The translations under genes and the position numbers were made by a program. Below the pieces are notes generated by a model, which searched no databases, was not told where the DNA came from, and worked only from the letters and a program-made list of their open reading frames with translations. DNA of 64,000 bases. Source: Candidatus Yanofskybacteria bacterium (GTDB taxonomy: Bacteria > Patescibacteriota > Minisyncoccia > 2-02-FULL-40-12 > IGHO2-12-FULL-4). Positions within the stretch are counted from its first letter, which is position 1. Every line of letters begins with the position of its first letter. Location of the stretch: assembly GCA_016185525.1 (NCBI GenBank), contig JACPNK010000006.1, forward strand, positions 22,728-86,727. Direction: 5' to 3'. Below are positions 1-64,000 of this stretch, in pieces.

Positions 1-107
1 AGCGGAGCGCGCATAGATCCGTGGGAGATTACCACGTTGATAGGATGCAGGTGTAAGTCCGGTAACGGATTCAGCCGAGCATTACTAATAGATCAATTAA
101 TTCCTTG
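1..107 (+). rRNA. rrl: 23S rRNA, 3' end (partial)
   Basis: CCACGTTGATAGGATGCAGGTGTAAG...CAGCCGAGCATTACTAATAGATC matches the conserved 3'-terminal region of bacterial 23S rRNA; end position approximate. Confidence 0.9.
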
Positions 108-171
108 CAAGATTAAGCCTAAATTTAACTTTACCCAACAAAAAAAACGAGCAAGACATTGTGTACAGTGT

Positions 172-359
172 AAAGGAGTTATACTGCGAGTGCTCCACCT
201 GATCCCATTCCGAACTCAGAAGTGAAATCTCGCAAGGCCGATGATACCCAGCTCTTTTGACCGCAGCACGACATTATTTTTTGTAGACTTAGGGTCTATA
301 GTAATAAAGTTGTTGCAGTGTTGAGATCAAAAGGGCTGGGAAAAGTAGGTAACTCCTCT
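172..359 (+). rRNA. rrf: 5S rRNA with about 70 nt expansion in helix IV/loop D
   Basis: CCACCTGATCCCATTCCGAACTCAGAAGTGAAA...GGCCGATGATA and AAAGTAGG motifs; helix I AGGAGTTA/TAACTCCT; extended hairpin 247-340. Confidence 0.85.
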
Positions 360-627
360 ACACTGTATGCAATACGCTCGTTTTTGTTTGGGGACTCAGA
401 AGCATACCCCCTTGGGGTAAAAGACATCAAGGCCGATGCGTCAGTCCTGTATAAGGCAAAAATTACGCAAAAGCGAAGCGAGGCTATGCCGAGCGGAGTC
501 CCGCCTATATGAAATATGGGCGGGGTAGGTCGTCGCCAGACTAATGGCTTTAATTTTGGATCCGCTTGACAATACGCTGTCTCTGGTGTATTATTTTATT
601 ATCCTTTTACAATATGGGGGAAACTAG

Positions 628-1428
628 ATGCGCAAATTTGCTTTGACAGTTGTCGTATTCTTTATTCTGTCCAATGGCTATATCTTTGGGGCCACCTACA
701 AAGTAAAAATCGGAGACAATCTGACCCGAATTAGCCGTAAGATTGGTTATAGTGTTGAGCAAATTGTGACTGTAAACAGTATTAAAAATCCAGACATTAT
801 CATACCCGGACAAATTATCCGATACGTAGACATAGAAGACATTCAACTTGCCAGATTGTGGTTAGTTACAGCTTTATCTGACCCAACATTAACTCAAGAA
901 AGTTACTTGGTCATGAAACAAACCATTCGCGATCTAGATGGTATATGGTCTAAAAGTAATAAAAACTCTAGCCAAACTCTTGGTGAAATTTTGAGGATAA
1001 CTCAACTGGTTCGTTCCTCTGAGAAGCAGTTAATTGACCGTCAACTCATCAACCTAAATCTTTGTGTAAATGGAGCACAGTTCGTACTGCGCAATCCTCC
1101 TAGAGTTGAAATATGGAGTTACCCAGAAATCAAAAAAGCAGTTATTTATGTATCCGATTTTCCTGGTCTTTATCGCCTTACTCTTAGGAATACGATAGAT
1201 TTGTCAGATCTTTTTTATGTTATACAGTTGGATCCTTTTTATGTAGATCTAGGAAACATGGTAGCAATCTCAGTAATCAACACAGACACGGAGCTGTGTC
1301 CAAAAAATGCTGAGGAAGTTTTGCTCTATCTTTTCCAGAGAAAAGGATACCCTTTTCTTTTAGGAATAGAAGCCCTAGAAAGACTCTCTCGGTTGTCCGG
1401 TTTATCTCACTCTTACCGTTTGCCGTGA
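628..1428 (+). CDS. Secreted LysM-domain protein
   Basis: Signal peptide then YKVKIGDNLTRISRKIG...NSIKNPDIIIPGQII LysM motif; TTGACA..TATTAT promoter upstream. Confidence 0.8.
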   Translation: MRKFALTVVVFFILSNGYIFGATYKVKIGDNLTRISRKIGYSVEQIVTVNSIKNPDIIIPGQIIRYVDIEDIQLARLWLVTALSDPTLTQESYLVMKQTIRDLDGIWSKSNKNSSQTLGEILRITQLVRSSEKQLIDRQLINLNLCVNGAQFVLRNPPRVEIWSYPEIKKAVIYVSDFPGLYRLTLRNTIDLSDLFYVIQLDPFYVDLGNMVAISVINTDTELCPKNAEEVLLYLFQRKGYPFLLGIEALERLSRLSGLSHSYRLP

Positions 1429-1432
1429 ATTT

Positions 1433-1462
1433 AAAGCGGCTGCATAGTTAGCCGCTTTTTTT
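1433..1462 (+). terminator. Intrinsic terminator
   Basis: AAAGCGGCT-loop-AGCCGCTTTTTTT directly after the stop. Confidence 0.7.
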
Positions 1463-1667
1463 GTACGCATTTTTGTTTATACTTAAAGCGATATGTTGCC
1501 ACGGATTCAAAAACAGCTGATTTTCGGATTTGTTTTTCTTGTTGCAGTGGGGTTGCTTGTTTTTGGCATAGAACGCTGGACGGAGCCAACGCCGACTTTT
1601 TTGACAGAGTCATACAAATATGCTATCCTATTTTAAAGTGTAGCGTCATCTTTGGGGGACACATTCT

Positions 1668-2276
1668 TTGAGAATTCTATATCATATTCCTGTTCTACAT
1701 AATTTTGCAGATAACGGACGTAGCCCAGAAGATCCCTTGATGAAATTTGTCGAAAAGTTTTGGGATGCGGTTGATCTAGCCGTTGAGAGTCTTCAGTTGC
1801 CATGGACATCAGTCGTTTTATATAACGATTCGTTTATACTTTCTCCAAACAATCAGTCGTGGATGACAGGAGTCATCAATAGTCAGGCCAACAAAGGGAG
1901 CAGGCATTGGCAACTTGTTCTTAGGTTGGTTGAGATAGGCGCAAGATTAGAAAAAACAGAACACCATAAGCTGTTGGGTATAAAAAGTTGGAGTGTCCCA
2001 CGTGAGTTGACAAAAACGGAGTCTTTTCTCAGGGACCCCTCAACACCAAGTTATAAAAAAAACGAGCTAAAGAAAAAGATTTTGCTTCTTCGTGATCGTT
2101 ATATTGCTCATCGTATTAATATGACGTTGGGAGATAAAGAATCGGGTCTGCTTCTGTTGGGTGCTGCTCACAGAGATTTTATTTGTTTTCTCTCTCACAA
2201 TATTGAAGTAAAAAATGTCTTAAGCCAGGAAGATTACAGGAAGTTCCTTTTGTATGTATATGAAAAAAATTTTTAG
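1668..2276 (+). CDS. Hypothetical protein
   Basis: 202-aa ORF followed by a GCAGCT/AGCTGC-T-run terminator; RDRYIAHRIN...GLLLLGAAH motif, function unknown. Confidence 0.65.
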   Translation: MRILYHIPVLHNFADNGRSPEDPLMKFVEKFWDAVDLAVESLQLPWTSVVLYNDSFILSPNNQSWMTGVINSQANKGSRHWQLVLRLVEIGARLEKTEHHKLLGIKSWSVPRELTKTESFLRDPSTPSYKKNELKKKILLLRDRYIAHRINMTLGDKESGLLLLGAAHRDFICFLSHNIEVKNVLSQEDYRKFLLYVYEKNF

Positions 2277-2336
2277 GCAGCTGCTAATTAGCTGCTTTTT
2301 TTTACGTTCGATTTGGTCTATACTTGAAATATAGCT

Positions 2337-3167
2337 ATGTCTAGAACTGTCAAACAACTTCTATTTGGCCTTATTTTTCTGACCCTTTTCGGGTTAGTAA
2401 GCTTTGGGATTTATAAATCATTTCAGGTTGAGCCGACTTGTTTTGACAAGATTCAAAACCAGCAGGAAGAAGGCGTGGATTGCGGCAAAGTCTGCGGAAA
2501 TACCTGTCTTCAGTCTTTGGAATCTGTCAGGGTTTTGAGTTCAAACCTTTTTGAGATTAGAGAGTTAAATGGCCAGATAGATTACGATGCTCTTTTCAGG
2601 GTCTATAACCCAAATACTCAATTCGGCTCTTCAAATACCGAGTTTGAACTTAAAATTTTAGATTCTGCCAACAATGTTATATTATCTCAAGCGGGCAGTT
2701 TCTACATTCTTCCCGGCCAGACAAAATATATTTACATTCCACTGCTCAAGACCAGTGTTGCCGGCAATCGCGCGGAACTGAACATCCGGAAAGCTGACTG
2801 GCAAAAACTGGAGGGAATTTTTGGTGAGGAGGTAAAATTAGTCGTCAAATCTAAAGATTATTTTGCCAACGGCAAGCCGGGTGTTTCGGCCAGAGTTACA
2901 GGGACTATTTTTAACTCTTCTGATTTTGATTTTGAGAGAGTAGATGTTGTCGTGGTTCTTTTGAAGAACAATGTTCCTGTCGGGGCAAATAGGACAGAGA
3001 TGAGAACCCTTTTATCTAAAAGCGACAGGTTTTTTGAAGTTGACTGGATCAATCCTATTCCCGAAAACCCCGACCGCATAGATGTTGAAGCCAGTACTAA
3101 TGTTTTTATGAACTCTAACTTTATCAGGCGCTACGGCACTCAAGAAAAGTTCCAACAGCCATTTTAG
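2337..3167 (+). CDS. Membrane-anchored hypothetical protein with Cys motif
   Basis: N-terminal TM helix, PTCFDKIQNQQEEGVDCG motif, beta-rich body; directly upstream of rodA. Confidence 0.75.
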   Translation: MSRTVKQLLFGLIFLTLFGLVSFGIYKSFQVEPTCFDKIQNQQEEGVDCGKVCGNTCLQSLESVRVLSSNLFEIRELNGQIDYDALFRVYNPNTQFGSSNTEFELKILDSANNVILSQAGSFYILPGQTKYIYIPLLKTSVAGNRAELNIRKADWQKLEGIFGEEVKLVVKSKDYFANGKPGVSARVTGTIFNSSDFDFERVDVVVVLLKNNVPVGANRTEMRTLLSKSDRFFEVDWINPIPENPDRIDVEASTNVFMNSNFIRRYGTQEKFQQPF

Positions 3168-3168
3168 A

Positions 3169-4251
3169 ATGAATCCCTCTCTTTTTTTAAGAAAATTTGA
3201 TTGGCGCCTTTTTTTTATTTTTTTGGCTTTATTGGGAGCGGGCTTGTTTTCCATGGCCGGCATGGGACCCAACATCAGGCCTTTTTTGGAAAAACAAATT
3301 TATTTTTTGATTGTCGGTTCCGTTCTTATTTTTCTCGTTTCTTTTTTTGATTACCGTGTTTTTAAAAACAGTTCCCTGCCGTCGCTGTTAATATATCTGA
3401 TAGCCTTAGTTCTTTTGGTGATTTCTTTGATGTCCAGTTCGGTGCGGGGAATTAACGCATGGATCAATTTTGGCAGTATAAGATTGGAGCCATCGGAGTT
3501 TGCCAAACTCGCTGTCGTCATATTGCTGGCCAAGTATTTCTCCCAGAAGCACGCGGAGATTTATAGAATCCACCATATTGTCGCTTCCGGAGTTTATGCT
3601 ATGGTTCCGGCTCTTTTGGTTTTAAAGCAGCCTGACTTGGGGTCGGCTTTTATTTTTTTTGCGATTTGGCTGTCCATGCTTTTGGCAGTCGGAATTAAGA
3701 GAAAGCATCTTATGATAATTTTTTTCTCCGCAATTTTGGTTGCTTCCGTTGCTTGGCTTGTTTTTTTACAACCGTACCAAAAAAACCGCATTACCTCTTT
3801 TTTGAATCCGTATCTGGATCCCAAGGGGGAAGGCTATAGCGTGATTCAGGCCAAGACAGCGATTGGTTCAGGAATGACTTGGGGAAACGGTTTCGGCCAG
3901 GGTACGCAGTCGCGTTTTGGTTTTTTGCCGGAGGCGCATACTGATTTTGCTTTTGCCTCTTTTGGCGAGCAGTTTGGTTTTGCCGGTATTTTAGTTTTGT
4001 TTGCCGCATTTTTTATGTTTCTTTTGCGGGTGGGCGGTATAGGTTTCAGGGCGAAAAACAATTTTGCTAAACTTTTTTCAGTTGGCTTTATTGCTTTTGT
4101 TTTTTCTCACGTTGTCATCAATGCCGGAATGAATTTGGGCTTGATGCCGATTACCGGCATACCGTTTCCTTTCTTGAGTTACGGAGGCAGTTTTTTGATT
4201 TCGCTAAGTTTAGGCATCGGTCTTTTGGAGAGCATAAAGATGAGGAGTTGA
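3169..4251 (+). CDS. rodA: SEDS family peptidoglycan polymerase RodA/FtsW
   Basis: Multi-TM protein with EPSEFAK, QPDLGS, LPEAHTDF, GIPFPFLSYGGS motifs. Confidence 0.9.
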   Translation: MNPSLFLRKFDWRLFFIFLALLGAGLFSMAGMGPNIRPFLEKQIYFLIVGSVLIFLVSFFDYRVFKNSSLPSLLIYLIALVLLVISLMSSSVRGINAWINFGSIRLEPSEFAKLAVVILLAKYFSQKHAEIYRIHHIVASGVYAMVPALLVLKQPDLGSAFIFFAIWLSMLLAVGIKRKHLMIIFFSAILVASVAWLVFLQPYQKNRITSFLNPYLDPKGEGYSVIQAKTAIGSGMTWGNGFGQGTQSRFGFLPEAHTDFAFASFGEQFGFAGILVLFAAFFMFLLRVGGIGFRAKNNFAKLFSVGFIAFVFSHVVINAGMNLGLMPITGIPFPFLSYGGSFLISLSLGIGLLESIKMRS

Positions 4252-4276
4252 CAAAATTTAAGGCAAGGAATACAAT
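4248..4276 (+). promoter_or_regulatory. Sigma70 promoter of rpoBC
   Basis: TTGACA-17nt-TACAAT. Confidence 0.65.
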
Positions 4277-4440
4277 GACCATATTGTTTTTGAATAAAGA
4301 GCCAGGTAGACTAATCATTCTAAGAGGCTTGAATTTGCTAGATTTTAAGATAAAATAAGTACTTTCTAGAGGTTTGAAACCCGTCCAAAGGACAGGAGTC
4401 TGTTTTTGTCTATTTTTTAAATTTAGAACACGTTCTAACC

Positions 4441-7400
4441 ATGGCTACTAGAAAACTATTTTCAAAATACGAGCCGGACGTTTTAGAAGCTCCTAATCTG
4501 GCTCAAGTTCAGTTAGATTCCTACGATTGGTTTTTTAAAGAAGGATTAAGAGAACTGCTCAAAGACATATCACCGGTAAAGGACTGGACGGAAAAAGAAT
4601 TTGAACTTCACTTTGTAGATTATATTTTGGAAAAACCCAAGTTTGACGAGAGGGTTGCCAGAGAAAAAAATATCACCTACGAAGCTCCGTTGCGGATCAA
4701 AGTGGAGCTGAAAAACAAAAGAACCGGCAAAACAGTTGACCAAGAGCTCTATCTTGGAGATTTCCCCCTGATGACGCCCAGGGGCACTTTTATTATTAAT
4801 GGGGTGGAGAGAGTAGTCATTTCTCAACTTATAAGAAGTCCGGGAGCCTTTTTTTACGTTGTCAGATCAACCGGCCTGAGAAATCTTTTTGGCGCCAAGA
4901 TTGTGCCGTCAAGAGGCGCCTGGCTTGAATTTGAAACCGAAAGCAGCGGAGTCATATCAGTCAGGATTGACCGTAAAAGAAAGTTAGCTGCTACCGGATT
5001 GCTTCGGGCTTTTGGCATAGGCAAGGATGAAGATATAAAAAAGCTTTTTACTGACGTTGATACCGATGAAAGCATGAAATATATTTTAGCCACTATCGCT
5101 CAAGACCCCTCCTCTTCAGAAGACGAGGGTCTGATCGAAGTCTATAAACGCATTCGTCCCGGCGATCCGGCTACAGCCGAAAATTCCAGACAGATGATTC
5201 ACAACATGTTTTTTAACTTTTCCCGTTATGATCTTTCCAGGGTGGGACGACACAGAATGAATCAGCGCTTCGGTTTAGATTTTGACTTTTCGGAAAGCAA
5301 CAGGACCCTGAAGCCGGAAGATATTGTCGCCACCTTAAAAGAGATTATCCGTTTGAACAATAATCCTTCCGCCGCTTCTGACAACATTGATCATCTTGGC
5401 AACAGGCGTGTCAAGGTTTTAGGCGAACTCTTGCAAGACAAGTTGAGAGTTGCTTTTGCTCAAATGGAGAGAATCATCAAAGACAGAATGAGTACGATGG
5501 ATGTTGACACTATCTTGCCTTCTCAACTTATTAATCCACGTCCTTTTGTTGCCAGACTTAAAGAATTTTTTGCTTCCGGACAACTTTCACAGTTCATGGA
5601 TCAGTACAATCCTCTTTCTGAACTGGAACACAAGCGCCGTCTGTCCGCGATGGGTCCTGGAGGTTTGACTAGAGAAAGAGCCAGTTTTGAAGTTAGAGAC
5701 GTTCATCCTTCCCACTATGGCAGGATTTGTCCGATTGAAACTCCGGAAGGCCCGAACATTGGTTTGGTTGGCTATCTTTCGTTATATGCCAAAATTTCTC
5801 CTCTCGGTTTCATCTTGACCCCTTACAGAAAAGTCAAAAATGGCAAAGTTACAGACGAGGTTTTGTATTTGGACGCCAGTGAAGAAGAAAGACACATCAT
5901 TGCTCCCGCCGGAGTAAAAATAGGCAAAGACGGCAAGATACTGGAAGAAAAGATACCGGCAAGAATTCACAGCGAAGCCGGTATTGCTTCGGCTAGCGAG
6001 ATAGATTTTGTGGATGTTTCTCCAAAACAGCCTTTTTCAGCGGCAACCTCGCTTATTCCTTTTTTGGAGCATGATGATGCAAACAGGGCGTTGATGGGAT
6101 CAAATATGCAAAGACAGGCGGAACCTTTAATCAATCCGCAATCTCCTTATGTCGGCACCGGTTTGGAAGAAAAGGTTGCCAGAGATTCCGGCTTGATGGT
6201 TGTCGCTGACGAAAGCGGAGAAATTGAAAGTGTGGACGCTTCTCACATAGTTTTAAAAACAGCTAAAGACGAGAAAATCAGATATGAACTGGTTAAGTTT
6301 CTGAAGTCAAACGCTTTCACTGCGATTAATCAGAAGCCTCTTGTTAAAAAAGGAGAAAAAGTTAAGAAGAATCAGGTTTTGGCTGACGGCCAGGCGACTG
6401 ACGGCGGTGAGCTGGCTTTGGGCACCAATCTCTTGGTGGCCTTTACTTCTTTTGAGGGTTTGAACTTTGAGGATGCCATTGTTATTTCTGAACGCTTGAT
6501 TAAGGAAGATGTTTTCACGTCGCTTTACATAGAAGATTACTCAACGGATGTCAGAGAGACAAAACTTGGACCTGAAATTACGACTTACGACATACCAAAT
6601 GTCGGAGAAGAAAGACTTAAAGAGTTGGATTCTGAAGGCGTAATCAGGGTGGGGGCGGAAGTCCGCTCGCAAGATATTCTGGTTGGCAAGATCTCTCCAA
6701 AAGGGGAAAGCGATCTCACTGCGGAAGAGCGTTTGCTAAGAGCCATTTTTGGAGAAAAATCCAGAGATGTTAAAGACACTTCGCGCAGATTGGACTATGG
6801 CAGACAGGGCAGAGTGGTGGGGATAAGAGTTTTTTCCCGAGATCAAGGTGACAGGTTGCCGGCCGGCGTTATTAAAACCATCAGAGTTTCCATCGCTCAA
6901 ATGAGAAAAGTCCAGGTTGGCGACAAGCTGGCCGGGCGGCACGGCAACAAAGGCGTTATCTCGGCGATTTTACCGGAAGAGGAAATGCCCTTTTTGGAGG
7001 ATGGACGGAGAGTGGATATGGTTTTAAGTCCCTTGGGTATCATCTCCAGAATGAACATCGGCCAGGTTTTGGAAACCCATCTCGGCTGGGCGGCTCAACG
7101 TTTGGGCTACAAGGCTACTGTTCCGCCAATGGCCGGACCGACCGAGGAGGCAATAAAAGTGGAGCTAAGAAAAGCCGGCTTGCCGGAAGACGGCAAGGTC
7201 CAGCTTTACAACGGGCGCACCGGATTGCCTTTTCACCAAAGGTCAACCGTCGGGATTATCTATTTTATGAAACTTTCCCATATGGTTGAAGACAAGATTC
7301 ACATGAGATCAATCGGGCCCTATTCTTTAATTACCCAACAGCCTCTCGGCGGAAAAGCCCAATTCGGCGGCCAGAGGTTTGGAGAAATGGAAGTTTGGGC

Positions 7401-7599
7401 GTTGGAAGGCTACGGCGCGGCCCACACTTTACAGGAAATGCTGACCATTAAATCAGACGATGTTTTGGGACGCGCCAAAACTTACGAAAACATAGTTAAC
7501 GGCGAGGAAATCAGGGCGCCGCATATTCCCGAATCGTTTAAAGTCCTGCTTTCTGAAATTAAAGGATTGGGCTTGAACGCGGAGTTATTAGAAAGGTAA
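4441..7599 (+). CDS. rpoB: RNA polymerase beta subunit
   Basis: GTFIINGVERV, GRICPIETPEGPNIG, GDKLAGRHGNKG, GGQRFGEMEVWALE. Confidence 0.99.
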   Translation: MATRKLFSKYEPDVLEAPNLAQVQLDSYDWFFKEGLRELLKDISPVKDWTEKEFELHFVDYILEKPKFDERVAREKNITYEAPLRIKVELKNKRTGKTVDQELYLGDFPLMTPRGTFIINGVERVVISQLIRSPGAFFYVVRSTGLRNLFGAKIVPSRGAWLEFETESSGVISVRIDRKRKLAATGLLRAFGIGKDEDIKKLFTDVDTDESMKYILATIAQDPSSSEDEGLIEVYKRIRPGDPATAENSRQMIHNMFFNFSRYDLSRVGRHRMNQRFGLDFDFSESNRTLKPEDIVATLKEIIRLNNNPSAASDNIDHLGNRRVKVLGELLQDKLRVAFAQMERIIKDRMSTMDVDTILPSQLINPRPFVARLKEFFASGQLSQFMDQYNPLSELEHKRRLSAMGPGGLTRERASFEVRDVHPSHYGRICPIETPEGPNIGLVGYLSLYAKISPLGFILTPYRKVKNGKVTDEVLYLDASEEERHIIAPAGVKIGKDGKILEEKIPARIHSEAGIASASEIDFVDVSPKQPFSAATSLIPFLEHDDANRALMGSNMQRQAEPLINPQSPYVGTGLEEKVARDSGLMVVADESGEIESVDASHIVLKTAKDEKIRYELVKFLKSNAFTAINQKPLVKKGEKVKKNQVLADGQATDGGELALGTNLLVAFTSFEGLNFEDAIVISERLIKEDVFTSLYIEDYSTDVRETKLGPEITTYDIPNVGEERLKELDSEGVIRVGAEVRSQDILVGKISPKGESDLTAEERLLRAIFGEKSRDVKDTSRRLDYGRQGRVVGIRVFSRDQGDRLPAGVIKTIRVSIAQMRKVQVGDKLAGRHGNKGVISAILPEEEMPFLEDGRRVDMVLSPLGIISRMNIGQVLETHLGWAAQRLGYKATVPPMAGPTEEAIKVELRKAGLPEDGKVQLYNGRTGLPFHQRSTVGIIYFMKLSHMVEDKIHMRSIGPYSLITQQPLGGKAQFGGQRFGEMEVWALEGYGAAHTLQEMLTIKSDDVLGRAKTYENIVNGEEIRAPHIPESFKVLLSEIKGLGLNAELLER

Positions 7600-7667
7600 G
7601 TAAGTTTAAAGTCTAAAGACTAATGACTAAGGCCAGAAAAATCTTGCTTTAGACTTTAGTCTGTTCA

Positions 7668-10600
7668 ATGAATAACTTTACATCATTAAAACTAAAAATA
7701 GCCTCTCCAGAAGAGATTCTCGAGTGGTCTTACGGAGAAGTTACCAAGCCGGAAACGATAAACTACAGGACCCAAAAACCGGAAAGAGACGGCTTGTTTT
7801 CCGAAGCTATTTTCGGGCCGGTCAAAGATTTTGAATGCTATTGCGGAAAATACAAGAGAATAAGATATAAAGGCATAATTTGTGACCGTTGTGGAGTAGA
7901 AGTAACCAGATCAATCGTTAGGCGTGAAAGGATGGGCCATATCAGGCTTGCCAGTCCCGTTGCCCATATATGGTTTTTGAGAGGTGTGCCATCTAAAGTT
8001 GCCGTGGTTTTGGATGTCTCTTTGGTGGAACTTGAAAGAGTTATATATTTTGCCAGCTATATTGTGATGCGGGTGAACGAGGAGCTTAAGGCCGAAGCCA
8101 TGAAAAAGATTGAAAATGAGTTTCGTTCAAAAATCAAGAATGCCAAAGATGAAAACGAGGCAATTCGTCTGAAAGAGCAGAAAGACTATGAAAAGAACAA
8201 TCTACGCGCCATCAAGAAATACCAGATTCTTTCGGAGTTGGATTTTAGAGATTTATCTTTAAAATACGGCGAGGTTTTTGAGGCGGGCATCGGCGCCGAG
8301 GCCATCAAAAAACTTTTGGGTGAAATTGAACTCAACGACTTGGTGAAAGCTACGGATAACGAGCTTAAGGCAACCGACAACCCTAACATCAGAAAAAAAA
8401 TGATTCGCAGGCTCAAGCTTCTCAGGGGCATGATCAGAAATAATATCAGACCCGAGTGGATGATTTTGGATATTCTTCCCGTGATTCCGCCGGCTTTGCG
8501 TCCGATGGTTCAACTGGACGGCGGCAGGTTTGCTACAGCCGATTTAAACGATCTTTACCGCCGGGTTATCAATAGGAACAACCGTTTGAAACATTTATTG
8601 GAACTCCATGCTCCGGAAGTTATAACTAAAAACGAAAAAAGAATGCTGCAGGAAGCAGTGGATGCTTTGATTGATAACTCTATGCGCCGCGGACAAACCA
8701 TGATTTCCGCTTCAACCGGCCAAAAGAGAGCTCTGAAATCTTTGGCCGATATGTTAAAAGGCAAGACCGGGCGTTTCAGGCAGAATCTTTTGGGCAAGAG
8801 GGTAGACTACTCTGGCCGAAGCGTTATTGTCGTCGGACCGAACCTTGATATTGACCAATGCGGTTTGCCTAAGCATATGGCGCTTGAGCTTTTCAAGCCT
8901 TTCGTGGTGCATAAATTAATCAGCGCCGGTTTAGCTCACAATATCAAATCCGCTAACCGCTTGATTGACCAGCAAATTCCGGAAGTTTGGCAGGCCTTGG
9001 AAGAATCCATTAAAGACAAACTAGTTTTACTTAACAGGGCGCCGACTCTGCATCGTTTGAGCGTTCAGGCTTTCAGGCCAAGCTTGATTGAGGGCAAAGC
9101 TATTACAATTCCGGCTTTGCCGACCAGCGCTTTTAACGCTGATTTTGACGGTGACCAGATGGCGGTCCACTTGCCTTTGACAAACGAAGCACAAAAAGAA
9201 GCTAAAGACTTGATGCTTGCCAGCCACGGAATTCTCAAGCCCTCAACCGGAGAACCGGTTGCCGCGCCGTCAAAAGACGTGGTTTTCGGCTGTTTCTATC
9301 TTACTCATCCTGGTGACAATCTTTTGGGCGAAGGCAAAACGTTTTCTTCAGAAGAGGAAGCATTGCTTTCACACAATAATGGCTTTACCGATTTGAGGGC
9401 TAAAATAAAAATTAAAACAGATAAAAAAATAGATGCTAACGAGCTTTTGGAAAATGGATTTATTACGACTACTGTCGGCCGGATAATTTTTAACCGCGGT
9501 TTGCCTGAAGATTTTCGCTTTGTTAACAAAACTTTGACCAAGGGCCAGTTGAAGGCTCTTGAAGCCGAGCTTTTGGATGAACGGGGAGAAGAGGAAACGG
9601 TAAAGTTTTTGAATACCGCTAAAAATTTAGGTTTTCATTATGCCACTATTTCCGGCGTCTCTTTTGCGGTTGAAGATTTGCGCGCAGTTTCTGACAAGCA
9701 GTCGATGCTAGACGAAGCCGATCAGAAAATTGAAGAAGGCCGCGGCTTGTATGATCAGGGTCTGCTCACGGAATATGAAAGAAAGTCTAAGGCTATAGAA
9801 GTTTGGACCGATGTTAAATCTCGTTTGGAAAAAATGGTTAAACAAAATTTTAAAAATGACGATTCGGTCTTTATGTTGGTTGAGTCCGGCGCCAGAGGTT
9901 CTTGGGCGACGGTTAATCAGCTGGCCGGCATGAGGGGTTTATTTGCTAATCCGGCCGGAGAGTTGATTGAACTGCCGGTAAAAGGCTCTTTCAAAGAAGG
10001 CTTGAGTGTTTTGGAATATTTTCTTTCAACTCACGGCGCCAGAAAAGGTCTGGTTGACACCGCGTTAAACACCGCCCAAGCCGGTTATCTGACCAGGCGT
10101 TTGGTTGATGTTGCTCAAGACGTTGTGGTTAAAGAAAAAGACTGCAAAGACAAAGATGGCTATGTCATGTTAACTGAAGATGGGAAGCAGATAGGCGAAT
10201 CTCTGGGCAAGAGGATAAAAGGAAGAGTAATTCTGGAAGACGTTTTAGACAAGGACGGCGAGGTTGTCATAAAGAAAGGAACTCTTATCAGCAAGGACTT
10301 GGCGGCAAAGATTGACTCTCTCAACTTGGACAAGATAAGGATAAGGTCCATTATTGCTTGCAGAGCCAAAGACGGCATTTGTCAGTATTGCTACGGTTAC
10401 GATCTGTCAAAGAATCGGCTGGTTGAAGTTGGCGAGGCTGTGGGTATTGTAACCGCGCAGGCAATTGGTGAGCCGGGCACCCAGCTGACCATGAGAACTT
10501 TCCATACCGGAGGCGTGGCTGGCGGAGGCGATATTACCATGGGCTTGCCCAGAGTGGAAGAAATTTTTGAAGCCCGGACGCCTTCTGCCAAAGCTCTTGT

Positions 10601-11267
10601 TTCTGATGTTGAAGGACGGGTTGTGGAGATTAAAGAAAGTGCCCGCCAGCACTCCATCAATATTGTTACAACTACAGGCGAGGAGAAATCTTTTACCGCT
10701 CCTTTGGGTCAGGTTTTATGGATCAAAGAGGGCGATGAAATTGTTCCCGGCCAGCAGTTGACTGAAGGACATGTTGACCCCAAAGAGCTTTACACAATTA
10801 CCAAAGACATAAATGCTGTTGCCAACTACATTATTCGTGAAGTTCAAAGCATATATTTTGCCACTGGTGAAGGAATTAACAACAAACACGTTGAGCTGAT
10901 TGTCAGGCAGATGTTTTCCCGAGTCAGGATTATTGATGCCGGAGACACTGATTTGCTTCCGGGAGACATTGTTGAAAGAAGACAGTTCAGAGAGCAAAAC
11001 GATCTTGTCAAAAAAGAAGGCGGAACAGAGGCAACATTTGAGTCTTTTGTTTTGGGCATCAGTAAAGTCGCTCTCTCTACCGAAAGCTTCTTGTCTGCCG
11101 CTTCTTTTCAGGAAACAGCCAGAGTTTTGATTGATTCGGCGATTGTCGGCAAAGAGGACAAACTTCGAGGCCTTAAAGAGAATGTCATTATCGGTCGTCT
11201 TATTCCTGCAGGAACCGGTTATAACGTTGACTTTCAAGATGTGCCGCAGGAACCGGTACAGGAATAG
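7668..11267 (+). CDS. rpoC: RNA polymerase beta' subunit
   Basis: GEVTKPETINYRT, NADFDGDQMAVH, GEPGTQLTMRTFH. Confidence 0.99.
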   Translation: MNNFTSLKLKIASPEEILEWSYGEVTKPETINYRTQKPERDGLFSEAIFGPVKDFECYCGKYKRIRYKGIICDRCGVEVTRSIVRRERMGHIRLASPVAHIWFLRGVPSKVAVVLDVSLVELERVIYFASYIVMRVNEELKAEAMKKIENEFRSKIKNAKDENEAIRLKEQKDYEKNNLRAIKKYQILSELDFRDLSLKYGEVFEAGIGAEAIKKLLGEIELNDLVKATDNELKATDNPNIRKKMIRRLKLLRGMIRNNIRPEWMILDILPVIPPALRPMVQLDGGRFATADLNDLYRRVINRNNRLKHLLELHAPEVITKNEKRMLQEAVDALIDNSMRRGQTMISASTGQKRALKSLADMLKGKTGRFRQNLLGKRVDYSGRSVIVVGPNLDIDQCGLPKHMALELFKPFVVHKLISAGLAHNIKSANRLIDQQIPEVWQALEESIKDKLVLLNRAPTLHRLSVQAFRPSLIEGKAITIPALPTSAFNADFDGDQMAVHLPLTNEAQKEAKDLMLASHGILKPSTGEPVAAPSKDVVFGCFYLTHPGDNLLGEGKTFSSEEEALLSHNNGFTDLRAKIKIKTDKKIDANELLENGFITTTVGRIIFNRGLPEDFRFVNKTLTKGQLKALEAELLDERGEEETVKFLNTAKNLGFHYATISGVSFAVEDLRAVSDKQSMLDEADQKIEEGRGLYDQGLLTEYERKSKAIEVWTDVKSRLEKMVKQNFKNDDSVFMLVESGARGSWATVNQLAGMRGLFANPAGELIELPVKGSFKEGLSVLEYFLSTHGARKGLVDTALNTAQAGYLTRRLVDVAQDVVVKEKDCKDKDGYVMLTEDGKQIGESLGKRIKGRVILEDVLDKDGEVVIKKGTLISKDLAAKIDSLNLDKIRIRSIIACRAKDGICQYCYGYDLSKNRLVEVGEAVGIVTAQAIGEPGTQLTMRTFHTGGVAGGGDITMGLPRVEEIFEARTPSAKALVSDVEGRVVEIKESARQHSINIVTTTGEEKSFTAPLGQVLWIKEGDEIVPGQQLTEGHVDPKELYTITKDINAVANYIIREVQSIYFATGEGINNKHVELIVRQMFSRVRIIDAGDTDLLPGDIVERRQFREQNDLVKKEGGTEATFESFVLGISKVALSTESFLSAASFQETARVLIDSAIVGKEDKLRGLKENVIIGRLIPAGTGYNVDFQDVPQEPVQE

Positions 11268-11272
11268 AATTC

Positions 11273-11457
11273 GGGAACTTGGCGAACATCACTTCTTTGG
11301 TACGTTCGCTGATTCCAGCCTGCCTGCTGGCAGGCAGGCGGCAGACTCACTCGCTGTTCGCCTGGGTTTTGGCTGGAGTTACAGAATAATTATACTCCAG
11401 CCAACAAAGCAAACCGCAGGCTCACAGCGACCCAGAAGTAATTTTCGCCAAGTTCCC
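11273..11457. ncRNA. Structured repeat / candidate ncRNA, copy 1
   Basis: Closing stem GGGAACTTGGCGAA/TTCGCCAAGTTCCC; core shared with 15773-15934 with compensatory stem changes. Confidence 0.55.
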
Positions 11458-11553
11458 TTAGTAAGCCTTGCCTGATTATGTCACTTGCGGGAGTGGGCAG
11501 GTTTTATATAATAAAAACAAGGTCGAGCTAATTTCTAAAAGAGTTCTACTTAT

Positions 11554-11787
11554 ATGATAAAAAAAATAGCGGTTAGCGTTCTCATTACTTCAGTAGTGCT
11601 TTTAACATTTTTAGCGGTACTCTCCATTTGGGATGTTTTACAAAAAGATGTTTTAGGGAAATCTCTTGCTACTCTAGGTGTTATAGCCTTTGCATCGCTG
11701 ATTGTATTGTTGGCAGCTAAATACATAGAGGATCACCCAAGGACAGGCGGTAAAGAAGATCCTGGTCAGAACAATTTTGTTCAATAA
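11554..11787 (+). CDS. Small two-TM membrane protein
   Basis: 77-aa ORF with two hydrophobic helices; TATAAT upstream. Confidence 0.7.
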   Translation: MIKKIAVSVLITSVVLLTFLAVLSIWDVLQKDVLGKSLATLGVIAFASLIVLLAAKYIEDHPRTGGKEDPGQNNFVQ

Positions 11788-11954
11788 AACAAAATAATTA
11801 CATCAAGGCGCCGCCTTGATGACGCACATATCCCAGCTTAAAAGCTTGGGAGAAAAACCGCCATATGTGTGTGGACATTACCAAAGCCTCTTGACAGAGG
11901 CTTTGTCATTTGGTATCCTGTAGAAGCAGTATCAAGAAGAAAAGGAGAAAAAAC

Positions 11955-12308
11955 ATGTTTGAAGTTGTGGTTGCCATGGAAACGGTTGGGAAGTTTCCAA
12001 ACTTCCAAGAGGCTTTCAGAGTTTTCTTTGACAAAGTAAAAAAGTTGGTTGGGCAAGGGGCGAGTCTCAATGTTTTGGGAACTACTTGTTGGATTGAATA
12101 TTCAAATATACTGATGTATTTTTATGATGCCAGGGATCTGGCCTACAAAGTCGGTGTTTTGAAAGGTAGAGGGGAACTTGTTGATCCTTTGCCTAAGATT
12201 GACCATCAGGTTATTGACGTGGCTTTCGCCGAAAGAGCGCTAGTTGCATTTGAAGAATTCATGATGGTGAAACCTGATGAGCCCTTGGAATATAAGCTCT
12301 TGAAATAG
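11955..12308 (+). CDS. Hypothetical protein
   Basis: AAGGAG RBS before ATG 11955; hairpin terminator after stop. Confidence 0.65.
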   Translation: MFEVVVAMETVGKFPNFQEAFRVFFDKVKKLVGQGASLNVLGTTCWIEYSNILMYFYDARDLAYKVGVLKGRGELVDPLPKIDHQVIDVAFAERALVAFEEFMMVKPDEPLEYKLLK

Positions 12309-12386
12309 CGCGCAGACTGTGAACGGGTTTAAGTATAACCCGTTTTTTGCTTTTTTTGACAGTCTCTAATATGATATAATGTACTT

Positions 12387-14576
12387 ATGTCCAAGAAGAA
12401 AGAATGGAAAAAGAGAGAGTCGGCAACGGCAGAGTCCAAGCCTCTTTTTGACTTGTCGCAAGAGACCAAGAACGGTATTTGGGGGGTATTGAGTTTTGGC
12501 TTGGCAATCTTAGCGACTCTGGCTTTTTTTGATAAAGCCGGACGGGCGGGGGATATTTTTAATAATTTAGCAAATTCACTTTTTGGCTGGGGAATGTTTT
12601 TGGTTCCGCTGGCCTTTTTAATTTTGGGAGCTTCCTTTGTAAAATCGGTTTCCAGGAAAATTTATACCAGCGCTATTTTCGGCACTTTGCTTTTTGTCCT
12701 TACTTTTTTAGCCTTGTTTTTCATTATCGGCCAAGGCGATTTTCAGGCCAGAGTTGCTCAAGGCGGATATTTGGGAGTTCTGATCGGCTTTCCGGTTCTC
12801 AAAGCTTTGAGCTTTACCTCTTCTTTAATTGTTCTGGTTTTGCTTTTGCTGGTTTCTCTTTTGATTGCTCTTAACATTTCCGTAGCCAACTTGCTTTTCA
12901 AGAAGAAAGAAGAAGATGCGCCATTACAGGATAATGTCGTGGTGAAAAGGGGGACGGAAGTGGTGGATATGAAAGAGGAGTCAAGAAAACACGAACCTGC
13001 TCCTAAAGTTGTGCCGGTTAAAAAAAGTATTGTTGACGAAGAAAAAGAGTTCGTTCTAAAAATGAGCAAATCTGGCAACTGGACTTTACCGCCGCTGGAA
13101 CTTTTACATACCGACACAGACCAGCCCCGTTCGGGAGATATCAATGCCCATGTCAATATTATCAAAAGAACTTTATCCAACTTTAACATAGAAGTGGAGA
13201 TGGGCGAGGTTTCTATCGGGCCGACTGTTACGCAATACACTTTGCGTCCGGCGGTGGGGGTCAAACTTTCAAAAATCACCACTTTACAGCCAGACTTGTC
13301 TCTGGCTTTGGCGGCCCATCCGATTAGGGTGGAAGCGCCTATTCCGGGTAAATCACTTGTGGGTATAGAAGTTCCTAACAAAAAGTTTGCCTTGGTGGGG
13401 TTAAGGAATCTGATTGATACCGATGAATTTAAAAAAGGCAATTCGGTTCTGCCTATCGGACTGGGGCGAGATGTCGCCGGTTTTCCGGTTTTTGCCAGTA
13501 TGGAAAAGATGCCTCATCTTTTGGTGGCCGGCGCTACCGGCACGGGTAAATCCGTTTGCATTAACGCGGTAATTTTATCCCTCTTATACAAGCACTCTCC
13601 AAATATTCTTAAATTTATATTTATTGACCCCAAGCGCGTTGAACTTACCGCTTACAATGGCATTCCTCACTTGGTTACTCCGACAATTGTAGACCCCAAA
13701 AAGGCCGTCAACGCCTTGAAGTGGGCGGTCAGAGAAATGGAAAAAAGATATGAATTGCTTTCGGCGGCTGGGGCTAGAGACGTTTTTTCCTATAACTCTA
13801 AAATGTCCGGCAAGAAAGATATTGAGGTTATGCCTTTCGTTGTCATAGTCATAGATGAGCTGGCCGATCTTATGGCTTCTCACGGCCGAGATATAGAGGG
13901 AGCGATTATCCGTTTGGCGCAAATGGCGCGAGCGGTTGGCATCCATCTGATTGTTTCCACTCAAAGACCCTCGGTGGAAGTTATCACCGGCCTTATCAAA
14001 GCCAATATCACTTCACGAATCGCTTTTCAGGTTGCTTCAGGTATAGACTCGCGGACGATTTTGGACTCTTCCGGTGCGGAAAAACTTTTGGGCAGAGGTG
14101 ATATGCTTTTCCAGGCAGGCGATACGGCTAAGCCGAGGCGTATTCAAGGCGCTTTTGTTTCCGAAAAAGAAGTCAAAGATGTGGTCAAGTTTATTAAGAT
14201 GCAAGCCGAACAGGCGGCTGAAGAAGGTGTTGAGGAAAACGGCAATTTGGTGATTGAGCCGGATGCAGTGGTGGCTGATACTCGCGGCGGTTCCGGCGAA
14301 GACATGGGCGACGATATGTACTTTGATGCTAAAGATGTGGTGGTGCAGGCCGGCAAAGCTTCCGCCTCTTTACTCCAGCGCAGATTACGGGTAGGCTATG
14401 CAAGAGCGGCTAGACTACTAGATCTGCTTGAAGAAAAAGGCGTGATTGGGCCGGGTGAAGGCGCCAAACCGAGAGAAGTATTTATCGCCCGTTCTAATAT
14501 GGACGCCGGCATAGGAAGAAACATTGAACCGGATGACGGCAGTATGGCTGAAGAAGCGCCGACAGAAGAAACGTAA
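12387..14576 (+). CDS. ftsK: DNA translocase FtsK/SpoIIIE
   Basis: N-terminal TMs, PHLLVAGATGTGKS, IDELADLM, GAEKLLGRGDML, SLLQRRLRVGYARAAR. Confidence 0.97.
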   Translation: MSKKKEWKKRESATAESKPLFDLSQETKNGIWGVLSFGLAILATLAFFDKAGRAGDIFNNLANSLFGWGMFLVPLAFLILGASFVKSVSRKIYTSAIFGTLLFVLTFLALFFIIGQGDFQARVAQGGYLGVLIGFPVLKALSFTSSLIVLVLLLLVSLLIALNISVANLLFKKKEEDAPLQDNVVVKRGTEVVDMKEESRKHEPAPKVVPVKKSIVDEEKEFVLKMSKSGNWTLPPLELLHTDTDQPRSGDINAHVNIIKRTLSNFNIEVEMGEVSIGPTVTQYTLRPAVGVKLSKITTLQPDLSLALAAHPIRVEAPIPGKSLVGIEVPNKKFALVGLRNLIDTDEFKKGNSVLPIGLGRDVAGFPVFASMEKMPHLLVAGATGTGKSVCINAVILSLLYKHSPNILKFIFIDPKRVELTAYNGIPHLVTPTIVDPKKAVNALKWAVREMEKRYELLSAAGARDVFSYNSKMSGKKDIEVMPFVVIVIDELADLMASHGRDIEGAIIRLAQMARAVGIHLIVSTQRPSVEVITGLIKANITSRIAFQVASGIDSRTILDSSGAEKLLGRGDMLFQAGDTAKPRRIQGAFVSEKEVKDVVKFIKMQAEQAAEEGVEENGNLVIEPDAVVADTRGGSGEDMGDDMYFDAKDVVVQAGKASASLLQRRLRVGYARAARLLDLLEEKGVIGPGEGAKPREVFIARSNMDAGIGRNIEPDDGSMAEEAPTEET

Positions 14577-14712
14577 ATTGACCTAATTGCTCTAATTAAC
14601 CTAATTTCTAAAAAATAACCAATGTCTAATTTTAAAATTGGGATTTAGAAATTATTTAGGTCAATTAGAAATTAGAAAAATTAGAAATTTTAATCGGAGG
14701 GATAAATATATT

Positions 14713-15765
14713 ATGGCAAAGGAAAAAAATAAAGACGGCAAAAGTGCGGTCAGTGAGAACAGTAAAAGTGCCAGCACTGAGAATAGTCGAAGTGTTGACT
14801 TGGCTGTCAAAGAAATTCAGCAAAAATACGGCGACGGGTCAATAATGAAACTGGGCGATGCTCGGAAGGTTGATGTTGACGTTATTCCGACTGGTTCAAT
14901 TTCGCTTGACCTGGCTTTGGGTGTCGGCGGTGTGCCCCGGGGAAGAATGATTGAAATTTACGGACCGGAAAGTTCCGGCAAAACCACTTTGGCTTTGCAT
15001 CTTGTGGCCGAAGTTCAAAAAATGGGCGGAACGGCGGCTTATGTGGACGCTGAACACGCTCTTGATCCGGAATATGCCGGCAGAATTGGCGTAAAAACCA
15101 AAGACTTGCTGATTTCCCAGCCAGACCATGGTGAACAGGCGTTGGAAATAGTTGAGACGCTGGTCCGCTCCGGTGGGATAGATTTGGTGGTGATTGATTC
15201 GGTTGCGGCTTTGACGCCAAGGGCGGAAATTGAAGGGGAGATGGATCAACAGCACATGGGTTTGCAGGCGCGTCTCATGTCGCATGCCCTACGCAAACTC
15301 ACCGGAATTGTTTCAAAGACTAACACCACCGTTGTTTTCATAAACCAGATCAGGCACAAAATCGGAATTATGTTTGGTAATCCGGAAACTACAACCGGTG
15401 GTTTGGCTTTAAAATTTTATTCTTCGGTTAGAATAGAAATTCGCCGGGCGGCGCAAATCCAATCGGGCGAAAAAATTATCGGTAACCGGACTAAAGCAAA
15501 AATTGTAAAAAATAAAGTGGCGGCGCCGTTCAAAGTTGCCGAGTTTGATATTTTGTACAACGAAGGCATCTCGCGTTTGGCAGACTTGGTAAATACTGGA
15601 GTTAATCTGGGCGTGGTTGCCAAATCCGGCAGTTGGTATAACTTTGGCGAACAAAAACTGGGGCAAGGGATTGAGGGTTCTCGCCAATTTCTAAAAGAAA
15701 ATCCTAAGATAGAAAAAGAAATTCTCTCAAGCGTCAAAAAAGCGGCGGCGGTCAAAGAGGCGTAA
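14713..15765 (+). CDS. recA: Recombinase A
   Basis: [36 protein letters not shown]; start at MAKEK after GGAGG. Confidence 0.99.
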
Positions 15766-15772
15766 TTTTTAC

Positions 15773-15934
15773 AAGCTTCGCAGATACAGTCTTTTCGGTA
15801 CTTTCGCTGATTCCAGCGATCAGCTCACTCGCTGTTCGTCTGGGTTTCAGAAGGAGTTAAAGAATAATTATACTCCTTCTGACCAAGCAAACCGCAGGCT
15901 CACAGCGACCTCAAAGGCTGTATCTGCTACGCTT
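15773..15934. ncRNA. Structured repeat / candidate ncRNA, copy 2
   Basis: Closing stem GCAGATACAGTCTTT/AAAGGCTGTATCTGC; same core as 11273-11457. Confidence 0.55.
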
Positions 15935-16163
15935 TAGACGACATCTTGCCTGCCAAAATCTCCACTATTGGTTTCAAAGTGATCGGCAGTTACTTTTTAG
16001 AAAAATCTCTAAAGGCCCGACCTTTTCAGAGGACTGTCCTTAAATCTGAAAAAAGGACAGTCCTCGGATCGGACCTTGGTGTTAAAACCCTTGCAAAACA
16101 AGGATTTTAAGGTCTTGCGCAGTCACCAAGTTTTGTGGTATAATATAATTTGGAGGTAAGAAC

Positions 16164-16349
16164 ATGAGAAAGTATGTAGTTCTGGGTGGTGCTCTATTGG
16201 GTGTCGCCTTGGCGCTCTTTTCCAAGGCAAACCCTGAAATGTTGTTGTTCAGGGGAATACCACTCGCGTTCCATTTTACCATTATTGGGGCGGTCGTGGG
16301 CAGTCTCACCCACGACATTGCCACCTCTTTTGGCAAAAAAGAGGAGTAG
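16164..16349 (+). CDS. Small membrane protein
   Basis: GGAGG RBS, two hydrophobic segments, promoter TTGCGC..TATAAT. Confidence 0.6.
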   Translation: MRKYVVLGGALLGVALALFSKANPEMLLFRGIPLAFHFTIIGAVVGSLTHDIATSFGKKEE

Positions 16350-16452
16350 AGAAGAGTAGTTCAACCAGTTCTCCGGCAGGGGGGGTCCAAAAAGCTCTCT
16401 GCCGGAGTTTTGACAACAGGATTTTTTCAAAGAAGAATTTGCAAAGGAGGCG

Positions 16453-16785
16453 GTGATGGCAAAATACTGTATGTTGGTCAGTGACGAAGAGGAAAGCCAT
16501 GTCGTTTGTGACTGTGGTGAAGATGTTTTTGTGCGGGGTCTTGAGCCGCTACGAAAAAAAAGTCTGGATTTTGCGTTGGACCAGCTTGAGACTAAAGGCC
16601 AAGTAAAAAAGTGCTCGTGTTGCGAGCACCGAGTAGTTGTCTGTCGGGATTGTGTTGATGACGATATTTTCTTATGTATTTGTTGCAGGAAGGAAGCCGA
16701 CGAGTTGCCCGAGTTTTACAACTCGGATGATGACTTTCGGGAACTTGCCGGGGTCTTTGAGGGTCACGACGGTTATGACGAGTAA
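16453..16785 (+). CDS. Small Cys-rich (putative zinc-binding) acidic protein
   Basis: AAGGAGG RBS; CDCG, CSCC, CRDC, CICC motifs. Confidence 0.6.
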   Translation: MMAKYCMLVSDEEESHVVCDCGEDVFVRGLEPLRKKSLDFALDQLETKGQVKKCSCCEHRVVVCRDCVDDDIFLCICCRKEADELPEFYNSDDDFRELAGVFEGHDGYDE

Positions 16786-16921
16786 ACCTTAGTGTATTTA
16801 CCGAGTGTTTACTGAGGACTGTCCTCAGGAGTGGTCAAAAGAAAAGAGAAAAGAAAAAGGAGACTGAAAAGCCCTGTACCGTATGGTATGGGGCTTCATT
16901 TTTAAAACTCTTGCTTAAAAA

Positions 16922-16955
16922 CTAAAACCCCTTGCATTAATGCAAGGGGTTTTAG
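16922..16955. terminator. Bidirectional hairpin terminator
   Basis: Perfect palindrome CTAAAACCCCTTGCATTAATGCAAGGGGTTTTAG. Confidence 0.7.
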
Positions 16956-16956
16956 C

Positions 16957-17026
16957 GTGGAGCCAAGGGGAATTGAACCCCTCTATCCGAATGACAATTG
17001 CGGATTCCTCACCTTGAGGTGGCCCC
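16957..17026 (-). ncRNA. tRNA-like small RNA with Ala-type acceptor stem
   Basis: GGGGCCA/TGGCTCC-A acceptor with G3:U70, T arm AGGGG-TTCAATT-CCCCT, non-canonical D and anticodon arms. Confidence 0.55.
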
Positions 17027-17196
17027 TTAAACTCCACAAAGTTATCCTATCATTTTAGTATTAAAAATTAAAACTGGAATTAAAAAAAGAAAATCCGAGA
17101 ATTTTCTCGGATTTTCGAGGCTAAATTGAACCCGCAATTGTCAACTTAAAGTATAGCAAATTCAAAAATCTTGTCAATGACTAATGTGGATAAACC

Positions 17197-17403
17197 TTAT
17201 TTTCTTGTCTGCGCGCGAGTATACGGCATCAAAGCCATGAAGCGGGCGTGTTTGATGGCGGCGGCGAGCTGGCGCTGATGTTTGGGGCAGAGGCCGGTGC
17301 GTTTGGCGGTGATAATTTTAAATTGACCCGTTGTAAACTTGCGCAATAAACGAGCGTCTTTATAGTCAATCGTATTTATTTTTTCCTGACAGGCGATACA
17401 CAT
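17197..17403 (-). CDS. rpsR: 30S ribosomal protein S18
   Basis: IDYKDARLLRKF...KRTGLCPKHQRQLAAAIKHARFMALMPY. Confidence 0.97.
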   Translation of the reverse strand: MCIACQEKINTIDYKDARLLRKFTTGQFKIITAKRTGLCPKHQRQLAAAIKHARFMALMPYTRAQTRK

Positions 17404-17485
17404 GTTTGCTTCGCAAACTAGTTATCAAGTTAAAAGTTCATCAAATTCTTAAAGTTTTTACTTTATAACTTTATAACTTTACGAA

Positions 17486-18037
17486 CTAGAAAGGTATATC
17501 TTTCAAATCTACTTCCGCTTCTTCAATTTCATTGCTTGAAATTATCGGTTCGTTGATGGGCTCGTTTTCATTGATAACCGGTATTTCTTCGTCTTCAATT
17601 TCCTTAGCTGTTATTGCCGGTTTTTGTGAGGTGAATTTCTGGGACATCGGGCTGGAGTTTTGAGAGTAACCATTGCTGTTGCCAAGGCTTCTTGAGCCGG
17701 ATTCATTTGTTGTGCGCGGACCCAATTGTATGTTTTCAGCAACTACTTCTGTTCTGTAGCGTTTCAAATTATCTTGTCCGGTCCAAGATCGCGTCTGCAA
17801 TCTGCCCTCTATCATTACAAGTCCGCCCTTTTTTAGGTACTGGGCGGCTATCTGCGCCAATCTGCCCCACAAAGTGATGCTGTGGAATTCGACCTGCTCT
17901 TGTTTTTGTCCCGATTGGTTTGTCCAGACTCTGTTTGTCGCGACTCGCATACTGACAACTTCTTGCCCCGTGGCGGTGGTTCGGCTTTCCGGATCAGCCG
18001 CCAAACGGCCTACTAAAATGACGCGGTTTAAGTTCAT
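17486..18037 (-). CDS. ssb: Single-stranded DNA-binding protein
   Basis: NRVILVGRLAADPE, IEGRLQTRSW, C-terminal DIPF. Confidence 0.98.
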   Translation of the reverse strand: MNLNRVILVGRLAADPESRTTATGQEVVSMRVATNRVWTNQSGQKQEQVEFHSITLWGRLAQIAAQYLKKGGLVMIEGRLQTRSWTGQDNLKRYRTEVVAENIQLGPRTTNESGSRSLGNSNGYSQNSSPMSQKFTSQKPAITAKEIEDEEIPVINENEPINEPIISSNEIEEAEVDLKDIPF

Positions 18038-18043
18038 GTTATT

Positions 18044-18499
18044 TTATAATTTAGTTATTACTTCTTCAATTTGTTTTTCAATTTCTTCCGGTTTGACTTC
18101 TTCTTTTGGTCTCTTTTCTAGTGCCGGCGGCGTATGGGTTCTAATCTTTGGTCTGGAAGAAGTTTCTTTGATACTTCTTAAAACTCTCTGATTTTCTTTG
18201 ATCTTAAGTATCAGAAATCTAAGCAAAGAGTCGTTGAGTTTAAGCTGATTTTCCAAGGGCTTAATCGCTTCCGTTGGCGATTTAAATTCAACAACTCCAA
18301 AGAAAGAAAAGCGTTTGTGTTTGAGAGGATAGGAAAGTCTTTGCTTTTTTGGTTCCCTTGAATTCAAAATAGTGCCGCCAAGCCGGGATATTACATCTTC
18401 TATTTCCTTGAGTTTGGTTCCAGTTTCGCTCTCTTCCAATTCAGGCAGAAGATGGAAACCGAGCTCGTAGTTGTCTATTTTTTGTTCTAATTCCGCCAT
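18044..18499 (-). CDS. rpsF: 30S ribosomal protein S6
   Basis: YELGFHL, KQRLSYPLK, LLRFLI; rpsF-ssb-rpsR synteny; start at MAELEQK. Confidence 0.93.
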   Translation of the reverse strand: MAELEQKIDNYELGFHLLPELEESETGTKLKEIEDVISRLGGTILNSREPKKQRLSYPLKHKRFSFFGVVEFKSPTEAIKPLENQLKLNDSLLRFLILKIKENQRVLRSIKETSSRPKIRTHTPPALEKRPKEEVKPEEIEKQIEEVITKL

Positions 18500-18537
18500 T
18501 TTGTATGGTGGCATCCTAACAAAGAAAGTTAGTTGAG

Positions 18538-19557
18538 TCAAATTTTTATTTCCACCACGTCGCCGTCTTGGACTATGTAATCTCGGCCGACAAGTTTCAA
18601 GGTGCCGTTTTCGCGTGCTTTGCCCCACGAGCCAGCCTCCACTAACTTTTGCCAATTAATAACTTCTGCTCTAATGAAAAGTTTTTCAAAGTCAGTATGA
18701 ATAGCCCGGGAAGCTTTGGGGATAGGTGTATTTTTGGGCGCGGTCCAGGCCCGGGTTTCGTCTTCCCCCGTGGTTAAGAAGGTGATTAAATCCAGAAGCT
18801 TATAACTTTTGGAAATCAGTTCATCTAAACCGGAGTGTTCCCGGAAGACTTCTGTGAGGTATAAATCTTTTTCTTCCGGAGAGGCTTCAGACAGCAGAAG
18901 TTCAAAATTAGCGGACAAGACGACATATTGTGATTCGCCCATGGCTTTGATTAGCTCCGGTTCCGGTTGCCAGCGGTTTTTAACCTGCTCTTCCGAAGCG
19001 TTTAAAACATATATCACTTTTTTTGAAGCGAGCAGTTCCAATTCCGGCAATCCTGCCTGACCGGCAGACAGGTCTTCATTCTTGTTTTTTTTGGCCTTTC
19101 TTTTTTCTATGGATTGCAAATCGGCCAATGCTAACTCTGTCTTGATTATTTCTATGTCATGAACCGGGTCAACTTTGCTGTGGACGTGAATTATATTCTT
19201 GTCTTCAAAAACTCTTACCACATGAGCGACTGCATCCACCTCTCTGATGTTGGCCAAAAACTTATTGCCCAAACCCTCGCCTTCAGCGGCGCCTTTGATT
19301 AGTCCGGCAATGTCTATGAACTCAATTGCTGTCGGCACTATTTTTTTTGAATGAGAAAGTCCGGCTAGTATTTTCAGTCTTTCATCCGGCACCTCAACTA
19401 CGCCTACATTGGGATCAATCGTCGTAAAGGGGTAGTTGGCAATGGCTATTTGTTTTCCTGCCCCGTGGCCGCCGTCAGGCGACTTTACGGGGTTAGTTAA
19501 GGCCTTAAAGAGGGTGGATTTACCTACATTAGGCAGGCCTACGATTCCGATTTGCAT
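18538..19557 (-). CDS. ychF: Ribosome-binding ATPase YchF
   Basis: [40 protein letters not shown]-terminal TGS domain; carries two short palindromic in-frame inserts. Confidence 0.97.
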
Positions 19558-19683
19558 ATGCGGTGAATATTAGCAAAAATCCAGTAGATACGCCAATTTT
19601 TTGAGCTTGACTTTTTGCTGAAAAGGTATATGATTAAGGTATAGTTAGGATAGTTCCTTTATTTACTACTTGCCCGCTTCGAC
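19540..19683 (+). repeat. About 143-bp direct repeat (ychF start plus divergent promoters), second copy 23914-24056
   Basis: Near-identical alignment from TACGATTCC to CCCGCTTCGAC. Confidence 0.9.
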
Positions 19684-19828
19684 AAGTCGAAGACGAGGCG
19701 AGCGAGCAGTCATAGCCATAAGTTTCTGATACAAATTGGAAGTTTATTGCTATGACTGCCATTCTGGTGGTCATCGCTGCCGCATAGTGCGGCCAAAACT
19801 GCCGGCATAGCGCCGGAAGGAGGAAGTT

Positions 19829-20422
19829 ATGCGTTGGAATCCAGTTGAACAAGTACAGGATGTCGTGAACAAGTTCGGGACCGAGGAGCGCGTCAAGCGT
19901 TTCCAGTCCGGCGAGCTCGTGCTCGTGGAACGGACGGACCCTCGTGCAGTCGCGATGGTCCTCAACTTCGAGCGGAAGGTCTCGGTGGCCAGCCGCCGGT
20001 TCGTCACCGGCGAGAGCTTCACCAAGAGCAATCCCAAGGTGAAGTTTGGCCACATTGACGAGAAGGTCGTCAAGCTTTTTGGCAAGAGCCAGGACGTGCC
20101 GGCCGGCGAGCTGGCCACACACACGCTCTTACTGCCTAAGCACGATCCCGAAATCATGGTCGCTCTTGGACCTCAGTCCAGGCGTTTCATCAAGCTGGGC
20201 CAGTTCTACCAGTTGATCGAAGCGCAGGGCCAGGGCCAGGAAGGCTCCCTTCTCGTCAACGGATGCGCGAACATTGCGTACATTCTTGACGAGAACGGCG
20301 CGCCTTGGGCGGTCAGCGCGTACTGGGGCCCGATCGATGGCGACTGGCGCATGTGCGTTAACTCGGTTGCCCGCCTGCACGCGTGGCTTGCCGGCAGCCG
20401 GGTTCTCTCGCAAGTCGGATAA
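19829..20422 (+). CDS. DGR target protein 1 with C-terminal variable region
   Basis: GC-rich ORF with AGGAGG RBS; 3' end matches TR at 20701-20810. Confidence 0.9.
   Translation: MRWNPVEQVQDVVNKFGTEERVKRFQSGELVLVERTDPRAVAMVLNFERKVSVASRRFVTGESFTKSNPKVKFGHIDEKVVKLFGKSQDVPAGELATHTLLLPKHDPEIMVALGPQSRRFIKLGQFYQLIEAQGQGQEGSLLVNGCANIAYILDENGAPWAVSAYWGPIDGDWRMCVNSVARLHAWLAGSRVLSQVG
20304..20413 (+). repeat. DGR variable repeat VR1
   Basis: 110-bp ungapped match to TR1; by manual count 19 of 20 mismatches are at TR adenines. Confidence 0.95.
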
Positions 20423-20700
20423 GAACTGGGTTCCTTGGGAACTTGGTTCTTGGGCCGGCAGTAGCTTCAACGCTGTTGCCGGCTCATTTTTATTTCTATA
20501 AAATACAACTTGGATATTAGGCGAATCTGCTGATCTCCAATTGGATATCAGCGGCCGAACTCTAAGCGCGCATTCAGATTGCTATCGGAGCTTAAAAACG
20601 AAGATACTTGGTGCGGAACACTATGTGAGTCAGCTCACGAATTCGATGCAGTCCCGAGAGTATTCAACGGACAGTGGTAATGGTGGTGTTTCGCACAGAG

Positions 20701-20810
20701 CTTGGGCGGTCAACGCGAACTGGAACCCGAACTATGGCGACTGGAACATGAACGTTAACTCGGTTGCCAACCTGAACGAATGGAATGCCGGCAACCAGGT
20801 TCTCTCGAAA
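20701..20810 (+). repeat. DGR template repeat TR1
   Basis: AAC-rich copy of VR1. Confidence 0.95.
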
Positions 20811-20820
20811 TTCTCTTCGT

Positions 20821-21168
20821 TCAAAAACTCCTTTGCGGAGTTTTTGTTTGTTTTTGCCAGCCGCCGAGCATTTTGCCTATCTCATTCAGATGATTCGACA
20901 ATGTTACATATTTCTTTACATCAAGTATTTCTATTTCCCATGCAATCTGTAATATAAATTTCAACATATCAAATGAGTCCGAGGCCTTGGCAAGATAAAA
21001 TCCTTTTTGTTCACGGTTTTTATGAGCTGCAATAAATAAATGTTCCGTGGTTTCGATAAACAGGTTATCAATTTTTAGACCAATAGTATATCGATTGATT
21101 TTCTCTAATCTAATAAAATATTCATGCCAAACTTTGTAAACCACAATCAACTTTTGGATAATCGGCAA
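20821..21168 (-). CDS. avd: DGR accessory variability determinant Avd (four-helix bundle), antisense to TR and RT
   Basis: RYTIGLKID...LKFILQIAWE...EIGKMLGGW; likely true ATG at 21211, in frame only if the G10 tract is G9 or G12. Confidence 0.88.
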   Translation of the reverse strand: MPIIQKLIVVYKVWHEYFIRLEKINRYTIGLKIDNLFIETTEHLFIAAHKNREQKGFYLAKASDSFDMLKFILQIAWEIEILDVKKYVTLSNHLNEIGKMLGGWQKQTKTPQRSF

Positions 21169-21177
21169 AGTAGCGCT

Positions 21178-21187
21178 GGGGGGGGGG
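21178..21187. repeat. G10 homopolymer in the avd/RT head-to-head overlap
   Basis: CT-GGGGGGGGGG-CGTAG read directly from sequence. Confidence 0.9.
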
Positions 21188-21232
21188 CGTAGAAGGATTG
21201 AATTTGGTCATAGTTTTGATGAGGTTATTAGT

Positions 21233-22177
21233 TTGGAAAATTTACTGGAATCCTGGAAAGAGTTCCTGAAAGGCAAACGCAAGAGAAAGGATGTCCAGGA
21301 GTTTGGCCTTTTTCTGATGGATAATATTATAGGCCTGCACAACGATCTTGACAATCATACATATAACCACGGGCCATATCAAGCGTTTCGCATAAATGAT
21401 CCCAAACCGAGACAGATACACAAGTCATTGGTCCGTGACCGGTTGCTCCACCATGCTATTTATCGTCAACTCTATCCGTTTTTTGATCGAATGTTTACTG
21501 CCGACTCCTTCTCATGCCGACTTGGCAAGGGGACACACAAAGCATTAAACAGGTTCAGAAGTTTTGCATTCAAAGTCAGCAAAAACAACACCAGGACGTG
21601 TTGGATTTTGAAATGTGATATCAAGAAGTTCTTTGAGAATATTGACCACGAGGTTTTGCTTAGCATCTTAAAAGAATACATCCGTGACCGGAACACTATC
21701 TGGCTTTTAGAGAGAGTGATTTACAGCTTCTCATCCGCTCCAGGTAGGGGATTGCCTCTCGGCAATCTCACCTCGCAGTTGTTCGTGAATATCTATATGA
21801 ACGAATTTGATCAGTTTGTGAAGCACAATTTGAAGGCAAAATACTATATCAGATATGCCGATGACTTTGTGGTCTTGTTTCAAGACAAATCTTGGCTCGA
21901 AGAGATGCTTCCTAAAATGGGTGACTTTCTGGAAGAAAGATTAAAACTTGAACTTCATCCAGACAAGGTTTTTATCAAAACGTTTGCTTCGGGAGTTGAC
22001 TTCCTTGGCTGGGTTCACTTTCCAGATCACAGAGCATTGAGAACGACTACCAAGAAGCGGATGCTTAAAAGGATTAAGGCAAAACAGGATATTAGCACAA
22101 CCAAATCTTATTTGGGACTTATTAGTCATGGAAATGCTAAAAAACTAGAAAAAGAGATATTAAGGATTTCTGAATAA
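21233..22177 (+). CDS. DGR reverse transcriptase
   Basis: RDRLLHHA, LKCDIKKFF, GLPLGNLTSQ, YIRYADDF, GVDFLG; no maturase or HNH; frame stays open upstream through the G tract, likely ATG at 21124 if G9 or G12. Confidence 0.95.
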   Translation: MENLLESWKEFLKGKRKRKDVQEFGLFLMDNIIGLHNDLDNHTYNHGPYQAFRINDPKPRQIHKSLVRDRLLHHAIYRQLYPFFDRMFTADSFSCRLGKGTHKALNRFRSFAFKVSKNNTRTCWILKCDIKKFFENIDHEVLLSILKEYIRDRNTIWLLERVIYSFSSAPGRGLPLGNLTSQLFVNIYMNEFDQFVKHNLKAKYYIRYADDFVVLFQDKSWLEEMLPKMGDFLEERLKLELHPDKVFIKTFASGVDFLGWVHFPDHRALRTTTKKRMLKRIKAKQDISTTKSYLGLISHGNAKKLEKEILRISE

Positions 22178-22406
22178 TTTCTGTAGAGGGGGAAGTTTTA
22201 TTGTAAACTGAAACGGGATGTATTTGAGCCGGTTATCGTCAAATCCATGTCGCATTGCGTTCCGACTATACCAATCTGGAGCATTTTGGTAATTTATCAT
22301 TTTAAACCCACCTTCTCAAGTTAACTTGCTATCATCAGGATCTTATGATTTAATTCCGATATAATTACTAATGTAAATTTAGTGAGTGTTTGGTAAATTA
22401 TTATTT

Positions 22407-22976
22407 ATGGAAAACGGCTATTTTTATTCACGAAGAGAAAACGTCAACGATTTGTACTATGATGCTATGGAATTGCTTCATGGAAACATTGAGGAGGCCA
22501 GGAAAGCTGAAAAATTATTAGCAAAAGCTCTTGGCCTGGATCCTAATAATATCCAAACGCATATTGGTTTTGCGCATTTGTACGGACGTCTTAAAAATAA
22601 AAAGAAAACAGAAGAACATATCAAGAAGGCCTACGAAGAAACAACTAAGAAATTTCCGGTTTGGCCCAAGCGTATGGAGTGGGGCGACATGGATAATCGG
22701 GCGTATATGAGAGCGATACAATACCGCGCTGATCTTTACGCTGATGATGGAGAAAAAGAAAAAGCCGTAAGTTTATATCGGCTGCTTCTTAAGTTGAATC
22801 CCAACGATAACCAGGGTGCTAGGTACACCATCTCTGGTGTCTATGCCGGAATAAGCGGAAAAGAAATTAATAAAATGTTTGACGAGTGCAACAGGCGACA
22901 AAATTGGGCTAGGCTTGAAGACCTGATCAAAAAACAAAATGCCAAACACAAGTTTTGGAAAGAACCAAGATTTTGA
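22407..22976 (+). CDS. TPR-repeat protein
   Basis: KALGLDPNNIQTHIGFA and LLKLNPNDNQGARY helical repeats. Confidence 0.75.
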   Translation: MENGYFYSRRENVNDLYYDAMELLHGNIEEARKAEKLLAKALGLDPNNIQTHIGFAHLYGRLKNKKKTEEHIKKAYEETTKKFPVWPKRMEWGDMDNRAYMRAIQYRADLYADDGEKEKAVSLYRLLLKLNPNDNQGARYTISGVYAGISGKEINKMFDECNRRQNWARLEDLIKKQNAKHKFWKEPRF

Positions 22977-23019
22977 GAAGATTGTTGATATCAAATTTCC
23001 TACATGGTATATAATAAAA

Positions 23020-23358
23020 ATGAGTACAATTCATGAGTACCTCATTGATACAGAAGATTATAGAGGCAAGCGGGTAATCTTTACTGAAGCTAAGCGTCTA
23101 GAAAAGTCAGCCCAGCATGCCGAATTAAACAATAAGCAGTTTCTAAAAAATATTGAGCCGACCATTAAAGATCCCGAAGAGGTCTGGCCAGACTATAGTG
23201 ACAAAAATAGAAAAGCATGTTATTATAAGAAATACTCAGCCACTACTTATGTTAAGGTGGTAATTTGGATATATGACAGTCCTTGTCGAGTAGTTACTGC
23301 TTATGAAACTGATAAAATTAAGGAAATGCTATATCCAGAATTAAATCGTCTTAAATAA
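23020..23358 (+). CDS. Putative BECR/RelE-like nuclease toxin
   Basis: H..L...IEPTIKDPEEV...YYKKY...VKVVI...VVTAY pattern; own promoter TTGATA..TATAAT. Confidence 0.55.
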   Translation: MSTIHEYLIDTEDYRGKRVIFTEAKRLEKSAQHAELNNKQFLKNIEPTIKDPEEVWPDYSDKNRKACYYKKYSATTYVKVVIWIYDSPCRVVTAYETDKIKEMLYPELNRLK

Positions 23359-23368
23359 TTATAAAAAC

Positions 23369-23791
23369 ATGACAACTAACATTAAACAAAATAGAGAGTT
23401 TATTGACCTAGCCTCAAATCTCCAAGGATTTATTCAGAAAAACGGTTGGATTAGTAGATACGATCTTGAAAGTGATGCCTTTTCAATTACCACCCCGAAT
23501 TTATCGGAGGACGCTAGAATTCGCTATTTCGATGATGAGATAGCTCTTTATGTTACGAATGACAATAAGATTGAGGGTATCTTTATGGAATACTTCAAGA
23601 GTAATTTTGTCCAACACCATAAAGACCTCAAGCCTGTTTTAGAAAATATAGAAAAAGAACAAGGAAAGAAAGAAATCGGTCTTGTCCAATTAGGTAAAGA
23701 TAAAATACAAAAACTCGCTCCTGACATACAGGAAGCCCTCCAGGTGCTTCTGGCAGAGAAGCTTAATCTAGGATTAAACCAAGCTCGATAG
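23369..23791 (+). CDS. DUF2283-like putative antitoxin
   Basis: RYDLESDAFSI...KIEGIFMEYF; directly downstream of putative toxin. Confidence 0.5.
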   Translation: MTTNIKQNREFIDLASNLQGFIQKNGWISRYDLESDAFSITTPNLSEDARIRYFDDEIALYVTNDNKIEGIFMEYFKSNFVQHHKDLKPVLENIEKEQGKKEIGLVQLGKDKIQKLAPDIQEALQVLLAEKLNLGLNQAR

Positions 23792-24543
23792 TAGCCTGCT
23801 CAAATAATTGCTAAGGATTACCAAATAACTTCTGGACAGGAGGTAATTTTTTTTGAAACTAAAAGGTATCAGTTTTACCGGCATATTACCATAGCTGTAT
23901 CGCATTGCGTTCATACGATTCCTATTTGCATATGCGGTGAATATTAGCAAAAATCCAGTAGATACACCAGTTTTTGAACTTGACTTTTTGCTGAAAAGGT
24001 ATATAACTAAAGTATAGTTAGTATAGTTCCTTTATTTACTACTTGCCCGCTTCGACTCCTACTACCGTCTCGTTCGTCCTCGCAGGTAGCAAAAACCTGA
24101 GACTCTTGGTTCTTGGACCCCGTTCAGTTTACTGAACGGGGTCGTTTTCTTTGTAGCTTTTCAACTTTAAGCACTTTTACAGGCCTTGCCTGTCAGAATA
24201 CAATGAAATACCTCGCAAACCTGTGCAATCAGACGACCAATTCAAGAAAGTTCTGGCCCAAAACAATGCTTTACCACAGCAATGACCCTGAAGGCGTTGA
24301 AATAACGAGAGCCTTTACGACAAGTTTTGAAAAAGAAACTCTGCCTAAATATAGTGAGTAACTGGGTAGGGTAATCTGCTCTAATCAAAATAAAACCAAC
24401 CAACAAAAAAAACACCCCTCCGAGCCATATGTTGATATCTAATTTTCTATATGGTATATAATGAAGTTAAGGAAAATTTATAGTATAGAGCGTTGGTTAT
24501 AGGTAATGTTGACTTTTCTAGTTTACTAATTTATAATATTGCT

Positions 24544-24753
24544 ATGGTAAAAAATGTCAAAAATACTCTTCATATCGGTATTAAACAACTCCTAAAATTA
24601 GATGATAAGTTGGCGAAGCTGCGTAAGCCTACATCTATTGAGGAGGAGTCTTTGCATGCCCAACACAGATTTGAAGCGACATATTACTCAAACAAGCTTG
24701 AGGGGAATAAACTAACGAAAGAAGAGGCCAGAAAAGCTATTCTATTTAAGTAA
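24544..24753 (+). CDS. Class I Fic antitoxin (alpha-inh motif)
   Basis: SNKLEGN fits (S/T)xxxE(G/N); small ORF directly upstream of Fic gene. Confidence 0.7.
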   Translation: MVKNVKNTLHIGIKQLLKLDDKLAKLRKPTSIEEESLHAQHRFEATYYSNKLEGNKLTKEEARKAILFK

Positions 24754-24756
24754 TTA

Positions 24757-25388
24757 ATGAAACGTCCACTTAATAAACGTGAGTCAGACATATTAGAAGA
24801 AGAGGCCACTGGGAAGCCTCTTCTTCTTTACATAGACTTATCAAACGCTTAGTTCGTAAAAGACTTCCTTTAGAGCTGAGGTTTATTAAAACTGCACACA
24901 AAACTATTTTTGATATTGCTAAACAACCAGAAATCGGAGGCGTGTATCGAAACGACAACAGTCCAGAGTTAAAAAGAATAGATGGAACTACTCTGCCAAT
25001 GACAGATTGGCCCTTAATATCTAACGCAATGGCAGAACTTGATTCAGAACTTAGAGAAAAAACTAAAAATCTTGTGCATCCGAAAACTGAGCAAGGATAT
25101 TCTGAATTGATAATGCTAGCAACTAGACTTTCTCATAAACTGGTCTGTATACACCCCTTTAGAAATGGGAATGGAAGAGCGTCTAGATTATTATTAAATG
25201 CTATTCTTTTAAGAGCGGGCTTATCAGAAATTGCCATTAAAAAATCAAAACCAACATATCTCCGTGCCATGAGACAAGCTGATGATGGTGACTTTTCTCT
25301 TCTAGAGAACCTTGTTGTCAACGGGTTGGTCGAAACTAAAAAAATAAATTACTCAAGTATCCATTTGTCTTACCCATCAGGTCGCTAG
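24757..25388 (+). pseudogene. Fic-domain AMPylase, frameshifted near 24800-24812
   Basis: HPFRNGNGRASR motif; ATG 24757 frame stops early and the Fic frame has no start until 24942. Confidence 0.7.
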
Positions 25389-25493
25389 CTAAGGATTACC
25401 AAATAACTTTTGAGCAGGAGGAAGTTTTACTGTGAAACGGAATGGCATGAATTTAACTGATGAGCCGCTTGAGCTATGTCGTATTGCGTTCAT

Positions 25494-25513
25494 ACAATTC
25501 CGATTTTTAACAT
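25494..25513 (-). pseudogene. Displaced original ychF 5' end (MLKIGIV)
   Basis: ATG TTA AAA ATC GGA ATT GTA then TGA; TG-C-TACAAT -10 just upstream. Confidence 0.7.
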
Positions 25514-25670
25514 GTTCAGATTGTAGCAGAAAACTATGGAAAACCAAGAAAATAAAATTTAAAAACCGCCGTTACGGCGGGTCAAAAGCTTAGTCGCTCG
25601 AGTCATAATTTTGATTAAGCACCGCTTGTCAGCTTTTTACATTTTAGCGGAACAGGTTTAACATAAGAGA

Positions 25671-26477
25671 GTGCAAAAGCCATGGTACACGATAGAGGAA
25701 AAACACAAAAATAAGAAGCTGATTGTTTTTGATTTAGACGGTACGCTGACCGAGAGCAAAAAGGAGATAGACCAAGAGATGGCCTTGCTTTTGGCTAAAC
25801 TGCTTGAAAAAAAAGAAGTTGCCGTGGTTGGCGGCGGAAAATATGAGTTGTTTCAGAGTCAACTTTTGGCGAGGCTGAAAGTGCCGGAATCCTCACTGAA
25901 AAAACTTTTTATATTTCCAACTTCAGCCTCGTCCTTTTACAGTTATGTTAGGGGTTGGAAAAAAGTATATTCCAAAGAACTTTCAGAGGAAACACGGGCC
26001 AGAATTAAGAAGGCTTTTGAAGAAGTTTTCAAGGAAGTAAACTATAAACATCCCGAAAAAACTTATGGAGAGGTTATTGAAGACAGGGGTTCACAGGTTA
26101 CATTTTCCGTTTTTGGCCAGGACTTAGTTAAGGTTTTGGGCAAAAAAGGAGTTGAAATGAAAAAAGAATGGCGGGACAAAAATACTAGACTCAAATTAAG
26201 GCTCGCAAAGATGCTTCAAAAAAAACTGCCCGATTTGGAAGTCCGCGCGGCGGGCTATACTTCGATTGATGTAACTCAAAAGGGGATAGACAAGGCTTAT
26301 GGTTTAAGGCAAATAAAAAAGCATCTCGGAATTAAATTCAGCGAGATGCTGTTTGTAGGCGATGCTTTGTTTAAGGGCGGCAACGACTACGCTGCTCTTA
26401 AAACCGGCGTAGAATGTGTCGCGGTAAAGGGGCCGGAAGAAGCCAAGAAGATTATCAAATTCCTATTTTTTCTTTGA
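25671..26477 (+). CDS. HAD-IIB family hydrolase (phosphomannomutase-like)
   Basis: FDLDGTLTESK, IEDRGSQVTFS, TSIDVT, FVGDALFKGGND. Confidence 0.85.
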   Translation: MQKPWYTIEEKHKNKKLIVFDLDGTLTESKKEIDQEMALLLAKLLEKKEVAVVGGGKYELFQSQLLARLKVPESSLKKLFIFPTSASSFYSYVRGWKKVYSKELSEETRARIKKAFEEVFKEVNYKHPEKTYGEVIEDRGSQVTFSVFGQDLVKVLGKKGVEMKKEWRDKNTRLKLRLAKMLQKKLPDLEVRAAGYTSIDVTQKGIDKAYGLRQIKKHLGIKFSEMLFVGDALFKGGNDYAALKTGVECVAVKGPEEAKKIIKFLFFL

Positions 26478-27435
26478 TTTCTTTCAAGGTACTGCTTGCA
26501 ATTACTCTAGCTTTTTCTTCTGACTCTGTCAATACCTTATCAACATAGTCCATGTTGTTCTTGAGTTCACTGTATTTCTTTTGAAAAGGCTTTAGAAAAT
26601 CTACAACGACTTCAGCTAAGTCATTTTTAAAGTCCGCGTAAGTTTTGCCTTCATAGTCTTTTTCAATTTCTTCTATCGTTCTGCCGGATAGTAACTGGTA
26701 AATTGTGAGTAAATTGGAAATAGCCGGTTTTTTGTCCTCGTCATATTTTATTTCTTTGCCCGAATCAGTTACCGCCTTTTTTATTTTTTCTCTGACAACC
26801 TCCGGATTATCAGATAAGGCAATGCCCTCGTCGCCGGTTTTGGACATTTTTTTAGCCGGATCCTGCAGGGACATAACTCGGGCGCCTTCAGTAAGGTGTG
26901 GCTTGACCGTCTGGAAAGTTTCGCCGAAAAGATGGTTGAACTTTCTGGCAATTTCGTTTGTCAGGTCAATGTGGGGGAGCTGGTCGTCGCCGACTGGCAC
27001 AAGGTTTGATTTGTAAATTAAAATATCAGCGGCCATGAGCACCGGGTAGTCCAAAATTCCCATATGGGTGTACTTGCCCTGCGTCTGTTCTATTTTTTCC
27101 TTGTAAGTGGGTAAGCGGTCCAGCCAGCTTACCGGAGTTATTGTGTTAAAAATCCAAGCAAGCTCGGTATGCTGTGGAACTTTTGATTGGCGGATTAGTA
27201 TGGATTTTTCCGGATCAACGCCGGCGGCCATATAGTCCAAAACCGCTTCCATAACTTGCTGATGATAGGTTTTGGGGTCAAAAGGCGTGGTGATGCCGTG
27301 GTAGTCCACAACAGCAAAAACAGTCCTTTCCGTGTCCGGACTTTTTTGCAGTTCTACCCAATTTTTTATGGCGCCCAGATAGTTGCCTAGATGCAATTTA
27401 CCGGAAGGCCGTATACCGGAAAAAATTTTATTCAT
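26455..27435 (-). CDS. trpS: Tryptophan--tRNA ligase
   Basis: SGIRPSGKLHLGNYLG, YPVLMAADIL, VPVGDDQ, KKMSK. Confidence 0.98.
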   Translation of the reverse strand: MNKIFSGIRPSGKLHLGNYLGAIKNWVELQKSPDTERTVFAVVDYHGITTPFDPKTYHQQVMEAVLDYMAAGVDPEKSILIRQSKVPQHTELAWIFNTITPVSWLDRLPTYKEKIEQTQGKYTHMGILDYPVLMAADILIYKSNLVPVGDDQLPHIDLTNEIARKFNHLFGETFQTVKPHLTEGARVMSLQDPAKKMSKTGDEGIALSDNPEVVREKIKKAVTDSGKEIKYDEDKKPAISNLLTIYQLLSGRTIEEIEKDYEGKTYADFKNDLAEVVVDFLKPFQKKYSELKNNMDYVDKVLTESEEKARVIASSTLKEIKEKIGI

Positions 27436-27509
27436 ACAACTAAGAATACAGCATTAAAAGTTTTTAGACAATTTTACTGCGACCTGCTATAATTATTATA
27501 ATGGAATTT

Positions 27510-27605
27510 AACCAACCAACCAACCAACCAACCAACCAACCAACCAACCAACCAACCAACCAACCAACCAACCAACCAACCAACCAACCAACCAACCAAC
27601 CAACC
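27510..27605 (+). repeat. (AACC)24 tetranucleotide repeat after an ATG
   Basis: 96 bp perfect repeat starting 9 nt after ATG 27501. Confidence 0.95.
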
Positions 27606-27668
27606 TAAATTTTTAGAAGTTTGTTCGGTTCTACTATACAGATATACAGACCGTGATAAACGGTTTTT

Positions 27669-27838
27669 TTATTTTTCGGTTAACCAAAACCAGAATTGAT
27701 TTTTTAGTTCTCGTGACAATTTATATGAATTAGCATGACTTAAAACACCGAGATACGTTTGCAACGATTGTTCAAGAGTTTCAGTAGAAATAAGGTCTTG
27801 CTTTTGGCGGCTGGATAAAATCAACCCGCGATTGTTAA
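27669..27838. pseudogene. Fused remnants of DGR RT C-terminus (minus) and avd C-terminus (plus)
   Basis: Minus strand QSLQTYLGVLSHANSYKL resembles RT1 KSYLGLISHGNAKKL; plus strand GGWIKSTRDC* resembles Avd1 GGWQKQ. Confidence 0.7.
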
Positions 27839-27880
27839 AGAAATATCCTCCAAGCGGAGGATATTTCTTGTAAGAGAGAA

Positions 27881-27998
27881 AGAAGTTCCGGGAGGCACCA
27901 ACGCCCACGTTGTTGTTGCGATTGCCGTTCCAGTTATTGATGTTGAGGCCGTTCTCGTCGAAGTTGCCGACACACGAAACGTTGTCAGCGTTGGCCGA
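27881..27998 (-). repeat. DGR template repeat TR2
   Basis: AAC-rich 118-bp copy of VR2. Confidence 0.95.
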
Positions 27999-28355
27999 AA
28001 AGAACGCATAATGCCCATCTCCATCTATGTCACCGGGGATTTAGGTTTACCACCCAAGCGGGCCTATATCCTATCTCCCCTGAATTTTATTCGGGAGCAT
28101 CTGCTTTTTACGGCAGAACCTCCACTAAAGACAAGCAAGAAGTTCAATCTCAACTTTTTATCGCGCACTACCGTAATCCGTAAACGACGGTATTCCGGCG
28201 ATTCCTCAAAAGAAGAGGTGTCCGCGAGGTGAAGCCGTAACCGCATCTGCATTAGCAGACAAAGAAATTGTATCAAGTATTATTATAAAAACAAAACGAG
28301 CCTTCGGCGCTGCGAAAAAAAATTCGCGCCGAAGGCTCAAGCAAGGCTTCAAGGT

Positions 28356-29210
28356 TCAGAACTTCCGGGAGGCACCAACGCCCACGTTGCCGGCGCGACC
28401 GCCGTCCCAGCTATCGATGCGGAGGCCGCGCCCGTCGAAGCGGCCGACACACGAAACGTCGCCAGCGAAGGCCGAGTCGGTCTTCACTGTCCGCTCCGCG
28501 CAGGCTGCCCATTTGGATCCGTTGGGACGAACACCAGTCTTACGGAAGACGAGGATGTCCTTGGTCGTTTCCATTATCGTCGATGGCACTTCGTACTCGG
28601 GCGGAAGCATCGCCACCTGCTCTTCGGGCGTCTTGTTCGTCGAGTTAGGAACGATCTCCGTATGGAGCAGGTAATAGCGAAGCCGCATGGTCGCCACATC
28701 GGTGTGGGGCTGGCCTCCGTGCCAGGGGTTGCTGTTGAAGTAGAACTTCGGCTGGCCCGTTGCCGGATGCAACTGAAGCCACTTGGCCACCGTGAGAGGC
28801 GAACCGTTGATGGCGGTCAGGCCCAGGAATGCGAAGTGGCAGTCCTTCACCACCTTGCCGCAGAGCGGGCAGGTGGAATTGAGGATGTCCTCACCCCACG
28901 GGAACTTTCCGGCGTCGCGGATCTGCTTCTTCGTGAACTTGGCGTCGTAGTAGCTCATCCAGTCGGCAACATCGAAAATGTTGCGACCGAGAACCATACG
29001 AGCCATGCGCGATTCGATAGAACCGATGAGGCCTTTTCGCAACATCGCCTGAGCGATGCGGCGAGTGTACTCGCTGTCGGTGCGGAAGAGATCGAAGAGA
29101 TCGCGGGGATTGCCTCCCTCACTGGCAATCGCTTTCTCAAGCGACGCCACGCTTTCCTCGAACTCACCCTTGGTCATGGTCCAGAGACCGCTTGTCTTGG
29201 CTTGTGTCAT
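28356..29210 (-). CDS. DGR target protein 2
   Basis: GC-rich ORF, AAGGAG RBS before MTQAK; C-terminal VR ending GVGASRKF. Confidence 0.9.
   Translation of the reverse strand: MTQAKTSGLWTMTKGEFEESVASLEKAIASEGGNPRDLFDLFRTDSEYTRRIAQAMLRKGLIGSIESRMARMVLGRNIFDVADWMSYYDAKFTKKQIRDAGKFPWGEDILNSTCPLCGKVVKDCHFAFLGLTAINGSPLTVAKWLQLHPATGQPKFYFNSNPWHGGQPHTDVATMRLRYYLLHTEIVPNSTNKTPEEQVAMLPPEYEVPSTIMETTKDILVFRKTGVRPNGSKWAACAERTVKTDSAFAGDVSCVGRFDGRGLRIDSWDGGRAGNVGVGASRKF
28358..28475 (-). repeat. DGR variable repeat VR2
   Basis: By manual count 20 of 21 mismatches to TR2 are at TR adenines; the other is near the 3' end. Confidence 0.95.
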
Positions 29211-29480
29211 AACACATCTCCTTTTTTTGTCGGTTTGCTCTCCATGTCCTTTAGGGACTCTTGAGAGCGGATGCCCCATGCCGTGGGGCTGCGGTCCTGC
29301 CTACCGGCAGGCAGGCTTGTCTCAGAAGTTGAGACAAGTATGCTGGAAACCATTGTTTAGGCATCCAAAATGCTTGTCTCAAGTAGAACCTTATTGTAAG
29401 GAACTACATCATAATTATATCATCTTGTAAGTGTGCCTGTCAATAGGGTATTTTACTCGGGACTAGGGAATGGACTGGGT

Positions 29481-31298
29481 TTACACTTCTATGACTACCG
29501 GCAAGACCATGGGTCTTTTTTCTGTTTTTTGGAAGAGAAACTTGCCGATTTCTTCGCGGAGATTGTCTTTAAGATAAGCGGTGTCAACCCTGCCGACAGC
29601 GCTGGTTTTTTCAACAACAAATCTGGCCTTCTTTCTGACTTGAGCAAGGAGTTCTTTGTTGTCTTTCAAATAAATAAAACCACGGGAGATGATATCCGGA
29701 CTGGTCAGTACTCGGCCGGTTTTTGTATCTATGAGAATGACTATGACAAACATACCGTCTTCGGCTAGAACTTGTCTGTCTCTCAAGACTACGTTGCCGA
29801 CATCGCCGATGCCTAAACCGTCGACTAGTATCGGATTGCTGGCGACCGTTCTTTTGTCAAACCACCACCTGATCTTATCTGAAATCGGGTTTTCTAAATC
29901 GGGGTTGCTTAGATGAATAACAGAGCCGTTGTCGGCAATAATGATGTTTTCTTCGGGAATTCCTTTGGTCTGGCCTATTTCTGAATGGCTGACCATCATT
30001 GAATATTGTCCATGGATTGGCATGAGGATTTTTGGGTTCATAACTTCCATCATGTGTCCCAAGTCTTCTCTCTGAGCATGTCCGCCGGCGTGTATGTCCA
30101 TCATTTGGTAGTGGTAAACTTTCATGCCTGCTCTGTAAAACATATCTTTTAAATTTTGCACGGCTCTTTCATTGCCCGGCACGGTGGAAGAGGAAAAAAT
30201 CAAAGAGTCTTTTTTAATCAGACGAATAAAACGGTGTTCATGGTTGGCAATACGCATCAAAGCGGCGTTGCTTTGTCCCTGCGCGCCGGTGGCGATGACT
30301 GTAATTTTAGACCGAGGATAATCATTTACCTGATTGGATGTAATCTGGGTGTCTTTTTGCATTTTTATATAACCCAGCTCCTTGGCTATTTCAACGTTTG
30401 ACTTCATGCTGTAGCCTTCAAAAACAACCTTCCGGCCGTATTTTTCCGAAAGCCAGACTATTTGCTGGATACGGTCAACCATGGAAGCAAAAGTTCCAAA
30501 GACAATCATCTGCTTTGATTCTCTGAAAATCAGCTCCATGTTGTCCATGATAGTTTTTTCTGAAATTGAGTGGCCTTCTCTTTCTGCGCCGGTTGAGTCG
30601 GCCATTAAGACTGATACGCCTCTTCTGCCGAGTTCTCTTAGGTGGTCAAGGTTTATGGGTTGGCCGTTGGTGGGCGAATGGTCAAACTTAAAATCAGCCG
30701 TATGAACTATTGTTGCTTTGGGTGTTTTGATGAATAAAGCAAGGTCGTCAGGTATGTTGTGGTTAACATGAAAAAATTCAACTTCAAAATAGTCTCCGAA
30801 TTTTGCGGTGTCATCGGCTTTTACGATATGGAATTTTAGTTTTGGCAAATGGGGGAATTCTTCATGTCTTTTGGCGACGATGCCTCTGGTCAAAGCGCCT
30901 CCGTAAATATCCGGATTGCCAAGTTTTTCCAGCAAGTAGGGCAGAGCGCCGATATGGTCCATGTGGCCGTGAGTTAAAATCAAGCCTCTTATATTCCCTC
31001 TTTTTCTTTCCAGATATTCGGTGTTGGGGATAATGTAATCTATCCCCAAGTGGTCTTCGTCGGGAAACTTAAAACCGGCATCAATTACCAATATGTCGTC
31101 TTTGTATTCCAGGAGACACATATTTTTTCCTATCTCGCCGAGTCCGCCCAGGGGAATAATTTTAAGAGTTTCTTCCCCGTGGTCGGAGGTCATTTTTGTC
31201 GGTCCTAAAGCTGGGGGAGTTCTCCTCGCGGGGCGCGGATTGGGAGATCTTTTCCAAGAAGATCTTCTTGGTTTTTTAGCTGTAGTTGTTTCTATCAT
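29481..31298 (-). CDS. rnj: Ribonuclease J
   Basis: IIPLGGLGEIGKN, THGHMDHIG, IHAGGHA, PIHG. Confidence 0.97.
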   Translation of the reverse strand: MIETTTAKKPRRSSWKRSPNPRPARRTPPALGPTKMTSDHGEETLKIIPLGGLGEIGKNMCLLEYKDDILVIDAGFKFPDEDHLGIDYIIPNTEYLERKRGNIRGLILTHGHMDHIGALPYLLEKLGNPDIYGGALTRGIVAKRHEEFPHLPKLKFHIVKADDTAKFGDYFEVEFFHVNHNIPDDLALFIKTPKATIVHTADFKFDHSPTNGQPINLDHLRELGRRGVSVLMADSTGAEREGHSISEKTIMDNMELIFRESKQMIVFGTFASMVDRIQQIVWLSEKYGRKVVFEGYSMKSNVEIAKELGYIKMQKDTQITSNQVNDYPRSKITVIATGAQGQSNAALMRIANHEHRFIRLIKKDSLIFSSSTVPGNERAVQNLKDMFYRAGMKVYHYQMMDIHAGGHAQREDLGHMMEVMNPKILMPIHGQYSMMVSHSEIGQTKGIPEENIIIADNGSVIHLSNPDLENPISDKIRWWFDKRTVASNPILVDGLGIGDVGNVVLRDRQVLAEDGMFVIVILIDTKTGRVLTSPDIISRGFIYLKDNKELLAQVRKKARFVVEKTSAVGRVDTAYLKDNLREEIGKFLFQKTEKRPMVLPVVIEV

Positions 31299-31490
31299 AA
31301 ATTAAAAAATTGAATTAAATTTAGAGATGTTTAAAACTATTTATTTTTTTGGTGCAGTATTCTTGAATTAGTCCGAACGCATTTCGCCGCCACAGGCGGC
31401 GAGGAAGTCCCCTCGCGAAAATTCGGAAAGGCGGCGGAGCCACACCGCTGACAATTTCAAGTTTTTCTTTGGCGGCAAGTTCTTTAAAAA

Positions 31491-32303
31491 CTATTTAGTA
31501 AATTTGAAAGTTGAAAAAACTTGCGATAGATAATTAAATAATTTTGTTTTATCTAATTCATCTAGCTGTTTCTTTTCGGATGAACTGATTCCTGTATAAA
31601 GTTCTAGGGCGATCCAGTAGCATCTTTCGTTGCGATAGGTTCTGTAAGCTTGTTCGCGACGATTACCAAGATCGATATCGTCATAGGCGTAATCAGTTCC
31701 GTTAACCGATACTTGGGTTGTGTTTTTTTCCATGTAGACCGTTGCTAAACAATCTTTTTGGGATGTATCCTTTTCTGGCACAACTTGCAAAAGCGCGGCG
31801 TCGAGATTTGTGTTTACAAATTCGTCCCCCGTATAGAAAAGGCAAATTGCACTTTTAGGGCTACAATAAGACGTTCCGTCGACCATTGAAAAAGATTTTT
31901 GTTGGTTGGGTCTCAGATCTGTCGAAAGGGTGTAAAACTTTTCCGGGAACTTAAATTCAAAACCGTAATCACGATTATCATAAGCTCTCCAGCTTACCAA
32001 CTGGTCCTGTGACGGTGGTTGCGTATTAAATGCTTCTCTTTTTCGAAAAAGAGTGTTCCCTAAGTCAAGGCTAAATAGGAGTTGAGAGATAAAAAAAACA
32101 ACTAAAAGTGAGAACAAAATCCAATGCCATTTTTTAGTAAAACCACCTCTAACCGCAACCAATGTTCCCCAGACAATCAGCCCGCCTATTGGTATCAATC
32201 GAGCAAGCGATAAATTACCTTTCAGTAAGAAGTATATTGCTAAAGCAGAAGCCACCAGTAAAAGCAAGGCTATAACACCAGCAAATTTTCTATTTTGGTT
32301 CAT
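31491..32303 (-). CDS. Membrane protein with extracytoplasmic PsbP-like domain (element cargo)
   Basis: Start MNQNRKF; three TMs then WRAYDNRDYGFEFKFPE...FSTFKF. Confidence 0.7.
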   Translation of the reverse strand: MNQNRKFAGVIALLLLVASALAIYFLLKGNLSLARLIPIGGLIVWGTLVAVRGGFTKKWHWILFSLLVVFFISQLLFSLDLGNTLFRKREAFNTQPPSQDQLVSWRAYDNRDYGFEFKFPEKFYTLSTDLRPNQQKSFSMVDGTSYCSPKSAICLFYTGDEFVNTNLDAALLQVVPEKDTSQKDCLATVYMEKNTTQVSVNGTDYAYDDIDLGNRREQAYRTYRNERCYWIALELYTGISSSEKKQLDELDKTKLFNYLSQVFSTFKFTK

Positions 32304-32336
32304 ATAATTATTGTACAAACTTAATTTCGACCTTAT

Positions 32337-32634
32337 GATTAAAAAATTTTCTTCCCCCAAAATTAAAACATGGTTCGAGCCGATGTTTTTCTCCGGGCTC
32401 TTTTGCGGTTTTGAGCGGTGCAGCTCCGCCGCCTTTCCGAATTTTCGCGAGGGGACTTCCTCGCCGCCTGTGGCGGCGAAATGCGTTCGGACTAATTCAA
32501 GAATACTGCACCAGACAGGAAATTGCAAGTTTGAAAGGTTTGCCTCGCTTCGCTCGGCGACTAATTCGTATTGGATTTTCGGGGCAAAAAAGAATTGGCG
32601 ATTTTGCATTTTGGGGGAAGAAAATTTTTTAATC
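32337..32634. repeat. Inverted internal copy of element attP bounded by 27-bp inverted repeats
   Basis: GATTAAAAAATTTTCTTCCCCCAAAAT and its reverse complement flank reverse-complement copies of 31350-31440 and 33987-34112. Confidence 0.85.
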
Positions 32635-32651
32635 CTTAATCCAAAAACAAT

Positions 32652-34160
32652 ATGAAATATATACTTTACGCTCGTAAATCTACCGAGGAGGATGACCGAC
32701 AAGTGCTTTCGATTCAAGCGCAACTCGAAGAGTTGCAAGAGTATGCCGCCAAAGAAAAACTTGAAATTGTCGCCTCGTTTTGCGAGGCGAAAACCGCAAA
32801 AGAGCCCGGGCGAATTAAATTCGCTGAAATGTTGTCATTGATTGAGAAGGGGAAAGCAGACGGAATTATTTCTTGGCACCCCGATAGATTGGCTCGTAAT
32901 TCTGTGGACGGAGGGAAGATTATTCATTTCGTAGATCGTGGCTTGATTCATTCCCTAAAATTTCCCACTTTCTGGTTCGAGGCAACACCACAAGGTTTGT
33001 TTATGCTTCAGATTGCTTTCGGTCAATCAAAATATTTTGTAGATAATTTGCGAGAGAATGTGAAGCGCGGTTTGCGACAAAAGATACGAAATGGAACATG
33101 GCCCGGTTGGGCTCCGGTTGGCTACCTAAATAACCCTAAAACCCGTGGTATAGACATTGATGTGGACAAAGCACCTAAAGTGCTAAAAATGTTTGAACTG
33201 TATGCCACCGGAGCGCATACGCTCCACTCTCTCGCAAAATGGTGCGATAACAATAACCTACGCGGCAATCTTGGGAAAAAACTTGTTATCGCAAATATAC
33301 AGAAAAATCTACAAAATATTTTCTATCTCGGTTTGATGAAGTGGAAAAGGGAAATTTTTGAGGGAAAACACGAGCCGTTAATCTCAAAGAAACTTTTTGA
33401 TAAATGTCAGGAAGTTATGGCGAAACGCGGTAAAGTGCAGGAGGTTCGCAAACATCATTTTGCTTTTCTTGGCCTTTTAAAATGTGCCTCTTGTGGTTGC
33501 TCAATCACCGGAGAGCGACAGAAAGGACATAATTACTATCGTTGCACGAAAAAGAAAGGGCCATGCCAAGAAAAGCATTATCTCCGCGAGGAAGTGTTAA
33601 CCGAGCAGATCAAAAACTTCTTGCAAAAAGTTTCTTTGTCGAGCCAAGACACCGAGAAAGTTTTGGCGGCGTTGGATAGCGAACAGGATAAAGCACGGCA
33701 AGATGCACAAGGCGAGATTAGTATTTTGAAAGAGCAATTAGGAGAGGTTGAAACAAAACTTCAAAAACTATTAGACATCTATCTTGCCGACACTTTATCC
33801 ACAGAAGAATATGCCGCCAAAAAGAAAAGTTTGCTGTATCAAAAAATGTCTTTGAATGAGAAAATCACCGACTTTGAGACAAAAGGATTGTCTTGGCTCG
33901 AACCGGCTCGTGATTTCGTTTTATCTTTGAATCAAGCCACGAATCTGCTTTCCCCTCCCAATCTTTCTGGAATGACAACATTTCTAAAAAACATCGGCTC
34001 GAACCATGTTTTGCAAAATCGCCAATTCTTTTTTGCCCCGAAAATCCAATACGAATTAGTCGCCGAGCGAAGCGAGGCAAACCTTTCAAACTTGCAATTT
34101 CCTGTCTGGTGCCCAGGGGGAGATTTGAACTCCCACGCTCTTACGAGCACACGGCCCTGA
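32652..34160 (+). CDS. Large serine recombinase
   Basis: YARKST catalytic motif, DRLARN, recombinase domain, CASCG zinc ribbon, coiled coil. Confidence 0.95.
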   Translation: MKYILYARKSTEEDDRQVLSIQAQLEELQEYAAKEKLEIVASFCEAKTAKEPGRIKFAEMLSLIEKGKADGIISWHPDRLARNSVDGGKIIHFVDRGLIHSLKFPTFWFEATPQGLFMLQIAFGQSKYFVDNLRENVKRGLRQKIRNGTWPGWAPVGYLNNPKTRGIDIDVDKAPKVLKMFELYATGAHTLHSLAKWCDNNNLRGNLGKKLVIANIQKNLQNIFYLGLMKWKREIFEGKHEPLISKKLFDKCQEVMAKRGKVQEVRKHHFAFLGLLKCASCGCSITGERQKGHNYYRCTKKKGPCQEKHYLREEVLTEQIKNFLQKVSLSSQDTEKVLAALDSEQDKARQDAQGEISILKEQLGEVETKLQKLLDIYLADTLSTEEYAAKKKSLLYQKMSLNEKITDFETKGLSWLEPARDFVLSLNQATNLLSPPNLSGMTTFLKNIGSNHVLQNRQFFFAPKIQYELVAERSEANLSNLQFPVWCPGGDLNSHALTSTRP

Positions 34161-34193
34161 ACCGTGAATGTCTGCCAATTTCATCACCTGGGC
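34107..34193 (-). tRNA. tRNA-Leu(CAG)
   Basis: GCCCAGG acceptor, CACGG-TTCAGGG-CCGTG anticodon arm, long variable arm, CCA. Confidence 0.95.
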
Positions 34194-34207
34194 TTTTGCG
34201 ATGCGGT

Positions 34208-35140
34208 TTAGAGTTTTTTAAAACTCTCAATTATTTCCGTGGAGTCGGGGTCAACTCCCAGTTGTTGGGCGAGTTGAGCTGATGTTGTGGAAGCTAAAAT
34301 GTATTGGCCAAGTACTTTTTCCAGACGGGTTTTGCCCTCAATTTTAATCAATACATTCTCTGTGTTATATTTTTTCAGGAATTTATAAAATTTTTCTAAA
34401 TTAAGTCGGTCTGTCGTTTCTTCTTCGGAATCTTCTAAAATCAAATAGAAAAACCTTTGATCTTTTTCTTTTACTCCGGCTATTTCGTTGTGTACTGCTT
34501 CGGGCAGGAAACTTGCAAAAGCGTGGATTTTAGAGTTCTCATTAAAAAACTTTTTCCAAAATAGTCCGAGAAATCTCCAAGAGTAAGAAGAATATATAAT
34601 AGGAGTTTTTGCGCCTATGGCTTCAGAGATGCTGGCACCAAAGCCAAAATTATCCTTTTCTTGGGAGAATAGCGGAGAGTTAAAAGTACTTTCAATTATA
34701 TCAGAGTGGGAAAATAAAGTCAACGTGGAGGCCAGCATTGAACCAAAGGCGTTTCTGGGGTTGAGGTTTTGGTTGGGGAGCAGGATTAAGATTACGCCGT
34801 CTTTTCGGGCCAGTTCGGCAAGTCTGCCGCCGCTGGTTATAACTACTGTTTTAATATTTTTTTCCATAGCCGATTCATACGAGGCGATGGTTTCTTCGGT
34901 GTTGCCGGACCAGGAAGTGCATATGACCAGATGTTCTTTTGATGCCCAGTGGGGGAGATGGCGCGCGCGGTTTATATAGACTGCGATATCTTCCAACCAA
35001 AGCATTGAGATGGCTTCGGCAGGCATAATTGAACCGCCCATTCCGCAGAAAATTATACGGGAATAATCCGAAGGATTAATCGGAGTTATTCTTTTGGCAA
35101 CATTTAAGCCGTCTATTAGTTGTTGTCTAACTTGGACCAT
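34208..35140 (-). CDS. Bifunctional phosphoglucose/phosphomannose isomerase (SIS)
   Basis: CGMGGS, SWSGNTEET, ITSGG, NENSK, PEAVHNEI. Confidence 0.9.
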   Translation of the reverse strand: MVQVRQQLIDGLNVAKRITPINPSDYSRIIFCGMGGSIMPAEAISMLWLEDIAVYINRARHLPHWASKEHLVICTSWSGNTEETIASYESAMEKNIKTVVITSGGRLAELARKDGVILILLPNQNLNPRNAFGSMLASTLTLFSHSDIIESTFNSPLFSQEKDNFGFGASISEAIGAKTPIIYSSYSWRFLGLFWKKFFNENSKIHAFASFLPEAVHNEIAGVKEKDQRFFYLILEDSEEETTDRLNLEKFYKFLKKYNTENVLIKIEGKTRLEKVLGQYILASTTSAQLAQQLGVDPDSTEIIESFKKL

Positions 35141-35297
35141 TTGTTTTTTAGAGTTATGAGTTAGAATTTCTAATTAATCTAATTATTTTAATCAAGCTCC
35201 AAACCCCAATAACTAATAATTGAAATCTTTTTTTGGGATTTGGTAATTGGGAATTGTTTAGATCAATTAGATTAACTAGAAATTAGAAATTTTATTT

Positions 35298-37127
35298 TCA
35301 TCTTCTTACCCTCTTTGTTTCTATGTACCATTGGCTTATATTATCAAATCTGGCCGACGGGATTGAGAGTATTTCTGTCTGGTTGCCTTTGATTTTTTTG
35401 CTGGGCAGATATAGGTAGTAAGGCGAGTAAAGGAATATGGCAGGTGCGTCTTCCAACAAGATTTTTTCAAAATCTTCGTACTTTTTAATCCTTTCCGAGG
35501 TGTTGAAAATTTGTCTGCCCTCTTCAAGAATTTTATCAGCGGTCTTGTTGTCATACAAGGCCAGGTTTAAACCCGGATCTTTTTTCTGCGATGAATGCCA
35601 GAAGCTGTATGGGTCAAAGTCAAGACCCAGAACTTCTCCAAAAAGCAGGACTTCATAATCACGGTCTCTGATGGATTGCTGTATTTCTGTTAAAGTCTCA
35701 ACTTTTACGCTGACTTTAAACCCGACTTCTTCCCACTGTTTTTTCAAGATTTCCGCCGCCTTGCTAAGATCAGAAGAATGAGAAGTTTTTATCTCAATCA
35801 CCGCTTCATCTTTTGGCTCTGTTTGGCTTTTTTTTGCCGGTTCTTTTTCCCTGAATCCGTCGCCGTCAGAGTCTTTCCAGCCGCTGTTTTCAAGGATTTG
35901 CTTGGCAAATTCTTTGTCATAAGCGTATTTTTGAGCAGTTTCTTGCTGTTGGGTTAGTTCCTTTAGTATCGGTGAATTTATAATTAGGCCTTTTTGGTCC
36001 AGCACTTTGTCCAGCAATTCTTGTTTGTCGGTAGCGTAGTTAATGGCCAGACGGATGTTTTTATCGGTTAGGACCTTGCTTTGGTTTTGATTAAAAAAGG
36101 CGGCGAAATATCTGGGCAACCGAATTTTTTGCGGAGAGAGTTTCTGGCTGAACTTAAGGTTTTTAATTTTTTCCGTGGATAAAAATCCTATACCCTCAAC
36201 CATGTTGCTGTTATAAGCCCGCACGAGTTCGTCTTCGGAGTTAAAAAATTTAAATGTAAGGTTTTTAATGAACGGTTTCTGTCCGTGGTAATTTTCATAA
36301 GCCGTTAATTCGTAGCTTGTGGTTGAGCCGTTGGAATCTTTTTTTAATTTTTTAAATTTGTATGGGCCGGAACCTATGGGTTTAAGATTGAGCTCGGAGA
36401 AAGAAAACAGGCTGGGCTTTACGTTTTCCCATAGATGCTTAGGCAGGATGCCTAAAGTTGTGTTATTTAGAAACTGGGCATATTTATTTTTTAGTTTCAA
36501 CTTGATTGTGTAGTCGTTTATTTTTTCAATCTCCACTCCTTGCCAGTTTATTCTTTGGATACTGCCATAGTCGTTATTCTGTAAAATCCCGAGAGTGAAA
36601 ATCACGTCATCGGCGTTAAGAGGCAAGCCGTCGTGCCACTTGATATTTTTTTTAAGTACAAAGGTATACTCCAGCTGGTTATCCGATATTTCATAAGATT
36701 CAGCCATATCGGGTACAATATTGCCCGATTGGTCGTATTTCATAAGCGAGGAATAAATGACTTCAGATATGTCTCTATCTGCGTCGTTGGCCTGAATTAA
36801 AAGAGGGTTTATATATTGAGGCGTTCCCAACAAGCCCTCTGAATAAGAACCGCCGAAATCCGGCACGGGCTGTGTTATGTGGTAAAAAAATCCCAGGGGA
36901 ATATAAAGCAGTGAGAAAAGACCGGCTGACAGAAAAAGCAAAATTAAATAACGCTCTTTTTTGGAAAGAACCTGCGGAAGCAGACGAAGTTGATTTTTTG
37001 ACGGCAGGCTGTTTTTAAAACGTTGCCAAAAACCGGGCCTTTCGGTCTTTCTTTTATTTGAGGAATCGTTTTTATTTGGAGACGAGCTGGTATAAAACTC
37101 GTCAATCTGGTTGTCTAAGTTTGGCAT
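35298..37127 (-). CDS. Peptide ABC transporter substrate-binding protein (family 5)
   Basis: IVPDMAESY, KWHDG..LNADDVIFT, PIGSGPYKF. Confidence 0.9.
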   Translation of the reverse strand: MPNLDNQIDEFYTSSSPNKNDSSNKRKTERPGFWQRFKNSLPSKNQLRLLPQVLSKKERYLILLFLSAGLFSLLYIPLGFFYHITQPVPDFGGSYSEGLLGTPQYINPLLIQANDADRDISEVIYSSLMKYDQSGNIVPDMAESYEISDNQLEYTFVLKKNIKWHDGLPLNADDVIFTLGILQNNDYGSIQRINWQGVEIEKINDYTIKLKLKNKYAQFLNNTTLGILPKHLWENVKPSLFSFSELNLKPIGSGPYKFKKLKKDSNGSTTSYELTAYENYHGQKPFIKNLTFKFFNSEDELVRAYNSNMVEGIGFLSTEKIKNLKFSQKLSPQKIRLPRYFAAFFNQNQSKVLTDKNIRLAINYATDKQELLDKVLDQKGLIINSPILKELTQQQETAQKYAYDKEFAKQILENSGWKDSDGDGFREKEPAKKSQTEPKDEAVIEIKTSHSSDLSKAAEILKKQWEEVGFKVSVKVETLTEIQQSIRDRDYEVLLFGEVLGLDFDPYSFWHSSQKKDPGLNLALYDNKTADKILEEGRQIFNTSERIKKYEDFEKILLEDAPAIFLYSPYYLYLPSKKIKGNQTEILSIPSARFDNISQWYIETKRVRR

Positions 37128-37149
37128 GAGAAAAAACGAGCTTTCAAAA

Positions 37150-37368
37150 CTAAAGCCTGATTCTGACGACCGACAGGATTATAAAGACTGCCGCCAAGAA
37201 AATAGTGGCGTAAAAAAGAACTTTTTCCATACCCCGTCGGGTGCTGTAGACATTGCCGCCGTCCGAGCCGAAAGCCGATCCCAGTCCGGAACCTTTTTGT
37301 TGGAGAAGAATAGTGATTATTAAAAGAAAAGAAACAGCAATTTGTATTATCGTAAGAGTTTTAGTCAT
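37150..37368 (-). CDS. secG: Preprotein translocase SecG
   Basis: ILLQQKGSGLGSAFG...TRRGMEK. Confidence 0.93.
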   Translation of the reverse strand: MTKTLTIIQIAVSFLLIITILLQQKGSGLGSAFGSDGGNVYSTRRGMEKVLFYATIFLAAVFIILSVVRIRL

Positions 37369-37723
37369 TTTGGCTGGTTAGGGCTTTTGAAGCGGTTGTG
37401 ATGATTACATTTACAAAAGAAATAATTATTGTGGACCAAATCAAGGCGCCGGAAGTCTGAATAACGACAAAGTCTAAAAAGTAAGACACGAGCCACAACA
37501 AAAAGCCGTTGATAATTAAACTGAAAATACCCAGAGTGAGAATTATGATCGGAGCCGAAACAAATTTTAGAATAGGCTTAACAGTCAGATTAAGCAAGCC
37601 CAAAACCAAACCGGCTAATACAAATCCAGCTATGCCTCTGTTGATAACAAGTCCCGGCACCAAGAGGTAAGCCACCCAAAGGGCAATTGAATTTGAAAAA
37701 AGCCTTATAATAAAAGAAGCCAT
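37361..37723 (-). CDS. 4-TM phage-holin-family (DUF360-like) membrane protein
   Basis: LGLLNLTVKPILK...LTLGIFSLIING. Confidence 0.85.
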   Translation of the reverse strand: MASFIIRLFSNSIALWVAYLLVPGLVINRGIAGFVLAGLVLGLLNLTVKPILKFVSAPIIILTLGIFSLIINGFLLWLVSYFLDFVVIQTSGALIWSTIIISFVNVIITTASKALTSQND

Positions 37724-37759
37724 AGGCTAAATATATGGTAGCAAATATGACCTGTTTTA

Positions 37760-37804
37760 GCAACTACAACTGTGGGACGTTCAACGTCCCACAGTTGTAG
37801 TTGC
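37760..37804. repeat. Perfect 22-bp-arm palindrome
   Basis: GCAACTACAACTGTGGGACGTT-C-AACGTCCCACAGTTGTAGTTGC. Confidence 0.85.
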
Positions 37805-37857
37805 CGGGTATGCTGGGTAAGGGAAGCAATAAAAAAGAGGCTTTGTGCCTCTGTTGT

Positions 37858-38688
37858 TTACTCAACAATATGACCGTCAATTTTATGGATATCAATAGTA
37901 ACCTCAATTGGACCCTTTTTTGCGGACAAAAAGTTAAGTAAGCTTTTTTTATTCTGATGTATTTCTTCAGCTCTTTTTCTTTGTTCTGGTTTGTAAGTTG
38001 AAAGAAATTCATTCCAAATAATTTCAACTTCCTCAGTTTTTAACAAGAAAGCTTTTGAAGGCTTTGTTGTAGACTCGATTATGAGTTTCTTAAAAGTTGG
38101 AGAGTCTTCAATAAGCCAGGCTAAACTTCCAGTGATAAATTCACATCCTGGTTGCAGTGATGTGCTATCATATTGATATGGCCAAGGAAAGTTGATGTCC
38201 TTAATCTTGCCAGAAAAAGTGTGAATTTTTTCTTTTTCTAGCAAACCTCTTAAAACAAAAACTGTATCTAGACTTACAGGCTGAGAAACCCTAATCTCAA
38301 AAGGCTGTTCAATGAAAAGGTTTAATTTGTATTTTTCCAATCCTACCGCTATAAGTTCATTTTGTCGTGAGATTGTCATAAAAAAACTTCCGCTTCTTTC
38401 GATACTCTCTCTGGTGACTTTTTTTTCTTCTCTTATCTTAAATTCTTTTACTTTGCCTTTGAAAGTTATAAAACTGCCATTTTTTGGTTCACGCTCCTCT
38501 TTTACTACCAAGTTGAATCCGCTTGATTCGTCATAACCCAGTGCGGTTGATACAAAGTTAGACATAGATTCATACATTTTTTCGGGGCTGGTTTCTTTGT
38601 AAGTGGCCATTATGTTTGGGTTGTAGTCGCAGGCAGATACCAAAAGTAAGCTTAAAAACAAAGAAGATACTAGAGATATTTTTTTCAA
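37858..38688 (-). CDS. Hypothetical lipoprotein
   Basis: AGGAG RBS, TTG start, LVSAC lipobox. Confidence 0.65.
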   Translation of the reverse strand: MKKISLVSSLFLSLLLVSACDYNPNIMATYKETSPEKMYESMSNFVSTALGYDESSGFNLVVKEEREPKNGSFITFKGKVKEFKIREEKKVTRESIERSGSFFMTISRQNELIAVGLEKYKLNLFIEQPFEIRVSQPVSLDTVFVLRGLLEKEKIHTFSGKIKDINFPWPYQYDSTSLQPGCEFITGSLAWLIEDSPTFKKLIIESTTKPSKAFLLKTEEVEIIWNEFLSTYKPEQRKRAEEIHQNKKSLLNFLSAKKGPIEVTIDIHKIDGHIVE

Positions 38689-38730
38689 GGTTCGTCTCCT
38701 TTCTAAGACTGTTGGTAAGCGTAGCAATTT

Positions 38731-39999
38731 TTACCCACTTTTGTCAAGGGCGGTTTTGCGGTGGGTTTTGCGATAATAGCTTATTGCGAAACGATGAGCT
38801 TCACTGTCAGCCCAAAGAATCAACTTTCTGACATCGGGTGTCAGAAAGTCTAGGTGGAACGGTTTTGGGCTTGCCGGAGTAAAGACGTGGTCGGCTTGAT
38901 GTTTTTTGTTTTTGGTTAGGGCGATAATTTGGATTTGTTTGGGGATGATTGAAGATGCGGTATTCAGTTGCGCTTTTCCACCGTCAACCAAAATCAAATC
39001 AGGCATGGGCCATTCTTTGTGTCTTAATCTCCTTGATAATACTTCTTTAAGCATGGCGATGTCATCAGGAGAAGACTTTGATTGAATTTTAAATTTACGG
39101 TACTGGCTTTTGTCCGGCTGGCCGTCAGTAAAAACTGCCATAGCTCCGACGGCATCAGTTCCTTGAATATTAGATACATCGTAAGCTTCAATTCGTCTTG
39201 GCAAGTCATTAAATACTCCCTGAGGACAGTCCTCAGGGGATTTGTTTATTATTCTGGCGTTTTCAAAAACCTTTTTTAAATTATCGAGCTGTTTGCGTAT
39301 CTTTATCGCTTCTTTAAATTTTTCTTTCTTGGCTAGCGCCATCATTTCTTTCTCTAATTGTTTTGCCAACACCACTCTTTTTCCACTTAAAATATTTCTT
39401 ATCGCTCCGATATTTTTCTGATAAATCCTTAATTCATAATTCACCTGCCCGTCAGTCACCTTGGCTCCAGGCCATGGCAGGCGGGTAATTCTTGATTCAT
39501 TTTTCAGGCAGCAATATCCGGGGCAATTTTCAAGGTGGTAATTTAAACAATAGTTGTGGTGCGTCTGTTTGCAGGTGCAGTAAGGGAAAACCCGGCGAAG
39601 AACTTTCAACGTGATTTTGAGGGCTCCGCCATCGGTAAAGGGGCCGATGTCTTTTTGCTGATGAGATGTGAATATTTTTGGGAAGATGTCCTTAGTAAAG
39701 TTCACATAAAAATATTGCTTATCGTCTCGCATCAAAATGTTGAATTTTGGGCGGTGTTTTTTGATAAGTTGTGATTCTAAAATCAACGCTTCAATCTCCG
39801 AACCTGTTTCTTGCCACTCAAGCCCATCGGCTGTTTCCAGCATATTCAAAACTCGCATGTCTTTAATGCTTTTGGAGAGGTAAAATCTTAAACGATTTCT
39901 TAAGTCGGCCGCTTTGCCTATGTAAATTATTTTTTTGTTCTTGTCCTTAAAAAAATAAACCCCTGACTTTTTGGGGATTTTTGTTTTTAACTTAAGCAT
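38731..39999 (-). CDS. uvrC: UvrC-like excinuclease lacking the C-terminal HhH domain
   Basis: GVY..IIYIGKA GIY-YIG, RIEAYDVSN, PDLILVDGG. Confidence 0.88.
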   Translation of the reverse strand: MLKLKTKIPKKSGVYFFKDKNKKIIYIGKAADLRNRLRFYLSKSIKDMRVLNMLETADGLEWQETGSEIEALILESQLIKKHRPKFNILMRDDKQYFYVNFTKDIFPKIFTSHQQKDIGPFTDGGALKITLKVLRRVFPYCTCKQTHHNYCLNYHLENCPGYCCLKNESRITRLPWPGAKVTDGQVNYELRIYQKNIGAIRNILSGKRVVLAKQLEKEMMALAKKEKFKEAIKIRKQLDNLKKVFENARIINKSPEDCPQGVFNDLPRRIEAYDVSNIQGTDAVGAMAVFTDGQPDKSQYRKFKIQSKSSPDDIAMLKEVLSRRLRHKEWPMPDLILVDGGKAQLNTASSIIPKQIQIIALTKNKKHQADHVFTPASPKPFHLDFLTPDVRKLILWADSEAHRFAISYYRKTHRKTALDKSG

Positions 40000-40140
40000 A
40001 ATAATCCAAGGATGACCCTTGGATTATTAAAGCACATACCTACTATTTTGGTCAAAGGTTGGCGGGCTTGCTATCTTGGCAGATAAGTTGTACTCTTTGT
40101 CCAGCAATATTAGGGATGTTTTTTGACAACGAGGAATAAA

Positions 40141-41196
40141 ATGAAAGAAGAAGCAGTTAGAAAGATATTGGAAAAATGCCGCCGGGCCAGAGAAGAAATT
40201 CACCGGAAAATTATCGGTTTGGACGGGCATATTACTTTGCTTTTTGTTACTCTACTTGCCAAGGGGCATATTTTGATTGAGGGTGAACCTGGTGAAGGCA
40301 AGTCGCTTTTGGCCAGTGCTTTTCTTGAGATCTTCAACTTGGACGCCAGCAGAATCCAAATGACAGCCGATATCATGCCTGAAGACATACGCTTTGCATA
40401 TAATCTTCTGCAGGAAGGCGGAACGGAGCTAAAAAACTTAAAGGTGGACAGAGGTTCTCTTTTTGCCCAGCTTATTTTGATTGACGAAATTAACCGGGCA
40501 CAGCCCAAGACCCAGTCTGTTCTTCTGGAACCGATGGAAGAGGGAACGATAAGCTATGAACGCAAGACTATAAAGATGAAGCAGCCGTATATGGTAATTG
40601 CCACAGCCAATCCGGTGGAGACTTCCACGGGAGGAGTGTTTGAGCTGCCTCCGGCCGCTTGCGACCGTTTTATGCTTAAGGACCTTTATCCGTATCCGAA
40701 CATAGAATTACTAAAAAAAATCTATGTGCGTGACCGGCGGCACCTTTCGCTGGAGAAAATTTTTATGAGCGGCGATGAGATTTTGGAAGCCCAGAACTTT
40801 GTGACTGAATTTCGTCTGCGTTACGACGAACACCACTATATTATTGAGTATATTGCTCGTCTCATCAACTGCATTCGCCAGAGCGGTTTAATCAGGCATG
40901 ACGAGGAAAAGGGCAGTGGTTATGGTCCGACTCCGCGCGCGGGAGAAGATCTTTTGGATGCGGCCGCGGCTTATGTGGTTTTACATTGGCAAGAACGTCA
41001 AATAAAACACGTGACTTTTGACGATGTTCTGCAGCTGGTTTATCCCACTGTCCGTTTCAAATTTGTCTTTGATCCCAGAAAAAGAGCGGAAGCGAGAGAA
41101 CTGGGTATCAACAGCAACGACGATCTTATCAGAATTGCCATAGCCAATACGCCCATTCCCATTGGCTTAAAAAAAGTTAAGGCGGTTCGGCCATGA
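40141..41196 (+). CDS. MoxR-family AAA+ ATPase
   Basis: GHILIEGEPGEGKS, IDEINRAQPKTQSVLLEPM, ATANP, DRF. Confidence 0.93.
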   Translation: MKEEAVRKILEKCRRAREEIHRKIIGLDGHITLLFVTLLAKGHILIEGEPGEGKSLLASAFLEIFNLDASRIQMTADIMPEDIRFAYNLLQEGGTELKNLKVDRGSLFAQLILIDEINRAQPKTQSVLLEPMEEGTISYERKTIKMKQPYMVIATANPVETSTGGVFELPPAACDRFMLKDLYPYPNIELLKKIYVRDRRHLSLEKIFMSGDEILEAQNFVTEFRLRYDEHHYIIEYIARLINCIRQSGLIRHDEEKGSGYGPTPRAGEDLLDAAAAYVVLHWQERQIKHVTFDDVLQLVYPTVRFKFVFDPRKRAEARELGINSNDDLIRIAIANTPIPIGLKKVKAVRP

Positions 41197-42038
41197 GTAC
41201 GGACCGTCATCAATTACGCCTTCAGATATCTAGAAAAATTTACGGAACTACGGCTGGCGGACACACAAGTGTGTACAAGTCAACAAGCGGGTATGAGTTA
41301 AGCGAAAAAAGACCATTTCAAATTTCTGATAATCCCAAAGCGGTTGACCTTGTTTCAACTATCACTAAAGACACCTGGTTGGTAAAAGTTAAAAATCCTG
41401 ACAAGGGGGCCAACATTTTTATGTCGTGGGATGTTTCTGGTTCTCACCAATTTGGTCCCCTTGGCAAAAGCAAACTGAAGTTCATGTCTGAACTAAGCGA
41501 GTTGTTAGTGGCTGCTTGTGTCGGCGAGGGTAATCGTGTGGCTATGATTTGCCATACGGAAGTTGTGGAGCACTTTACTTCTTTGACCACCAACCGTTTT
41601 CTTCTTGAAGAGTCAAGCGGATTTATCAAAGAAGGCGTTTTCAAGCGCAAAGGCACAAATTTGAACGCATCAATTCGCGAGATCATGGAATGCGCCAGTA
41701 CCAGCGGACAAAAACCGGATTTGGTTTTTATTGTGTCCGACTTTCTGGCGCAGGACTTTGAAAAAAAGTTGCGCGCTCTGGCGCAGGAAGTTGACTGTGT
41801 CGCTCTGGTTCTGCGGGAGCCGGTTGAGGAAAAATTTCCGGCATTGAGCGGAGCAATGGCGGTCAGAGATCTTGAGACCGGGAAAATCTTTTATGCCTCC
41901 GGACTGACCAATCTGTATGGCGATTTGAGCGCGTGGTTCAAAAAAAATCAGATAACCCATGTTTTCATGGATACTTCGCGGCCAGTTTTGGAGAATCTTG
42001 ACCGCTTAGCGCAGGTTTTGGAGGACAAATTTGATTGA
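41193..42038 (+). CDS. DUF58 family protein
   Basis: GGHTS..GYELSEKRPF, DVSGS, IVSDF, RDLETG; MoxR operon position. Confidence 0.85.
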   Translation: MSTDRHQLRLQISRKIYGTTAGGHTSVYKSTSGYELSEKRPFQISDNPKAVDLVSTITKDTWLVKVKNPDKGANIFMSWDVSGSHQFGPLGKSKLKFMSELSELLVAACVGEGNRVAMICHTEVVEHFTSLTTNRFLLEESSGFIKEGVFKRKGTNLNASIREIMECASTSGQKPDLVFIVSDFLAQDFEKKLRALAQEVDCVALVLREPVEEKFPALSGAMAVRDLETGKIFYASGLTNLYGDLSAWFKKNQITHVFMDTSRPVLENLDRLAQVLEDKFD

Positions 42039-42051
42039 GAAAGGAGGAAAA

Positions 42052-43584
42052 ATGAAAAAGCAAAATGTTTTTGGCGCAATTCTTTTATTGACTGCGTGTT
42101 TTTGGCCGGCAGTTTTTGGCCAAGAAACGCCTCAACAAGTCGAACCGTCTCCTAAGCCGTCTTCCCAAGTGGAGTTGGTGGTCCGTGGAGCGGTTGTAAA
42201 TCCGGAAATTGTCGGTGACGAATTTGTTCAAGTCCGGCTGGAGATTCTGGTTTTGCAAGGACGAAAAGTAAATTGGGAGGTTACGAAAAAACCTAAAACC
42301 TTTGAACCGTTTACACTGGAAAGTTCTTCTGTGGTCGAGAGGGGCATTCCTCTTGACTCGAGGTTTAAAGATTATAATGCATTTGAAGTTCTGATTTTCT
42401 TGTCTTTACCAGACAAACCTCCTGGCAGGTACAAGTCTATAGCGATGCCTTTGGAAATTGGTTTTACCGATTTCCAGTATAAAGACCAAGCCGTGGAAGG
42501 CAAGGAAAAAAAGAAAACGGTTTACTTGAAAGGCTTTACGGTCTCCAAAGTTTCTCTTCGTGCAGAGCTTGATGCTGACAGAAAGTCGTTGGAAATCGGA
42601 GACCAGTTCAACATTATCTTAAAAATTGTACATGACCCGGAAACGCGTGTTTTAAATCTCCGACAACCCGCTTCGCCAGAGTTACAGCCCAGCCTCGACT
42701 CGCATCTTCGGCGAGGCGGGCAAGGCGAGCCGAAAGATATTGATGCCTCTGAAAGTAGCGTTTTGTTTCTGGACAAGGTCAAAATGCCGGGTAATGAAAC
42801 GCTTGGCGTAGAGATGAAAGAAACAAGTGAAAGCGTTTCTCGCAAGGTGACCCAAATTGTTTATCATCTCACCTCTTTTGAGCTTCCGCCGCAAGAATTT
42901 AAAATTGGGCCTTTGTCTGTTTTGTATCAGGCAAAAGACGCGGAAAATGCCCAGTCTTATAAAACGGGTGAGCTTAGCATAAAGCTCAACAGCGTATTAA
43001 CTAAAAATTCCCAATGGGAAGGAACCAAGTCTCCTGTTTTTACTGACGCATTTGAGCGTTTCTGGCTGATAACCGTACCATACTACGGGTCGGCAACGTC
43101 TGCTATCTTGTTGGTTGTTGTGCTGTGTTTTTGGCTGGCAAACTTTATTCTTGCCGCGCGCAAGAAGACCAGAGAAGAAATTCTGCCCGTCCAACTTCTG
43201 CTTGAAAGAAAATCGCCGATGCCGTTCTTTATCAGGCATTGGGCATATCTACGGTTTAATTATAGAAAGTTGGCAGCAGGTAACAGGGAACTACTTGAAA
43301 ACTTTATTTGTCACTATCGGCTTTGCGCCGGTTCTGCTGAAGGTTTGTCTACGGACAGAGCTTTGACGCTGACAGCCGGGCAATTCAAGAAATGTACGGC
43401 TGGGTCAGCATTATTGCTTGGTAAGCTGGAAAATTCTCTTTTTGAAAATGTTCAGCCTGATTTTTCTGAAAATGAGCTACGGGATGTGTTGAGTGACTTA
43501 GCCAGAACTAAACTAAGAGAAGGTTTGCAAAGATTTTTTAACAGGCTGTATGTTTTTACCAAAAACGCGGTTAGACATTCTTAA
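42052..43584 (+). CDS. BatD-like exported membrane protein
   Basis: Signal peptide, beta-sandwich-like segments, internal TM; operon context. Confidence 0.6.
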   Translation: MKKQNVFGAILLLTACFWPAVFGQETPQQVEPSPKPSSQVELVVRGAVVNPEIVGDEFVQVRLEILVLQGRKVNWEVTKKPKTFEPFTLESSSVVERGIPLDSRFKDYNAFEVLIFLSLPDKPPGRYKSIAMPLEIGFTDFQYKDQAVEGKEKKKTVYLKGFTVSKVSLRAELDADRKSLEIGDQFNIILKIVHDPETRVLNLRQPASPELQPSLDSHLRRGGQGEPKDIDASESSVLFLDKVKMPGNETLGVEMKETSESVSRKVTQIVYHLTSFELPPQEFKIGPLSVLYQAKDAENAQSYKTGELSIKLNSVLTKNSQWEGTKSPVFTDAFERFWLITVPYYGSATSAILLVVVLCFWLANFILAARKKTREEILPVQLLLERKSPMPFFIRHWAYLRFNYRKLAAGNRELLENFICHYRLCAGSAEGLSTDRALTLTAGQFKKCTAGSALLLGKLENSLFENVQPDFSENELRDVLSDLARTKLREGLQRFFNRLYVFTKNAVRHS

Positions 43585-43598
43585 TAAGGAGGCAACAA

Positions 43599-44657
43599 AT
43601 GGATATCCAAAATCCGCTTTGGCTTTTGGCCATTGCGCCATTTCTCTGCCTCCTTTTTTTCTTAAGGCGGGAGAGAAAAGTTATCAAAGGCTCAAGGTTT
43701 ATTTTCCGGCGGCCGAATCTGGTTGATCGTTTGATTCTGAAAATCAGAAAACCTCTCTGGCTGACATCTGTTCTGTTGGTGATTTACGCTTTAGCTTCGC
43801 CGATAGTCAAGCAGGAGAGCCTACCCAGTTTCTATACGGAAAGCCGTGTTATGGCGATTTGCATTGATACTTCAACCAGCATGGGAGGAGGTCCTGAATC
43901 GGCCATGGAAAAGATAAAGAGACTTTCCAAAGATTTTGCCTTGAAACGCCACCAGAGCGGAGACTATTTAAGCGTGACCGCTTACAGCGGAATTTCGGGA
44001 AATCCGCGCGGAGGGGCGGCAATCATTATGCCCCCGACTCGCGACTGGGAAAATATTGAAAACAGCATCGGTATTCTTAAATCCCAACTTTTGGGTACGC
44101 ATACTGCTATCGGTGAAGGTGTCTGGGTGTCGTTGAAGGCGCTTTTGAAAGAACAGGTTTTTGAAAATAAACTTGACTTTGAAATGATGCGCCAATCGCT
44201 TAAAACTATCGGTACGCCGGAAGAAGATGTTTCCTACCTGCTTAAAGCGGCCAACAAACTGGGAGTCCAGAAAAATAAAGTGATTGTTCTCTTTACCGAC
44301 GGCTACTATAACACTGGTATTGATCCGGCCAAACCCTTATGGTTTGCCAAAAGGCTTGGTATCAGGGTTCACTTTGTCGCTTTCCACGCTTCTTCTGCAA
44401 CCGGATTGTCACGAGAAGAAGCTGAAAAACACAAGGCCTTGTTAGCTCAAAGCGTTGTTGCGACAGGCGGGCTTTACTATGAAAGCGGCAACATTGAGGA
44501 AGTGGCGCACTTTTACAGCCTTATTGACCATGCAGAAAAGGGAAAAGTTTTGGTGAAGCCGGAATTTGTCACTCAAGAAAACTATAAGCAATATATCTGG
44601 CTATCTTTCATTTTGTTTTCGGTTCTGATTATAAGCGAAGGGAGGATAAAAGTATGA
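43599..44657 (+). CDS. VWA-domain protein (BatA-like)
   Basis: IDTSTSM MIDAS, TAIGEG, LFTDG. Confidence 0.85.
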   Translation: MDIQNPLWLLAIAPFLCLLFFLRRERKVIKGSRFIFRRPNLVDRLILKIRKPLWLTSVLLVIYALASPIVKQESLPSFYTESRVMAICIDTSTSMGGGPESAMEKIKRLSKDFALKRHQSGDYLSVTAYSGISGNPRGGAAIIMPPTRDWENIENSIGILKSQLLGTHTAIGEGVWVSLKALLKEQVFENKLDFEMMRQSLKTIGTPEEDVSYLLKAANKLGVQKNKVIVLFTDGYYNTGIDPAKPLWFAKRLGIRVHFVAFHASSATGLSREEAEKHKALLAQSVVATGGLYYESGNIEEVAHFYSLIDHAEKGKVLVKPEFVTQENYKQYIWLSFILFSVLIISEGRIKV

Positions 44658-45274
44658 AAACTTCAGGAGTCTTTTTGTTGATTGTTTTGGCGGTAACTCT
44701 GTATGCCAGTTTCTGGTTTTTCGGCCAGATATATCAGGTTTATGACGCAAATGCTTTGCAAACAGAGCGTTCAAATTTTCAATCAGTCGGCAAGAATGTT
44801 GACAGTTTTTTGTCTTCAAAGGCCGGGATTGTTCTGGAGAAACTTGATATTAGTTTTTTGAAGAACCAAAAAGCCAAGCTTCTTCACCAGAAAGCAGTGG
44901 CTCTTTACCGGTCGGGCTCTAAAGAGTCGGAGCAGGTATTTTCCGAGGCCCAGACTTCAGCTGTTAACCCTCGGGTAAAAGCGGATATTATTTTCAACTC
45001 TACAGAAGGTAAGGTTATAAAGGGAGACACTGAATCGGCAATTGCCGCTTATCAGGAAAATCTGAAGTTGAATCCTGAAGATTGGCAGGCGAAAAATAAC
45101 TTAGAAATGCTTTTGCAACAGCAAGAAGGTTCCGGTAAGGGCAAGGACAAAGACGGCAAAGACAAGGGCAAACTAGACAATCAAAAGGGCGGTGGGGGCA
45201 ACAAAAGAAGCAAGATGTTTGACCTGGAACTGTTCCAACAGATTCCCAAGGGTACAAAGAAAGTAGATAAATAA
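44654..45274 (+). CDS. TPR protein (BatC-like)
   Basis: AIAAYQENLKLNPEDWQAKNNLE plus low-complexity tail. Confidence 0.75.
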   Translation: MKTSGVFLLIVLAVTLYASFWFFGQIYQVYDANALQTERSNFQSVGKNVDSFLSSKAGIVLEKLDISFLKNQKAKLLHQKAVALYRSGSKESEQVFSEAQTSAVNPRVKADIIFNSTEGKVIKGDTESAIAAYQENLKLNPEDWQAKNNLEMLLQQQEGSGKGKDKDGKDKGKLDNQKGGGGNKRSKMFDLELFQQIPKGTKKVDK

Positions 45275-45283
45275 GGAGGGGCT

Positions 45284-46348
45284 ATGAAATTGGGATTTGA
45301 CTTTCCGGCTTACCTTCCGTGGCTGATTGGAACGGCCGGACTAATCCTGATTTTTTACATCTGGAATGTCTTTGGCCGTTATAGAAGTTTTATGAAGCAG
45401 TTTGGAAGTTACTATTTTTTGCGCAGGGATAAGCAGGCGTTCAATCTTGTCCGTTTGATGTTCAGAGGCATTTGCGTAACTTTGATTTTTTTTCTGCTGG
45501 GGCTTGTGCTTATAGGGGTCTATGACGTTGAGGAAGTCAGTCATCCAAAATATGACGGCATGCAGATTGTTTTTGTTCTCGATGGCTCTTTGAGTATGCT
45601 GGCAGAAGATATTTTCCCCTCCCGTTTTGACAGGGCGATTGAAGAGATGCGCAATGTGACTAAAGATCTTGCCGGCAGAGGAGACAAGCTTGGTTTGGTG
45701 ATTTTCGCGGAAATTGGTATTCCCTATGTGCCTTATCTGACTTCTGACGCCACTCTTTTCCAATGGTACCTTGATACTCTAGATCCGGCTTTACTGGAAA
45801 ACGAGCTACCGCAGGGAAGCAATATCAGTGATGGATTTTATGAAGGTTTAATGCTTTTTACGGAAGAGAAAAAGAAAAAGGTGCTAGTTATTATCAGTGA
45901 TGGCGAGCCGGCTGATGTCAGTGGTCCGGACCAAAAGTATCTTGAAGAAAAATTTGCCGAAGCGGCAAAGAAAAAAAACGAAATGCAGAATGTTTCCTTG
46001 TTTCTGGTGGGTATCGGTGACCCTTCAAAAAAGTCTCTGATACCGATTAAAGACCAAAACGGCCGAATCGTTGATTACTATAAATATGTTGAAGGCGAAA
46101 AAAAAGATGAGTTTCTTCTGACTAGCCCCAATCTATGGTTTTTGAAAGATATGGCCTCAATGTTTGGCGGTGTTTACCGGCACTCAACAACTGGTCATGA
46201 CCTGAAACAGTTAATGTATGAAATAATTGAGAATCAGCGCCCGATAGTCAAAAGAGTAAAAGTTGAAGAGCGAAGAGATATAAGCAAGTATCTGCTTATA
46301 TCCGCACTGGTGTTAATGTTCTTTTTTCCTATATTAAAAAGCCCCTAA
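45284..46348 (+). CDS. VWA-domain protein (BatB-like)
   Basis: LDGSLSMLAEDIFPSRF, IISDGE. Confidence 0.85.
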   Translation: MKLGFDFPAYLPWLIGTAGLILIFYIWNVFGRYRSFMKQFGSYYFLRRDKQAFNLVRLMFRGICVTLIFFLLGLVLIGVYDVEEVSHPKYDGMQIVFVLDGSLSMLAEDIFPSRFDRAIEEMRNVTKDLAGRGDKLGLVIFAEIGIPYVPYLTSDATLFQWYLDTLDPALLENELPQGSNISDGFYEGLMLFTEEKKKKVLVIISDGEPADVSGPDQKYLEEKFAEAAKKKNEMQNVSLFLVGIGDPSKKSLIPIKDQNGRIVDYYKYVEGEKKDEFLLTSPNLWFLKDMASMFGGVYRHSTTGHDLKQLMYEIIENQRPIVKRVKVEERRDISKYLLISALVLMFFFPILKSP

Positions 46349-46359
46349 AGTTAGGGGTT

Positions 46360-47358
46360 TTATTTTTGCGTTGGTTCAGCTATAGTTTTAACAAAAACGT
46401 CAATACTGGTTTTTGTTTTTGATTTAAATACTGACAGTGCAACTTCTGTTCCCGGTGGTGCGTTTCTTACGGCCCACTCAAGGTCGCTTTTTAGAACAGT
46501 GACAGTATTGTTTACTTTTGTTACCACGTCTAGCGACTCCAGTTTATTTTTTGCCGGACTAAGCGGATGTATTGAAGTTACCACTAGTCCATTGATATTT
46601 TTTGGAATGTTAGCGGCTGACCGCAAGTCGGAGGTTAGCTCTTGCGTGCTTATGCCAAGCCAACCCGTTTGGTTAGAAGGTGAAAGTAGTTGCGGCAAAA
46701 CTGTTTTTAGGACGTTTACCGGGATTGCAAAGCTGATATTTTGCCAACCGGCCAACATCAAGGTTGGTATTCCAACAAGCTTTCCTTCTAAATTTACCAA
46801 AGCTCCGCCAGAGTTGCCTGGATTGATGGCGGCGTCGGTTTGTATGAAGGTGTGCGGTGTGGGCCTGTCTTCGCCTGGAATGTAGCGCCCGACAGCTGAA
46901 ACAATTCCTTGGGTTAAGGTTTTGTTTAAGCCGGCTGGGTTGCCTAAGGCTAAAACAATTTCTCCCGGCTCGAGTTTTTCAGAGTCACCAAGAATTATAG
47001 GCTTAAGATTTGGGGGCGGGTTACTGATTTGAATAACTGCCAAGTCAATATCTCTGCTGGCACTGATCAAGCGAGCCGGATACTCTTCGTTGTTGTAAAG
47101 AATAACTTTTAAGTCTCGTGTTCTCTCTACGACATGTTTATTTGTTACAATCAAACCTTGGTCATTCAGAATAACCCCTGTGCCTGTTACGGGGGAATAG
47201 GTTCCGCCTCTCAAAGGATTGCCTACTTGTATAGCTTTTATGCCTATCACTGACTCGGCCACTTTTTGATAAGTTGTTTTATATATGTTTTGATAATCTT
47301 GTGCTTTAACTGTGAATGACAGTAAAGTTAAAGGCAACAACCAACCCACTTTTTTCAC
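46360..47358 (-). CDS. HtrA/DegP-like serine protease with PDZ domain
   Basis: TNKHVV, DLAV, QTDAAINPGNSGGAL. Confidence 0.93.
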   Translation of the reverse strand: MKKVGWLLPLTLLSFTVKAQDYQNIYKTTYQKVAESVIGIKAIQVGNPLRGGTYSPVTGTGVILNDQGLIVTNKHVVERTRDLKVILYNNEEYPARLISASRDIDLAVIQISNPPPNLKPIILGDSEKLEPGEIVLALGNPAGLNKTLTQGIVSAVGRYIPGEDRPTPHTFIQTDAAINPGNSGGALVNLEGKLVGIPTLMLAGWQNISFAIPVNVLKTVLPQLLSPSNQTGWLGISTQELTSDLRSAANIPKNINGLVVTSIHPLSPAKNKLESLDVVTKVNNTVTVLKSDLEWAVRNAPPGTEVALSVFKSKTKTSIDVFVKTIAEPTQK

Positions 47359-47485
47359 AACATCTCCTTTTTAAGGTTCTCTCCCGCTTTTTTCACAGTA
47401 ATACATTTTCCCAAAACTAGCAAGTAAAGGATTTGGGACCGAATAATTCACGGGTATTTCTTGGACAAGTCCTAGTGTTTTAGTT

Positions 47486-48475
47486 ATGACCGGTTTAGAA
47501 AAGTCAGTTTTGGCTACCATAATTTACTATGATGTTTTTGACTTTCCTCTGACTTTGTTGGAGGTTTTTAACCTGCTGATTAACCCCAGGAGGATTTCCG
47601 TTACAGAAGAAGTTGGTGAGCCGGATCTTGAGAAAGTTTTCAAGGCTCTGGAGGAGTTAAAAAAACTTGGAGAGATTCAGGAGTGGCAAGGCTTCTATTT
47701 CCCATCAAGGCTTAGCCTTGATGGGAGAATGCTGGTTCAGGAACGGCTTGAGAAAAACAAAATCGCCGAGGAGAAATGGAAAAAAGCCAGGCGGTATCTT
47801 TTTTGGGTTCAAGCTCTCCCGTATATTGAAGCTGTTTTTGCCAGCGGTTCTCTGGCTTTGAACCATACCGCGGAGGAAAGCGATCTGGATGTTTTGGTTG
47901 TGGCCAGCCAAGGCAGAATTTGGATAGCGAGAGTTTTTATATCTTTGCTGATGGGTTTCTTGGGAGTAAGAAGGAAAAAGAATCAAACTATTGCTCCAGA
48001 CAAAGTTTGTCTAAACCACTACATTACTTCTTCCTCACTAAAAATTTCTTTTGAGAGTTTGTATAATGCGCAAAGCTATGTTCATTTGGCGCCAATTTAT
48101 TGTCGTAAGGGGGGTTTGATAAAAGATTTTTTAACTGAAAATAGGTGGGTTTTAAACTTTGTAAATCACTGGCCGGACCCGCTTCTTTTGCAAAAAAGGA
48201 GGGTCGCATCAAGCCCGTTTTTAAGAGCTATAGCTTTTTTGGCAGAAAATTTTTTAGAAGTCACTTTCCTTGGTTCAACTTTAAACAAACTGGCCAAAAA
48301 ACTTCAGCTTAAAAGAATCAACCCGAACCTTCCCGGCAGGGTTATTGCCAATGACCAACAGTTGGAATTTCATCCTTATTCGGCGGAGAAAACAGTACTG
48401 GAAAAATATAATCGGGCTATTGCTTCCCGCGATGTTTTTGGCGATTATCGTGAACTTGACTCGGGTTTAAAATAG
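47486..48475 (+). CDS. Nucleotidyltransferase-domain protein
   Basis: GSLALN..ESDLDVLVV pol-beta NTase motif. Confidence 0.7.
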   Translation: MTGLEKSVLATIIYYDVFDFPLTLLEVFNLLINPRRISVTEEVGEPDLEKVFKALEELKKLGEIQEWQGFYFPSRLSLDGRMLVQERLEKNKIAEEKWKKARRYLFWVQALPYIEAVFASGSLALNHTAEESDLDVLVVASQGRIWIARVFISLLMGFLGVRRKKNQTIAPDKVCLNHYITSSSLKISFESLYNAQSYVHLAPIYCRKGGLIKDFLTENRWVLNFVNHWPDPLLLQKRRVASSPFLRAIAFLAENFLEVTFLGSTLNKLAKKLQLKRINPNLPGRVIANDQQLEFHPYSAEKTVLEKYNRAIASRDVFGDYRELDSGLK

Positions 48476-48528
48476 TCATACTCTCACTCAAGATGTTCGT
48501 TTAAAATAATTTTTAGATTGGAGCAGTT

Positions 48529-50493
48529 GTGAAAAAAATTCTAAGTTATAGTCTTTTGGTTTTTTGTTTTTTGGCGGTGTGGCCAACTTCTGTTTTTTCC
48601 GCTGATCTGCCTTCCGAATTTATGTCTCTTGCTGAATTGGATAATCTTTTGAGGGCCGGTCCTGTAAATGCCTTTTTTGAAACTGTGCCTAAGGGCATGT
48701 GGCCTAGAGATATCAGAAAGTTTAAGGTCCAAATCCAAGGGATTCACCGAATGCCCGGTCTGGGTGTTGTGATGTTTACCACCAAGGTTAAGATCGCCGC
48801 CGGCATGAGCGGAAGTCCGGTCTATGTTAAAGGCAAGTTGGTTGGCGCTTTGGCTTACAGTTTTAACAAATTTGCTTTTAATCAGCTTTCTTGGGGCGGC
48901 ATTTCGTCGGCGGAGTTGATGTATTATGACCAGCTTGGCTCTGCCACCGCCGGTTTGCAAAGATTGCAAAGCGTGAAGTCTTTCATCTATGAAGGTAAAA
49001 CTTTCACTCCCATCGCTTTGGGTGACGAATCATTAAGTTTTTCTTCGTTTGTTCAAGTCCAAGCGGGTTTTCCGGAACTTGCCGGCATGCTTAAAAGCCA
49101 GAAGTTCGTCTTTTCTCAAGTGCAGAGCAGTGATAGCCACGGCACCAATGTTTTAAGGGTAGAAAAGGCCGCATTAAAAGCCGGCATGCCGATTATGGTT
49201 GACCTTTTAGAATGGACAGACCAATCAGGCAAGAGGACATTGTTGGGTGTTATCGGCACTATCACATATATTGACAAAAAAAGCGGGCGTATTTACGCTT
49301 TCGGCCATCCTTTTTTGGGAGCCAAGAAAATAAAATATACTTTTAGAACATATAATATTATAGGTACGGTTTTTTCAGAAGGAGGTTCTTTTAAGTTGTC
49401 GGGCGACAGTTCGGAGCCTCTCGGCTTGATAGACTTTGATTCTAACTACGGAATCTACGGCAATCTGTCTCTTGATGGTTTGGAAAAATTGCACAGCTTA
49501 TACCTTGAGCTAAAAAAGCAAGGACAAACCTACAACAATTTTTCTGTCAGAATTGCTGACCATCAGGCTTTGGTGCCTTTGATTGTCGGCGGGGTTCTGG
49601 GTTTGATAGGCGAGACAAACGATACCCCGTTGTCTAATGAGCCGAGTGTCACCGAGCTTGAAAGCAAGATAAGCATTGAAAATTTTCAGCCGGTGGAAAG
49701 CAAGCAGATATCTTACTCCGATTCTTCCAGCTTTGGCGATAGGGTAATTTACTCCTCTTCCTATAAGGTGGCTATAAGCAGGTTTATTCACGGAATTTAC
49801 GCACCGCTTTTCTTCAGCAATTATAATTTTAAGATTAGCAATGTGGAGTTAGCGGCCAACTTTATTCCTGGCAGGCCGCAGGAACTTAAGCTGGTCGCTT
49901 ATAAGTTGCCCAGCAAGGTTGCTTGGGGCGAGGATCCGGTTCTTGAAATTTTGCTGGTTAACGAAACTAACACAATGGCTTTTGAAAAGAAAATGGCCAT
50001 CCCAATCAATTGGAGCGAGGTTGAAGAGCCGGTCTATTTCAGAGAAACCAGGGACCTAGAAAAGGAACCGGAAAAAATTATAAATGCTGTTGTAAAAATT
50101 TTTGGTGCTGATGTCGCTAAAACCTTGCTTTCGGGGAAGGAAAAACAAGATCTTTTTCCAGACTATTTTCTTGGGCCGGAAGATTTTCTTAAATCCTTCT
50201 CCGGGCGTCTGCGTTTTGCGGACAAGGGTCTTTTTGGGGCGGTAGCCGTCAGGGTCAAAAGCGGTTTGGCGGAAGAAAAAGTTGCCAATGCGGAAAGTGT
50301 CGTGACCGACCAAGCTGAATATGTTGAAGGCTGGCATATGATGGAAGGCGGTATCAAGAGCAGGAAGGCGACAATCAAGAGTGAAAATTTTGTCAAATTT
50401 AACATTCCATTTCCTCCTATACCGAGTGGCTATGTCATAGATCCAGACTTGAGCGAGACAGCTGTTTTTGAAGTTGTGAAGAAAACCGAATAA
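48529..50493 (+). CDS. Secreted SpoIVB-like peptidase (S55)
   Basis: IAAGMSGSPVYVKGKLVGAL, GTITY, YAFGHPF. Confidence 0.85.
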   Translation: MKKILSYSLLVFCFLAVWPTSVFSADLPSEFMSLAELDNLLRAGPVNAFFETVPKGMWPRDIRKFKVQIQGIHRMPGLGVVMFTTKVKIAAGMSGSPVYVKGKLVGALAYSFNKFAFNQLSWGGISSAELMYYDQLGSATAGLQRLQSVKSFIYEGKTFTPIALGDESLSFSSFVQVQAGFPELAGMLKSQKFVFSQVQSSDSHGTNVLRVEKAALKAGMPIMVDLLEWTDQSGKRTLLGVIGTITYIDKKSGRIYAFGHPFLGAKKIKYTFRTYNIIGTVFSEGGSFKLSGDSSEPLGLIDFDSNYGIYGNLSLDGLEKLHSLYLELKKQGQTYNNFSVRIADHQALVPLIVGGVLGLIGETNDTPLSNEPSVTELESKISIENFQPVESKQISYSDSSSFGDRVIYSSSYKVAISRFIHGIYAPLFFSNYNFKISNVELAANFIPGRPQELKLVAYKLPSKVAWGEDPVLEILLVNETNTMAFEKKMAIPINWSEVEEPVYFRETRDLEKEPEKIINAVVKIFGADVAKTLLSGKEKQDLFPDYFLGPEDFLKSFSGRLRFADKGLFGAVAVRVKSGLAEEKVANAESVVTDQAEYVEGWHMMEGGIKSRKATIKSENFVKFNIPFPPIPSGYVIDPDLSETAVFEVVKKTE

Positions 50494-50593
50494 CCCCCCC
50501 CCGCCTAATAGCGGGGATTTACTTTTTTTAGGGCTTGCTTTATAGTTTAGCGAAGTTCTTTGAAACTCATGTAAAGATAGAAGAGGTGACGAA

Positions 50594-52096
50594 ATGTTGC
50601 CAAAAAAAGTCTTGTCAATTTTTTTGGTTGTTGTTTTGGTTCTTTTGAGCCACTCTATTTTTGCTGCTGGAAAGAAAAAAGTCTGGCCGGGAATCGGCAT
50701 GAATAATCCGGGGCTTTTTAATATGTATTTGGGCAATGCATTTGTGGCCGGACCGGAATTACAGGAGACGATTGCTCGCAAGACCATTATTGACGCTCGC
50801 AATAATAGCATTGGCTACTTCCGTTTTTCAGCCAGCGGATTCGGCAGTTATGAGTTGGAATTATGGCAGAGATACCCCGATTTTTTCTGGAACCGTTTTG
50901 ATAAAATGATGGGGGACTTGTATGAAAACCATGTCCAGGCGGTTTTTGTTTTAAGCTGGTGGAACATACAATTTCCACGGTTTGCCGGTGACAGTATGCA
51001 TATCTTTTTTACCGACCCAAATTCGGCTTCAAGAAAACTTTGGTCAAAATATGTTCGGGAGGTTGTAAACCGGTATAAAAATCATCCGGCAGTGCGTTTC
51101 TGGGAAATGGGCAACGAATGGAACTTGGATGCCGACATGGACATTGACAAAAGAATGGGTACCAAAGGCGACAACTACAGTACCGGTGAACTTCTTGATC
51201 TTGTGCGTGAATTTGCTAACCTTGTCCGCGCAACTGACCCGAACCACCTGATTTCCAACGGTTTTTCCATGCCGCGTCCGGCTGCCGAACATATTAGAAG
51301 ACAGCCGGAGTGGTCGCCAGATGGTCCTGACTGGACAAGCGATTCAAGAGAGGAGTTCAGGAAAAATTTGATTGACGCAAGTAGAGATGTGGAAATAATA
51401 AGTGTCCACTTTTACAACCTTTGCCCTGATATTTCAGACAATTGTTCTACTTCTCGTGATAACGAAAGATTTGATATTGTGGGAAAGAATAACGTTGATC
51501 TTTTGGACGAGGTGGTTAAGGTTGCCAACGAAACCAGTAAATTTGTTTTTGTGGGCGAGACCGGAGATGGTTTAAACGATAATTACTCGGTGGGTTCTTT
51601 CACTCAAGCAACGCTGGAGAGAGTCGGGCGACTGAAAATTATGTTTAGCGCTCTTTGGGCTTGGGAGGAATATTCGCCAATAATTAAACCGGGACCGTCA
51701 AATATTGAACCGGGTTTCAGCGACGCTTTGATAAACAAGATAAGAGAAGTTAATAGCATTTATTTTAATAGGGTGTCTCCGGAACCGAGAGTACCTGATC
51801 TTGAACCGCCTATTGTTATTATTACGGCTCCTTTGGAAGGGACAAGCATCCTAAAATTTTATTACGGTTTAGAAATTTATGCTTTAGCCAGCGATAACGA
51901 CCGTATAGAGAGAGTGGAATTTTGGCTGGAAAATGCTTTTTTGGGTGAAGTAAGAAAAGCTCCGTATACTATTAAACTGCTCGGTGGAACATATCCTGTG
52001 GTTGGCCGCAACCTTAAATTGAAAGCAAAAGCTTTTGATTCTTCGGGTAATTTTTCAGAATCAGTAGTTAATGTTTCCGGTTTCTACTTTTGGTAG
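50594..52096 (+). CDS. Secreted GH5-like glycoside hydrolase with C-terminal Ig-like domain
   Basis: VNRYKNHPAVRFWEMGNE, ISVHFY, FVGE; ASDND..RVEF..AKAFD. Confidence 0.8.
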   Translation: MLPKKVLSIFLVVVLVLLSHSIFAAGKKKVWPGIGMNNPGLFNMYLGNAFVAGPELQETIARKTIIDARNNSIGYFRFSASGFGSYELELWQRYPDFFWNRFDKMMGDLYENHVQAVFVLSWWNIQFPRFAGDSMHIFFTDPNSASRKLWSKYVREVVNRYKNHPAVRFWEMGNEWNLDADMDIDKRMGTKGDNYSTGELLDLVREFANLVRATDPNHLISNGFSMPRPAAEHIRRQPEWSPDGPDWTSDSREEFRKNLIDASRDVEIISVHFYNLCPDISDNCSTSRDNERFDIVGKNNVDLLDEVVKVANETSKFVFVGETGDGLNDNYSVGSFTQATLERVGRLKIMFSALWAWEEYSPIIKPGPSNIEPGFSDALINKIREVNSIYFNRVSPEPRVPDLEPPIVIITAPLEGTSILKFYYGLEIYALASDNDRIERVEFWLENAFLGEVRKAPYTIKLLGGTYPVVGRNLKLKAKAFDSSGNFSESVVNVSGFYFW

Positions 52097-52141
52097 CCCC
52101 CCCTCTTGACGGGGTTTTTTCTTTAGCTTAAGATACCCCAG

Positions 52142-52168
52142 TTGGCAGTCAGTGGTCGTGAGTGCCAG
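52142..52168 (+). promoter_or_regulatory. CIRCE (HrcA operator)
   Basis: TTGGCAGTC-N9-GAGTGCCAG versus consensus TTAGCACTC-N9-GAGTGCTAA, upstream of groES. Confidence 0.8.
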
Positions 52169-52235
52169 GAATCTTTAAGTTGTAAGTTATAAGTTAAAAT
52201 TTTAACCTATAACCTAAAACTTGTAACCTATAACA

Positions 52236-52523
52236 ATGCTTAAGATTAAGCCATTGCGAGATCAAGTTCTGTTGGAGCCTCTTAAAGAGGAAAGGAAGAA
52301 AGGCGGGATAATTTTGCCGGATACCGTTCAGAAAGAAAGGCCGGAGAAAGCTAAAGTGGTTGCCGTCGGGCCGGGCAAATACGAGGACGGAAAATTAGTG
52401 CCGCTGTCTGTTAAAAAGGGAGATGTGGTTTTGTTTACAAAATACGGCCCGAACGAAATTAAGGTCGACGACAAAGAGTACTTAATTGCCCGCGAGGAAG
52501 ATATTCTCGCCATAATTGACTAA
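52236..52523 (+). CDS. groES: Co-chaperonin GroES
   Basis: [28 protein letters not shown]. Confidence 0.98.
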
Positions 52524-52583
52524 AGACTAAAGTCCAAAGACTAAAGCCAATCTGGCCTTAGACTTTAGACCTTAGACTTTTAG

Positions 52584-54228
<1,645 letters not shown>

Positions 54229-54230
<2 letters not shown>

Positions 54231-54262
54231 ATCAAAAGCGGCGCTAGCGCCGCTTTTGATTT
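54229..54262 (+). terminator. Hairpin terminator after groEL
   Basis: AAATCAAAAGCGGCGCTAGCGCCGCTTTTGATTT. Confidence 0.75.
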
Positions 54263-54292
54263 AATTTAGATAAAAATATAATCTGTTGGTAT

Positions 54293-55915
54293 ATGCAAAA
54301 ACCTAAATTCATTTTCATAGCCGGCGGGGTGATGTCTGGAATCGGCAAAGGCGTGACCGTGGCTTCCACGGCGAGAATTTTAAAAGACTATGGTTTCAGG
54401 GTAACGGCCGTAAAAATTGACCCTTACCTCAATGTTGATGCCGGCACGATGAACCCCACTGAACACGGTGAGGTTTTTGTGACTGACGATGGTTTGGAAT
54501 GCGACCAAGACATCGGCAACTACGAAAGATTTTTGGACGAGGATATTTTAAGGACTAACTACATGACTACCGGCTCGGTTTATCAGTCGGTTATAAATCG
54601 GGAACGCGCTTTAGGATACAAAGGCAAATGCGTTGAAACTATTCCTCATGTGACCGACGAAATTAAAAACCGTTTGCTTTTGGTGGCTAAGAAAAATAAA
54701 GCAGAAATAGTTTTGGTTGAAATTGGCGGCACGGTGGGCGAGTATCAGAACTTAGTTTTTTTGGAAGCGGGTAGAATCATGAAATTGGAAATGCCGGGCG
54801 ACATCTTGTTTATGCTGGTCAGCTATTTTCCGGTGCCGAAAATGCTGGGCGAAATGAAAACTAAACCGACGCAATATGCGGTACGCACCTTAAACTCTGC
54901 CGGAGTCCAGCCGGATTTTATTATCGCCCGTTCTTCGGTGGCTTTGGATGATGTCCGCAAGAAGAAGGTTTCAACTTTTTGCAATATGAGTCCGGGCGAT
55001 GTCATTTCCGCGCCGGATATCGCTTCCATTTATGAAATTCCCATTAATTTTGAAAAAGACAATTTGGGCAAAAAAATTCTTGAAAAGTTTAATTTAAAAC
55101 CAAGGACTAAAAACGTAAGCCAATGGACAAAGATGGCGGGGAAGATAAAAACAGCTAAAACGCCGGTTAAAATCGGTATTGTCGGCAAGTATTTTGGCAC
55201 GGGAGATTTTACATTGTCCGACTCCTATCTTTCTGTGATTGAGGCGATAAAACACGCCGCTTGGTCTTTGAACCGCAAGCCGGAGATTACTTGGCTGGAT
55301 GCCGAGTCTTATGAAAAAGAGCCGGTTAAACTGTCGGAACTGAAAGAGTTTGACGGAGTAATCGTGCCGGGAGGTTTTGGCAAAAGAGGAGTAGAAGGTA
55401 AAATTATGGCGATAAATTATGTCCGTGAAAACAACATTCCTTTTCTGGGTTTGTGTTATGGTTTACAGTTGGCGGTCGTAGAATTTGCCCGGAATGTTTG
55501 CAAGTTAAAAGAGGCGAATACCACAGAAATTGAGCCGGATACTTCCCAGCCGGTGATTTGTACCATGGCGGAGCAGATGGCAAACATAGCCGGAAAAAAA
55601 ATGGGCGGGACAATGAGGTTGGGTGCTTATGGTTGCAAGTTGGCGGAGGGAAGTTTAAGCCGGAAACTTTACAGCGAGGAAAAAATTTCTGAAAGGCATC
55701 GCCATCGTTATGAAGTCAACAACCGCTACAGAAGTGTTTTGATAAAAAAAGGGATGTTGATTGCCGGTGAAAACACGAAGCAAAAGTTAGTTGAAATTAT
55801 TGAAATTCCGCAAAATAAATTTTTTGTGGCGACCCAATTCCATCCTGAACTTAAATCTCGTCCGCTTAACCCGCACCCATTGTTTTTGGGGCTTATTAAA
55901 GCATCCATTAACTAA
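54293..55915 (+). CDS. pyrG: CTP synthase
   Basis: GGVMSGIGKG, KIDPYLNVDAGTM, KTKPTQ, GLCYGLQ, QFHPE. Confidence 0.98.
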   Translation: MQKPKFIFIAGGVMSGIGKGVTVASTARILKDYGFRVTAVKIDPYLNVDAGTMNPTEHGEVFVTDDGLECDQDIGNYERFLDEDILRTNYMTTGSVYQSVINRERALGYKGKCVETIPHVTDEIKNRLLLVAKKNKAEIVLVEIGGTVGEYQNLVFLEAGRIMKLEMPGDILFMLVSYFPVPKMLGEMKTKPTQYAVRTLNSAGVQPDFIIARSSVALDDVRKKKVSTFCNMSPGDVISAPDIASIYEIPINFEKDNLGKKILEKFNLKPRTKNVSQWTKMAGKIKTAKTPVKIGIVGKYFGTGDFTLSDSYLSVIEAIKHAAWSLNRKPEITWLDAESYEKEPVKLSELKEFDGVIVPGGFGKRGVEGKIMAINYVRENNIPFLGLCYGLQLAVVEFARNVCKLKEANTTEIEPDTSQPVICTMAEQMANIAGKKMGGTMRLGAYGCKLAEGSLSRKLYSEEKISERHRHRYEVNNRYRSVLIKKGMLIAGENTKQKLVEIIEIPQNKFFVATQFHPELKSRPLNPHPLFLGLIKASIN

Positions 55916-55953
55916 AAACCCCGCGTTTGCAAAGCGGGGCAGACTTTACTGGT

Positions 55954-56793
55954 CTAGAGTTTCTTTATCAGGGAAAAGTCAAAACTTAAACCGAGCACCG
56001 GCCCTCCGGCGCCGAAGCGCATATCTGCTCCTGCGGCTTGTGTGTTGAGTTTTGCAAACGCACGGCTCCAGCCAAAGAAAAAAGTACCCGATCCGTATCT
56101 TTTGCCGATAACAGGCGCGACGACGAGGATTTTGGCAAACGATTTATGGTCGCGAGTGGTAAGTGCGTCCCAAGAGTCAACGCCGCGTTGGATATCCAAC
56201 CGATAGTTTTCCAAGTGTATGCCCGCAAACCAGGCGCGGTAATCCCCGGTTTTTCTTTCGTATTCTAACACTGCGCCCGGGATGTAACTCCAGCGGGCCT
56301 TGGAAGCGTAATATACCAAAGACCGGCCGGTTCCCCGGTAAGTCGTGCCATTACCGGCATCTTCGCTAGTATTATCAGAACCGATCATAGCAGCTGGAAT
56401 AAAGCCGAATGCTGTCCAAGAGGGACCAAATCGCAGTGTATTTTTGTTCCAGCTATATTTGGGAACAAGTTTGAAAGATAACAATGCGAGATGGCCGGGG
56501 TTGATATTTTGTTTAAAGACCAGAGTGCACCCTAAGGGTATGCTGGTCAGACCTAACGGTTGGGAACTACAATCAGTACCTTTGATACTGGGAACCAAAC
56601 GATATTCACGCGGAATGTTTCGTATTTCACTGATGTGAAAGAGCGCGCCCCAGATGGAAAAACGCCAGTCCAAACTGAAATGCTTTTGTTCAGTTTCGCC
56701 TGTCTGCACAGGCGGGGCAGACTGTTCAGACGCGAATGCAAAGGATGTAAATAATGCAGTTAATAACACTAAAACTGTCAGTTTTACAGTCAC
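55954..56793 (-). CDS. Exported hypothetical protein
   Basis: AGGAGG RBS before GTG, signal peptide ending AFA, beta-rich body. Confidence 0.65.
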   Translation of the reverse strand: MTVKLTVLVLLTALFTSFAFASEQSAPPVQTGETEQKHFSLDWRFSIWGALFHISEIRNIPREYRLVPSIKGTDCSSQPLGLTSIPLGCTLVFKQNINPGHLALLSFKLVPKYSWNKNTLRFGPSWTAFGFIPAAMIGSDNTSEDAGNGTTYRGTGRSLVYYASKARWSYIPGAVLEYERKTGDYRAWFAGIHLENYRLDIQRGVDSWDALTTRDHKSFAKILVVAPVIGKRYGSGTFFFGWSRAFAKLNTQAAGADMRFGAGGPVLGLSFDFSLIKKL

Positions 56794-56904
56794 TTTTGGC
56801 CTCCTTTCGGGCCTCACTGTTATAGTCCTCCAGTAAACGAAAGTCAAACAATCTTGCACTCGTTTTAAATTAGAAGTAACTTTACTAATATGCCGACCGT
56901 GCCC

Positions 56905-57515
56905 ATGAAAGTCGTTATTGCCACAAAAAATCCGGGCAAGTTGAGGGAAATCAAAGAATTTTTGGGTCCTGACTTTGAGTGTGTCTCTTTTTTAGATTTT
57001 GAAGATTCTCCCGATATTGAAGAAACCGGAACAACTTTTTTGGAAAACGCCATTTTAAAGGCTAAAACTTGTTTTGAATGGTCCCGCCTGTCGGTCGGGC
57101 AAGCAGGTTTGCCTTCAGTTGCTGATGACGGCGGACTGGAGATAGACTTTTTAAACGGCGAGCCCGGAATTAAAAGCCGGCGCTGGCCGGGTTATGAAGC
57201 TACCGATGAGGAACTTATTGAACTGGCACTGAGTAAGCTTCATGGCATTCCTTGGGAAAAAAGAACAGCCTCTCTGGTTTCGGTCGGAGTATTTTATGAC
57301 GGCAAAAATACAATAAACGTTGTAGAGAAAATCAAAGGCTTTATTACGGAAAACAAAGCGTCTCGCTTTGAAAAAGGCTATCCTTTCAGATCAATTTTCT
57401 GGGTGCCGGAATTTAAAAACTTTACCAAGACTTAGCCAAAGAGGAACACGAAGACATAAATCACCGCCGAAAAGTTTTCCTAAAATTGGCAAATATGGTA
57501 AAAGCGGGTATATGA
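56905..57515 (+). CDS. rdgB: Non-canonical purine NTP pyrophosphatase with apparent 1-nt frameshift near 57415-57420
   Basis: ATKNPGK, EETGTTFLENA, ADDGGL; one extra A restores INHR and a TGA overlapping the murD ATG. Confidence 0.85.
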
Positions 57516-58972
57516 AACCCAGCTTATTTCAAACAGATTTTAAAGGCAAAAAAGTCCTTGTTTTTGGTTTGGGGCTTTTGGGCGGGGGAGTGGCGACAAC
57601 TAATTGGCTTTTAAGGCAAGGTGCAAAAGTTACGGTTACTGATTTGAAAGACAAAAAAACATTAATGCCGTCTCTTAAAAAAATCAAAGGTCCATCAAGG
57701 TTCAACCTTGATGAGCAGAAGCTCGGCGGGCATAGCGAGCAAGACATCAAAGAAAACGAAGTTGTTGTCGTCAACCCCGATGTATCAATAAACAACAAAT
57801 ATATTCAGCTTGCTTTTAATCTTGGCAAGCAAGTTGAAAATGAGGCGACAATTTTTTTAAAAAACTGGCAAAAACCGGTGGTAGCTATAACGGGTACAAG
57901 AGGCAAGACCACAACCGTAAATTGGACGAATCATTTTTTGAAATCAAAATACAAATCTTCTGTTGCCGGCAATTCTTACGACAATCCTTTTCTTAAAATT
58001 TTAGATAAGCAAAAAAGTTTTGAAATAGCGGCAGTGGAAATACCTTCTTTTGCTTTGGAGTTTTTTGATAAAACAGTTCCGTCTTCTGACGTTGCTGTCA
58101 TAACCAGTATTTATCAAGACCACCTCAATCGTCACAATACTCTTAAAGACTATGCGCTGACTAAAGCCAACATTTTTAAAAACCAATCTTCAAAACAGCA
58201 CTTAATTTTAAATTATGATAACGATTGGACTAAGTTTTTTTTGAAGCAAAAACCAAGGTCGCAGGTTTGGTTTTTCTCAAATAAAAAATTGCCACTAAGG
58301 TTTAACGGCATTTACTCTCAAAAAGAGGCGATACTCTTTCAAAAAAATGGCAAAGCAGAAGTTGTTTTGAAAGTTAACGATTTTGTTAAAAATTGGGGAG
58401 GGCACAATCTTTACAATTTGCTTGCCAGTTCTCTTTCAGCGCACTTGTCAGGTGTATCTTGGCGGGAGATCGAAAATAAAATTGCCGATCTTCCGCAAGT
58501 GCCATTCCGTCAGGAGATTATATTTCAAAGCCCTAAGCTTAAAATTATTAATGACACAACAGCAACTTCACCTGACGGAGCAATTGCGGCTCTGGAAAGG
58601 TTCGGCTCTGCGAACACGATTTTAATTACCGGCGGCACCGACAGACAACTGGAATACCAAGCGTGGTCAAAGGTTGTTAAGAAAAAAATTAAGTCCAAAA
58701 ACTTAATTTTTCTTTCCGGTAGTGCGACTGATAAGATGCTCAAGGCAAAAGGACTAAGGACTAAGGCCACAATTTTTGACACCCTTAAAGAGTGTTTCGA
58801 AGCCGCTCTAGAAAAAGCTGGAAAATATTCTCAATCCGTGATATTGTTCTCACCAGCTGCCAAGAGCTTTGAAAAGTTCAAAAACGAATATGATCGCGGC
58901 GAACAATTCAACAACTTGGTCGGCGGGTTAATTAAAAAGGAGAGAAAAATTGAGTCAAGGCAATCGGGATAG
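57512..58972 (+). CDS. murD: UDP-N-acetylmuramoyl-L-alanine--D-glutamate ligase
   Basis: GLGLLGGG, ITGTRGKTTT, DHLNRH, NDTTAT, FSPAAKSF. Confidence 0.92.
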   Translation: MKPSLFQTDFKGKKVLVFGLGLLGGGVATTNWLLRQGAKVTVTDLKDKKTLMPSLKKIKGPSRFNLDEQKLGGHSEQDIKENEVVVVNPDVSINNKYIQLAFNLGKQVENEATIFLKNWQKPVVAITGTRGKTTTVNWTNHFLKSKYKSSVAGNSYDNPFLKILDKQKSFEIAAVEIPSFALEFFDKTVPSSDVAVITSIYQDHLNRHNTLKDYALTKANIFKNQSSKQHLILNYDNDWTKFFLKQKPRSQVWFFSNKKLPLRFNGIYSQKEAILFQKNGKAEVVLKVNDFVKNWGGHNLYNLLASSLSAHLSGVSWREIENKIADLPQVPFRQEIIFQSPKLKIINDTTATSPDGAIAALERFGSANTILITGGTDRQLEYQAWSKVVKKKIKSKNLIFLSGSATDKMLKAKGLRTKATIFDTLKECFEAALEKAGKYSQSVILFSPAAKSFEKFKNEYDRGEQFNNLVGGLIKKERKIESRQSG

Positions 58973-59294
58973 ATATTTGGAAGAAGGTTACAGAAAACTT
59001 TTCGGCAAAGAACCGGAACCCGGTATGAATGACTGGCAGATTGCAGCTTTGGTCATGGAAGGGCTAGACCCTCGTGTTCTGGGGGCAAAGCTCTCTAAGC
59101 AATGTATATTTCGGGTTTTCAATTATCTACTGCAGGATGTAGATGAAGATTTAATAAGGTCAGTTTGGTTCTTAGCAGAAAGCAATGCTCGTCAGTTTTT
59201 TTGGCCAAACCTGCCGGAAGAAATTCACCGGGACGATATGGCGGCGTTGGAGTATCTGGAGTCTAGCGGTTTTTGGAGCAAAGTTGGCGATTAG
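58950..59294 (+). CDS. Hypothetical protein
   Basis: AAGGAG RBS, TTG start, 114 aa. Confidence 0.55.
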   Translation: MSQGNRDRYLEEGYRKLFGKEPEPGMNDWQIAALVMEGLDPRVLGAKLSKQCIFRVFNYLLQDVDEDLIRSVWFLAESNARQFFWPNLPEEIHRDDMAALEYLESSGFWSKVGD

Positions 59295-59337
59295 TTTTTA
59301 CCTTTTTACCACCTCGCCAAAAGCGAGGTTTACTTTT

Positions 59338-59422
59338 GGAGGATTCGCCTAATGGTATGGCACACGCTTGGAAAGCGTGCGGGAGCAATCCCTTACAGGT
59401 TCGACTCCTGTATCCTCCGCCA
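59338..59422 (+). tRNA. tRNA-Ser(GGA)
   Basis: GGAGGAT/ATCCTCC acceptor, CACGC-TTGGAAA-GCGTG, long variable arm, CCA. Confidence 0.95.
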
Positions 59423-59475
59423 AAATTCGGAAAACGATTTACTTTTAGTTTTTATCTTTATATAATTGTCTTACT

Positions 59476-60189
59476 ATGGAAAATAAATTTGATAAGACCA
59501 AACTCATTTTGCCCGGCGCAATTTTGATTGCCGCCGTTTTAATTTCCGGATCGATTTTTTATGTCAACGGAGGCTTGCCGAATAAGAACAGCCAGGCCCA
59601 AATTAATCAGGGGGCCGGCGGCGCTGACGATAGTGTCCCTGTCGATGTCGCCGAAGACAATGACTCTTTTTTGGGAGAAAAAAATGCCGAAGTAGTAATT
59701 ATTGAGTTTAGCGATTTCCAATGTCCTTTTTGCCGAAGTTTTTGGAGAGACACACTGCCTTTAATTAAAAAAGAATACATAGATACAGGAAAAGTGAAGC
59801 TTGTCTATCGGGATTTTCCTTTGTCTTTCCATCCGGCGGCCCATCCGGCGGCCCAAGCGGCCGAATGCGCCAAAGATCAGGACAAATTCTGGGAGATGCA
59901 CGACAAAATTTTCAGCGAACAGGAAAAGATGGGCAGCGGCACTATTCAGTTCACGGTCAATGATATTAAAAAGTGGGCGGGCCAGATTGGTCTCAACACG
60001 GGAGACTTTGATCAGTGTCTGGACTCTGAAAGCAAGAAAGGTGAGGTTGAAAAAGATACGGCCGACGGCTCAAACGCCGGAGTAAACGGCACACCAGCCT
60101 TTTTCATTAACGGACGCAAGCTGGTGGGCGCCCAGCCATTTGCTGTTTTTAAAGCCGCTATTGAAGAAGAAATTTCATCAGTAAAGTAA
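59476..60189 (+). CDS. DsbA-family thiol-disulfide oxidoreductase
   Basis: EFSDFQCPFC, GVNGTPAFFING. Confidence 0.92.
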   Translation: MENKFDKTKLILPGAILIAAVLISGSIFYVNGGLPNKNSQAQINQGAGGADDSVPVDVAEDNDSFLGEKNAEVVIIEFSDFQCPFCRSFWRDTLPLIKKEYIDTGKVKLVYRDFPLSFHPAAHPAAQAAECAKDQDKFWEMHDKIFSEQEKMGSGTIQFTVNDIKKWAGQIGLNTGDFDQCLDSESKKGEVEKDTADGSNAGVNGTPAFFINGRKLVGAQPFAVFKAAIEEEISSVK

Positions 60190-60360
60190 ACCAATTTTAA
60201 TCCCGATATTGCAATTTGCCGAGTTTTCACACTGTTACGGATAGGACAAAGTAAAATATTGGCATAAAATTAGTTTAATGCTATAATGCAATTTAACCAG
60301 CTTTAAAAAGCTGATTTTGGCTTATTTTATTAAATAAGCCGCTCGAGTGTTCAAATTCAA

Positions 60361-62181
60361 ATGGAAGACAATGTCCAAAAAATAAAGGAGAGGGTGGATA
60401 TTGTTGACCTCATTTCCGGTTATTTAAAACTTCAAAAGGCGGGTGTTAACTACAAAGCCAGATGCCCGTTTCATAGTGAGAAGACGCCTTCCTTTTCAGT
60501 TTCTCCGGAGAGGCAGATTTGGCATTGTTTTGGTTGCGGCAAGGGTGGCGACCACTTCACTTTTATAGAAGAAATTGAAGGAACTGACTTTCCGGAAGCT
60601 CTAAAAATGCTGGCAAAAAAAGCCGGCGTTGAGCTTCGTGATTTTGACCGTTCTTTCCAAAACGAAAAAACCAAGTTGCTGGAAATTTGCGAGTTGGCAG
60701 CCAAATTTTTTGAAAAACAGCTTTGGCGTTCTAACGTCGGACAAAAAGCCCTTGCTTATCTTAAAGAGAGGGGAGTGCAAGATGATTTTATAAAAAATTT
60801 CAGGTTGGGTTTTGCGCCGGAGTCATGGCAGAGTCTAAGCGATTTTTTAAACAGCAAAGGCTATCGGAATCAGGAAATTTTTGAATCAGGAATGTCTATC
60901 CGCCGCGAATCCAGAGACGGATTTTATGACCGCTTTCGTTCAAGGATAATTTTTCCAGTAACTGACGCCAATGCTCAAGTTGTGGGTTTTACCGGAAGGA
61001 TTTTTCCCGACCAAAAAGATAAAGACTCCTCGGATTTTAAAGAAGCAAAATACATCAATACGCCGCAGACGCCAATCTACGACAAAAGCAAAATTCTTTA
61101 CGGTTTGGATAAGGCAAGAAGCCAGATAAAAAAGGTTGACCAGTGTCTGGTGGTGGAGGGCAACATGGATGTGGTTTTGTCTCACCAGGCAGGAGTTGTT
61201 CACGCGGTGGCTTCTTCAGGAACGGCGCTGACCGACCAGCATCTTAAAGTCATTAAGCGATTTACCAATAATCTTAATCTGTGTTTTGACCAAGATTCGG
61301 CCGGCTCAAACGCAACCGAGAGAGGAATTGCTTTAGCTCTTGAAAATAACTTTAACGTTTCAGTTTTGGGTATAGATGATCCGGAGTGCAAAGATCCTGC
61401 CGACTTTGTAAAAAAATTCGGATTGAAGTGGCGGGAACAAGCAAAAAACTCCAAACCCCTGATAGAGTTCTATATAGAGCATTCTTCCAGATTGTTTGAT
61501 TCCAGTACGGCTGTCGGTAAAAAAATGATTGCCGATAAAGTTTTGCCGTTTATAAAGACCATACCCAATGAGATAGAAAGGTCGCATTGGGTCGGTGATT
61601 TGGCGGTCAGGCTGGCGGTTAAAGAAGAAACCCTGATACGGCAGATGGAAACGATGCAGAACAAGTTGTCGGACGCCAAAACAATTTCAAGCGTTTCCAA
61701 CAAAAAAGAACATTTTTTTGAGTCGGCAAGTTTTGACCTGCTGGAGGAATACTTAATTTCTCTGCTGATGCTGAAACCGCAACTGGCTTCCGGCGCGGAC
61801 CAGCAGAAAATTGGCTTTTTTTCTGATAAACTGGCAACGATTTTTTCCGCTCTCGCCGGCTATCTGAACGAAAAACCTTTTGAAAAAGCCATTGATTATA
61901 TTTTACAAAAATCTGCGGATAAAAATTTGGGGCTTGAGAAGATGTATTTAGAAAAATTATATTTACAAGCCCAAGAAGTTAACTTTGATGACAAGATGCT
62001 GGCCGAAGACTTTGATATGGCACTAAAGAGGCTTCAAGAAAGAAAGGTAAAAGCCAAAATGGTTGACCTGGAGTTGGCCATCAAGAAAGCCCAAAAAGAA
62101 CAAAATAAAGACCTGACAGCAAAATTAATAAACGAAGCCCAGATCACAGCCAGTTTTTTAAATAGCGTAAAGACAATATAA
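60361..62181 (+). CDS. dnaG: DNA primase
   Basis: CPFHSEKTPSF, DRFRSRIIFP, KYINTP, VEGNMD, KDPAD. Confidence 0.98.
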   Translation: MEDNVQKIKERVDIVDLISGYLKLQKAGVNYKARCPFHSEKTPSFSVSPERQIWHCFGCGKGGDHFTFIEEIEGTDFPEALKMLAKKAGVELRDFDRSFQNEKTKLLEICELAAKFFEKQLWRSNVGQKALAYLKERGVQDDFIKNFRLGFAPESWQSLSDFLNSKGYRNQEIFESGMSIRRESRDGFYDRFRSRIIFPVTDANAQVVGFTGRIFPDQKDKDSSDFKEAKYINTPQTPIYDKSKILYGLDKARSQIKKVDQCLVVEGNMDVVLSHQAGVVHAVASSGTALTDQHLKVIKRFTNNLNLCFDQDSAGSNATERGIALALENNFNVSVLGIDDPECKDPADFVKKFGLKWREQAKNSKPLIEFYIEHSSRLFDSSTAVGKKMIADKVLPFIKTIPNEIERSHWVGDLAVRLAVKEETLIRQMETMQNKLSDAKTISSVSNKKEHFFESASFDLLEEYLISLLMLKPQLASGADQQKIGFFSDKLATIFSALAGYLNEKPFEKAIDYILQKSADKNLGLEKMYLEKLYLQAQEVNFDDKMLAEDFDMALKRLQERKVKAKMVDLELAIKKAQKEQNKDLTAKLINEAQITASFLNSVKTI

Positions 62182-62193
62182 AAATAAAACAAA

Positions 62194-63417
62194 ATGCCTA
62201 AAACCAAAAAAATAAAAAATAAAAAACCTTTGAAAAAAAAGAAACCTGCCAAGGCCAAAAAAGCCAAGTTTCATGTTTCAAAAAAACAGAGCAAGCCAAA
62301 GGCAAAACCGGCAAAAAAACCCGCCAAAGTTAAGGTTCCCAAGGAGTTGATTAAAGAAGAAGACATTTTAAAGTTGATTGAAAAGGGTCGTCATCGCGGT
62401 TTTGTTACCGAGTCGGAAATTATGCACACCTTTCCGCATATTGAAAAAGATATTGAGGGATTGGAGAGGCTGTACGAGAGGCTGGAGTCTTCAAACATCA
62501 ACATTATTGAAACGGGCAGAGTCTTTGAACAGGATCGGGCTAAAGAATTTGAGGAAAAGAAAAAATTGGAAACCGAACTTGGCGATATTTCTTCAGACTC
62601 GGTGCAAATGTATTTGCGGGAAATTGGCCAATATCCGCTTTTGCGGGCCGAAGAGGAAGTTGACTTGGCTAAGAAGATTTTAGAAAGCGACGAAGCGGCC
62701 AGACAAAAACTTATTTTATCCAATTTGCGTCTGGTGGTTTCAATCGCTAAAAAATATATCGGGCGTTCGGCAAATTTAACTCTTTTGGATTTAATCCAAG
62801 AGGGTAACATCGGTCTTTCAAAAGCCGTTGAAAAATTTGACTACAAAAGGGGCTACAAATTCTCAACTTATGCAACTTGGTGGATCCGGCAGGCTATTAC
62901 CCGCGCTTTGGCAGACCAGGCCAGAACCATCCGTATTCCAGTGCATATGGTTGAAACGATAAACAAGTATCAGCAAGTGGTCAGAAGGTTGGTGCAGGAT
63001 TTGGGGCGGGAGCCTTTGCCGGAAGAAGTCGCTATGGAAATGGGGATGGATATAGACAAAATCAGGCATATTATTAAAATTTCCCAAGATACAATTCCTT
63101 TGGAAACTCCGGTGGGCGATGACGACGAAGACAGCATGCTGGCGGATTTTATTCCTGACGAAGACAGCATCTCGCCGGCGGTTTCAGCGGCGCGCAGGAT
63201 TTTGAAGGATCATCTGGTTGAGATTATTGCTGACCTGACTCCGCGTGAACAAAAAATTCTTGAGATGAGATTTGGCTTGAATGATGGCGTTCTGCATACT
63301 CTTGAAGAAGTCGGCAAAGTTTTTGCCGTTACCCGCGAACGCATCCGACAAATTGAAGCGAAGGCGTTAGAGAAAATCAGACAGCATCATAAGGCGGAGA
63401 AGCTTAAAGGCTATTAG
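62194..63417 (+). CDS. rpoD: Primary sigma factor RpoD
   Basis: [40 protein letters not shown]. Confidence 0.98.
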
Positions 63418-63638
63418 CCTTTAAGCTTCGGAGTCCAGCCCTTTCTAAGACTTTAAAGAAAGAGCTGTGGCAGATAAGCTTAAGGGATATTAGTGAAATT
63501 TCTAATTTCCCCGTAAAGGGCCAGTGGCCCCACGGGGCTTTACTGGCTAATTAACCTAATTTCTAAATTCTAAACGAACGCCTATTTGTAAAAACACTGA
63601 AAATAGCGTAAATTTGTCTTAGTTTGAAAATTAAATAT

Positions 63639-63910
63639 TCCCCGGTAGCTCAGCGGTAGAGCGGCTCGCTGTGAAATAACGCAGCTACCTAGAGAAATCT
63701 AGGATGAAAAACTTTGGGATAACGGTGAAACCTTTTTTAAAATGGTAACACCGTGGGAACCACGTAAAATGCTAAGGCATCACGTGGGCGCCGTAGAGAC
63801 TAGATACCGAAGCACCCAACAGTAGGGTGGTGATATAGTCCATCCCACTACGAAAGTAGTGGACAAATGTAACGAGAAGGTCGTAGGTTCGATCCCTACC
63901 CGGGGAGCCA
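63639..63910 (+). tRNA. tRNA-Asn(GTT) interrupted by a group I intron
   Basis: Exons 63639-63672 and 63870-63910 join to CTCG-CT-GTT-AA-CGAG; TCCCCGG/CCGGGGA acceptor; CCA. Confidence 0.92.
63673..63869 (+). ncRNA. Group I intron (197 nt, no ORF)
   Basis: IGS GCAGC pairs with exon GCTGT (U:G), GTAGAGACTA and GATATAGTCC P7 elements, terminal G. Confidence 0.9.
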
Positions 63911-64000
63911 AAAGTTGACACAGTACAGTTTTAGTGTTACTGTACGATCAGTTCTCGTTAGATTAAAGTCAAAAATAGGGTGCAAATGAAAAAATCTATC

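What the first reader, a model, noticed from the sequence alone, without database searches (positions are those of the whole stretch)
19540..25513. Tandem array of integrase-less gene cassettes stacked in the 5' end of ychF
Seen: four ychF starts on the minus strand: 19557 (MQIGIVGLP, intact), 22284 (MLQIGIVG), 23931 (MQIGIV*) and 25513 (MLKIGIV*). They differ at synonymous sites and each has a -10-like hexamer just upstream. Each orphan start breaks at the same codon into a conserved end, GAACGCAAT(G/A)CGA...GTTTCA...AA(C/A)TT(C/A)C.CCT...TTATT. At 23899-23919 the junction is an imperfect dyad, ATCGCAT-7nt-ATACGAT. The 2.7, 1.65 and 1.6 kb units carry plus-strand cargo (DGR, TPR plus TA pair, Fic TA) and no recombinase. 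Inference: each incoming cassette replaces the ychF promoter and first codons, building an integron-like array mobilised in trans.
Basis: partly seen in the sequence, partly recalled or inferred. Interest (0 to 1): 0.85.

Follow-up and report, generated by a model that had tools for sequence, protein, structure and literature searches.

The report
Stacked integrase-lost islands inside ychF
Three small gene islands are stacked in the first codons of the ychF gene of a small-genome bacterium; each begins with the cut-off tail of a serine integrase gene, so they are likely leftovers of repeated site-specific insertions that later lost their integrase, and the same tail marks this site in about one in twenty related genomes.

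Summary
In detail: four ychF starts and three units of 2,724, 1,650 and 1,579 bp, none with an intact recombinase; congeners have the empty site. The interpretation changes. The 'conserved end' is the 3' tail of a large serine recombinase (LSR) gene. Relatives carry 7-19 kb elements whose LSR overlaps the restored ychF start, and 27 of 120 listed homologues end in this tail. The tail occurs in 20 of 401 class genomes; of the 19 others, 4 keep the LSR, 13 lack it and 2 are cut by contig ends. No cognate LSR was found in this genome or those 13, and no attC features. Best model: a ratchet. An LSR island inserts and splits its integrase gene; the integrase body is lost; a host-type promoter and start rebuild the target; the next island inserts. 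Intermediates exist. Close precedents: Dehalococcoides ssrA islands and CIMEs; ychF is a reported LSR site in pipolins. New variant of a known kind, often carrying DGRs.

The parts
18538..19557 (-). Intact ychF; its first codons come from unit C's right end
   Evidence: Pfam YchF-GTPase_C and MMR_HSR1
19547..19548 (-). Central GG of the regenerated attB-like site (host-type left arm | ychF body); predicted next insertion point
   Evidence: attP symmetry centre in relatives; arm classification
19549..19683 (-). Right end of unit C: ychF start and promoter-like region, 94% identical to unit A's right end; also holds a plus-strand promoter-like site (19607-19634) facing the cargo
19548..22271 (.). 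Unit C (2,724 bp), inferred youngest; DGR cargo
19829..20422 (+). DGR target gene with variable repeat at 20304-20416
20701..20813 (+). DGR template repeat
   Evidence: 19 of 21 differences from VR at TR adenines
20821..21168 (-). Avd
   Evidence: PF22296 over cut-off; NF033474 below cut-off
21233..22177 (+). DGR reverse transcriptase
   Evidence: PF00078
22160..22270 (-). Integrase 3' tail of unit C (P' arm plus open 36-codon frame ending KLPPLQKLFRNP)
22271..22272 (-). Central GG of the attL-like junction between units B and C
22273..22330 (-). Right end of unit B: orphan start MLQI with promoter-like site; source unknown
22272..23921 (.). Unit B (1,650 bp)
22413..22976 (+). TPR protein
   Evidence: TPR_8, TPR_14
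23020..23358 (+). PBECR2 nuclease-like gene (likely toxin)
   Evidence: PF18810
23369..23791 (+). 140-aa partner (likely antitoxin; inferred from position)
   Evidence: no Pfam hit; 32% match to a gene of the LSR element in L057
23811..23920 (-). Integrase 3' tail of unit B; frameshifted in an A run
23921..23922 (-). Central GG of the attL-like junction between units A and B
23923..24056 (-). Right end of unit A: orphan start MQI and promoter-like region
23922..25500 (.). Unit A (1,579 bp), inferred oldest
24544..25388 (+). Fic pair: small upstream gene (24544-24753) and a frameshifted Fic gene
   Evidence: PF02661 on 24942-25385; frames
25389..25499 (-). Integrase 3' tail of unit A (open frame ending KLPPAQKLFGNP)
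   Evidence: homologue P0063 ends KLPPRQKLFGNP
25500..25501 (-). Central GG of the outer attL (native ychF start | unit A)
25502..25620 (-). Native ychF start and promoter, now orphaned
   Evidence: 95.6% over 113 bp to the uninterrupted start in congener G003
25671..26477 (+). HAD hydrolase, the host gene that lies next to ychF in the empty congeners

Best explanation
Each unit begins with the 3' tail of a large serine recombinase gene and is likely the stranded remnant of an island that inserted itself into ychF and then lost the rest of that gene. Shown by comparison: a family of LSR islands sits at this site in Patescibacteria-type genomes, with the integrase body overlapping the restored ychF start and the tail at the far end. 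Inferred: attP lies inside the integrase gene, crossover is at the GG of the first Gly codon, and insertion splits the gene. Inferred: the integrase body and usually its P arm are then deleted or overwritten, and ychF gets a host-type promoter and start, sometimes copied from an upstream junction. This locks the cargo in and rebuilds an attB-like site, so the next island inserts beside ychF. Three rounds would give the order A, B, C.
For: L057: same end plus a 556-aa LSR (PF00239, PF07508, PF13408) overlapping the ychF start. 4 of 4 class hits to the LSR C-terminus abut ychF. 27 of 120 listed homologues end in the tail. The distal part of the end is conserved as protein: mismatch by codon position 0.29/0.19/0.65 and 3,697 synonymous vs 784 non-synonymous single changes over 40 ends (pairs not independent; frames chosen because open). 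Complementarity about GG is 0.58 in 8 attP sites vs 0.12-0.33 for 47 other centres. ATGTC 19 nt left of GG marks 12 of 13 integrase-bearing sites and none of the 4 window junctions. Intermediates: truncated integrase (L098), integrase 3' fragment with P arm (L134), bare P-arm starts (L023, L024, L030, L136). Right end copied from an upstream junction in 3 of 21 integrase-less loci (window 134 bp, L118 62 bp, L038 50/51 bp), while 1,724 between-locus pairs reach at most 26 anchored matches apart from one same-genus pair. No cognate LSR in G000 (best 27% over 165 aa).
Against: Most integrase-less right ends have no identified source. Tails are mostly intact: 2 of 3 here and 8 of 8 found by DNA profile in relatives, which fits recent loss but also continued use. 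DGRs lie beside ychF in 9 loci, but no RT hit was found in the LSR-bearing loci searched, so cargo is not simply leftover. P-arm remnants joined to a new tail (L023, L030, L098, L136) suggest insertion into attR-like sites, which the standard LSR model does not allow, so this enzyme may be relaxed enough to move units too. The attB 5-bp motif shift is only weakly seen (best offset but negative score). No reaction was tested.
Confidence: 0.62

Rival explanations
1. Cis-mobilised cassettes (CIME-like). A helper LSR island inserts at the rebuilt site beside ychF, excises using an outer attL so that the unit's tail completes the helper's integrase, carries the unit to a new host, then excises alone and leaves the unit with a foreign start. 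Only standard LSR reactions are needed. This can coexist with the best model as the route of spread.
For: Mostly intact tails; right ends unlike the resident promoter; the same DGR unit with different left flanks in two same-genus genomes, L138 and L140; CIME-ICE tandem transfer is reported (PMC5704250, passages); L098 has units upstream of a truncated integrase.
Against: 0 of 7 intact LSR elements had an upstream integrase-less unit in the flank read (1 to 13 kb; too few to be decisive). Right ends are not shared across genera. Does not explain how the first host-type right end arose.
Confidence: 0.24
2. One reading: ready-made cassettes excised and inserted in trans by a recombinase encoded elsewhere, like an integron array.
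For: Integrase-less units outnumber LSR-bearing ones 13 to 4; small size and toxin-antitoxin or DGR cargo; signs that the left arm is poorly discriminated.
Against: No cognate LSR in G000 or the integrase-less class genomes; ends are coding sequence without attC features; no joint skipping a unit in contigs of 4 runs (contigs drop rare forms); in the standard model attL x attL and attL x attB do not excise (PMC3783163, passages).
Confidence: 0.1
3. Assembly artefact: alleles of different strains joined in tandem at the repeated starts.
For: Contigs break at the 134-bp end shared by A and C; a related locus, L137, shows a gap-joined exact copy that may be such an artefact.
Against: Depth is flat across all units and flanks in 4 runs; junctions 22272 and 25501 lie inside contigs; the copies differ by 6%; gap-free tandems exist elsewhere (L118, L136, L021).
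Confidence: 0.04

Closest known systems
Dehalococcoides ssrA genomic islands (DsiB; PMC3146451, passages read)
   Same: LSR of about 540 aa; tandem islands at one site; many without an integration module (15 reported); integrase gene overlaps the att site and may need a 3' fragment from the circle or a neighbouring island
   Different: Target there is tmRNA with a 20-bp direct repeat; here it is the 5' codons of a protein gene, the promoter and start must be replaced, and the right ends are rebuilt as host-type arms
CIMEs and tandem accretion (PMC5704250, passages read)
   Same: Elements that lost integration genes but keep att ends; accretion by later arrivals next to the target gene
   Different: CIMEs keep attL and attR; most units here lost the P arm; function of the ends and cis-mobilisation are untested
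Pipolins with LSRs at ychF in Actinomycetota (PMC11551731, passages read)
   Same: ychF named as an LSR integration site
   Different: The passages give no crossover, split integrase or integrase-less stacks; relation to this LSR family was not tested; piPolB was not searched for here
SCC composite islands with pseudo-SCC elements at rlmH (search listing and abstract starts only; details recalled)
   Same: LSR-made tandem islands, some lacking recombinase; CcrB is the best NCBIfam match of the L057 LSR
   Different: Score 121 vs cut-off 900; single integrase gene; 5' not 3' gene target
Integrons (recalled)
   Same: Tandem small cargo units without their own recombinase, growing at one end
   Different: No intI, attI or attC; ends are serine-integrase remnants

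Membership tests
Integron | IntI tyrosine recombinase next to the array | tested here: not met
   PF00589 hits only on C6 and C7, none near the array
Integron | attC sites: RYYYAAC...GTTRRRY with a single-strand hairpin | tested here: not met
   0 core pairs within 200 nt of 4 junctions; folding z from +0.41 to -1.54 for 6 strands
Integron | One promoter at attI drives promoterless cassettes | tested here: not met
   Cargo runs away from ychF and has promoter-like sites inside each unit (consensus matches only)
LSR-integrated island | LSR with resolvase, recombinase and zinc-ribbon domains tied to the ends | tested here: met
   Met for the family (L057, L069-L072, L017, L044); the window holds only the 3' tails
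LSR-integrated island | attP about 50 bp, dyad about a central dinucleotide | tested here: met
   0.58 complementarity about GG vs at most 0.33 elsewhere; GACAT at 20-24 on both arms
LSR-integrated island | Distal motif shifted 5 bp inward in attB | tested here: inconclusive
   Best offset on B' is the 5-bp shift, but the mean score is -11
LSR-integrated island | Empty target in relatives | tested here: met
   G003 and G002 have HAD next to an uninterrupted ychF; a 285-bp contig of a relative in runs X2 and X4 reads from this promoter into intact ychF
CIME | No integration or transfer genes | tested here: met
   ORF list and Pfam scan of the units; recombinase searches
CIME | Keeps attL and attR | tested here: not met
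   Left ends keep the P' arm (scores 6.5-14.5); right ends lack the P-arm motif (scores -24 to -30)
CIME | Mobilised together with an adjacent element | not testable with these tools
   Needs excision or transfer assays
DGR (unit C cargo) | RT, Avd, TR and VR with adenine-specific differences | tested here: met

The most novel reading that the evidence does not exclude
The units are live cassettes: each keeps a spare integrase C-terminus so that any visiting island that lands beside ychF is completed by the cassette's tail on excision and carries it away. The ychF start would then be a class-wide exchange point for DGRs and toxin-antitoxin genes in Patescibacteria, an integron-like platform run by visiting serine integrases with swappable tails.
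Probability: 0.2. Interest if true: 0.75.

Novelty: new variant of a known kind. Interest (0 to 1): 0.5.

Why it matters
It defines a common insertion hot spot in reduced-genome bacteria (20 of 401 class genomes by a short tail profile) and gives a countable record of past insertions: one integrase tail per round. It shows how a one-way serine integrase can still build arrays, if the target is rebuilt after each round while an important gene stays expressed. It offers a testable route for the spread of DGRs, which lie beside ychF in 9 loci here. It also supplies predicted attP and attB sites for an LSR family with at least 322 database members.

Tried and rejected
attC or hairpin: no signal. 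Resident recombinases as the trans enzyme: the two LSRs of G000 are distant (profile scores 47 and 25 vs 730-967 for family members), and one reads into tRNA-Leu. Right ends as fused integrase promoters: no blast match of the window's right ends to any held locus, LSR upstream regions included. Tail expressed as a small peptide through the ATGA overlap at 25501 and 23922: an ATG at that place is absent from most other ends, so rejected as general. Phage carrier: the pattern scan of viral contigs gave 1 hit, judged chance, and the LSR scan gave only 26-27% relatives. Excised or skipped forms: no such joint in contigs, which cannot show absence. Dropped rows: L137 from the arm-copy count (10-N gap beside the copy); pattern hits G140, L059, L062, L088, L095 and L114 as likely chance (no tail frame). 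The PBECR2 query was out of frame, so its blank means nothing. No structure or complex prediction was run.
Full report
Observation. The four starts, the shared end, the unit sizes and the cargo are as described. The genome is 812 kb in 8 contigs. The closest named relatives of the end and of the integrase are Patescibacteria such as Ca. Yanofskybacteria, by the tools' own record titles. The outermost start (25513) is the native one: its upstream 113 bp are 95.6% identical to the uninterrupted ychF start of congener G003, where the HAD gene lies next to ychF. G002 is also empty. Depth is flat over the array in 4 runs of one study, which may be the source of this DNA; no joint skips a unit; contigs break at the end shared by units A and C.

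What the end is. A scan of species genomes for the junction gave 8 loci. L057 holds a 7.3-kb element with the same end and a 556-aa LSR whose frame runs over the restored ychF start. In the LSR frame the end reads as the missing C-terminus: NA(I/M)RH...KLIPF.F.IKLPP.QKLFGNP. It is open in window units A and C and frameshifted in B. A search with LSR residues 300-540 found 322 proteins, of which 120 were listed; 27 of those 120 end in this tail, one with KLPPRQKLFGNP. Four metagenome loci (L092, L094, L108, L126) and one Bacteroidota chromosome locus (L058) show the integrase reading straight into the tail. Over 40 aligned ends the distal 13 columns vary mostly at third codon positions, whereas the first 8 codons do not, as expected for a DNA-binding arm followed by coding sequence (pairs are not independent and open frames were selected).

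Crossover. Both arms carry GACAT 20-24 bases out; on the left this is the ATG of the element-supplied ychF start, present at 12 of 13 integrase-bearing sites. In the window all three right-hand arms match this motif and none of the four left-hand arms does. The array is therefore three attL-like junctions followed by an attB-like site. The 5-bp inward shift expected in attB (PMC3783163, passages) is only weakly visible.

How common. A 36-position tail profile hit 20 of 401 class genomes including this one. Of the other 19: 4 carry the LSR at ychF (G183, G295, G299, G410; 10-19 kb), 13 reach ychF with no LSR (0.9-7 kb units; 3 of the 13, G004, G014 and G258, have N gaps; G254 keeps a short 3' fragment), and 2 are cut by contig ends. 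One C-terminal LSR query matched only those 4 of 401 genomes. Among 39 nearer relatives with ychF flanks read (up to 8 kb, some much shorter), 7 had the end without LSR and 2 had the LSR; this set overlaps the class sample. A metagenome pattern scan gave 51 loci. More than one end in a locus was seen in L009, L080, L099, L113, L118 and L136, and L021 has a second orphan start with a different end. G000 has two LSRs and two tyrosine recombinases, none cognate or adjacent.

How the integrase is lost. Intermediates: L098 keeps LSR residues 251-553; L134 keeps a short 3' fragment and the P arm; L023, L024, L030 and L136 keep only the P-arm start. In 3 of 21 integrase-less loci the right end is a long copy of an upstream junction's left arm (window, L118, L038); L137 was dropped because of a gap. 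Between loci, right ends are unrelated except for one same-genus pair. This favours local rebuilding over a travelling cassette family, but most right ends have no traced source, and how the copy is made (deletion, gene conversion or uptake of DNA from an empty allele) is inference.

Against my reading. Tails are mostly intact. RT hits lie in 8 other ychF-adjacent or tail-bearing loci (L046, L064, L118, L130, L135, L136, L138, L140) but in none of the LSR-bearing loci searched. New tails joined to old P arms suggest a relaxed enzyme. These keep cis-mobilisation (0.24) and trans-mobilisation (0.10) open. None of 7 intact elements had an upstream unit, a small sample.

Comparison with print. PMC3146451 (passages) describes tandem LSR islands at ssrA, 15 without integration modules, and an integrase gene overlapping the att site. 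PMC5704250 (passages) defines CIMEs and accretion. PMC11551731 (passages) names ychF as an LSR site for pipolins. PMC8637289 (passages) lists a pneumococcal prophage site upstream of ychF. Durrant et al. had no ychF hit in the preprint text or in 8 supplementary files of PMC10083194. Searches returned nothing on this family, its split gene or these stacks in Patescibacteria; the library lacks most subscription papers, one island-mapping paper was not held, and supplements of the other papers were not read. SCC and integron details are recalled.

Verdict. A real feature, explained in outline by known LSR island biology, with an unreported variant: a split integrase that leaves a tail per insertion, a rebuilt target and promoter, and integrase-less units as the commonest state. 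Interest 0.5.

Noticed in passing
window 27669-29279: A second DGR beside trpS (VR/TR 20 of 21 differences at TR adenines) has lost about 1.2 kb holding avd and most of the RT that congener G002 keeps; it may depend on another RT in trans.
   Followed up: partly
G000:C8:33025-33765: Another RT, 69% identical to the unit C RT over 247 aa; a homologue of the unit C target gene lies at C5:40150-40488.
   Followed up: no
window 32652-34160: An unrelated 502-aa LSR whose C-terminus reads into tRNA-Leu(CAG) at 34107-34193, the same integrase-overlaps-target layout at another site.
   Followed up: partly
L021, L023, L030, L098, L136 (near the ends): A NYN-domain-like gene recurs beside these junctions in five loci (Pfam NYN tested for one), possibly a distinct minimal unit; L021's outer unit has a different left end.
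   Followed up: no
L136 (G311:C2:204200-224100): Three ends, a truncated 77-codon ychF copy, an IS-like gene, a PurL-like gene and a DGR in one array.
   Followed up: partly
L058: A family LSR in the tail-bearing (attP) form in a Bacteroidota chromosome with no ychF start beside it; several Bradyrhizobium homologues also end in the tail.
   Followed up: no
L017, L061, L069, L108 (upstream of the LSR): A short HTH-like ORF directly precedes the LSR; a candidate directionality factor or regulator.
   Followed up: no
window 19672-19706 and 27510-27605: A short intergenic repeat shared with many other contigs of the same runs ends the A/C shared arm; an (AACC)n run lies near trpS.
   Followed up: no
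L046 (G036:C4): A DGR 73% identical to unit C's lies upstream of ychF in the same orientation but with no detectable tail end.
   Followed up: partly

Follow-up and report, generated by a model that had tools for sequence, protein, structure and literature searches.

A poly-G tract read on both strands of a Patescibacteria DGR: a candidate phase-variation switch for avd and the reverse transcriptase

Intragenic repeats drive phase variation in Neisseria and Haemophilus as well as in Campylobacter, and in the DGR of phage BPP-1 of Bordetella the elements avd, TR and brt are co-oriented. For Campylobacter, the matched passages of PMC3401435 describe poly-G phase tracts with a modal length of nine, in which insertions are favoured at G8 and deletions at G11. 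The corresponding passages on BPP-1 place avd, TR and brt consecutively in one cassette (PMC5758913), and those on bRT state that its N-terminal extension contacts Avd and that catalysis requires Avd (10.1101/2023.10.23.563531). The DGRs of CPR bacteria (clade 2) were assigned an activity below average in the passages of Roux et al. 2021 (PMC8144416) that treat them. A switch based on repeat length would bear on the question of how DGRs hold the destructive side of their mutagenesis in check.

Here we analyzed a window of 64,000 nucleotides from Candidatus Yanofskybacteria (contig JACPNK010000006.1), in which a run of ten G residues lies where avd and the reverse transcriptase (RT) gene overlap on opposite strands. 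Based on comparison with homologous loci, this run is probably a slipped-strand phase-variation switch that gates a DGR mutator through both avd and RT.

The G10 tract, its two reading frames and the surrounding DGR

The G10/C10 tract (21178-21187) lies within the 88 bp over which the 5' ends of avd and RT, two divergently oriented genes that each begin inside the other, overlap in antiparallel orientation, and is one base out of frame for both. An earlier note on this DNA had described the head-to-head overlap with both genes out of frame, and recomputing the frames gave the same result: at G10 the plus-strand RT frame from ATG 21124 runs for 22 codons to TAG 21190-21192, and the minus-strand avd frame from ATG 21211 runs for 29 codons to TGA 21124-21122. 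Since each of these starts is one base (mod 3) off its own downstream ORF, a tract of G9 or G12 would open avd and RT together, just as had been claimed. Read on the opposite strand, ATG 21211-21209 is a conserved RT His codon (CAT), and ATG 21124 is avd His codon 15. Because each start is in this way an antisense His codon of the partner gene, the codon registers of the two frames are locked together, and a single change in length opens or closes both.

The full RT reading (21124-22177, plus strand, from ATG 21124) is interrupted at the tract, and its downstream ORF (21233-22177) is intact, matches the RVT_1 profile (E 3.9e-25) and has the Bordetella DGR RT as its best PDB match (8ub7; query 13-300, E 3.4e-44). 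The segment 5' of the fallback start TTG 21233, which the earlier note had called RT-like, aligned with residues 8-14 of that Bordetella RT. The full avd reading (20821-21211, minus strand, from ATG 21211-21209) is likewise interrupted at the tract, with an intact core (21168-20821) that begins with TTG and matches bAvd (E 1.2e-12), with PF22296 above its cut-off; a PDB sequence search with avd returned a chance match only. A TTG is available at both fallback sites in the window (avd 21168, RT 21233), and the one in avd could yield a near-complete core.

The locus has the constituents of a DGR, namely a DGR-type RT, an adenine-specific TR/VR pair with the VR at the 3' end of the target, and Avd. 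Target gene 1 (19829-20422, plus strand) encodes 197 aa with no Pfam family and carries VR1 (20304-20416) at its 3' end, and 19 of the 21 mismatches between VR1 and the template repeat TR1 (20701-20813, plus strand) are at TR adenines. The arrangement of avd and TR is as in the nearest homologues. A hairpin directly after TR1 (20822-20846, plus strand) overlaps the avd stop codon and is a putative terminator-like element or component of the DGR RNA; the TR region folded no better than shuffles did (z 0.02). Located 3' of VR1 are a GC-rich hairpin (20451-20486, plus strand) and then a promoter-like site (20476-20504) that could drive a TR/RT transcript.

A second pair on the minus strand, TR2 (27881-27998) and VR2 (28358-28475), has 20 of 21 mismatches at A and is contained in a DGR remnant (27669-29279, minus strand) that consists of a target, VR2, TR2, a hairpin and a C-terminal piece of RT, with avd and most of RT gone. 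Just past the RT piece is an (AACC)24 microsatellite (27510-27605). Potentially, TR2/VR2 could depend in trans on the RT and avd described above, the latter being the only avd in the genome. A second RT (contig C8, 33025-33765), which is 71% identical and adjoins three copies of an 85-230-bp repeat, is without residues 1-64, and no TR or avd was found beside it. Given the single avd and the missing residues of the contig C8 RT, all DGR activity in this genome would come under the control of the tract. Repeated junction elements (19540-19683, 22161-22277, 23812-24056 and 25390-25506) flank the DGR and neighboring modules (TPR, PBECR2 nuclease and Fic genes) near ychF, which suggests a cassette-insertion hotspot.

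G10 is the sole G/C run of ten, and hence the longest, in the 812-kb genome, the remaining long runs being one C9 and three 8-mers. The C9 (50494-50502) directly follows the stop codon that ends a 654-aa ORF and belongs to a hairpin-like intergenic stretch. Contigs of runs X1, X2 and X3 (depth 16.5, 10.5 and 36) bridge G10 unchanged with no other letters and no gaps, so that it is not a simple assembly slip, whereas in run X4 two contigs end beside the tract; all four runs are from one study that may be the source of the assembly. No within-strain length variant was present in the contigs of the four runs, which drop rare variants. In run X3 a relative that is ~85% identical carries one extra G. 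Fifteen of the 161 loci compared below stop within approximately 100 bases 5' of the RT anchor, several of them exactly at or beside the G run (L006, L017, L028, L032, L053, L069, L072, L099, L103, L124, L127, L146, L147, L153 and L157). The tract seems to be a point of breakage in assemblies, consistent with either mixed lengths per sample or problems of reads with poly-G.

Homologous junctions and what the tract controls

Homologues were taken from two scans, as the best 80 of 551 and the best 80 of 553 confirmed RT relatives, with titles that were mostly Patescibacteria. Including the window there were 161 loci, of which 146 had an adjacent antisense avd and 138 remained after near-duplicate RTs were removed. 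Frames were counted in 124 loci, after setting aside 8 without a main repeat, 2 with N and 4 with unreliable anchors. Viral contigs scanned with the junction pattern gave no matches.

A survey of homologous overlaps for a G tract of variable length, which the earlier note had proposed as a check, produced a clear outcome. A run of G8 or longer is present in 116 of the 138 listed non-redundant junctions (11.5 kb), versus three G/C runs of at least eight in 712 kb of flanks, and the tract is therefore not a product of chance. The main repeat among the 138 listed junctions is a G run of 6-14 in 121 (mode 10) and a 2-, 4- or 7-base repeat in nine; these replacements include no unit of three, and G-free or G-poor repeats (CT, GA, GT) are among them. 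The other eight have neither repeat type by the rule of the script, three of them still with G6-G8 and five tract-less. As assembled, 28 of the 124 listed loci are in frame and 52 and 44 are out by one or two bases. The in-frame share is below one third (p 0.01, with p values across loci overstated because the RT tree is weakly supported), and in 95 of the 96 out-of-frame loci the gene bodies show no break over the sequenced extent. Of the five tract-less loci, four are in frame. One programmed ribosomal shift, which would have a fixed direction, is excluded because the two out-of-frame phases are about equally common: 52 loci would need one direction, 44 the other and 28 none.

Evidence that translation crosses the tract is broadest for avd. 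The RT His codon that provides the avd start is CAT in 98 cases and CAC in four, versus a ratio of 1072:801 elsewhere in the same RT genes. Between the avd ATG and the tract, 0 of 91 loci have a stop in the avd register; the remaining frames have one in 36 and 77 cases, and so do 848 of 2682 control windows. An in-register ATG with an open path to avd is found in 109 of the 124 loci, versus 14 and six in the shifted frames. A canonical avd start 3' of the tract is present in 68 loci including the window, mostly as TTG at the first core Leu, and is lacking in 56; at this codon, L1, Leu is encoded by TTG in 50 of 95 cases versus 340 of 1977 elsewhere. The window and L001 are both out of frame, and in this pair, the only one usable for the comparison as others were saturated or misaligned, avd has a dN of 0.058 and a dS of 0.62. 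Two sigma70-like sites inside RT are predicted avd promoters on the minus strand (21326-21354, 11/12 matches; 21382-21354, 10/12 matches), and such sites occur at these offsets in 65 of 138 homologues versus 28.9 ± 4.4 in 60 synonymous shuffles. A plus-strand promoter-like site (21134-21162, 9/12) was not taken as real, about four such sites being expected by chance. One sub-clade (L020, L055, L057, L065, L118, L122, L134 and L158) no longer has the His codon from which the avd start derives; some members have an ATG nearer the tract and others have none in register. These comparisons point mainly to avd as the target of the tract across the clade.

The dependence of RT on the tract is confined to one class. 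Among the 124 loci, RT has its own ATG 3' of the tract in 81, GTG or TTG in 12 and no start in 31, with the window among the 31. An in-register ATG beyond the tract with no stop between is present in 30 of the 31 loci without an own start versus 18 of the 81 with an own ATG, and the RT register across the initial avd codons contains stops in 0 of 31 versus 38 of 81. The RT ATG has been recruited at several sites (avd codons 15, 20, 6, 5, 18 and 25). On the RT tree the class is scattered and requires 20 changes for 30 rows (shuffled mean 27.1), of which well-supported branches force only three. No canonical RT start exists down to the first conserved helix in 27 of the 31; a TTG is present there in three, the window among them. 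These data support joint control of avd and RT as a recurrent addition in a quarter of loci, the window presumably included. The stochastic mutator switch put forward in the earlier note is therefore supported in part: the dual-frame geometry is real and the comparative data favor phase variation, but clade-wide it would be mainly an avd switch, given that 81 of 124 loci have an RT ATG after the tract. Since the window belongs to the 31-locus class, a joint switch is supported at this locus.

Mutability of the tract and competing explanations

Near-identical loci differ in tract length. L108 and L164 have one mismatch and one gap in 1934 bp, the gap being G10 versus G11; the sole gap in 3691 bp between L031 and L113 is ten bases long and inside a GT repeat; and L107 and L110 have a two-base difference at the tract. 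All three pairs are OFF versus OFF with no ON/OFF pair among them, and may include assembly differences; pairs at 100% identity were left out as possible re-deposits. L011 (in frame) and L090 (out of frame), with RT bodies 98% identical, were considered and rejected as a switch pair as their junctions differ. No match to MutS_I, MutL_C or NucS_C was obtained in a profile search of this genome, which is estimated to be complete, and MutS_I was above cut-off in three of 101 genomes of the class. Taken together, a repeat with a non-triplet unit sets the frame within the 5' coding region, its length varies between near-identical copies, and the gene bodies of out-of-frame copies are intact and under selection.

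In view of these data, the preferred reading of the tract as a phase-variation switch would operate as follows. Replication slippage in a host without mismatch repair would flip the tract frequently, and targeted hypermutation would be on only in cells whose tract had slipped to 9 or 12. This ON minority would make Avd and RT and have its VR rewritten at adenines, and descendants that slipped back OFF would keep a useful variant stable. Across the clade the switch would act on avd, with joint RT control added recurrently. We infer both the frequent, reversible flips and their effect on DGR activity.

The earlier note had also considered the system OFF in this assembly. The genes are indeed out of frame, but this need not mean silence, given the avd TTG at 21168 and the fact that out-of-frame pairs change their VR at TR adenines. 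L013 and L097 (both G10) have 21 differences in 5921 bp, all in the VR opposite TR adenines, and in L138 and L140 (both G9) 17 of 17 VR differences are opposite TR adenines. Such change at an unchanged out-of-frame length fits a transient ON minority as well as it fits leakage.

A leaky, low-output setting is possible because of this out-of-frame diversification, the lack of an ON/OFF pair and the avd TTG fallback. By this explanation an out-of-frame tract would be maintained on purpose, and full-length Avd and RT would be made at a level of a few percent by transcriptional slippage or ribosomal frameshifting on the run or by weak TTG starts; all cells would mutate slowly, and DNA flips would be a side effect. 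We regard it as unlikely, yet by some distance the most serious of the alternatives, as it would account for the deficit of in-frame consensus sequences (28/124), for the enrichment of TTG at avd L1 and for TR/VR fidelity being equal in ON and OFF loci (non-adenine mismatches in 18 in-frame versus 75 out-of-frame loci scored, p 0.42). Conversely, the 2-, 4- and 7-base replacement repeats are typical of DNA slippage, and the matched passages of PMC5009743 describe bacterial transcriptional slippage on A/T runs. Weak starts would have no codon to use in the 56 loci without an avd start 3' of the tract or in the 27 of 31 joint-control loci without an RT start before the first conserved helix, and a G10 tract without mismatch repair would be expected to slip in DNA anyway.

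It is very improbable that the tract has a non-coding role, as an RNA structure, G-quadruplex or DGR-RNA element, or serves as a Pro/Gly linker, with the frame incidental and both proteins started at the downstream TTGs. The TTG at both fallback sites of the window would suit such a role, and transcription of TR and RT likely takes in the plus strand through avd as well. However, repeats without or nearly without G replace the run, and selection for leaders without stops and for upstream ATGs, seen on both strands, would be pointless unless translation crosses the tract. Moreover, only 11 of the 124 loci have TTG as their RT fallback codon, and a start at TTG 21233 would lose the part that matches bRT residues 8-14.

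Equally hard to credit, and largely refuted, is that this is a decaying pseudogene or that the true tract is G9 and G10 an error of sequencing or assembly: homopolymers are error-prone, the runs may be the source of the assembly, and rdgB/Ham1 is also frameshifted by one base near its 3' end (window ~57410-57435, near 57420), a frameshift that the earlier note took as a hint of homopolymer errors and that is present in the sequence but sits at an A5 run instead of a long tract, while against this stand the gap-free bridging by three separately assembled runs, the 96 of 124 homologues that keep intact bodies while out of frame, with either phase represented, the excess of dS over dN in avd and the recent VR changes in out-of-frame copies.

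Returning to the phase-variation switch, a broader proposal is that a second-order mutator is built into Patescibacteria DGRs, in which one repeat read on both strands toggles RT-Avd in a minority of cells, and that joint RT control arose repeatedly once RT had lost its own start and taken an antisense avd codon as its ATG. We consider the arguments for and against this proposal to be evenly balanced.

Relationship to known systems

If the switch operates as proposed, it would explain the lower apparent activity of CPR DGRs, the active subpopulation could be recognized in the sequence by the tract, which is ~760 bp away from the variable region, and gene callers would be systematically cutting short CPR avd as well as many RT genes. 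Control of two antiparallel genes by one repeat would also be an unusual gene architecture.

Our literature search found no account of the tract, but Paul et al. 2017 was outside its reach, so an earlier mention is possible. That paper reportedly mentions poly-G tracts in CPR DGRs; if it does, the tract would be less new, but probably not the coupling of the two strands. The tract is not described in the matched passages of PMC8144416, PMC5758913, PMC11661182, PMC8632793, PMC10053308 and two 2026 preprints.

Like the DGRs of Patescibacteria/CPR (PMC8144416; Wu et al. 2018, PMC5758913), as far as the matched passages describe them, the locus has RT, Avd, TR, VR and adenine-specific differences; the tract, the frame switch and the RT/avd overlap are absent from those same passages. 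With BPP-1 (bRT-Avd, PDB 8ub7) it shares a homologous RT and an Avd of the bAvd family. Unlike in BPP-1, avd is antisense, sits between TR and RT, shares 88 bp with the latter and contains the repeat.

The closest parallel to the tract itself is with the SSR contingency loci of Campylobacter jejuni. As in the matched passages of PMC3401435, a G/C run of 8-11 is near the 5' coding end and the frame is set by its length, and the mode of 10 among the DGR tracts matches the modal nine reported there. Further similarities to such loci are length variation in near-identical copies, the mostly in-frame state of repeat-less loci and a host without MutS/MutL. There are two differences: the gated product would here be the mutation machinery, whereas in contingency loci it is a surface antigen, and one repeat would here gate two genes on opposite strands by means of their codon-registered overlap.
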